From Nostoc sp. PCC 7120 = FACHB-418 (GTDB taxonomy: Bacteria; Cyanobacteriota; Cyanobacteriia; Cyanobacteriales; Nostocaceae): a stretch of 32,000 nucleotides of DNA. Each line of letters opens with the position of its first letter. The stretch's first letter is position 1. Shown one piece after another: positions 1 through 32,000 of this stretch. The notes beneath the pieces were generated by a model. That model made no database searches, was not told the origin of the DNA, and saw only the letters and a list, made by a program, of their open reading frames with translations. The translations under genes were made by a program, and so were the position numbers. The stretch is from NCBI RefSeq assembly GCF_000009705.1, contig NC_003272.1, positions 3,750,001-3,782,000 on the forward strand. The letters run 5' to 3'.

Positions 1-138
1 GTTCTAGTTGCAGTGGTGCTTTGGTATGACAGGGAACACTCAGTTGCAAATAATTGTTCTATGTCAGCAAAGGTTAATTTTATTACAAACAGTGTTATTT
101 TGCATTGAGAATAGCTGAGATGCGTTTATGATGTATTT

Positions 139-206
139 AGTTTAAATCTCCTCACACCACATTAAAAAAACCGTAGATTACTCAATGTTTCTACGGTTTT
201 TATTTT
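139..206 (+). ncRNA. yfr1: Yfr1-like small RNA, copy 1 (5' end approximate)
   Basis: CTCCTCACACCAC box at 148-160 contains the Yfr1 hallmark CUCCUCACAC. An intrinsic terminator follows: stem CCGTAG 171-176 / CTACGG 191-196, then a T-run from 197. A TATGAT -10-like hexamer lies at 127-132, with TTGAGA at 105-110 (16-nt spacing). Confidence 0.45.
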
Positions 207-357
207 TTGATTAGAGATAAAAATATTACTCTTTAGCAAATATTTAATCCAAAGTACAACCTATCTAAGCGCCAATTATTAATTTTTTCCCAAAAAATCC
301 TGTTACCAAAATTGTTACAAGTGTATCACTGCCGGGCAGTTGCCCTATGATGATCTA

Positions 358-417
358 TTAGTTAAGCTCCTCACACCACACAAAAAGCCGCGAAACAACT
401 AGTTTCGTGGTTTTTTT
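358..417 (+). ncRNA. yfr1: Yfr1-like small RNA, copy 2 (5' end approximate)
   Basis: Identical CTCCTCACACCAC box at 367-379. Terminator stem CCGCGAAAC 388-396 / GTTTCGTGG 402-410, then T7 at 411-417. The same TATGAT(G) block at 346-351 sits at a similar distance upstream of the box as in copy 1. Confidence 0.45.
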
Positions 418-605
418 ATGTTGTATAGTCAGGGGCATAAGTTTTAGATGAGCGCTGAGTAAATATTCTTCCCCTGCTCCCTACCTTCTCTCTCAAGCAA
501 ATGCAAACAACCGTTAAACTTCATTGCGAAGTAAGAAGCGAAGTGAAACAACGTGATAAGTTTTGATGATGTGACGCAATCGCACCAGAGGATAAGGAGA
601 ATACG

Positions 606-818
606 GTGGCAATCGAATCAAACTTATTAAACGGCACAGTTCTACCAAAAGAAGAAATTAGCGAATATGTTGCCAACCTCCAGCTACACATGACTTTGCA
701 AGCACGTAATCTAGTTCCACCCTTAAGGCAGACTCAGACTATAGAAGACAGTAGACAACAATTGCTGCATCAAACCCAAGCTAATTTTGAGAAGCAGGCT
801 TCTCGGCAAAGATTATAA
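606..818 (+). CDS. hypothetical small protein (70 aa), GTG start
   Basis: ORF track. AAGGAG at 594-599 lies 6 nt upstream of GTG 606. No recognisable domain. Confidence 0.4.
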   Translation: MAIESNLLNGTVLPKEEISEYVANLQLHMTLQARNLVPPLRQTQTIEDSRQQLLHQTQANFEKQASRQRL

Positions 819-856
819 TATAAAAAGACATAAAAGAACAGAAAAACAAATAAAAT

Positions 857-920
857 AAAAGCAGATATTGTTGGTTCCACACCAAAAGTGTTACCCTCAA
901 GTCTGCTTTTTCTATTTTTT
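857..920 (+). terminator. possible terminator of the 606-818 ORF
   Basis: AAAAGCAGA 857-865 pairs with TCTGCTTTT 902-910. There is an inner TTGGT/ACCAA helix, followed by TTCTATTTTTT. The large loop makes it atypical. Confidence 0.3.
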
Positions 921-1025
921 GTAGTCTATATAGTTACGAAAATCACCCTTTGGGAGCAATAGCAAAGAGCGGAAAGCCGTTAAAATTATTGCAGCAGTTC
1001 CCCTGATCCAATCCGTTAAGGCTAA

Positions 1026-2270
1026 ATGGCAGCTCACATCAACATGACTTCATTACTTCCCCGAAATCTTAGCGTTGTCATCCGGCCAGTCTATTATCGG
1101 GACTTGGACGGAATTGAGCGAATATCGCAAGAATCATTCGCAGCTCATACCCCCCAAGGCGCTAGTTCTATTGCTAATCGGATGCAATGGTTACGTCGCT
1201 GGTATGGGTTACTCAAGTTTTTAAGTTGGTTCCCTAACCCGCTACAATACCGCTTTTGCGCCTATGTAGCCGAACAGGGGCGGATGCTCTTAGGAATGAT
1301 TCAAGTTTCGCCGTTTAACCGCACACGCAGCACCTGGCGAGTTGATCGGGTAATTTTGGATCGGGCTGTCGATAAGCAGGGAATTGGCTCACAGCTACTA
1401 CGCCACTGTTTTGAAGGAATTTTAGAAGCTCGTACTTGGCTGTTAGAAGTTAATGTGAATGATACAGATGCGCTAGCGCTTTATCGGCAAAATGGATTTC
1501 AGCGTCTGGCAGAAATGACTTATTGGGAAATTGATCCCGAATTATTAAGTGAATTAGCGCAAGCCGAGCCAGATTTGCCGAATCTTTTGCCAGTTAGCAA
1601 TGCGGATGCTCAACTGTTGTATCAATTAGATACAGCATCAATGCCGCCGTTGGTACGTCAAGTATTCGATCGCAATACCCGCGATTTTAAAACCAGTTTG
1701 TTCGGCGCTTTAAGAGATGCAGTCAAACAATGGGTGACAAAAATTGAAGTTGTAAGTGGCTATGTGTTTGAACCACAACGCAAAGCAGCAATAGGTTATT
1801 TCCAGTTACAGCTAGACCGCAAAGGGGAAACTCCCCACGTTGCCACCTTGACAGTCCACCCTGCTTATACTTGGCTATACCCAGAATTATTATCTCAACT
1901 GGCGCGAATTGCCCAAGATTTTCCTCAACAAGGCTTACAACTAGCCTCATCTGATTACCAACCAGAGCGAGAAGAATATTTAGAACGTATTGGAGCCAAG
2001 CGCATAGAACACACGCTGATCATGTCTCGTTCAGTCTGGCACAAACTGCGGGAATCAAAATTTGTCTCTCTAGAAGGGATTCAATGGACTGATGTTCTCC
2101 AAGGACTGCAACCAGCCCGCAAACCAATCCCTGGGGGTATGTCATGGGTACACACCAGACAGCAATCATCCCCAGATATTCCAGTACCAAGCCCATCAGA
2201 ACCTATGGCCTTTGGGATTAAAGATGTACCTAATCAGCCAGAGACAGAAGATGGGGAGATTGGGGAGTAG
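1026..2270 (+). CDS. GNAT-family N-acetyltransferase (long form with C-terminal extension)
   Basis: Translation has a GNAT acetyl-CoA motif region (QGIGSQLLRHCFE ... ALALYRQNGFQ) and a second GNAT-like half. The start could also be the Met at 1044. Confidence 0.75.
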   Translation: MAAHINMTSLLPRNLSVVIRPVYYRDLDGIERISQESFAAHTPQGASSIANRMQWLRRWYGLLKFLSWFPNPLQYRFCAYVAEQGRMLLGMIQVSPFNRTRSTWRVDRVILDRAVDKQGIGSQLLRHCFEGILEARTWLLEVNVNDTDALALYRQNGFQRLAEMTYWEIDPELLSELAQAEPDLPNLLPVSNADAQLLYQLDTASMPPLVRQVFDRNTRDFKTSLFGALRDAVKQWVTKIEVVSGYVFEPQRKAAIGYFQLQLDRKGETPHVATLTVHPAYTWLYPELLSQLARIAQDFPQQGLQLASSDYQPEREEYLERIGAKRIEHTLIMSRSVWHKLRESKFVSLEGIQWTDVLQGLQPARKPIPGGMSWVHTRQQSSPDIPVPSPSEPMAFGIKDVPNQPETEDGEIGE

Positions 2271-2294
2271 GGGAAGCAGGGTAAAGAAAATTGG

Positions 2295-2324
2295 CAACTG
2301 ACAACTGTGACAACTGACTAATGA
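2295..2324. repeat. STRR-like heptamer run (CAACTGA / CAACTGT / CAACTGA / CTAATGA)
   Basis: Tandem 7-nt units read directly. The ruvX ATG (2321) lies inside the last unit. Confidence 0.5.
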
Positions 2325-2776
2325 CTAAATACATTTCAGCCTTGGGATTGGATGTGGGGCGTAAGCGTGTTGGTGTAGCTGGATGCGATCGCACTGGGTT
2401 GATTGCTACGGGAATTACCACCGTTGAGCGCACATCTTTTGACCGGGATGTCCAGCAAATACAAAATATAGTTAATGAACGCCAGGTACAAGTTCTGGTT
2501 GTGGGTTTGCCATATTCAATGGATGGTTCCTTAGGATTTCAGGCTCGTCAAGTGCAGAAATTTACGTCAAGGCTGGCTAAAGCTTTGCAGTTACCTGTGG
2601 AATATGTTGATGAGCGACTGACTTCTTTTCAAGCAGAACAGATGCTCATCGCTGAAAATGTTTCCCCATCACGGAATAAAGGTTTAATTGATCGCAAGGC
2701 AGCAGCTTTAATTTTGCAGCAGTGGTTGGATATTAGACGAACTAATGCTCAGAGTTCAGTGGCAGTAGAGTATTGA
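2321..2776 (+). CDS. ruvX: Holliday junction resolvase-like protein RuvX (YqgF family)
   Basis: N-terminus ALGLDVGRKRVGVAGCD and overall length (151 aa) are typical of YqgF/RuvX. Confidence 0.9.
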   Translation: MTKYISALGLDVGRKRVGVAGCDRTGLIATGITTVERTSFDRDVQQIQNIVNERQVQVLVVGLPYSMDGSLGFQARQVQKFTSRLAKALQLPVEYVDERLTSFQAEQMLIAENVSPSRNKGLIDRKAAALILQQWLDIRRTNAQSSVAVEY

Positions 2777-2916
2777 TACCTTTGAACATGATATTCTGAA
2801 AGCTGTTACACAGCAGTTGTATCTAAGATTAAAGCTATTTGCTTGACATGATATGTCATTCAAGAGCAAAGCTTTGTTTACATCTGTTGGTACTTATAAA
2901 GTCTCACACCTTGGCT

Positions 2917-3495
2917 ATGTTTTCCTCTCCATTTTCCGAAGATAACGACAATGCTCCTAATGGTTCCATCACCTTAACCGATGAAAAAGGGCGATCGCTT
3001 GAATGTTATGTAGAACATTCGCTCTCGGTAGATGAGCAAGAATATGTTTTGCTGCTTCCTGTCGATTCACCCATAGAAATTTTTGCTTGGGAAGGTGAAG
3101 ACGAAGACGAAGAAGCAGTCCTAGTAGAATTTGATGATGCGATTATTGACGAAATTTTCCCCACTGCTCAGGCTGTCCTAGCAGAACAAAATTTGGTACT
3201 CAAACAGACTGCTTATGCTTTGACGGTGGCTGGTGATTTACCACCAGTGGAAGAGTCAGAACTATTTACTCTAGAAATCGAAGAAGAAGAAGCAGCAGAT
3301 TTAGAACCAGAACAACTCCAGCTACTTGCTAACTTCTATCACGATGAACAGGAGTACGCAATTTATACCCCTCTTGATCCCCTGTTATTTTTTGCCAAAA
3401 TTACAAAAACTGGTCAGCCTGTCCTACTCTCCCCAGAAGAGTTTCGTAAAGTGCAACCCCTGTTAGAAGAACAACTTTTTAATGAAGTTGAATAA
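2917..3495 (+). CDS. acidic DUF1292/DUF3727-like protein
   Basis: The track ORF starts at 2839, but the first 26 codons are hydrophobic and atypical. Met at 2917 (MFSSPFSEDND) is the more plausible start. ITLTDEKGRSLECYVEHSL...YVLLLPVD resembles DUF1292. The family commonly follows ruvX. Confidence 0.65.
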   Translation: MFSSPFSEDNDNAPNGSITLTDEKGRSLECYVEHSLSVDEQEYVLLLPVDSPIEIFAWEGEDEDEEAVLVEFDDAIIDEIFPTAQAVLAEQNLVLKQTAYALTVAGDLPPVEESELFTLEIEEEEAADLEPEQLQLLANFYHDEQEYAIYTPLDPLLFFAKITKTGQPVLLSPEEFRKVQPLLEEQLFNEVE

Positions 3496-3525
3496 GATCA
3501 AAAGTTTTCAGTTAAAAATTAAAAG

Positions 3526-3807
3526 ATGACATTTTTAATTTTCAATTGAGGATTCCCAATCATCGTTAGTTGTACCGTAGGACAATTCGATCTCCAAGGT
3601 CAAGCCGTTTTAGGAACTATCGGTTGGCTAACTTTGTTATTACGTCACCACGGTAATCAATATAAATCTACACAGAATGTCAAAATCTCAAGATATGTGG
3701 GTTTTGGCATTTTAAATTTTGTAGGTGTAGTATTGCCTTGGGCTATTTCACATTTTAAGTTAAGCGCAGGGATAGAGTATGACTTGGCACAAGTTTTTAC
3801 AGCCTGA
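3526..3807 (+). pseudogene. small membrane-protein frame interrupted by an in-frame TGA at 3547-3549
   Basis: ATG 3526 opens MTFLIFN-TGA-GFPIIVSCTVGQFDLQGQAVLGTIGWLTLLLRHHGNQ...YVGFGILNFVGVVLPWAISHF...VFTA, ending at TGA 3805-3807, with two to three hydrophobic helices. Absent from the track because each piece is under 60 aa. Confidence 0.3.
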
Positions 3808-4318
3808 TTTGATTTTGGCTGGTTCAGTGTTGAACCTCACACCAGATATTATTGAACATCACCAGCTCAAAGGGTTGGTTTTGGATGTAGACGAAACCTT
3901 AGTACCAATCACAGTAGGATCGGCTTCACCGGAACTGAGAGACTGGGTAGAACAGATTCGCAGCGTGACGGCGCTGTGGTTGGTGAGCAATAACATGAGT
4001 GAAGCCCGCATTGGCGGGATTGCCCGTTCTTTGAACCTACCTTATTATTTAGGTGCAGCCAAGCCCTCACGGCGTAAGATTAGAGCTGCACTGCAAGAAA
4101 TGAATTTACCAGTTGAGCAGGTAGGGATGGTAGGCGATCGCTTATTCACTGATGTTTTAGCTGGTAATCGCTTGGGTATGTTTACCATTCTGGTAGAGCC
4201 AATCATCCATCCTGATGCAGCTCTGCGCTCTCACCCCATCCGCAATTTTGAAGTTTGGTTCTCAGAGATTTTAGGAGCTTCTATTAACCCTGAGCATACA
4301 AAAAGTTACAAAAATTAA
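3779..4318 (+). CDS. YqeG-family HAD-IIIA phosphatase
   Basis: LVLDVDETLVP (DxDxT motif), ...VSNN..., GDRLFTDVLAGN, and a size of 179 aa are typical of the YqeG subfamily. Confidence 0.8.
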   Translation: MTWHKFLQPDLILAGSVLNLTPDIIEHHQLKGLVLDVDETLVPITVGSASPELRDWVEQIRSVTALWLVSNNMSEARIGGIARSLNLPYYLGAAKPSRRKIRAALQEMNLPVEQVGMVGDRLFTDVLAGNRLGMFTILVEPIIHPDAALRSHPIRNFEVWFSEILGASINPEHTKSYKN

Positions 4319-4522
4319 CAACTTGTTAAATAACTAAAATCTAAAGAAATAATTAAAGAAATCCATGAACAGCAAAAGATCGGGGATCATAAGTATTAAT
4401 AACATGGGGTCAGCAATAAAAGACCCTAGTACATAACAAGTAACTATAAATCAGTAAAGCGTCAGCCTTCACTTATAGAGGGACTGGCGCTTTACTATTG
4501 AGTAGTTAGTCCAGAGTAAAAA

Positions 4523-4610
4523 CTGTTGACTGTTGACTAGAAGAGGCAGGGGGAAACCCTCTCCCCATCTCCCTGCCCCCTGCCCCTTTTCCTCTTCTTG
4601 ACCAATGACC
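4523..4610. repeat. STRR units flanking a G/C-rich imperfect palindrome
   Basis: (CTGTTGA)x2 at 4523-4536 is the reverse complement of STRR3 CAACAGT. AGAAGAGG+CAGGGGG (4539-4553) pairs with CCCCCTG (4576-4582) and CCTCTTCT (4591-4598). TGACCAATGACC at 4598-4610 is the reverse complement of STRR2 TTGGTCA. Confidence 0.5.
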
Positions 4611-4619
4611 TTTTTTGAA

Positions 4620-4647
4620 TTCAAAATGCAAAATTCAAAATGAAGAA
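4620..4647. repeat. heptamer array TTCAAAA/TGCAAAA/TTCAAAA (inverted partner of 4777-4804)
   Basis: Read directly. Includes the palindrome TTTTGAATTCAAAA at 4613-4626. Confidence 0.6.
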
Positions 4648-4776
4648 GAATTTTTTTGAATTTAATAATTTTGGGTACAAGCCCCCACCATAATCTTTGA
4701 TTTGGTGGTCTACCCTTCGGGTTCTCCGCAGGAGTACAATTAGTGGCGAGTCCAAGCTCCCACTAATTGTCTTTAA

Positions 4777-4804
4777 TTTTGAATTTTGAATTTTGAATTT
4801 TGAA
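4777..4804. repeat. (TTTTGAA)x4 perfect tandem heptamer array
   Basis: Four exact 7-nt units read directly. It overlaps the track start (TTG 4793) of proB. Confidence 0.8.
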
Positions 4805-4819
4805 TTGGAGCGAAGCGAC

Positions 4820-5929
4820 TTGACCAAAACAATTGTCGTCAAAATTGGCACTTCTAGCCTTACCCAACCAGAAACCGGACAACTAGCCCTCTCTACCATT
4901 GCAACTTTGGCGGAAACACTCTCTCATTTAAGACAGCAAGGTAATCGGGTGATTTTAGTTTCCTCTGGGGCTGTGGGAGTGGGTTGTGCGCGGTTGGGTT
5001 TAACCGAACGTCCCAAAGCGATCGCCCTCAAACAGGCGGTGGCCGCAGTGGGTCAAGGTCGATTAATGCGCGTATATGACGACTTATTTACCACCTTACA
5101 ACAGCCAATTGCCCAAGTGTTGCTAACTCGCAGCGATTTGGTACAACGTAGCCGTTATCTCAACGTATACAACACCTTTCGGGAATTACTCGCGTTGGGG
5201 GTAATTCCTGTAGTCAACGAGAATGATACCGTTGCCGTCGATGAACTGAAATTTGGTGATAATGATACCCTTTCGGCTTTGGTTGCTAGTCTTGTAGAGG
5301 CGGACTGGCTATTTTTACTCACAGACGTAGACCGATTATACTCAGCCGATCCCCGTTCTGTCCCCGATGCCCGACCAATATCTTTGGTGACAAGCATCAA
5401 AGAATTAGCAGACTTACAAGTGCAAACAGGTTCTCAAGGTTCTCAATGGGGTACTGGGGGAATGATGACAAAAATTTCGGCGGCGAGAATTGCGATCGCG
5501 GCGGGAGTGCGTACTGTGATTACTCAAGGACGATACCCCCGTAATATCGAGAAAATTATCCAAGGGGAACTGATTGGAACTCATTTTCAACCCCAACCAG
5601 AACCAACTTCCGCCCGTAAACGTTGGATTGCTTACGGTTTAGTCCCGGTTGGTAAATTATACTTAGATTCTGGTGCGATCGCCGCTATAGTTAAAGCAGG
5701 TAAATCCTTATTGCCAGCAGGAGTTAAAACCGTTGCAGGTGAATTTGAGCCTCAAGATGCAGTACAGTTATGCGATCCTCAAGGTAACGAAATTGCCAGA
5801 GGACTGGTTAACTATAGCAGCAATGATTTACAGAAAATTTGTGGTCGTCATTCTAAGGAGATTCCGACGATTTTGGGTTATGTAGGTGCGGAAACCGTGA
5901 TCCATCGAGATAACTTAGTATTGACTTAA
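4820..5929 (+). CDS. proB: glutamate 5-kinase with C-terminal PUA domain
   Basis: [11 protein letters not shown]..., [28 protein letters not shown] and the PUA-like C-terminus. The track start TTG 4793 lies in the heptamer repeat. In-frame TTG 4820 ([13 protein letters not shown]) has GGAG at 4807-4810, 9 nt upstream, and is preferred. Confidence 0.9.
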
Positions 5930-5937
5930 AAAATAAA

Positions 5938-5959
5938 AACCCCGTTAAATAGCGGGGTT
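5938..5959. terminator. hairpin AACCCCG/CGGGGTT, better oriented as a minus-strand intrinsic terminator
   Basis: 7-bp GC-rich stem (5938-5944 / 5953-5959). The A-run at 5929-5937 gives a U-tract only on the minus strand. It lies 9 nt after the proB stop and about 315 nt downstream of the minus-strand gene 6274-6738. Confidence 0.5.
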
Positions 5960-6021
5960 AATGTTACTTTAGCCACAAAATTTACCATAAAAAATTACTA
6001 GCTAGCACCCTGAAAATAGGT

Positions 6022-6050
6022 AAAAGGTAGGAAATCCCACCTTTTTACAG
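6022..6050 (+). terminator. plus-strand intrinsic terminator-like hairpin
   Basis: AAAAGGTAGG 6022-6031 / CCCACCTTTT 6037-6046 (one mismatch, loop AAAT), ending in T5. Confidence 0.4.
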
Positions 6051-6148
6051 AGCTTATCTTTTAGCCTGGGTTTAATATTACATAAGCATTTGACAAAAAT
6101 ATTACAATCTTATGAAATTTGTGTGTAGATGAAGAGAGCGATCGCTTA

Positions 6149-6265
6149 AGGGACTTCCAATTAAAAAAATATACTATCATTTGGATGGCAAGGGGGCAGG
6201 GAGCAGGGGGAAAGACAGTTGTTTGGCAGCAGATAAATTGGATAGTTTATTTTCTGGAAGTCCCT
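6149..6265. repeat. 11-bp perfect inverted repeat enclosing a G-rich box
   Basis: AGGGACTTCCA 6149-6159 and TGGAAGTCCCT 6255-6265. The interior carries GGGGGCAGGGAG, the same 12-mer as the reverse complement of the element at 4539-4598. Confidence 0.45.
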
Positions 6266-6273
6266 GAGTAAAC

Positions 6274-6738
6274 TTATCCCTGAATAATGTCACTCAATTC
6301 AGTATGGTTGCGTTTTACTTCTGACCAAAAAGCTACCCAAAAAATAATTAACATCAATATAGGCATTCCTAGCAATAGTGCAGTCATCTGACTAGGCATA
6401 TCTGTTACGGTTGTAGGAACGATCGCACTATACCAAAACAAAAGCCAAAACCCTAAAAATGCCATCGCAGCATTATCTACACTCATCTGCACATGAATTA
6501 GGGTTTGCTGGGATTGCTCTTCAAAACGTCCTCGAATCACTGGGAAAAATGAGTGGCGGTAATTAATTATACGAATAATTTGAAAACCCTCTTCAGATAT
6601 GCTGCCTTGATAGGTAAGATGTTTTCTTGAGAATCTCAATGCTTTTGGGGGTTCAATGTTTGCCCTCAGCCGTTGCACAACTATCGGCAGCGAGTCAGGT
6701 GTCACGATTGTCAAGGTCTCGTATGGTAATATTTTCAT
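6274..6738 (-). CDS. hypothetical membrane protein (154 aa)
   Basis: ORF track. The C-terminal half has two hydrophobic helices (AAMAFLGFWLLFWYSAIV, ALLLGMPILMLIIFWVAFW). No named domain recognised. Confidence 0.55.
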   Translation of the reverse strand: MKILPYETLTIVTPDSLPIVVQRLRANIEPPKALRFSRKHLTYQGSISEEGFQIIRIINYRHSFFPVIRGRFEEQSQQTLIHVQMSVDNAAMAFLGFWLLFWYSAIVPTTVTDMPSQMTALLLGMPILMLIIFWVAFWSEVKRNHTELSDIIQG

Positions 6739-7003
6739 GGTGCTTTAAGCTACTTGCTGAAAATAAACCCTGATCATCTGCGGAAAACCTCAGCATCAAA
6801 TTCTTCATTACAGGGTCATGTTTTGAGTTTTCCCATAGTCAAGACTTCTCTAACAACTTGTTAAATGCTATTATTTTGTTCGGAAAACTGAGCTTAGTCA
6901 TTTCCGATTGCTAGCGATGGGTAGGTGATCGCTTCACCTAACGAGATGCTATCATGACAAAAGGAAACTCTGTATCAACAGTTTCCTAAATGAATAAATA
7001 TCT

Positions 7004-7090
7004 GGAGAGGTGTCCGAGTGGTTGATGGTGACGCACTCGAAATGCGTTAAGGATGCAAGTCCTTCGGGGGTTCAAATCCCCCCTTCTCCG
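7004..7090 (+). tRNA. tRNA-Ser (anticodon CGA), class II with long variable arm, CCA not encoded
   Basis: Manual fold. Acceptor GGAGAGG / CTTCTCC (one G-U). Anticodon stem ACGCA/TGCGT with loop CTCGAAA (anticodon CGA). Variable arm AGGA-TGCAAG-TCCT. T-arm GGGGG-TTCAAAT-CCCCC. Confidence 0.9.
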
Positions 7091-7130
7091 TTTTTTCCTT
7101 ACACAGCAAGCCTTTTAACTTAATTACTGA

Positions 7131-7178
7131 TTGGTTGAATTAGTTGAATTGGTTGAACAAATGGTTGAATTGGTTGAA
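7131..7178 (+). repeat. five (G/A)GTTGAA iterons just downstream of the tRNA (candidate arm-type integrase sites)
   Basis: GGTTGAA at 7133, 7151, 7163 and 7172, plus AGTTGAA at 7142, mostly within TTGGTTGAA. Confidence 0.6.
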
Positions 7179-7222
7179 CTTATAAAACCATTATCAATCT
7201 ATTAATAAAATTAATTTATTAA

Positions 7223-7285
7223 ATATACCCTTAACTTCCTTCTCACCTGTAACCCTAACCCTGAGAACTGAGGTTAAGGGTATAT
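7223..7285. repeat. 13-bp perfect inverted repeat with 37-nt spacer inside the island left arm
   Basis: ATATACCCTTAAC 7223-7235 / GTTAAGGGTATAT 7273-7285. Confidence 0.5.
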
Positions 7286-7534
7286 GTTCTTATCCTTTAG
7301 TGTTAACAAGATTGCTATCGCCATCGCCTGCTTAGATACTCTCCCTGATTTCATCTATTTCACCAAATTCATCCTCAATTGCGCGAACGGTAAGACTATA
7401 TAAAACTAAAACATGATTAGATAACATGAATAAGTATTATTGTTATTGACTAAAATCACATAACAACAATGATTTTTATTATATGCAATGCTGAGATAAA
7501 ATGATACATTTATTGCGTAAAATTACTAAATAAA

Positions 7535-8518
7535 ATGTATATAAAAATAATAAAATCCACAATTTATATAGTTAATTTAACTATAAAATCCAAATATTCA
7601 TTATTGTATGTAATTTTGTTTTCTTGTTGTATATCCTTACTGCTAATATTAATTCATAAAAATTTCAATAGTGAAAAAGATATTTTTTGGAAACTATTAG
7701 GATTAACTTCCTTTATTTCAGGAGTTTTAGGGTTTTTAATAGATATATTGCTATACTTCAATAGTCAAAATAAACTTAAACGCAAAGTCAAGTTAGTACG
7801 GACAAAACAAGAAAAAACAATATCAGAGCATCAAATAATCTGGAACTCAAAAGGTGGGAATATAGAGCAAAATATAGCAAGAGATTTTATTGGAAGAGAT
7901 GCAGTAACTAATAATAATAAAAAAATCACTATTAAAAATAGAGAAGTAGAAGTTAACCCTAACAATATTATTCAAACATTTGATGATTTTAGAGACATTT
8001 TAGCGCAAAGTATAATTCAAAGCTCTGATGCGCTAGAAGCAATACGTGAGTTTGCACAGGAATTAACTGAGCAATTACGCAATCAACCAGAAGTAAAATC
8101 ATCTTTTGGTGTAGATAAAAATATTAGTATAAATGGATTATTGAAAGAAGTTTTTATAGAGTTATTAACTAAAAACTATAACCAAATAAATGAAAAAGAT
8201 GAAAACGGTTTAATTGTTCATTCTAATAAAATTGAAGGAATGAATATATCTAAGACTTCAAATTTTATAGAGTACTTTAAATACTGGGGACACAATAATT
8301 ATGATATAATATATAAAACTTATACTATTCAATTATTTCAAGAAGAAGGTAAACTATGGCATTATAGAATCAAAAGAAGTGATTCATCTTTTTTAGAAAA
8401 AACTAATGGTAAACCACGTTTACGTTCAAGTGATATATACACTGCAATTGGTAAAGCAATTAGAGAGATAGAAAGAGAAATAACTAAAACCTGGAAAAAT
8501 AATTCTGAGCCAATTTGA
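7535..8518 (+). CDS. island cargo: hypothetical membrane-anchored protein (327 aa)
   Basis: ORF track. Two N-terminal hydrophobic helices (LLYVILFSCCISLLLILI, LLGLTSFISGVLGFLIDILLYF). Then the motif KGGNIEQNIARDFIGRD, a helical region and an unrecognised C-terminal domain. Very AT-rich codon usage. Confidence 0.6.
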   Translation: MYIKIIKSTIYIVNLTIKSKYSLLYVILFSCCISLLLILIHKNFNSEKDIFWKLLGLTSFISGVLGFLIDILLYFNSQNKLKRKVKLVRTKQEKTISEHQIIWNSKGGNIEQNIARDFIGRDAVTNNNKKITIKNREVEVNPNNIIQTFDDFRDILAQSIIQSSDALEAIREFAQELTEQLRNQPEVKSSFGVDKNISINGLLKEVFIELLTKNYNQINEKDENGLIVHSNKIEGMNISKTSNFIEYFKYWGHNNYDIIYKTYTIQLFQEEGKLWHYRIKRSDSSFLEKTNGKPRLRSSDIYTAIGKAIREIEREITKTWKNNSEPI

Positions 8519-8744
8519 TTATTTATTAGTTAACAAATATCATTATTTTATATCTTTAATTTATTCAAATATCACTAAATAATAGTAGATTTTGTTAAAT
8601 CTTGTAATTATATATGTTTTTTAACATTAGTAACAATTTCCAGCATTTACTTATAAAATATATATTTTTAGTGAAAACTTACATAAAAGTTACCTGCATA
8701 TAATTACAATGTAGATAATAATCTTAATTATCAGGAGCTAAAAA

Positions 8745-9104
8745 ATGGCAGGTAGTTTTAATATTAATACTGGCGGTGGTCAATTTAATCAAAATATTGG
8801 ACGTGATTTGATCCAAGGTGATTACTATGCGGCAGCACAGCCCCAAAGCCTTGCTGAAACTGCTGCTGAAATTCAACAGTTACTAAAACAATTAGAGCAA
8901 ACATACCCGACTACAACTAGAGCAGAACAAAGGAGAGTAGCTACAGAAGCTATAAATCAAATTGAAAGTAATCCTGCATTTAAAGAGCGAATAATTAAAG
9001 CTGTCCAGTATGGTAGTTTAGCAGCTTTTGAAAAAGCTATTGATAATCCGCTTGGAGCATTCATCACTGAAGCAATCAAAGGTTGGCAAGAATTTGAAAG
9101 CTAA
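8745..9104 (+). CDS. island cargo: hypothetical soluble protein (119 aa) related to the central part of the 327-aa protein
   Basis: ORF track. AGGAG at 8732-8736 precedes ATG 8745. N-terminal TGGGQFNQNIGRDLIQGD, then AETAAEIQQLLKQLEQ and ...NQIESNPAFK, paralleling QNIARDFIGRD ... EQLRNQPEVK in ORF 7535-8518. Confidence 0.65.
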   Translation: MAGSFNINTGGGQFNQNIGRDLIQGDYYAAAQPQSLAETAAEIQQLLKQLEQTYPTTTRAEQRRVATEAINQIESNPAFKERIIKAVQYGSLAAFEKAIDNPLGAFITEAIKGWQEFES

Positions 9105-9143
9105 TAACGTTATTTTCTAGCTAATCAATACAAGCGAAAAAAT

Positions 9144-9169
9144 ACCTCCTATAAATTAAACTAGGAGGT
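9144..9169. terminator. bidirectional terminator-like hairpin between convergent genes
   Basis: ACCTCCT 9144-9150 / AGGAGGT 9163-9169, with an A-run before and a T-rich tract after. Confidence 0.45.
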
Positions 9170-9194
9170 TTATAAATTATTGATGTGTTATTAG

Positions 9195-10412
9195 TTATTT
9201 GATTACATCTGGTAAATTAATTCTCTCAATATCTAACTTGAGATAGTGTTCTTTAATTATTTGTTCGCTGTTACCAACTAACTCAGCTAACTTATGTATC
9301 GGGTAATCATTATTAGCGTGATAACTAATCATTGTGTGCCTTAGTTGGTAGGGTACACGATATTTGATACCCATATTCTCTAATAGCAACTTCCACACTC
9401 TATAAAATACATTATGGTTTATTGGTTTACCTTGGATATTTTTAAAAACATATCCTTTTCTATGTGGAATATCGTTTAATAGCTCCATTAGCTCAGGATT
9501 AATAGGAAAGTATCTATGTGATACCGTTTTAGTACCTTGTTTTTTAATTATTAGTCCTCCTCTATTCATTTCTGCTTCACAAAATTTAATCCGCTTTTTC
9601 TGCAAGTCTACATTCTCCCACTTCAAAGCAATTGCCTCTGATGGTCTACATCCTGTTAACCAGCAAAAGTAAACATATTTGTAATATTGATAATGCCTAC
9701 CTTGCCTGCGGCTGTAAGTTTCATTTTTCAAAGCTTCTAGGATTCTATAAACTTCATCAACTGAAAAAATATCAATGTCGTCTTCTTCATTTACTACGCT
9801 ACATTTTTTTTCAGTTTTAATGTTAATGCTTTCGAGAGCATCCCGGTATTCAATCCCCCACTTACGCGGGATATTCCCTTGTTTACTATTCCAGTCAATA
9901 GCGGCTACTATCAACATAAATCGAGACTTACTGGTTTTCTTTGTTCGGCTAGTATTGTTAAATATCCACTCTATTAACTGTTGTTTATCTTCTAATTTAT
10001 GAAAAGGACAACTGTTTAATAATCGTCTTATTAGTGCAATGTGACTTGTTATATATGTTTCTGTCCAAGTACCCAATGCTACATGAAATTTAACATAGTT
10101 ATCCCATAACACAATTAAGTCATCTTTCTCTACTAACCTGACGCTTCCTGTCTTCTTAGCCTTAAACTTTGCTTGTTCACTCTTGACCATATCTTTGAGT
10201 GAATCTATTTCTATCAGTTCCCCTAGCGCGATTAATCGGCTTATCTCCTCATCTACCATCACGGCTAGGTTTAAGGCTGTAAGCTTATCCCCTCCTAATC
10301 CAATAGTTTTTCTCCCTAACTTACTGCTTAAGCGTAACTGGTACATTTCACCGTACTGAGTTTTCATTGTCATTACGCTTAAGTGTTTGTAATCGCTTCT
10401 TGACGCTACCAT
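9195..10412 (-). CDS. tyrosine-type site-specific integrase (405 aa)
   Basis: Catalytic-domain signatures: TGCRPSEAIALKWENVDL (box I Arg), YQLRHTMISYHAN (HxxR), and LVGNSEQIIKEHYLK (catalytic Tyr region). Confidence 0.9.
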   Translation of the reverse strand: MVASRSDYKHLSVMTMKTQYGEMYQLRLSSKLGRKTIGLGGDKLTALNLAVMVDEEISRLIALGELIEIDSLKDMVKSEQAKFKAKKTGSVRLVEKDDLIVLWDNYVKFHVALGTWTETYITSHIALIRRLLNSCPFHKLEDKQQLIEWIFNNTSRTKKTSKSRFMLIVAAIDWNSKQGNIPRKWGIEYRDALESINIKTEKKCSVVNEEDDIDIFSVDEVYRILEALKNETYSRRQGRHYQYYKYVYFCWLTGCRPSEAIALKWENVDLQKKRIKFCEAEMNRGGLIIKKQGTKTVSHRYFPINPELMELLNDIPHRKGYVFKNIQGKPINHNVFYRVWKLLLENMGIKYRVPYQLRHTMISYHANNDYPIHKLAELVGNSEQIIKEHYLKLDIERINLPDVIK

Positions 10413-10456
10413 TTTTTACCTCTCAGGGTAGATGAACTGATAGCATTTTAATTCAA

Positions 10457-10477
10457 TTGGTTGAATAATTGGTTGAA
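10457..10477 (+). repeat. two TTGGTTGAA iterons next to the integrase promoter and right island end
   Basis: TTGGTTGAA at 10457-10465 and 10469-10477, in the same orientation as the 7131-7178 set. Confidence 0.55.
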
Positions 10478-10541
10478 GTTAGCTTATATTTGTTATCACT
10501 AAATACTGTAAATATTGTATATCAACATTTATAGCTTGCTT

Positions 10542-10603
10542 AGTGGACGCACTCAAAATGCGTTTTATAGAAACCTAACGGGGGTTCAAATCCCCCCTCC
10601 GTC
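10542..10603 (+). repeat. diverged duplicate of the tRNA-Ser 3' half (putative attR), not a functional tRNA
   Basis: GACGCACTCaAAATGCGTT differs by 1 nt from tRNA positions 7029-7047. GGGGGTTCAAATCCCCC (10580-10596) is identical to the T-arm. The variable arm and 3' acceptor strand differ, and there is no 5' half. Confidence 0.7.
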
Positions 10604-10607
10604 TTTT

Positions 10608-10988
10608 TTACATCATTCTCAATAAGTCAATCACCTCAGTTAGATGATTCTTAGCCTTGTACAGCGCCAGTAGTCTCTCTTGCTGGTATCTATTGGGGTA
10701 ATCCATCCGCCTACCTTCAAAACTCAGTCGGAGTAACGCTGATTGTTCACAGGTAGGTGTTGCCATCTCGTCTAGGATTTGTCCCATTGTCTCAAGACCA
10801 AAGAATGTAGGAGGTTTTAGCCCCTTTCCATCCTCTAATTGTTGGAGTGCTAAAGCCGGGAACGCCATTAAGGTAGTGATATAGCTAGCCTTCTGTCCTC
10901 CTGTTCCCGTTGGTTTTAAGCCATACCGTTTCACCAGTAGATTTAATTGGGGGATAGTCAACAGTTCTAATTCAGCACGACTAAACAT
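10608..10988 (-). CDS. hypothetical protein (126 aa), possible N-terminal SAP/HeH-like motif
   Basis: ORF track. LTIPQLNLLVKRYGLKPTG resembles a helix-extended-helix DNA/RNA-binding motif. This is a weak call from memory. Confidence 0.45.
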   Translation of the reverse strand: MFSRAELELLTIPQLNLLVKRYGLKPTGTGGQKASYITTLMAFPALALQQLEDGKGLKPPTFFGLETMGQILDEMATPTCEQSALLRLSFEGRRMDYPNRYQQERLLALYKAKNHLTEVIDLLRMM

Positions 10989-11019
10989 AAAATAGATTCA
11001 TCCATTTGTAAAAGTGGTA

Positions 11020-11058
11020 TCAGTGGGTAACAACTTTCTCAGGGTAGATACCCACTGA
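11020..11058. promoter_or_regulatory. 10-bp inverted repeat containing a 13-mer shared with the integrase upstream region
   Basis: TCAGTGGGTA 11020-11029 / TACCCACTGA 11049-11058. TCTCAGGGTAGAT at 11037-11049 is identical to 10421-10433. It lies in the divergent intergenic region between ORF 10608-10988 and the RHH-like gene. Confidence 0.3.
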
Positions 11059-11115
11059 CTAAAAATTGAAACAGATGCGCGCAACTGATTCAATCTTCAG
11101 ATACATTTCTCAACA

Positions 11116-11307
11116 ATGCCTAACCCCAAAGGAACACCCGAAAATTTAGAACCATCAAAACCAAAGGGTGAGGAACCTATGACTGCTAACCTTAGTTTTC
11201 GCGTCACCGAGTCGATGAAACAAGCGGTTAAGGCACAGGATGACCCTGCTCAATTCTGTAGAGACGCGATACAAGAGAAGCTAGATAAGCTTTCTAGTGA
11301 AGAATAG
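11116..11307 (+). CDS. small ribbon-helix-helix (CopG/Arc-like) protein
   Basis: ANLSFRVTESMKQAVKA...FCRDAIQEKLDKL fits a beta-strand plus two helices. An alternative internal start is ATG 11179, with GAGGA 4 nt upstream (42 aa). Confidence 0.45.
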   Translation: MPNPKGTPENLEPSKPKGEEPMTANLSFRVTESMKQAVKAQDDPAQFCRDAIQEKLDKLSSEE

Positions 11308-11375
11308 AGACAGTATTTGATTGCCCAGAAGCGATCGCCTGTGGGCATTGTAAACAAACATTTTACCTACATTAC

Positions 11376-12197
11376 TTAACTACTCGTATTTCGCTCAAGC
11401 CAAGCAACTAAATCAGATACATTTGAAAAACTTAAAAATTCTTCTCCCAAGGCTTCTAACTCTTCAGTAGATAATATTTTGATACGCTCAACTATTGATA
11501 AATCTATCTCACCAAAGCGCCGATTTAACTGTCGATTTAAAAAGCGAAAAGCTTCTTTCTGCTCACCCTTCTGCTCACCCTTTTGCAAAATATCCTGATA
11601 AATAACTGATTCCTGCATAATATCCTCGCTTAATAACTGACGAATCAAACCCTTCTCAAACCGCAAACCAGCTAATATCTCGGTGTAGGCTGCTGTATTT
11701 TGCCTTGTCTCTCTATCTGAAATTCTTAAATCTCTTGGAGAATCAGTTTGACACAAAGGTGCTAATGGTAACAATGCCAAATTACCCAAAAATAAGCTGG
11801 AATCTTGCTCCCACATTCTGACTGCACGATAGCGATGTCTAGTTGTCTCATTCACATACTCTTCAGTAAAAGCAATTTCATCATCTGTCTCCTGCAAAAA
11901 TATTACCACCTGTACAATTCGACACTTATACTGACGTTTTAATCTCACAGAATAATCCAGCATTCGGAAAGGAATCGCGGGATTAGACTGTGTTAAAGTC
12001 TGAAATTCAATATGCAAAATCAAATTGCCAGTTTGTAAAAAAATCACAGAATCTGCGCGAATAGGCTCTAAACTTAACTCAGTTTTTAAAACCTTAACAT
12101 TGGTAGATTCTTCACCAATTAACCATCGGATAAAATCTTTTGGATATTTCTCTGCAAGCGCCTTACAAACATTATCAAAACTCACAATAAGAACCAA
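11376..12197 (-). CDS. Rpn-family recombination-promoting nuclease / putative transposase (PD-(D/E)XK N-domain, DUF4351-like C-domain)
   Basis: SFDNVCKALAEKYPKDFIRWL...EPIRADSVIFLQTGNLILHIEFQT is the typical cyanobacterial Rpn/YhgA-like N-terminus. The C-terminus ...QKGEQKGEQKEAFRFLNRQLNRRFGEI...LSTEELEALGEEFL resembles DUF4351. GTG 12185 (MSFDN...) is an alternative start. Confidence 0.75.
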   Translation of the reverse strand: MVLIVSFDNVCKALAEKYPKDFIRWLIGEESTNVKVLKTELSLEPIRADSVIFLQTGNLILHIEFQTLTQSNPAIPFRMLDYSVRLKRQYKCRIVQVVIFLQETDDEIAFTEEYVNETTRHRYRAVRMWEQDSSLFLGNLALLPLAPLCQTDSPRDLRISDRETRQNTAAYTEILAGLRFEKGLIRQLLSEDIMQESVIYQDILQKGEQKGEQKEAFRFLNRQLNRRFGEIDLSIVERIKILSTEELEALGEEFLSFSNVSDLVAWLERNTSS

Positions 12198-12326
12198 GTT
12201 AATATCATGATTATATTATTATTAAATGGGGATATACTGGTTCCTGAGTTGGTGAGGTATATTTTCGACTTTACTAACCTTGTTTGAGAAGATTGGGGTG
12301 TACCTCAGTTGCTCTGTCTTACTGAA

Positions 12327-13559
12327 TCATAGTGTCAGGTTGCTGACAAAATCGAAGAGATGGTGAGCTAGTTGCAATTTAGAACAAGGTGGGATTGTCA
12401 CTTGTCTATCTTGGTTATCTAAGAAGATAGCTTGATTATTATCGCTACCAAAACCACTATCTGCTTTGTCGATGGGGTTTGCAACGATCGCATCTAATTT
12501 CTTACTATATAATTTCTCTTTAGCTGGTGTAACTATATCCCCTGTCTGAGCAGCAAAACCAATTAAACGCTGATGGGGTTGTTTGAGTTTACCTAATTGA
12601 GCAACGATATCGGGTACTGGTTCCAAAGGTAAAGACTGGGGGAGCGATCGCTTGGGTAATTTTTCTGTACTATAATCTTGAGGTTTGACATCAGCCACAG
12701 CCGCAGACATAACGATGATATCTGCATTGGGTAAATATTCCAACATTACCTGCTGCATTTCTTCGGCATTGATAATGGGAATTGCTTGCACACCCAAAGG
12801 TACAACCCAACTCGCCACCCCATGCACCAATGTCACCTTTGCCCCACGGTGTAAAGCAGCTTGGGCTAAAGCCAGTCCCATTTTACCAGTAGAAGGATTA
12901 CCAATAAATCGCACCGGGTCAAGATACTCCCTTGTACCTCCCGCACTAATTAAAACTCGCTTCCCGGCTAAATCTCGCTTACCTTGAGTATGTAATAGAG
13001 ATTGAGTGTAAGCCAAAATCTCTGGAGGTTCCGCCATTCTACCAGCACCGACGCGATCGCACGCCAATAATCCCGATGCTGTGCCAATACCATGATATCT
13101 GCTATCTGTTAACAACTGCTGCCAATTACGCTGCACAGTGAGTTGTTCCCACATATCAGTATTCATCGCCGGCGCTAACAATGCGGGACAATTGGAAGCT
13201 AACACTGTATTGGTGAGTAAATTATCAGCCATCCCGTAAGTGAGTTTAGCTAAGGTATTAGCGGTGAGGGGAGCAATCACCAACAAATCCGCCCACTCAC
13301 CCAACTCGATATGCAACGGACGAGAGTGAGTAGATTGCCAAAAATCATCATCTGTATAAGCAGGGTGACGGGAGAGGGTTGATAAAGTTAAAGGCGTTAT
13401 AAATTCTTGTGCGGAACGGGTAAGAATGACTCGAACTTCCACCCCCGACTTAAACAAATTCGAAACGACCTCACAAACCTTATAAGCAGCGATACCGCCA
13501 CCCACAGCAACAAGAACCCTACTTTTGCGATTTTCAGCTTGCGGTTGAGGATGAGCCAT
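12327..13559 (-). CDS. coaBC: bifunctional phosphopantothenoylcysteine decarboxylase / phosphopantothenate-cysteine ligase
   Basis: Flavoprotein N-domain ([28 protein letters not shown]) and DFP ligase C-domain ([25 protein letters not shown]). 410 aa. Confidence 0.9.
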
Positions 13560-13577
13560 AACAAAAACTGAAGAGTA

Positions 13578-13621
13578 AGGAGTTAGAGATAATTCTTAAG
13601 GACGAATTATTTCTAACTCCT
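13578..13621 (-). promoter_or_regulatory. 17-bp (one mismatch) intercistronic hairpin upstream of coaBC
   Basis: AGGAGTTAGAGATAATT 13578-13594 / AATTATTTCTAACTCCT 13605-13621, loop 10 nt. On the minus-strand transcript it ends 18 nt before the coaBC ATG. Confidence 0.35.
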
Positions 13622-13634
13622 GATTATCAAATAC

Positions 13635-13847
13635 CTAAGCTTCGTCGTATGGTTCCAAATCTAACAGATGGATGTAAGATTCTACCAACTCTGGACGCTG
13701 AAAAGCGATCGCCCGCAGTAGATGCCAGTCGTTTAAACCATCAAAAGCATTGCTATAATTGTCCATCTCTAGACGAGTAGCCAGTTCCTCCACCTCTGCT
13801 GCGGTCATGGCAGCAATTTCTTTTTTGGAAATGCTTAAAGTTTTCAT
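13635..13847 (-). CDS. DUF2555-like conserved cyanobacterial protein (70 aa)
   Basis: MKTLSISKKEIAAMT...NYSNAFDGLNDWHLLRAIAFQRPELVE...LDLEPYDEA matches my memory of DUF2555. Met at 13847 is preferred over the track start 13880 because AAGGGAGGGG lies about 8 nt upstream. Confidence 0.65.
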   Translation of the reverse strand: MKTLSISKKEIAAMTAAEVEELATRLEMDNYSNAFDGLNDWHLLRAIAFQRPELVESYIHLLDLEPYDEA

Positions 13848-14001
13848 AATGCTTGCCCCTCCCTTATGCAGCATTTGCACCCAGCGCGGGTTAAGTGGCG
13901 CTGTAAAGTGCCACTCAATCTATCTTACTCACTAGATGGCATGGAATTCCTAAAATTTTTCAGGATTTATACCATATTTTGTAAAAAAATTGTAACTCAG
14001 A

Positions 14002-14646
14002 CTAAACAAGTGCATTGACAATGAAATTTCTGGCTACATTTAACATTTCCAAATTGATTTCGTGTCCAGCCTCAAATTCCTGATATTGGACAGGAACACC
14101 CAGCGATTCTACGGTTGTGCGTGCCTTGACAGCAGCTTGCAGGGGTACAACTTCATCCCTTGTACCATGTAGGATCAGAGTTGGGGGGATATTAGTATTA
14201 TCTGGGCTAATGGCTTCAGGATGTAAATACCCACTCATCACCACCAAACCAGCCAAAGGTAATTTTGAGCCGACATCAAAAGTCATCGCCCCGCCTTGAG
14301 AAAATCCACTTAAGATAGTGCGGGATAAAGGCACACCAGTACTACTTTCTAAAGAAAGTACAAAATCTTTCAGCAGTTCCCGACTTTCCGCCAATCCCTC
14401 ATACATATTTTCTTGTCTCAAGTCATACCATGACCTACCGAGAGGAGCATAGGGATATGGATAAGGTGCATTGGGAAAGACAAACTGGTAATCAGGCAAA
14501 TTGAAATAGGGTAATAAAGATGCCACATCCTCAGCATTAGCACCCCAACCATGCAAAGTCACAACTAAGCCGGCGGGTGTTTGAGATTTAGCTGGGGGAA
14601 CGGTAGTGAATTGCAAAGACAGAGGTTTGCTCCTAAAATCTGACAC
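14002..14646 (-). CDS. alpha/beta hydrolase, phospholipase/carboxylesterase family
   Basis: LHGWGAN, nucleophile elbow GFSQGG, and the C-terminal HG.RD..V and GHEI motifs. GTG start is uncertain. Confidence 0.8.
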   Translation of the reverse strand: MSDFRSKPLSLQFTTVPPAKSQTPAGLVVTLHGWGANAEDVASLLPYFNLPDYQFVFPNAPYPYPYAPLGRSWYDLRQENMYEGLAESRELLKDFVLSLESSTGVPLSRTILSGFSQGGAMTFDVGSKLPLAGLVVMSGYLHPEAISPDNTNIPPTLILHGTRDEVVPLQAAVKARTTVESLGVPVQYQEFEAGHEINLEMLNVARNFIVNALV

Positions 14647-14770
14647 TCCTAGTAAATCCTATCTCTAGAAGTTATCGTTAAGCATCACTCTGCTTCGTCA
14701 GAACTCCAGAAACTTGTATGGTCTTCAGCTTGCAAATTCAAATGCTGCTTCATGGTATCGGCGATCGCGC

Positions 14771-14864
14771 AATCGGTTAATCTGGTTCATAGGGGTTTCT
14801 GTGGTAACTACCCCTTCCCTGTAAACTTTGCAAGCTTTTCCTCAATTTTTTGTTCTGTACAGAG
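14771..14864 (-). mobile_element. IS-end remnant (copy A): terminal region plus first 8 codons of a transposase
   Basis: About 85 percent identical by eye, with two indels, to 25598-25707. The minus strand reads ...CTGTACAGAAC...AGAAACCCCTATGAACCAGATTAAC (MNQINRLRD...) and then loses similarity at a HIP1 site. Confidence 0.5.
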
Positions 14865-14871
14865 ATCAAAT

Positions 14872-16602
14872 TTACCTCTTCCCCAACTTTTCCCGCAACG
14901 CCTCCGGTAGATTCAGCGCTGTCTCCAAACCTCGCACGCCTTCCCATTGCTGAATTTCTCCCCAGGTCATCTCTTCTAGGTTGGCTTCACTTATGTCTGT
15001 ATCGTCGAGAATGGCATAACTGAGGTTGGCGCTACTGAGGTCTGCACCATTCAAAATTGCGCCACTCAAGTTACTACCACTCAGGTTGGCACTGTTGAGG
15101 TTGGCAAAGCTGAAGTCAGTACCCAAGAGTATGGCATCGCTGAGGTCTGCGCCTGTGAGGTCGGCTTCGCTGAGAATCCCGCCACTCAAATCGGCATCAT
15201 TGAGAACTACGCCAGTTAAATCTACGCCACTGAGGTCTGCACCTAAAAACATAGCGCCGTTGAGTCTGGCGTAGTTGAGTTTAGCACCGTTGAGTTTGGC
15301 ATAACTGAGGTCAGCTGCTTCCAGAATGGCATCACTTAAGTTAGTACTAAAAAGAATGGTATCGCTGAGGTTAGTACCGTTGAGGGTGGCGTGTGTGAGG
15401 TCTGCACCACTCAAGTCTGCACGACAAAGGTCGGCGCGACTGAGGTCGGCGTGATTGAGGTTGGCATCACTGAGGTTAGCACCAAATAAGATGGCGTTGC
15501 TGAGGTTGGCGCGACGGAGTTCAGCATCTCTGAGGTTGACACCACTGAGGTTGGCGTGGCTAAATTCGCCATCGTTGAGGATGGAACTACTCAGGTCAGC
15601 ACGACTGAGGTCGGCACGTTGCAAGTTAGCACCGCTTAGGTTTGCACCCGTAAGGTTGGCGCTGCTGAGGTCGGCGCTACTCAAGTTGGCACCACTGAGA
15701 TTAACACTGCTGAGGTTGGCATCACCAAAGTCTGCACCTGTGAGGTTAGCGTCTTGGAAGTTTGCGCCTGTAAGGTTGGCATCACCAAGGTATGCGCCAC
15801 TGAGGTTAGCACCACTAAAGTTAACTCCTGTCAAGTTGGCATTTCCCAAGTATGCACCTTGAAAGTTACCACCTCGGAGAAATTCCCCTACGATATTACT
15901 AAAGTTGCCAATTTCTATGGCATCGCTATAATTAATTACCCGCAGTAGTTGGGAGGTAAAAAAGCTGTCTGTATCTGGTGGGGAAGAAGGATAAAAGTTG
16001 ATTTGTTGCCGCAGTTCTTCTTGCTGTTGGGCGTAGCGGTGTAATTCTAGAAGTAAAATTAAGACATTAAGCCCAGCGTAAATATCAATCTGCCTCAGTC
16101 CCATGGCTTGATTCTGTGCTGCCATCTCCATCAATTTTCGCTGAGGTAAGTTCTCGCTTGGTGGCGCATCAATAAATTCTCCTCGACACCAACGTTGATA
16201 AAAATCTTCTAGACGGTGAAATAGCAACCCTGGGCGAAATTGTGCTTCCAGGATAAGCAATTCTATGACTTTTTCGACTATTTCTGAGTTTAATGCACCA
16301 TTACCGAGTAAATCATAAATCTCTTGTTGGAGTTGGCTATTGCTAGTGGAAAATTTCCCCTTACCATCCTCTCTTGTCCATGCCTCTAAACTGATTTGTA
16401 ATCTTTCACATAAAATTTCTTTCTGTAAATTAACTTGAGAAAAGTTTACATCTTTGGCTGGTTTTTGTTGGTGTTTTCCCAGAGGTAAAAATGAGCGACT
16501 ACCTACATACTTTGTTGTAGGCCTATCTGTTGACCTTGTACCCCGAACATAATTCTGTAAGAGTTTCCAAACATGAGGTAGTTCTGACATTTTTTTATCC
16601 AT
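14872..16602 (-). CDS. pentapeptide-repeat protein with about 265-aa unrecognised N-terminal domain
   Basis: Roughly 60 consecutive A(D/N)LxG-type pentapeptides (ANLTGVNFSGANLSGAYLGDANL...). The track start 16692 gives an implausible hydrophobic leader. Met 16602 (MDKKMSEL) or Met 16590 is more likely. Confidence 0.85.
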   Translation of the reverse strand: MDKKMSELPHVWKLLQNYVRGTRSTDRPTTKYVGSRSFLPLGKHQQKPAKDVNFSQVNLQKEILCERLQISLEAWTREDGKGKFSTSNSQLQQEIYDLLGNGALNSEIVEKVIELLILEAQFRPGLLFHRLEDFYQRWCRGEFIDAPPSENLPQRKLMEMAAQNQAMGLRQIDIYAGLNVLILLLELHRYAQQQEELRQQINFYPSSPPDTDSFFTSQLLRVINYSDAIEIGNFSNIVGEFLRGGNFQGAYLGNANLTGVNFSGANLSGAYLGDANLTGANFQDANLTGADFGDANLSSVNLSGANLSSADLSSANLTGANLSGANLQRADLSRADLSSSILNDGEFSHANLSGVNLRDAELRRANLSNAILFGANLSDANLNHADLSRADLCRADLSGADLTHATLNGTNLSDTILFSTNLSDAILEAADLSYAKLNGAKLNYARLNGAMFLGADLSGVDLTGVVLNDADLSGGILSEADLTGADLSDAILLGTDFSFANLNSANLSGSNLSGAILNGADLSSANLSYAILDDTDISEANLEEMTWGEIQQWEGVRGLETALNLPEALREKLGKR

Positions 16603-17070
16603 TAATAATAAATTGCCAAAGTAGAAATATATAGATAAATTCAATGCTTCGGTGTTGTGAAAGCATGAAAATTTAGTATAAAATAAATCCAAGTATTTAA
16701 AATTAAAATTACATCAACAACACCTGACATAAGGATTTTCTCGGTAAAAAATTTAATCTTTAAGAGGAAGATCAGGCTATAGGTTCCCAAGAATTAGCGA
16801 AATTGAGCTATTTTAAGGAAATAATCTATTTTTAGGCGCTAACTTTACTAAAACAGATGTAAAAATAATACGTACTGTTTGCTACAAAGACGATTGTTAG
16901 GAAAAATACTACAACAAAACAGCACAACAAATCTAAAAAATGCTGTTCCTCACCAAACTGAGAAGCTAGTAACTAGCCATCAGGTAATTTTGGCTCTTTT
17001 CCGGTGAACAGACAACTGACGCTCATAGCGCATGAGAAATAATTAACGATAGTTATCAGGAATAAACTAG

Positions 17071-20000
17071 ATGAAAAAATTTACTTTTTATTTAATATTG
17101 TTCAATGGATTATTTTTAGGAATAGCAACAGCCAACGCAAAGTTATCATCTACAAACATAGTTAATCAAAATTCTCAAATTATAGCTATAAAAACTAAGC
17201 CTGAAAAATCCATAACTAATCAATACCCCTATATCTCTACACCCCTACACCCTGCTTATACTCTTTTTCCCTCTGCTGCTATCAAACAACCACATCAGCC
17301 TCAACTACAAAAGCCAGAACAAATTTGGGTAATTAACCAAAATCAACAGGTCAAGGATCAACCCTTTATTTGGGTGGTGAACAATCATAAAAAGGCAGCA
17401 GAGCAACCATTTCTACAAGTTGGTAAATCCACAGATAAACCGGATAAGAAACCTGCTACAGAATCTAAGCCGGAAAAAAAGGATGACTGGGAATCTTTTG
17501 ATGAAGTAGTGAAAGATACCGAAAAACTAGACGGTCTATTTACTTTATATCGTCATAAAGAAAAGAATAAAATATATCTAGAAATTAAGCCAGAACAAAT
17601 CAATAAAAATTACTTAGCTACCGCAACCCTGGAATCTGGTATTGGCGAACAAGGGATTTACAGTGGTTTACCGTTACAAGACTTTTTATTTTATTTCCAG
17701 AGAGTAGGCAAAAAACTATCTTTTGTGGTACGCAATGTTAATTTTCGCACAAGGGAAGGTGATCCACAAATGCGATCGCTCGCCCGTTCGTTTAGCGATT
17801 CTGTTCTCTACTCGGTAGACATCAAAAGCATTCATCCCCAAAGAAAAACCTTGTTAATTGACTTGGGTGACTTGCTGTTGGCAGACTTAGCCGGATTATC
17901 TTTATTCATGGGATTGACTCCAAATGCAGACCAGTCTTCCTTTGGCAGTGCCAAAACCTTTCCCCAAAATTTAGAAATCGAGTCAGTATTGAACTTCTCT
18001 AGTAGCGGTACCAACCCTAACAATGAAACGTTGTATCTGACGACTGTGCCAGACAGTCGTGGCTTTACCCTCAGGGTTCACTATAGTCTTTCCCAACTAC
18101 CAGAAAATAATTATCGTCCGCGTATAGCTGATGAACGGGTTGGTTATTTTATCACCGCTTACCAAGATTTATCTAAAGAAGAACGTAACGATCCTTTTGT
18201 CCGCTACATTAATCGCTGGCATTTAGAAAAGAAAGACCCCGATTCACCCCTATCTCGCCCTAAAAAACCCATTGTCTTCTGGATTGATAACGCCGTACCC
18301 TTACAGTACCGCCAAGCTGTCAAAGAAGGGATACTCATGTGGAACAAGGCTTTTCTCAAAGCTGGATTTCAAGATGCGGTGGAAGCTAGACAAATGCCAG
18401 ACAATGCCACATGGGACCCAGCCGATATTCGTTACAACACAATTCGCTGGATTAACACTGTTGATGGTTATTTTGCTATGGGGCCATCTCGCGTTAATCC
18501 TTTAACTGGGGAAATTTTGGATGCAGACATATTAGTTGATGCTAGTCTTGTCCGCTTACTCAAGAGTCGATACAGCACACTTGTAGAACCTAGTCAACTA
18601 AGTACCCGTACTTCCTTGTCGGCATTAATGCGGAATCGGGGACTTTGTCGCAACGGTTTAGCCACAACAGGAAACAACAATACTCAAGAAAAATCCCCAA
18701 GACCAAATGGTTTTTTGCAGCGCTTATCTAAGCTAGCCGGTGATTATGACTTATGCTACGGCATAGAAGCCGCCAACCAATTTGCTTTTGGGGCTTTGTC
18801 CATGTCACTGCTACAAAACAACGCACCGAATCAAGAACAGCTACAACAATATATCAATCAATATTTACGTTTAATTATTGCCCATGAAGTAGGGCATACC
18901 CTGGGTTTGCGGCATAACTTCCGTGGTAGTAATCTGCTATCACCAGAAGAGATGAACAATCCGGAAATCAGTCGTACCAAAGGTTTGACAAGTTCTGTGA
19001 TGGACTATATTCCACCGAATATTGCCCCCCAAGGAACACAGCAGGGAGACTATTTTCCTAGTATGGTGGGGTCTTATGATGAGTGGGCAATTCAGTACGG
19101 TTATACCCAAACCAACGCGACAACTCCCATAGCGGAAAGGCCAATTTTACAAGAAATTGCCAGCCAATCTTATAAACCGGAATTGAGTTATTCTCCCGAT
19201 GAGGATATGTATGACCTCGACCCTACCGCCGATGCTTGGGATCATAGTAGTAACGTGCTGGTTTATTCTCAATGGCAGTTAGATAATTCTCGATTAATGT
19301 GGGAAAGTCTCAATAAACGTTTCCCCATGCCTGGAGAAAGTTATAGTGATTTAAGCGATCGCTTTGGCTCAGTTCTCAGTAACTATTTTCAGAATATCTT
19401 CTACACAACAAAATATATCGGTGGGCAGTCCTTCTACCGCCTAAAAGCTGGGGAAATCTCAGCTAATAAGCTAGCTAGTCGCCCAAATCGCTTACCCTTT
19501 GAACCTGTACCCGTTGAACAACAACGGCAAGCACTCAAAACACTACAAAAGTATATTTTTGCTGAAGATGCTCTGAATTTCCCCCCAGACCTACTGAATA
19601 AATTAGCACCTTCTCGCTGGTATCACTGGGGAAGTTTTCCCCAAATTGGACGGTTAGATTATCCCGTGCATGACTTGATATTATTCCTGCAAGCTGCTGT
19701 ATTACGGGAATTACTAGCAGGCGATCGCCTCACTCGTCTCAAGGATATTGAACTCAAAAGCTTACCCGAAAAATCACTACCATTACCTGAACTTTTTGAT
19801 ACCTTGCAAACGGGAGTTTGGACAGAAGTCCTCAAACCAAAAGCCGGGGCGCTGAAAATTACCAGCCTCCGGCGCGGCTTGCAGCGAGAATATCTTGATA
19901 TCTTGATTGGCATGGTGTTGCGGCGAGAATACGTCCCTGAAGATGCTCGTTCCCTAGCTTGGTATAAGCTTAAACAATTGAACGAAAAACTCAAGTCAGT

Positions 20001-20091
20001 CAATACCAACGATGAATATACCAAAGCCCACTTACTAGAAACTAGCGATCGCATCGAGAAAGCTTTGAATGCTCCATTGCAGGCGAATTAG
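17071..20091 (+). CDS. large secreted zinc metalloprotease (HExxHxxGxxH; DUF5117/DUF4953-type)
   Basis: N-terminal signal-like FYLILFNGLFLGIATANA. Zinc motif IAHEVGHTLGLRHNF. 1006 aa. Confidence 0.85.
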   Translation: MKKFTFYLILFNGLFLGIATANAKLSSTNIVNQNSQIIAIKTKPEKSITNQYPYISTPLHPAYTLFPSAAIKQPHQPQLQKPEQIWVINQNQQVKDQPFIWVVNNHKKAAEQPFLQVGKSTDKPDKKPATESKPEKKDDWESFDEVVKDTEKLDGLFTLYRHKEKNKIYLEIKPEQINKNYLATATLESGIGEQGIYSGLPLQDFLFYFQRVGKKLSFVVRNVNFRTREGDPQMRSLARSFSDSVLYSVDIKSIHPQRKTLLIDLGDLLLADLAGLSLFMGLTPNADQSSFGSAKTFPQNLEIESVLNFSSSGTNPNNETLYLTTVPDSRGFTLRVHYSLSQLPENNYRPRIADERVGYFITAYQDLSKEERNDPFVRYINRWHLEKKDPDSPLSRPKKPIVFWIDNAVPLQYRQAVKEGILMWNKAFLKAGFQDAVEARQMPDNATWDPADIRYNTIRWINTVDGYFAMGPSRVNPLTGEILDADILVDASLVRLLKSRYSTLVEPSQLSTRTSLSALMRNRGLCRNGLATTGNNNTQEKSPRPNGFLQRLSKLAGDYDLCYGIEAANQFAFGALSMSLLQNNAPNQEQLQQYINQYLRLIIAHEVGHTLGLRHNFRGSNLLSPEEMNNPEISRTKGLTSSVMDYIPPNIAPQGTQQGDYFPSMVGSYDEWAIQYGYTQTNATTPIAERPILQEIASQSYKPELSYSPDEDMYDLDPTADAWDHSSNVLVYSQWQLDNSRLMWESLNKRFPMPGESYSDLSDRFGSVLSNYFQNIFYTTKYIGGQSFYRLKAGEISANKLASRPNRLPFEPVPVEQQRQALKTLQKYIFAEDALNFPPDLLNKLAPSRWYHWGSFPQIGRLDYPVHDLILFLQAAVLRELLAGDRLTRLKDIELKSLPEKSLPLPELFDTLQTGVWTEVLKPKAGALKITSLRRGLQREYLDILIGMVLRREYVPEDARSLAWYKLKQLNEKLKSVNTNDEYTKAHLLETSDRIEKALNAPLQAN

Positions 20092-20103
20092 GTTTGGGGA
20101 ACG

Positions 20104-20157
20104 GGTAATGGGTAATGAAAGAGAATTTGATTTGTCCCCAATCCCCAATCCCCTAAC
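20104..20157. repeat. short tandem heptamers (GGGTAAT x2; CCCCAAT x2.5, STRR1-like)
   Basis: Read directly in the spacer between convergent genes. TTGGGGA/TCCCCAA can pair across it. Confidence 0.5.
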
Positions 20158-20895
20158 TCAACTATTCAACGCTTTAATAAAACGTTGTAAACTTTTGAAA
20201 ACACTGGGCTTTCTGGCAGGTACAGCATCTGCTCCTGCTGTTTGTGGTTGCCCTTTCATGAGAATTAAATCTATTTCATCACCTGAAGGTTTTTTGGGTA
20301 AATTGGCGATTTTCGCCCAGTTACCATCATTTTCTACCCAAATTTCCCAGTCTCCAGGGTAAGAACGGAATAAAGCCGTTTCATCATCAATAGGACGTAG
20401 GTAGTAACAGGATTGAATGATATTGAGGAAACGCTCGCGGGTTTGTCTGGCGGTATAACCAATGCCTACAGTACCTGCATCTTCTAAACGAGGGTTGAGG
20501 AAAATAGCCGGGCGATCGCCTATTATTTCACAAATTTTCTCTAGTTGGGGTACTTCTACGGAAGTGGGGGAAATAAAGAGGAAAATTTCATCTTCTGGTT
20601 GAATTTTTGATTGAATAGAAGCAATCCTTCCCGTACCAATATCCAAAATTTGAAAGGCTGCATCTTTCCAATCACGACGAGCTAAAGCAGCAGCACCAGC
20701 ATCAGCAAAGAAGACTTTCAAGCGAGATTCGTATTCTACCAAACAGGGTAGAAACTGTTCTGCTACAGGCATAAACTTGAGTTCGGGAAACAGCAACTCA
20801 ACTTGGATGCGGTTACAACCGTCTGCTAAAGCGGATTTGGTGGCTTCACGGGATTGGGCGATCGCGTCTTCTAAACTGCTGGGAAGTTCCGGCAT
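20158..20895 (-). CDS. DUF1995-like conserved cyanobacterial/plastid-lineage protein
   Basis: MPELPSSLEDAIAQSREATKSALADGCNRIQVELLFPELK resembles DUF1995 N-termini (from memory). The track start at 20913 is TTG, so ATG 20895 is preferred. Confidence 0.6.
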   Translation of the reverse strand: MPELPSSLEDAIAQSREATKSALADGCNRIQVELLFPELKFMPVAEQFLPCLVEYESRLKVFFADAGAAALARRDWKDAAFQILDIGTGRIASIQSKIQPEDEIFLFISPTSVEVPQLEKICEIIGDRPAIFLNPRLEDAGTVGIGYTARQTRERFLNIIQSCYYLRPIDDETALFRSYPGDWEIWVENDGNWAKIANLPKKPSGDEIDLILMKGQPQTAGADAVPARKPSVFKSLQRFIKALNS

Positions 20896-21123
20896 AATAT
20901 ATTTATCTCTCAAGCATTGACTTCTATTGTTTCAGTTTATGAAAAATTGAGCCTGGCTAACTAGCTAAAGCTCAAGAGATTTAAATATATATTAAACCGT
21001 GTGAAGACTTGGTCAAGCGCCCTATACCCCCAGTGTCGGGAATTATTTGGTAGCTTAACCCAATTGAGCGATCGCTTTGGCTAATTTTGCCGTAACATCC
21101 CCTACAAGTAAAAACCCTTGTCT

Positions 21124-21387
21124 TCAAGGTGTCATTGGTGGGTCATTACTAATCGAGAGCGCTTTTTTACTACGTTTCAATTGTTTCCAAAGAGACTTTA
21201 TTTGCTTACAAGCTTCATCAGGAGAGAGCTTACCGGATGTTTCCAACGCTGTGACATAGCCAATTCTGTTGGCAAATTCTCGCAAATCAGCATTAAATGT
21301 AAGATTCTCTGCTTTTCCCCGACCGTAGTAGCGACTGCGAGCAGAAAAAAAGTTGTTTTTGTCGTTCCGATTAGACTCAACCATCAT
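21124..21387 (-). CDS. conserved hypothetical small protein (87 aa)
   Basis: Chosen among four overlapping track ORFs for protein-like composition: NLTFNADLREFANRIGYVTALETSGKLSPDEACKQIKSLWKQLKRSKK. AGGTGA lies just upstream of the ATGATG start. Confidence 0.5.
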   Translation of the reverse strand: MMVESNRNDKNNFFSARSRYYGRGKAENLTFNADLREFANRIGYVTALETSGKLSPDEACKQIKSLWKQLKRSKKALSISNDPPMTP

Positions 21388-21609
21388 TTCACCTGCGTTT
21401 AAGACTGTTTTTGAATAGTTTTTTTATGCTTAGACAAATAGTATTCCCAGTTTTAAATCCTAAATTAACATCAAAATCAAATTAGGGCTTTCCCAGAAGT
21501 TGTTGATTATTTAAGCCAAGTCACTCTTCTGTATGACCGTGTATAATATTAACTCCGGCTAATCACTTACAATATGGTTGGTTTGAGCAGTAATGAGCTT
21601 CCGCTATGA

Positions 21610-21681
21610 GTCAGCAGTCACTTGTATGGTTTGTTGACTGCTGACGGTTAACTGTCAACCGTCAACTGTTAACAGCCAACA
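21610..21681. repeat. 11-bp perfect hairpin followed by STRR-like GTCAAC(C/T) heptamers
   Basis: GTCAGCAGTCA 21610-21620 / TGACTGCTGAC 21635-21645. Then GTCAACC GTCAACT GTTAACA GCCAACA at 21654-21681. Confidence 0.5.
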
Positions 21682-21734
21682 CGAAAAGATATGCAGCGCC
21701 GCAGATATGATTAGTTTTCAGACAAACATGATAT

Positions 21735-22964
21735 TTAGAAAAGAGTCAATCGATATGTGCCACGGTTATTGGGATTATTGGAAGTAACAACTATATAGTA
21801 GGTATCATCCTCAGGCAATCTAGCTCGGTCAATTAAAGCACTATAAAGGCCATCTTGATCATTATCCGCAGCAATAGTCTTCCCTTGGGAATTTAACAAG
21901 ACTATATAAGGAGAGAATTCTTCATTGATGCTATCTGCACGAATACTTACAAGCTGATTTTTTTTGCCTTGAAACTGAGACACATTATAAGCACTACGAT
22001 TTTGCTTAATGGTTGAGCTTTGAGCATTCAGTTCCGCCGATTCGTCTAGGATATAGCTGGCTCTGTCATTCCTGAGAGCTAGACTATAGCGTCCTGTATC
22101 ACTAGGGTTGCGACTAGTCACTGCAATTGTGTAAGTCCCTTTGACGGGTAATCTTACAAAGACAAACGCATCCTTAATATTACTATTCGTCCCAACACTA
22201 CCTCTTTTTAAGATCACCTTATTATCAGGATCGAGGAGGAACATAAACGGACTTAGACTCAAATTGCTGGAGCGACGTGAATCAGTGCTACCACCCAACC
22301 TGATTTGGAGTAGTTGGTTTTCTCTTCCCTCGAATTTATAGAAATGAAAATACCTTCCTTGAGACTGAAAATCACCTTTAGAAAGTACACCAAAAGCGAT
22401 ATCTACAAAGTTAATCTCCCTAAAAGGAAGGTTAGACAAGGAAACAGGAGAAATTTTGGCAGTTGAATTGCGACCTCTACCTGGATTTGTAATTGATTGA
22501 CGACCTCTTTGCGGTGAAGCAGAGTTAGTTTGTCTAGAATTGGAATTTGACGACGTAGATGTTCTAGGCGCAGAGTTAATTTGTCTTGGCTGAGAAGCTG
22601 GGTTGGAATTTGACGACGTAGATATTCTAGGCGCAGAATTACTTTCTCTAGGTTGGGGAGTTGGATTAGAGTCTGTTGAGTTGGACGATTCACGAACAGG
22701 AATGGGTGACTCGATTGATTGCTTGCTTTGTTGTTGTGGAGTTGCAGGCGGTAGAGAAGTAGGGATTTGTTCGATAGCTTGTTGTACTGCTTCTGGTTGT
22801 CTCTCGTCTGGGGTTTTAGCTATTATGAGTTTTCCAGAGTTCTCCGGGATATCTAAAGCCTTTATGGGCAAAGTATAGTTTGCAACTACTAAGCTACTGC
22901 TCATGGAAACAATCAAAGCTAAGTTTAATCTGATCCAGTAATTTTTGCTCTTCTGTTCTGCCAT
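21735..22964 (-). CDS. secreted protein: signal peptide, S/N/P/R-rich linker, two PPC (pre-peptidase C-terminal)-like beta domains
   Basis: Hydrophobic N-terminus LALIVSMSSSLVVANY. Two C-terminal modules end in GTYTIAVTSRNPSDTGRYSLAL and DTYYIVVTSNNPNNRGTYRLTL. Met 22964 is preferred because the first five codons (ATGAGGAGTGAAATT) supply a GGAG 7 nt upstream. Confidence 0.7.
   Translation of the reverse strand: MAEQKSKNYWIRLNLALIVSMSSSLVVANYTLPIKALDIPENSGKLIIAKTPDERQPEAVQQAIEQIPTSLPPATPQQQSKQSIESPIPVRESSNSTDSNPTPQPRESNSAPRISTSSNSNPASQPRQINSAPRTSTSSNSNSRQTNSASPQRGRQSITNPGRGRNSTAKISPVSLSNLPFREINFVDIAFGVLSKGDFQSQGRYFHFYKFEGRENQLLQIRLGGSTDSRRSSNLSLSPFMFLLDPDNKVILKRGSVGTNSNIKDAFVFVRLPVKGTYTIAVTSRNPSDTGRYSLALRNDRASYILDESAELNAQSSTIKQNRSAYNVSQFQGKKNQLVSIRADSINEEFSPYIVLLNSQGKTIAADNDQDGLYSALIDRARLPEDDTYYIVVTSNNPNNRGTYRLTLF
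22540..22665. repeat. 63-bp tandem duplication inside the linker-coding region
   Basis: TTGGAATTTGACGACGTAGAT(G/A)TTCTAGGCGCAGA(G/A)TTA at 22540 and 22603. It encodes NSAPRISTSSNSN... / NSAPRTSTSSNSN... Confidence 0.7.
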
Positions 22965-23444
22965 AATTTCACTCCTCATGCTCTTAGTATTGAGTTATTT
23001 ATACAACTGAAGATAGATAGCCTTATCTACTTTTAATGCTGGACAATACCCAAATATTGGCAAATTTTGCTTTCCCACGTTTATTGTTATACTATGAAAG
23101 AAACTTTATATCCAAAAGATACCAGCTATATTTTTGGAGTCACTAATTTTACTATACTTTATTAAGAACATATAGCTCAGATATAGGAATTGATATCAGG
23201 CAGATATAAGATTCACACTTGATTTCTGAAATATACGCAGAGTGGACAATGACAACCCCAAAATACGGAGATTTGTTTCGATAATCAAATCGGATTCCTA
23301 GAGAATATTAACTGTTGTTGAAAAAATATTTTCCATATTAAATCCCTGAGTTACATCTTTTTGATTGAACATCATGCACCAGATTGACAGCAAAACTATA
23401 ACTATTGGATTAATATATACTCAAACTGTACACGGATTCCCAGT

Positions 23445-25475
23445 ATGCTTTGCTGTTTGAATCCTAATTGCTCCATGCCTCAAAACCCCGATGGCCAAAT
23501 GTATTGCCAACGCTGCAATACACAATTGATACCCTTATTAAGGGGGCATTATCGCATTATCAAGGTGCTATCGGATGAAGGTGGATTTGGGAGAACCTAT
23601 CTATCAGAAGATATAGATAAATTGAACGAATTGTGTGTAGTTAAACAATTTGCACCTAAAGTTCAAGAACATTCAGCTATGAAAAAAGCCGTTGAGTTAT
23701 TTAAACAAGAAGCTCAACGCTTGCAACATTTAGGAGAACATCACCAGATTCCTACCCTATTAGCTTACTTCGAGCAAGATAATTATCTATTTTTGGTGCA
23801 ACAGTTTATTAATGGAAACAATCTATTACAAGAATTACGTCAAGGGGTAGTTTACAACGAAAGTACAATTGTCGAATTTCTCTTAGATTTACTCCCTGTA
23901 TTGAAATATATTCATGAGCGTGGAGTAATTCATCGAGATATTAAGCCACAGAACATCATCCGCCGTCAGAGTGATGGGGGACTAGTACTAATTGATTTTG
24001 GTGCTGCCAAGCAGCTAAAAGCGACAATGCAGACTCAATTGGGAACCACTATTGGCTCACTTGGTTACACCCCAATTGAACAAATGCAGTATGGCAAAGC
24101 TTACCCAGCCAGTGATTTATTTAGTCTGGGTGCGACTTGCTTTCATCTGTTGACGGGGATTAACCCATCTAATTTGTTTGTCGAACAAGGCTACAGTTGG
24201 GTTGAATCCTGGCAGCAATATTGGAACACTTCAAATTCAGATAGGAACGAAGGTGAATATCTAGTTAAGGTTTTGAACAAGCTGTTAGAAACGGATATTC
24301 AAAGGCGTTATCAATCAGCTGATGAAGTGATGAATGATTTGATCAAGCAGCGATCGCTACTCTCAAGATTAAAAACTACAATACCAAAATCTGCTATCTT
24401 TTCAAGATCTTGGTCAGCATCAACCTCATTAACCGCGTCTACAACCAAAAAACAAGCTTGGAAATTGCTCAATGGTAGGCTCAAACAACAACTCCTGATA
24501 AATACCATGAGTGCGCTGTTAGGTTTAGTGGGTGTTGGGCATTTACAGTCTCTCCCCCAGCTAATTACTAAATTTTCCGAAATTTCTACTCAACCTTACA
24601 CTCTCAAGGGTCATGCCAGCGATGTAAATTCCGTTGCTTTTTCTCCTAATGGAGAATTCCTAGCTAGTGGCAGTGATGACAAAACTATTAAAGTTTGGAA
24701 TTTAAAAAATAAACAGAAAATCCATACTCTTCCAGGTCATTCTGGATGGGTTTGGGCTATTGCTTTCTCCCCAGATGGTAAAACTCTTGCTAGTACAGGT
24801 GCTGATAAGACCATCAAATTGTGGAATCTGGCAACTGGCAAAGAAATTCGCCATCTGAAAGGGCATTCTCAGGGAGTGGCTAGCGTTGCCTTTAGTCCAG
24901 ATGGCAAGACGCTTGCTAGTGGCAGCTTAGATAAGACAATCAAACTGTGGAACCCAGCAACAGGCAAAGAAATCCGCACGTTGCAAGAACATTCCAGTGG
25001 TGTTGCTAATGTAGCCTTCAGTCCCGATGGCAAAACTCTTGCTAGTGGCAGTTGGGATAAAACAATTAAATTATGGAATCTCACAACCAGCAAGGTAATT
25101 CATACCTTGAAGGGACATTCCGATTTGGTGATGTCTGTAGCCTTCAATTCAGATAGTCAAACTCTTGCCAGTGGCAGTAAGGACAAAACGATTAAATTGT
25201 GGAACCTGTCAACAGGAAAGACCATCCGCACCCTAAGAGGGCATTCTGACAAGGTGAATTCTGTTGCCTACGTGCCAAGAGATAGCACAGTTCTTGCCAG
25301 TGGTAGCAATGACAACACAATTAAATTATGGAATTTAACGACAGGAGAGATAATTCGCACATTAAAGCGCGATTCTGGATACATTTATTCCATAGTCATT
25401 AGTCCCGATGGGCGTAATCTTGCTAGTGGCGGTAGTGCTGAGAATATTATCAAAATTTGGCCGATGAGTTGGTGA
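23445..25475 (+). CDS. Ser/Thr protein kinase with N-terminal 4-Cys zinc ribbon and C-terminal 7x WD40 propeller
   Basis: CLNPNC...CQRC. Kinase motifs VVKQF, HRDIKPQNI, DFG and GYTPIEQ. Seven repeats of GHS..V.SVAFSPDGKTLASGS.DKTIKLWN. Confidence 0.9.
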   Translation: MLCCLNPNCSMPQNPDGQMYCQRCNTQLIPLLRGHYRIIKVLSDEGGFGRTYLSEDIDKLNELCVVKQFAPKVQEHSAMKKAVELFKQEAQRLQHLGEHHQIPTLLAYFEQDNYLFLVQQFINGNNLLQELRQGVVYNESTIVEFLLDLLPVLKYIHERGVIHRDIKPQNIIRRQSDGGLVLIDFGAAKQLKATMQTQLGTTIGSLGYTPIEQMQYGKAYPASDLFSLGATCFHLLTGINPSNLFVEQGYSWVESWQQYWNTSNSDRNEGEYLVKVLNKLLETDIQRRYQSADEVMNDLIKQRSLLSRLKTTIPKSAIFSRSWSASTSLTASTTKKQAWKLLNGRLKQQLLINTMSALLGLVGVGHLQSLPQLITKFSEISTQPYTLKGHASDVNSVAFSPNGEFLASGSDDKTIKVWNLKNKQKIHTLPGHSGWVWAIAFSPDGKTLASTGADKTIKLWNLATGKEIRHLKGHSQGVASVAFSPDGKTLASGSLDKTIKLWNPATGKEIRTLQEHSSGVANVAFSPDGKTLASGSWDKTIKLWNLTTSKVIHTLKGHSDLVMSVAFNSDSQTLASGSKDKTIKLWNLSTGKTIRTLRGHSDKVNSVAYVPRDSTVLASGSNDNTIKLWNLTTGEIIRTLKRDSGYIYSIVISPDGRNLASGGSAENIIKIWPMSW

Positions 25476-25515
25476 AATTGATACGTTGCTGAAGTTTAGG
25501 GTAGCGATTACCGGC

Positions 25516-25707
25516 TCATGATGAACTCTTGCGGCAGTCTACTAAAAAGCTTAAACGCGCTCCATGCCATCCCAAGTGTGGTTTTAGTGTGTCTCGTAAT
25601 CGCTTAATCTGGTTCATAGGGGTTTCTTTGATTGTGTGGTAACTTTCCGTGAAACCCTCTCTCTGTAATCTTTGCAAGCTTTTTCTCTATTTTTGTCCTG
25701 TACAGAG
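25516..25707 (-). mobile_element. IS-end remnant (copy B) with truncated transposase N-terminus (33 codons)
   Basis: The minus strand from ATG 25617 reads MNQIKRLRDTLKPHLGWHGARLSFL... and stops at 25516. This N-terminus resembles cyanobacterial DDE (IS4/IS701-like) transposases from memory. The terminal 110 nt is homologous to 14771-14864. Confidence 0.55.
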
Positions 25708-25923
25708 AAAACAAAAATGTTAGATTGAATGTTTGCTTTGTAAGCATTCAATTATTTTGCTGCTTGATATGTAATTTTTAATATATAAATTAGTTTATTT
25801 TGTAAGCTTTCATTTTTTTTGATTGATGTATTTTCTTATCCTAAATATAGGCTGAAACCTTTACTATATAAAAATTAATAAATTGATAATTATCCTGTTG
25901 TAGTTCATGTAAATTATCTGTTA

Positions 25924-28900
25924 TTGATGGGAATATTAAAGAATAAATCCCGTTCCTTTTCCATGTTTAATTGCACAACGTCTCTCACCCCATCAGAACT
26001 GAAATCAGCGATCATTCGTGATCCCCTGATAATCAAACCGGAGACAACGGTGATGGATGCGATCGCCCAAATGAGTGGCGTGCGGGTTATGTGTGACACA
26101 GCTAAACTGGATGAAGTCCATCTAGAGGCACGATCAAGCTGCGTGTTGATAGTGGCAGCAGGGAGGCTATTAGGTATCTTCACTGAGCGAGATGTAGTCA
26201 AACTGTGTAGCCAGAGGCGTTGTTTGGAGAATTTGGCGATTCGAGAGGTGATGATTCATCCAGTCGTCACCCTACGTGAGTCTGAGTTCACCGATTTATT
26301 TTTTGCTGTTAATTTGCTCCAACAATACCGCATTCGCCACATTCCGATTCTAGACGAGCAAGAGCGGGTGGTGGGGCTGCTAACCAATGAAAGTCTGCGG
26401 CACACTTCTCGCTCTGTGGATCTCTTGCGGTTGCGTCTGGTGTCTGAGGTGATGACCTGTGAGGTGATTTGTGCTACACCAGATAGTTCGATGTTGGCGA
26501 TCGCCCAACAGATGACAGAGAATCGCGTCAGTTCTGTCATGATTGTGCAACTGGGACAGTTTCAAGACAAACCCCAGGAAATTCCGGTGGGAATTGTCAC
26601 CGAGCGGGATATTGTCCAGTTTCAGGCATTAGGCTTGAATCTGGAAACCTGTCAGGTTCAGACGGTGATGAGTTCGCCGATTTTTGCCGTGAGACCAGAC
26701 GATTCTCTGCGGTTCGTGCAGCAGATCATGGAGCAGCGTTTGATTCGCCGGTTGGCAGTGACAGGAGATCAGGGGGAGTTATTAGGCATCGTTACCCAAA
26801 GTAGTTTACTACAAGCCCTTAACCCCTTAGAGGTATACAAACTGGCCCAGATGTTGGAAGAAAAGGTGGTGAGGTTAGAGACAGAGAAGGTTCAACTGCT
26901 GGAAAATCGCACTGTTGAACTAGAGCAGCTAGTTGCAGACCGGACAGCTAGTCTCAAGGCTAAGGCGGGCCGGGAACAAATAGTGTCTGATATCTCCAGA
27001 CAAATTCGCTCTTCTCTAAGTTTACAAACCATTCTGGACACAACTGTGGAGCAGGTGCGGCAATTGCTGGGTTGCGATCGCGTCAACATTTGGTATTTTG
27101 AAACAGAGTGGGAAAGTATCGTCATGGCAGAATCTACCACATCTTCCACATCACTGCTGGGCGAACGGATTGAGGAACTCTGCTTTCAGCAACACTCTGC
27201 GGAGATTTATCGCCAGGGGCGGATTCGTGTCGTCCCAGATATCTACACTATAGAAATGACAGACTGTCACCGGGAGTTCCTGATCCGCCTCCAGACGCGA
27301 GCCAAAATTTTGGTACCCCTGCTGTGTGGCGATGAATTATGGGGTTTGCTCAATGTCAGCGAAAGCCAACACCCCCGCGAGTGGCAAACTGAAGAAGTTG
27401 AACTGCTGCAAGGGTTATCTGTACATCTGGCCATCGCCATTCACCAAGCTACTACCCACCAAAAATTGCAGGAGCAATTAATCGCCCTTCAGCAAAGGTC
27501 AGATCAACTGCGAGGGAGTGAACAGCGTTATATTACCCTCAGTCAAAACCTAGAAGCCAAAATTGAAGAACGCACGGCTGAACTCCAAGCACGAGAAGCC
27601 CAACTCCAGAAAACATCGGATCGCTTGTCTATATCTCTCAAATCAGGGGCTATCGGCTGTTGGGACTGGGACATTGTAGAGAATAACATCTTTTGGGATG
27701 AGCGGATGTACGAACTCTATGGTGTCACCAAAACATCTGATTCCCGTTTAGTCTACGACACCTGGGCAAATAGGCTACATCCCGATGACCGTGCCAATAT
27801 TGAAGTATTAGTCCAGCAAGCAATTTTAGGACAGGCAGAATACGATACTGAATTTCGTGTTATACATCCTGATGGCAGCATCCACTTCATCAAAGCCTAT
27901 GGGGTGGTGGTGCGAGATGCTGAGGGTAATCCTCAGAAAATGATTGGAGTCCACTTTGATATTAGCGATCGCAAAAAATCTGAGGAAATTATTCGCCAAC
28001 AGGTAGAAAGGGAGAAACTGCTACGAGAAATCACCCAGAGGATTCGTCAATCTCTAGACCTCCAGACCATTTTTGACATCGCTTGCCAAGAAATCTGCCA
28101 AGTGATTCAGGCTGATCGGGTGGGCATTTTCAAGTTCTATCCCGAATCCAACTTTAATGACGGCGAATTTGTAGCTGAATCTGTCGTCAAAGAATTTCCC
28201 TCAGTGATAGCAATTCGGGTACACGACCACTGCTTTGGAGAAAACTATTCCTCTCTCTATGCTTTGGGTAGGTCTTATGTGGTTGATGATATTTATCACA
28301 GTGACATGACAACCTGTCACACTGATATCTTGGCTCAGTTTCATGTGCGTGCCAATGTGATTATGCCGTTACTTTGCGGTGCTGAGTTGTGGGGTTTGCT
28401 GTGCATCCATCAGTGCGCGACAACTCGCCACTGGCAACAGTCAGAAATTGATTTTACACAACAACTTGCCACCCAGTTAGCGATCGCCATTCAACAAGCA
28501 AGTCTGGTTGAGCAATTACAGCAAGAACTTGCCGAAAGACATCAGGCAGAACTAAAGCTTACCCAAAGCAATCAACAACTGGCAATTTCTAACCAAGAAC
28601 TCGCCCGTGCCACTCGTCTCAAAGATGAATTCTTGGCTAACATGAGCCACGAACTTCGTACACCCCTCAATGCCATTCTCGGCATGACCGAAGGGTTACA
28701 AGAAGGAGTTTTTGGCATGATCAATAATAAACAATTCAAAGCTTTAGAAACCATTGAGCGTAGCAGCTCTCATTTACTGGATTTGATCAACGATATTCTC
28801 GATGTGGCAAAAATTGAAGCCGGACAGATCAAACTGGATTGCACCACAATTTCAGTAGCTAATCTGTGTGAATCCAGTCTGGTGTTTATCAAACAGCAGG

Positions 28901-29787
28901 CATTGCAAAAACGGATTCAGGTGGAAATCAAAATTCCCTTCAATTTACCTGACTTGTTCGTCGATGAACGCCGGATTCGTCAGGTGTTAATTAACCTGCT
29001 CAACAATGCGGTCAAATTCACGCCTGAGGCAGGACGCATTTCCCTAGAAGTTACTCAACTTTCCCCCGATATATCCACTGTGCAGAACTTCCTGCAAATT
29101 GCCGTGATCGATACAGGCATCGGCATTATGCAAGAGAATATCAACAAGCTATTTCAGCCCTTCATCCAAATCGATAGCGCTTTAAATCGTCAATATGAGG
29201 GTACAGGGTTGGGACTGGCATTGGTGAAGAAAATTGTCGAACTCCACGGTGGTAGGGTGGGCTTAACTAGTGAACTAGGTATAGGCAGCTGCTTCACGAT
29301 TGAACTACCTTGTATTCCCAGTACTCCCGCATCACCGGACTTGATTCGAGATTTATTAACTACCCCTACTCCAGAACTGGACTCCCCCACTGCTGATGAA
29401 GCCGTAAGCCTTGCCCCTGTGATATTGCTAGCAGAAGATAATAAAGCCAATATCAAAACATTTTCTAGCTACCTCAGCGCCAAAGGCTATGACATTTTGT
29501 TGGCAACAAATGGTCAACAAGCCATAGAACTGGCCACAATTCACCAGCCCGACTTGATTTTGATGGATATCCAAATGCCGGGAATCGACGGTCTAGAGGC
29601 AATCCGACAGATTCGCCTTGATCCTCAGTTAGTGAATATTCCCATTGTGGCACTCACGGCGCTGGCAATGACTGGCGATCGCGATCGCTGTTTACAAGCC
29701 GGAGCCAATGACTACCTAACTAAACCCGTGAAGCTCAAGCAACTGGCGACCACTATTCAACAGCTTTTAATTACAACAAAAAAATGA
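25924..29787 (+). CDS. hybrid sensor histidine kinase: 2x CBS pair - GAF - PAS - GAF - HisKA - HATPase_c - REC
   Basis: CBS-like segments (VMDAIAQM..., VMIHPVVTL..., VMTCEVICA..., VMSSPIFAV...). Two GAF-like blocks. A PAS block (WDWDIVENNIFWDERMYELYG). H-box FLANMSHELRTPLNAI. N/G boxes NLLNNAVKFT, DTGIGI, GTGLGLALV. REC ILLAEDN...LILMDIQMPGIDG...K. The start may be ATG 25927 or 25963. Confidence 0.9.
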   Translation: MMGILKNKSRSFSMFNCTTSLTPSELKSAIIRDPLIIKPETTVMDAIAQMSGVRVMCDTAKLDEVHLEARSSCVLIVAAGRLLGIFTERDVVKLCSQRRCLENLAIREVMIHPVVTLRESEFTDLFFAVNLLQQYRIRHIPILDEQERVVGLLTNESLRHTSRSVDLLRLRLVSEVMTCEVICATPDSSMLAIAQQMTENRVSSVMIVQLGQFQDKPQEIPVGIVTERDIVQFQALGLNLETCQVQTVMSSPIFAVRPDDSLRFVQQIMEQRLIRRLAVTGDQGELLGIVTQSSLLQALNPLEVYKLAQMLEEKVVRLETEKVQLLENRTVELEQLVADRTASLKAKAGREQIVSDISRQIRSSLSLQTILDTTVEQVRQLLGCDRVNIWYFETEWESIVMAESTTSSTSLLGERIEELCFQQHSAEIYRQGRIRVVPDIYTIEMTDCHREFLIRLQTRAKILVPLLCGDELWGLLNVSESQHPREWQTEEVELLQGLSVHLAIAIHQATTHQKLQEQLIALQQRSDQLRGSEQRYITLSQNLEAKIEERTAELQAREAQLQKTSDRLSISLKSGAIGCWDWDIVENNIFWDERMYELYGVTKTSDSRLVYDTWANRLHPDDRANIEVLVQQAILGQAEYDTEFRVIHPDGSIHFIKAYGVVVRDAEGNPQKMIGVHFDISDRKKSEEIIRQQVEREKLLREITQRIRQSLDLQTIFDIACQEICQVIQADRVGIFKFYPESNFNDGEFVAESVVKEFPSVIAIRVHDHCFGENYSSLYALGRSYVVDDIYHSDMTTCHTDILAQFHVRANVIMPLLCGAELWGLLCIHQCATTRHWQQSEIDFTQQLATQLAIAIQQASLVEQLQQELAERHQAELKLTQSNQQLAISNQELARATRLKDEFLANMSHELRTPLNAILGMTEGLQEGVFGMINNKQFKALETIERSSSHLLDLINDILDVAKIEAGQIKLDCTTISVANLCESSLVFIKQQALQKRIQVEIKIPFNLPDLFVDERRIRQVLINLLNNAVKFTPEAGRISLEVTQLSPDISTVQNFLQIAVIDTGIGIMQENINKLFQPFIQIDSALNRQYEGTGLGLALVKKIVELHGGRVGLTSELGIGSCFTIELPCIPSTPASPDLIRDLLTTPTPELDSPTADEAVSLAPVILLAEDNKANIKTFSSYLSAKGYDILLATNGQQAIELATIHQPDLILMDIQMPGIDGLEAIRQIRLDPQLVNIPIVALTALAMTGDRDRCLQAGANDYLTKPVKLKQLATTIQQLLITTKK

Positions 29788-30932
29788 ATCTGCCCTCTAT
29801 TCTCGTAATTGACGATCTCCCAGATAACTTTGATGTTATTGAAACCCTCTTAAGTGAGCAAGACTATACACTACATTATGTTGCTAGTGGTCAAGAGGCG
29901 ATCGCCTCCCTCAACTTATTTCAGCCAGACCTGATTTTGCTAGATGTGATGATGCCGGGAATGGATGGGATAGAAGTGTGCCAGCGAATTAAAGCCATGC
30001 CCCAATGGCAGCCAGTGCCAATCATTATGGTAACAGCCCTCACCGCCAAAGAAGACCTTGCACGCTGCTTACAATCAGGTGCCGATGACTTCATTAGTAA
30101 ACCTATCAATGCTCTGGAACTGAGGGCGCGCCTGCATTCCATGCTGAGGATTAAGCAACAGTATGACAAAATCCAAACTTTATCAAATCTCCAAACCAGC
30201 ACCATCAAAGTCTTGGAAAGCACACTTGATGAACTGCGCGGCAATTTAGCTGCTACTTTACCCCATGAACTCAATACACCACTAAATGGTATCGTTGGAA
30301 GCATCAGCATACTCATGGCAAATATTGAGAACATGGACACTGCTGAAATCCAGGAACTTTTAGGCTGGGTAGATTTATCTGCCCGTAACCTAGAAAGATT
30401 AATCAAACAATTGCTGACCTATTTAGAACTGGAATTATCAACAAACCAACAGCAAAACATTGCATCTGAGTCAACCCACTTTTCCATAGCAGCAATTGAA
30501 GCAATTTTGCAATCTCATGCTCCCAGTGTTAATCGCCGCGACGATCTCATGTTTGCAATTGAGGAAGCTGAGGTGTCAATCTCGGCTCGATATCTAACGA
30601 TTATCATCCATGAATTAGTTGATAATGCGCTCAAATTTTCCCGGAGAGGGACAACCATTAAAATCAGTAGTCAGATAGTAGCAGGAATGTTAAATGTCTA
30701 CATTCATGATTTCGGACGGGGGATGACAGCAGAACAGATATCTAAAATCGGCGCTTTTATGCAGTTTGAACGCAAAACTTATGAACAGCAAGGTATAGGC
30801 ATGGGCTTAAAGCTTGCCAAACAAACCGTCGAAAGTTATGGGGGATTATTCTCAATTTCCAGTGTCTATCAACAGGAAACAACGGTACACATTGCCTTAC
30901 CCATTGCCTATTCTAGACACTCAAGTTGGTGA
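29784..30932 (+). CDS. response-regulator receiver fused to histidine kinase (REC-HisKA-HATPase_c)
   Basis: ILVIDDLPDN...LILLDVMMPGMDG...SKP, H-box LPHELNTPLNGI, and ELVDNALKFS ... GIGMGLKLA. Its ATG overlaps the upstream stop (ATGA at 29784-29787). Confidence 0.85.
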   Translation: MNLPSILVIDDLPDNFDVIETLLSEQDYTLHYVASGQEAIASLNLFQPDLILLDVMMPGMDGIEVCQRIKAMPQWQPVPIIMVTALTAKEDLARCLQSGADDFISKPINALELRARLHSMLRIKQQYDKIQTLSNLQTSTIKVLESTLDELRGNLAATLPHELNTPLNGIVGSISILMANIENMDTAEIQELLGWVDLSARNLERLIKQLLTYLELELSTNQQQNIASESTHFSIAAIEAILQSHAPSVNRRDDLMFAIEEAEVSISARYLTIIIHELVDNALKFSRRGTTIKISSQIVAGMLNVYIHDFGRGMTAEQISKIGAFMQFERKTYEQQGIGMGLKLAKQTVESYGGLFSISSVYQQETTVHIALPIAYSRHSSW

Positions 30933-31017
30933 TCAACTAATGCGATTCCATAGGGCTTGTAGGTTCTCGACGTTAACGGTGAACCAGTTGGCTGAATACC
31001 AAGTTTTCTCACTATGA

Positions 31018-31070
31018 AGACAAACATCAATCAACTTGAAATTATCCCTCAAGTTGATTGATGTTTGTCT
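31018..31070. repeat. 22-bp perfect inverted repeat (loop 9 nt) downstream of the REC-HK gene
   Basis: AGACAAACATCAATCAACTTGA 31018-31039 / TCAAGTTGATTGATGTTTGTCT 31049-31070. No flanking T-run on either strand. Confidence 0.6.
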
Positions 31071-31215
31071 GATTGCTCACGATAAGAAAAGAGTGACATC
31101 ACTCCGACCTAAAGGTACGGAGCTTCTAAGAATTCTTCTGAATTCACCCCAACGCCGCAGTCCAAAATAAGCTAAAATGCAAGCAGATTAAGCATTTCGC
31201 CCTCATTAATCCCCC

Positions 31216-31956
31216 ATGTTAGAGACTCTGCAAACCCAAATTTACCAGCTAGAAAAATTTGCTAACACCCTTGTCTCTTACCAACTGACACACCTGAGTT
31301 TGCTGAGTATTGGGATCATTTTTGCCGCAGGGTTACTCACTAGCCTCACACCCTGTATGCTTTCCATGCTGCCAATTACTATTGGCTACATCGGTGGTTA
31401 CGAAGCCAAAAGTCGTTGGCAAGCAGCAGCCCAATCAACTTGGTTTGCCTTGGGATTGGCGACTACCCTAGCAGGACTAGGCGTGGCGGCTGCAATGGTT
31501 GGCAAAGTCTACGGTCAGATAGGTATTGGTTTACCGATTATTGTCAGTATCATTGCTATCTTAATGGGGCTAAACTTACTAGAAGCCTTACCTCTGCAAC
31601 TGCCATCTTTTGGCGATACTAATTGGATTTCCCAAGACTTGCCTCCAGGGGTGCGTTCCTACGGTATTGGGTTAACTTTCGGCTTGGTCGCCTCCCCCTG
31701 TAGTACTCCTGTGTTAGCCAGTCTACTGGGTTGGGTAGCCAACACGCAAGATTTAATTTTAGGCGCCGTTTTGTTGATTTCCTATACAGCAGGCTATGTA
31801 ACCCCCTTGATTTTGGCGGGTACTTTCACAGCATCAATTAAAAAGTTGCTGGAATTGCGGCGTTGGTCTGGTTGGATAAATCCAGTTAGCGGTGCATTAT
31901 TGGTAGGATTTGGCGTATTTTCTCTAATTTCTCGGATTCCTCTAGGCAGTTTTTAA
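31216..31956 (+). CDS. ccdA: cytochrome c biogenesis thiol-disulfide transporter CcdA (DsbD-like membrane protein)
   Basis: LTSLTPCMLSMLPI and ASPCSTPVLASLL motifs. About six hydrophobic helices. 246 aa. Confidence 0.9.
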   Translation: MLETLQTQIYQLEKFANTLVSYQLTHLSLLSIGIIFAAGLLTSLTPCMLSMLPITIGYIGGYEAKSRWQAAAQSTWFALGLATTLAGLGVAAAMVGKVYGQIGIGLPIIVSIIAILMGLNLLEALPLQLPSFGDTNWISQDLPPGVRSYGIGLTFGLVASPCSTPVLASLLGWVANTQDLILGAVLLISYTAGYVTPLILAGTFTASIKKLLELRRWSGWINPVSGALLVGFGVFSLISRIPLGSF

Positions 31957-31959
31957 GCA

Positions 31960-32000
31960 ATGACTACAGACAATTCAGCCCCCACAGCATCCCCTTGGTG
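31960..32000 (+). CDS. 5' end of a downstream gene, probably cytochrome c biogenesis CcsB/ResB (truncated by window edge)
   Basis: ATG at 31960, 3 nt after the ccdA stop, reading MTTDNSAPTASPW. Assigned only from the usual ccdA-ccsB gene order. Confidence 0.35.
   Translation, partial: MTTDNSAPTASPW

What the first reader, a model, noticed from the sequence alone, without database searches (positions are those of the whole stretch)
7535..9104. Island cargo: membrane-anchored 327-aa protein plus a 119-aa soluble paralogue of its central region, with no nameable domain
These are the only non-integrase genes in the tRNA-Ser island. Seen in sequence: both carry a G/N/Q-rich motif. ORF327 has WNSKGGNIEQNIARDFIGRD and ORF119 has INTGGGQFNQNIGRDLIQGD, with 10 of 20 positions identical. 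Further on, both have a helical segment ending in a similar box (EQLRNQPEVK vs NQIESNPAFK), at comparable distance once a 12-residue insertion is allowed. ORF327 adds two N-terminal transmembrane helices and a C-terminal region of about 130 aa that I cannot assign. Inference: a long membrane form paired with a short soluble form sharing an interaction module, carried on an integrase island. That context suits accessory conflict or phage-defence cargo, or a sensor/decoy or toxin/immunity pair. From memory, the ORF119 architecture recurs in small cyanobacterial hypothetical proteins and at the N-termini of larger repeat proteins, with no known function. The similarity was found post hoc by eye and is short.
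Basis: partly seen in the sequence, partly recalled or inferred. Interest (0 to 1): 0.75.

Follow-up and report, generated by a model that had tools for sequence, protein, structure and literature searches.

The report
Tag-sharing membrane/soluble gene pair
Two neighbouring genes on a small mobile island in a Nostoc genome encode a membrane protein and a small soluble protein that share a short glycine/asparagine-rich tag; in other cyanobacteria the same tag sits on immune-type (NLR-like) ATPases and on caspase-like proteases encoded by adjacent genes, so the pair is probably an uncharacterised tag-coupled conflict module, though no function has been tested.

Summary
ORF327 (7535-8518) and ORF119 (8745-9104) are the only cargo of a 3.5-kb tyrosine-integrase island at tRNA-Ser(CGA). 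Neither matches Pfam, NCBIfam, PHROGs, PADLOC, PDB or BFVD.

The similarity is real. BLASTP gives 10/19 identities.

The pair is a conserved cassette. It is adjacent and co-directional in nine genomes or plasmids of Nostocales, in at least five different contexts, one beside a type I restriction-modification system.

The shared about 22-residue G/N/Y-rich tag (family consensus RNINTGGGNYNERIQGDYIQGNYY) is predicted disordered. In related loci it recurs in neighbouring genes:
- at the N-terminus of NACHT ATPases;
- after CHAT proteases and after membrane-spanning pentapeptide-repeat proteins;
- at the C-terminus of an unknown protein.

The tag variant follows the ORF327 partner, not the subtype of ORF119's helical domain.

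Best reading (confidence 0.5): a membrane-anchored effector and a soluble partner coupled through a homotypic tag. This resembles NLR-associated amyloid-signalling motif pairs and effector-associated adaptor domains.

The tag matches no published BASS family that I could test. It is not terminal in either protein. The island carries no NLR and no protease. Amyloid behaviour and a defence role are untested.

The parts
7003..7091 (+). tRNA-Ser(CGA), integration target and left island end (attL). The identical 20-nt core CGGGGGTTCAAATCCCCCCT lies at 7065-7084.
   Evidence: ARAGORN; Rfam tRNA, 50 bits; repeat and alignment
7132..7178 (.). Three TGGTTGAAT-type direct repeats just inside the left end. 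A matching pair lies at the right end. These may be integrase arm-type binding sites (inference).
   Evidence: the repeat finder D1 and D4
7535..8518 (+). ORF327, a membrane-anchored protein of a rare Nostocales family. GC is 25.5%.
   Evidence: (38 representatives among 1.84 billion)
7598..7759 (+). ORF327 residues 22-75: a two-helix transmembrane hairpin with predicted N-in/C-in topology.
   Evidence: Hydropathy and charge; AF2 helices
7835..7900 (+). ORF327 residues 101-122: G/N-rich tag IIWNSKGGNIEQNIARDFIGRD, a diverged copy of the family tag, in a region predicted disordered.
7958..8104 (+). ORF327 residues 142-190: two helices ending in the EQLRNQPEVK box, homologous to ORF119 helices 1-2.
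   Evidence: hhalign 93.1%, E 3.1e-7; AF2
8267..8503 (+). ORF327 residues 245-323: C-terminal domain of four beta strands plus a helix, found only in this family. Function unknown.
   Evidence: AF2, pLDDT about 75; conservation; no structural match
8701..8744 (+). Conserved TACAAT box and AGGAG ribosome-binding site upstream of ORF119, conserved in six loci. This implies ORF119 has its own promoter (inference).
   Evidence: Alignment A5; blastn
8745..9104 (+). ORF119, a soluble protein belonging to a large cyanobacterial family (more than 1161 clusters).
8757..8828 (+). ORF119 residues 5-28: G/N-rich tag FNINTGGGQFNQNIGRDLIQGDYY, predicted disordered.
   Evidence: pLDDT below 50 for residues 1-32; motif HMM E 5.6e-9
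8841..9101 (+). ORF119 residues 33-119: a five-helix bundle. In relatives this is the 'constant' C-terminal module fused to CHAT, pentapeptide-repeat, multi-TM and unknown domains.
   Evidence: AF2, pLDDT about 85; architectures
9195..10412 (-). Tyrosine integrase of the island.
   Evidence: PF00589, E 4.7e-18; phrog_1, E 5.7e-38
10448..10477 (.). Right-end copies of the TTGGTTGAA repeats.
   Evidence: the repeat finder D4; sequence
10546..10609 (+). attR: a degenerate copy of the tRNA-Ser anticodon arm through its 3' end. The identical core lies at 10579-10598.

Best explanation
ORF327 and ORF119 are a co-inherited two-gene cassette. Their products are probably coupled through a shared N-proximal module: a tag of about 22 residues rich in glycine, asparagine and tyrosine, intrinsically disordered, followed by two helices.

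ORF327 is anchored in the cytoplasmic membrane by a two-helix hairpin. It presents the tag and a family-specific C-terminal domain to the cytoplasm. ORF119 is a soluble protein made of the tag plus a helical bundle.

The tag belongs to a large family in filamentous cyanobacteria. That family marks the N-termini of NACHT (NLR-like) ATPases and the junctions of effector-type domains (CHAT protease, membrane-spanning pentapeptide proteins) encoded by adjacent genes.

By analogy (inference), the tag mediates homotypic, probably templated beta-type, assembly that passes a signal from one tagged protein to another. In this minimal pair the soluble partner would recruit, nucleate or restrain the membrane protein, which would be the executing component, for example by perturbing the membrane in an abortive-infection-like response.

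The cassette reached this genome as cargo of a tyrosine-integrase island inserted in tRNA-Ser(CGA).

Shown: homology of the module, adjacency, tag sharing among neighbouring genes, topology, and island structure. Inferred: physical coupling, direction of signalling, membrane damage, and a defence role.
For: (1) Homology. BLASTP gives 10/19 identities, E 7e-4. hhalign gives 81% and 93.1%, E 3.1e-7 over 76 columns. A tag HMM built only from ORF119-family proteins hits 27 of 52 ORF327-family proteins at E 1e-5 to 1e-13.

(2) Linkage. An ORF119-family gene lies immediately next to the ORF327-family gene: 194-243 bp downstream on the same strand in the six pairs measured (window, L001, L005, L011, L012, L014), likewise downstream in L019 and L020, and on either side in the two pairs of L007. 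That is 10 of 13 ORF327-family genes whose neighbour can be read. 12 of 13 have a tag-bearing neighbour.

(3) The tag is a mobile unit shared by neighbours:
- NACHT N-termini in L008, L015 and L021;
- the N-terminus of an 857-aa HEAT protein in L017;
- CHAT-tag-helical fusions (P0087, P0145);
- TM-pentapeptide-tag-helical fusions (L021, L008);
- the C-terminus of a 344-aa protein (L008);
- three consecutive tagged genes in L014 and four in L007.

(4) Partner matching. ORF327-linked ORF119 proteins of the window's clade carry FNQNIGRD where the family has NYNERIEGD, paralleling ORF327's EQNIARD. Their tags are 79-100% identical, while their helical domains belong to two subtypes only 39-43% identical. 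L014 has the opposite combination. Permutation of 10 pairs gives P = 0.002.

(5) The tag is disordered in the monomer models. It is G 20%, N 19%, Y 15%, I 10%, with alternating hydrophobic residues and Gly turns. Some ORF327 relatives have two copies.

(6) Contexts:
- integrase island;
- type I restriction-modification system directly downstream in L005;
- plasmids;
- integrases in L008, L010 and L021.

(7) Precedent. BASS motif pairs (Dyrka 2020, doi 10.1101/2020.01.06.895854) and the Bab/Agp abortive-infection system of E. coli (doi 10.1101/2024.11.07.622273) work by this logic.
Against: - The window's own ORF327 tag has diverged so far that the family tag HMM does not detect it (E 6.9).
- The island has no NLR-type ATPase, no protease and no recognisable sensor.
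- No PADLOC, Pfam or structural hit ties either protein to defence.
- In described amyloid-signalling pairs the motif is terminal. Here it is internal in ORF327, and in ORF119 it is followed by a folded domain.
- The co-variation rests essentially on one split between two clades. Within the second clade it is not significant (P = 0.13), so shared ancestry could explain part of it.
- The AF2 model of ORF327 is poor (mean pLDDT 56).
- Some copies are decayed: the ORF119 homologue is cut by a stop codon in L019, and ORF327 is truncated in L010.
- Nothing has been tested experimentally.
Confidence: 0.5

Rival explanations
1. The coupling element is the helical part, not the G/N tag. On this view the shared two-helix segment and the ORF119 bundle act as a Death-like or EAD-type homotypic adaptor domain, and the tag is only a flexible linker in front of it.
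For: The homology extends through two helices and the NPxxK box. The ORF119 helical bundle is a constant module fused to many different N-terminal domains. That is the architectural pattern that defines EADs (Kaur 2020, PMC7159879).
Against: NACHT proteins, the L017 HEAT protein, and the L014 233-aa and L008 344-aa proteins share only the tag, without the helices. Among ORF327 partners the tag is conserved while the helical domain has been swapped between subtypes. No Pfam EAD or Death-like model matches, even at E up to 1. Foldseek finds no significant Death-fold match.
Confidence: 0.2
2. The tag is a protease-processing site or regulated linker. CHAT/orthocaspase-type proteases would cut at the conserved R/D-containing tag. 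Cutting would release the helical module, or free ORF327's cytoplasmic domain from the membrane, as in proteolytically licensed defence effectors.
For: The tag sits directly after CHAT domains in fusion proteins. In ORF327 it sits between the membrane anchor and the cytoplasmic domains. It is disordered and therefore accessible. Protease-gated effectors are widespread (Evans 2025, doi 10.1101/2025.11.14.688446).
Against: There is no protease gene in the island or in most pair loci. The tag at the extreme N-terminus of NACHT proteins and of ORF119 would release only a few residues. Matching of tag variants between partners is not expected for a shared cleavage site.
Confidence: 0.12
3. The pair is a toxin/immunity-like system. 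ORF327 is an intrinsically toxic membrane protein. ORF119 is a decoy that caps its tag and keeps it inactive, and the cassette stabilises the island by addiction.
For: The architecture is a membrane protein plus a small soluble partner. ORF119 appears to have its own conserved promoter. The location is mobile. The two genes differ sharply in GC, 25-28% against 38-50%, consistent with a resident-type partner recruited to a foreign gene.
Against: There is no similarity to known toxin-antitoxin families. ORF327 survives next to a truncated ORF119 homologue in L019. The same tag on NACHT and CHAT proteins points to signalling rather than simple neutralisation.
Confidence: 0.13
4. These are ordinary accessory or housekeeping proteins (for example related to cell division, as the 'ZapA' labels suggest), and the similarity is only compositional.
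For: Some family members are named ZapA, CHASE3 or AlaX in public records. The tag is of low complexity.
Against: The ZapA Pfam model matches only 3 of 37 family members, at E 0.001 or weaker, and does not match ORF119. The profile-profile match is collinear over 76 columns. Adjacency recurs in nine replicons and several contexts. The ORF327 family is rare and patchy, with 38 representatives among 1.84 billion.
Confidence: 0.05

Closest known systems
NLR-associated bacterial amyloid signalling sequences (BASS1-10; Dyrka et al. 2020) and the E. coli Bab/Agp abortive-infection pair (BASS11; Ibarlosa et al. 2024)
   Same: A short G/N/Q-rich motif of about 20-25 residues is shared by products of adjacent, mostly co-directional genes. 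It is restricted to filamentous or multicellular bacteria. It occurs at the N-terminus of NACHT proteins and next to CHAT and other effector domains. Some effector-side proteins carry two copies. Partner motifs resemble each other. Bab/Agp shows that such a pair can work without an NLR and can sit in mobile defence islands.
   Different: The tag does not match a BASS8 HMM or exemplars of BASS3-5, 7-10. It is not C-terminal on the effector side: a helical domain follows it. The window pair has no NLR, TPR or nuclease sensor and no Bell-type domain. ORF327 and ORF119 share helices as well as the motif. Amyloid formation is untested.
Fungal HET-S / NWD2 prion-like signalling
   Same: The logic would be the same: a sensor-side copy of a motif templates an effector-side copy, and that activates a membrane-targeting domain. 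Some ORF327 relatives have two pseudo-repeats on the effector side.
   Different: There is no sequence relationship. ORF327 is already an integral membrane protein rather than a soluble HeLo-type domain that inserts on activation.
Effector-associated domains and the 'EAD coupling principle' (Kaur, Burroughs, Iyer, Aravind 2020/2021)
   Same: A small non-enzymatic module is present on a core NTPase and again on stand-alone or effector-fused proteins encoded next door. Adjacent copies are the most alike. It is enriched in multicellular cyanobacteria. Associated domains include CHAT, pentapeptide repeats and STAND NTPases.
   Different: No Pfam EAD or bacterial Death-like model matches. The element most widely shared is a disordered tag of about 22 residues, not a folded helical domain. 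The vWA-MoxR or GTPase cores are absent from the window.
EACC1-caspase membrane-associated two-gene system
   Same: It is a two-gene conflict system with a small membrane-associated component and a variable partner, found in multicellular bacteria.
   Different: EACC1 is a single-TM alpha+beta protein paired with a caspase-fused gene and activated by cleavage. ORF327 and ORF119 have no EACC1 match and no protease partner.
tRNA-integrated genomic islands with tyrosine integrase
   Same: The island has an integrase, lies at the 3' part of a tRNA gene, is flanked by a direct repeat of that part, has low GC and carries accessory cargo.
   Different: It is very small (about 3.5 kb), with only two cargo genes. 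The same cargo pair also occurs without an integrase elsewhere, including beside tRNA-Ser(CGA) in the inverted orientation.

Membership tests
BASS-type amyloid signalling motif pair | A short motif (about 20-40 aa) is shared by the products of adjacent or closely linked genes. | tested here: met
   BLASTP 10/19. These are the only two pattern hits in the six frames of the window. The same arrangement occurs in nine replicons.
BASS-type amyloid signalling motif pair | One copy lies at the N-terminus of an NLR-like (NACHT/NB-ARC) protein. | tested here: not met
   The window has no NACHT or NB-ARC gene. At family level the feature is met: tagged NACHT N-termini occur in L008, L015 and L021.
BASS-type amyloid signalling motif pair | The other copy lies at the C-terminal end of an effector protein. 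| tested here: not met
   In ORF327 the tag is internal (residues 101-122 of 327). In ORF119 it is N-terminal and followed by a helical bundle. Only the L008 344-aa protein has a C-terminal tag.
BASS-type amyloid signalling motif pair | Sequence match to a published BASS family profile. | tested here: not met
   A BASS8 HMM built from the paper's supplementary table gives a best E of 0.4, mixed with noise. The tag HMM against exemplars of BASS3, 4, 5, 7, 8, 9 and 10 gives E 0.38 or worse in every case. BASS1, 2, 6 and 11 could not be tested because no sequences were in hand.
BASS-type amyloid signalling motif pair | The motif forms amyloid fibrils or behaves as a prion-forming, cross-seeding element. 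| not testable with these tools
   Only indirect evidence is available: the tag is disordered in monomer models, and its composition and alternating pattern are G/N/Y/I-rich.
Effector-associated domain (EAD) adaptor | A small non-enzymatic module is fused to a core NTPase and, in further copies, to effectors encoded by adjacent genes. | tested here: met
   This is met at family level for the tag, and for the helical module fused to CHAT, pentapeptide and TM domains.
Effector-associated domain (EAD) adaptor | [quoted passage not shown] | tested here: inconclusive
   Permutation gives P = 0.002 overall but P = 0.13 within one clade. The tag tracks the ORF327 partner rather than the helical subtype.
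Effector-associated domain (EAD) adaptor | Match to a described EAD or bacterial Death-like family model. | tested here: not met
   No EAD or Death-like Pfam hit at E up to 1 for ORF119 or ORF327, nor among the 37 family members. Foldseek hits to Death domains have E above 4.
EACC1-caspase system | A single-TM alpha+beta EACC1 protein is encoded upstream of a caspase-fused gene. | tested here: not met
   No EACC1 Pfam hit. ORF327 has two TM helices. There is no protease in the island.
Known anti-phage defence systems (PADLOC-DB v2) | Significant match to a model of a known or candidate defence protein. | tested here: not met
   The best match is PDC-M14B, E 0.001, 16.6 bits, for ORF119, seen in only 5 of 37 family members. 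ORF327 has nothing better than E 0.058.
tRNA-targeting tyrosine-integrase island | An integrase gene, insertion at the tRNA 3' part, and a flanking direct repeat of that part. | tested here: met
   PF00589, E 4.7e-18. tRNA-Ser at 7003-7091. Partial tRNA copy at 10546-10609 with a 20-nt identical core. GC drop.
ZapA (the name given to some ORF119 relatives) | Match to the ZapA family model above threshold. | tested here: not met
   ORF119 has no hit. Only 3 of 37 relatives hit, with best E 0.0011, below any curated cut-off.

The most novel reading that the evidence does not exclude
The RNINTGGGNYNE-x-I-x-GDYIQGNYY tag is a previously undescribed family of prokaryotic amyloid or prion-like signalling motifs, widespread in heterocystous cyanobacteria. 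It was missed by earlier screens because a helical 'cap' domain follows it instead of the protein ending there. On this reading the ORF327/ORF119 cassette is a minimal, NLR-less, horizontally mobile version in which a soluble tagged protein switches on a tagged integral-membrane executioner.
Probability: 0.3. Interest if true: 0.75.

Novelty: new variant of a known kind. Interest (0 to 1): 0.55.

Why it matters
If the tag really couples proteins by templated assembly, it would add a large cyanobacterial family (more than a thousand protein clusters) to the few known bacterial amyloid-signalling motifs. Members include NACHT, CHAT and membrane-spanning pentapeptide proteins.

It would also give a first functional handle on a very common 'hypothetical' helical module of Nostocales, and on some of their many pentapeptide-repeat proteins.

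The pair itself would be a compact two-gene system of about 1.6 kb. Tag-to-membrane-effector signalling could then be tested genetically without a giant NLR.

It also shows that such modules travel on minimal integrase islands and on plasmids.

Tried and rejected
- **Family libraries.** Pfam, NCBIfam, PHROGs and PADLOC scans of both proteins, and of 37 ORF119 relatives, gave only sub-threshold noise such as UPF0242, DUF445, SMODS, PDC-M14B and ZapA.
- **Structure.** PDB sequence searches with both family profiles found nothing better than E 0.15. Foldseek of both AF2 models against PDB, and of ORF119 against BFVD, gave no hit with E below 0.8. The ORF327 model is also too poor to rely on.
- **EACC1 idea.** Rejected after reading its definition, a single-TM alpha+beta protein partnered with a caspase.
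- **BASS8 membership.** I suspected it by eye from a shared YN..GRD pattern, but HMM tests in both directions rejected it.
- **Phage origin.** No match for ORF119 in 50,697 phage records. No ORF327 relative in IMG/VR (a first try with the broad alignment failed). Only one viral contig carries the helical module.
- **Other RNAs in the island.** Rfam finds only the tRNA.
- **Terminators and promoters.** The generic scan is no better than shuffled sequence.
- **A second att copy in the L001-type loci.** None found.
- **Two look-ups of exact proteins** (P0071, P0076) returned nothing.
- **Full-text search** for the tag or helix sequence strings found no paper.
Full report
**1. What is in the sequence**

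The window carries tRNA-Ser(cga) at 7003-7091. ORF327 lies at 7535-8518 on the plus strand and ORF119 at 8745-9104 on the plus strand. A 405-aa ORF lies at 9195-10412 on the minus strand and is a tyrosine integrase (PF00589, E 4.7e-18; phrog_1, E 5.7e-38).

A degenerate copy of the tRNA, from the anticodon arm to the 3' end, lies at 10546-10609. It shares an identical 20-nt core, CGGGGGTTCAAATCCCCCCT, at 7065-7084 and 10579-10598. This delimits an island of about 3.5 kb.

Island GC is 30% against 42% for the rest of the window. TTGGTTGAA-type repeats lie just inside both ends. No other non-overlapping ORF lies inside the island.

The flanking genes are ordinary chromosomal genes: proB, coaBC, a pentapeptide protein, a met-zincin, a kinase-WD40 protein and a hybrid histidine kinase. 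A 100%-identical protein is recorded from Nostoc sp. UBA8866.

**2. The similarity between the two proteins**

BLASTP aligns ORF327 104-122 with ORF119 8-26, 10/19 identical, E 7e-4. On its own this is marginal.

I built family alignments. The ORF327 family is rare: 16 close homologues and only 38 representatives among 1.84 billion clustered proteins, all 64-383 aa apart from one weak 638-aa hit to an unrelated repeat protein. The ORF119 family is large, with more than 1161 clusters at 90% identity, almost all cyanobacterial.

Profile-profile comparison gives:
- 81% probability, E 1.2e-5, with the close ORF327 family;
- 93.1% probability, E 3.1e-7, 76 columns, with a 32-member broad family.

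The second alignment pairs ORF327 101-190 with ORF119 5-82. It includes the EQLRNQPEVK and NQIESNPAFK boxes and an insertion of about 12 residues (a beta hairpin) in ORF327.

A tag HMM built only from ORF119-family proteins has the consensus RNINTGGGNYNERIQGDYIQGNYY. It hits 27 of 52 ORF327-family proteins at E 1e-5 to 1e-13, but not the window's own diverged copy (E 6.9). Among 483 window ORFs it hits only ORF119. The relationship is therefore real at family level. The window's ORF327 tag is a diverged variant.

**3. Anatomy**

ORF327 has two hydrophobic segments at about 22-44 and 53-75. The N-terminus is positive, and the stretch after the second segment is strongly positive (8 K/R against 2 D/E). 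This implies N-in/C-in topology, with everything downstream in the cytoplasm.

AF2 gives a mean pLDDT of 56 for ORF327. It places the tag in a disordered stretch (77-126). After it come a hairpin (129-140), helices (142-212), a disordered linker, and a four-strand-plus-helix domain (247-323) with pLDDT about 75.

In the ORF119 model, residues 1-32 are disordered (pLDDT below 50) and residues 33-119 form a five-helix bundle (pLDDT about 85).

No library or structure search names any of these domains. The 'ZapA' names on some relatives trace to sub-threshold coiled-coil-like hits.

**4. The pair is a cassette**

An ORF119-family gene lies directly next to the ORF327-family gene in all of these. 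It is 194-243 bp downstream on the same strand in the six pairs measured, likewise downstream in L019 and L020, and on either side in L007:
- the window;
- Nostoc sp. P9639 (L001/L004);
- N. desertorum CM1-VF14 (L005);
- two further Nostoc assemblies (L011, L012);
- a Fischerella assembly (L014);
- plasmid pn2 of Nostoc sp. UHCC 0926 (L019);
- plasmid3 of Fischerella sp. NIES-4106 (L020);
- Dulcicalothrix desertica PCC 7102, twice (L007).

Of 13 ORF327-family genes whose neighbour can be read, 10 have an ORF119-family neighbour and 12 have a tag-bearing neighbour.

A TACAAT box and an AGGAG site upstream of ORF119 are conserved across six loci.

The contexts differ:
- an integrase island at tRNA-Ser (the window);
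- beside tRNA-Ser(cga) but inverted, without an integrase, and separated from the tRNA by a fragment of the window's ORF126 (L011, L012; L001 lacks the fragment);
- directly upstream of a type I restriction-modification system (L005);
- on plasmids;
- beside integrase genes (L008, L010).

ORF327 homologues have 25-28% GC in every genome, while their ORF119 partners have 38-50%.

**5. The tag is a mobile unit that links neighbouring genes, including NLR-like ATPases**

ORF119-family proteins have the general form [variable N-terminal part]-[tag]-[helical bundle]. Of the 135 best-matching proteins, 108 have the tag a median of 5 residues before the bundle. This count is partly circular, because the HMM came from these same proteins.

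Variable N-terminal parts include:
- CHAT protease (11 of the 120 listed, e.g. P0087, P0145);
- a restriction-endonuclease-like fragment;
- TM segments;
- long membrane-spanning pentapeptide-repeat proteins.

In related loci the tag alone recurs on neighbours:
- the N-terminus of NACHT proteins directly downstream of CHAT-tag-helix (L015) or pentapeptide-tag-helix proteins (L021, L008);
- the N-terminus of an 857-aa HEAT-repeat protein downstream of a 120-aa family member (L017);
- the N-terminus of a 233-aa protein, giving three consecutive tagged genes (L014);
- the C-terminus of a 344-aa protein (L008);
- two proteins downstream of the ORF327 homologue of Rivularia (L009).

L007 has four tagged genes next to a P-loop NTPase gene.

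Across 263 kb of fetched loci the tag HMM finds 34 sites, clustered in adjacent genes.

**6. Partner matching**

In the window's clade, ORF327 carries GG-x-[IL]-EQNI-x-RDFI. Its partners carry GG-x-F-NQNIGRD-x-IQG in place of the family's GGNYNERIEGDYIQG. In the other clade, both partners carry the NYNE type. In L020, GGNYNENIGRD is identical in the two proteins.

Among ORF327-linked ORF119 proteins, the tags are 79-100% identical while the helical bundles fall into two subtypes only 39-43% identical. L014 combines the second helical subtype with the other tag type. The tag therefore follows the ORF327 partner, not the bundle.

Permutation of 10 pairs gives P = 0.002. That result is driven by the split between clades; within one clade P = 0.13. 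I treat this as supportive, not conclusive.

**7. Interpretation**

The signature is a short disordered G/N-rich tag shared by adjacent genes, present at NACHT N-termini and beside CHAT or membrane effector domains, and confined to filamentous cyanobacteria. This is the signature used to define NLR-associated amyloid signalling motifs (BASS).

It also matches the logic shown experimentally for the E. coli Bab/Agp abortive-infection pair. It fits the 'EAD coupling principle' of Kaur et al. as well.

My best explanation is a tag-coupled pair consisting of a membrane-anchored executing protein (ORF327) and a soluble partner (ORF119). It travels as island or plasmid cargo and is related to the NLR-type conflict networks of multicellular cyanobacteria.

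Shown: homology, linkage, tag sharing, topology and island structure. Inferred: physical coupling through the tag, a beta-type templated mechanism, membrane damage and a defence role.

**8. Membership and limits**

- The tag does not match BASS8, whose profile I rebuilt from the paper's table, or exemplars of BASS3-5, 7-10. BASS1, 2, 6 and 11 could not be tested.
- In this pair the tag is not terminal on the effector side.
- The island holds no NLR.
- No EAD, Death-like or EACC1 model matches.
- PADLOC gives no credible hit.

I therefore do not file the pair as a member of any described family. It works most like these systems and is best called a new variant of that kind.

The rivals remain open:
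- a helical adaptor rather than the tag as the coupling element;
- the tag as a protease-processing site;
- a toxin/decoy pair;
- a housekeeping function.

**9. Verdict**

The finding is a real, conserved and so far undescribed two-gene module with a plausible, testable mechanism. Its function is unproven, and the concept has precedents.

Noticed in passing
window 7132-7178 and 10448-10477: TTGGTTGAA(T/C) direct repeats lie just inside both island ends, three copies on the left and two on the right. They may be arm-type integrase or excisionase binding sites.
   Followed up: partly
window 7535-8518 vs 8745-9104; L001, L005, L011, L012, L014: ORF327 homologues have 25-28% GC in every genome, while the adjacent ORF119 homologues have 38-50%. 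The low GC belongs to the ORF327 gene itself, not to the island as a whole.
   Followed up: partly
window 10608-10988 (-); L011 7568-7675; L012 7468-7575: In other Nostoc genomes a fragment matching residues 91-126 of the window's ORF126 lies between the ORF119 homologue and tRNA-Ser(cga). There the pair sits beside the same tRNA but inverted and without an integrase. The tRNA-Ser(CGA) neighbourhood looks like a recurrent insertion hot spot.
   Followed up: partly
window 8701-8744: A TACAAT box and an AGGAG site upstream of ORF119 are conserved in six loci across Nostoc and Fischerella. This suggests ORF119 is transcribed from its own promoter.
   Followed up: partly
window 11376-12197 (-): A 273-aa protein with a C-terminal DUF4351 domain (E 8.5e-21) lies just outside the island.
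   Followed up: no
window 14872-16692 (-) and 23445-25475 (+): The window also encodes a 606-aa pentapeptide-repeat protein and a Ser/Thr-kinase-WD40 protein. Neither carries the tag.
   Followed up: partly
L007 962-7469 (Dulcicalothrix desertica PCC 7102): This is a dense cluster: a distant ORF327-family gene, an ORF119 homologue, a 375-aa fusion ending in tag plus helical bundle, a second ORF327 homologue, and then a P-loop NTPase of more than 640 aa. Four tagged genes lie in a row.
   Followed up: partly
L022 4834-6324 (IMG/VR viral contig): A 496-aa multi-pass membrane protein ends in the ORF119-type helical bundle, without a canonical tag. It is encoded between portal-like and terminase-like genes. 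This is the only viral hit for either family.
   Followed up: partly
L019 8134-8352 (Nostoc sp. UHCC 0926 plasmid pn2) and L010 7992-8486 (Calothrix sp. NIES-2100): These are decayed copies. The ORF119 homologue is cut by a stop codon after 72 residues. Elsewhere an ORF327 homologue is truncated at 164 aa where a 491-aa integrase gene abuts it.
   Followed up: no
L024 7130-8357 (Tolypothrix sp. PCC 7712 plasmid): A MoxR-family ATPase gene lies about 3 kb from a pentapeptide-tag-helix protein. This may link to the vWA-MoxR ternary systems.
   Followed up: no
public names of P0039, P0042, P0013, P0040: ORF119-family proteins are labelled 'cell division protein ZapA', 'CHASE3 domain sensor protein' or 'AlaX' in public records. 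For ZapA, the one label tested, the family model matches only 3 of 37 members and never better than E 0.001, so it looks like an over-annotation; CHASE3 and AlaX did not appear among the Pfam hits.
   Followed up: yes
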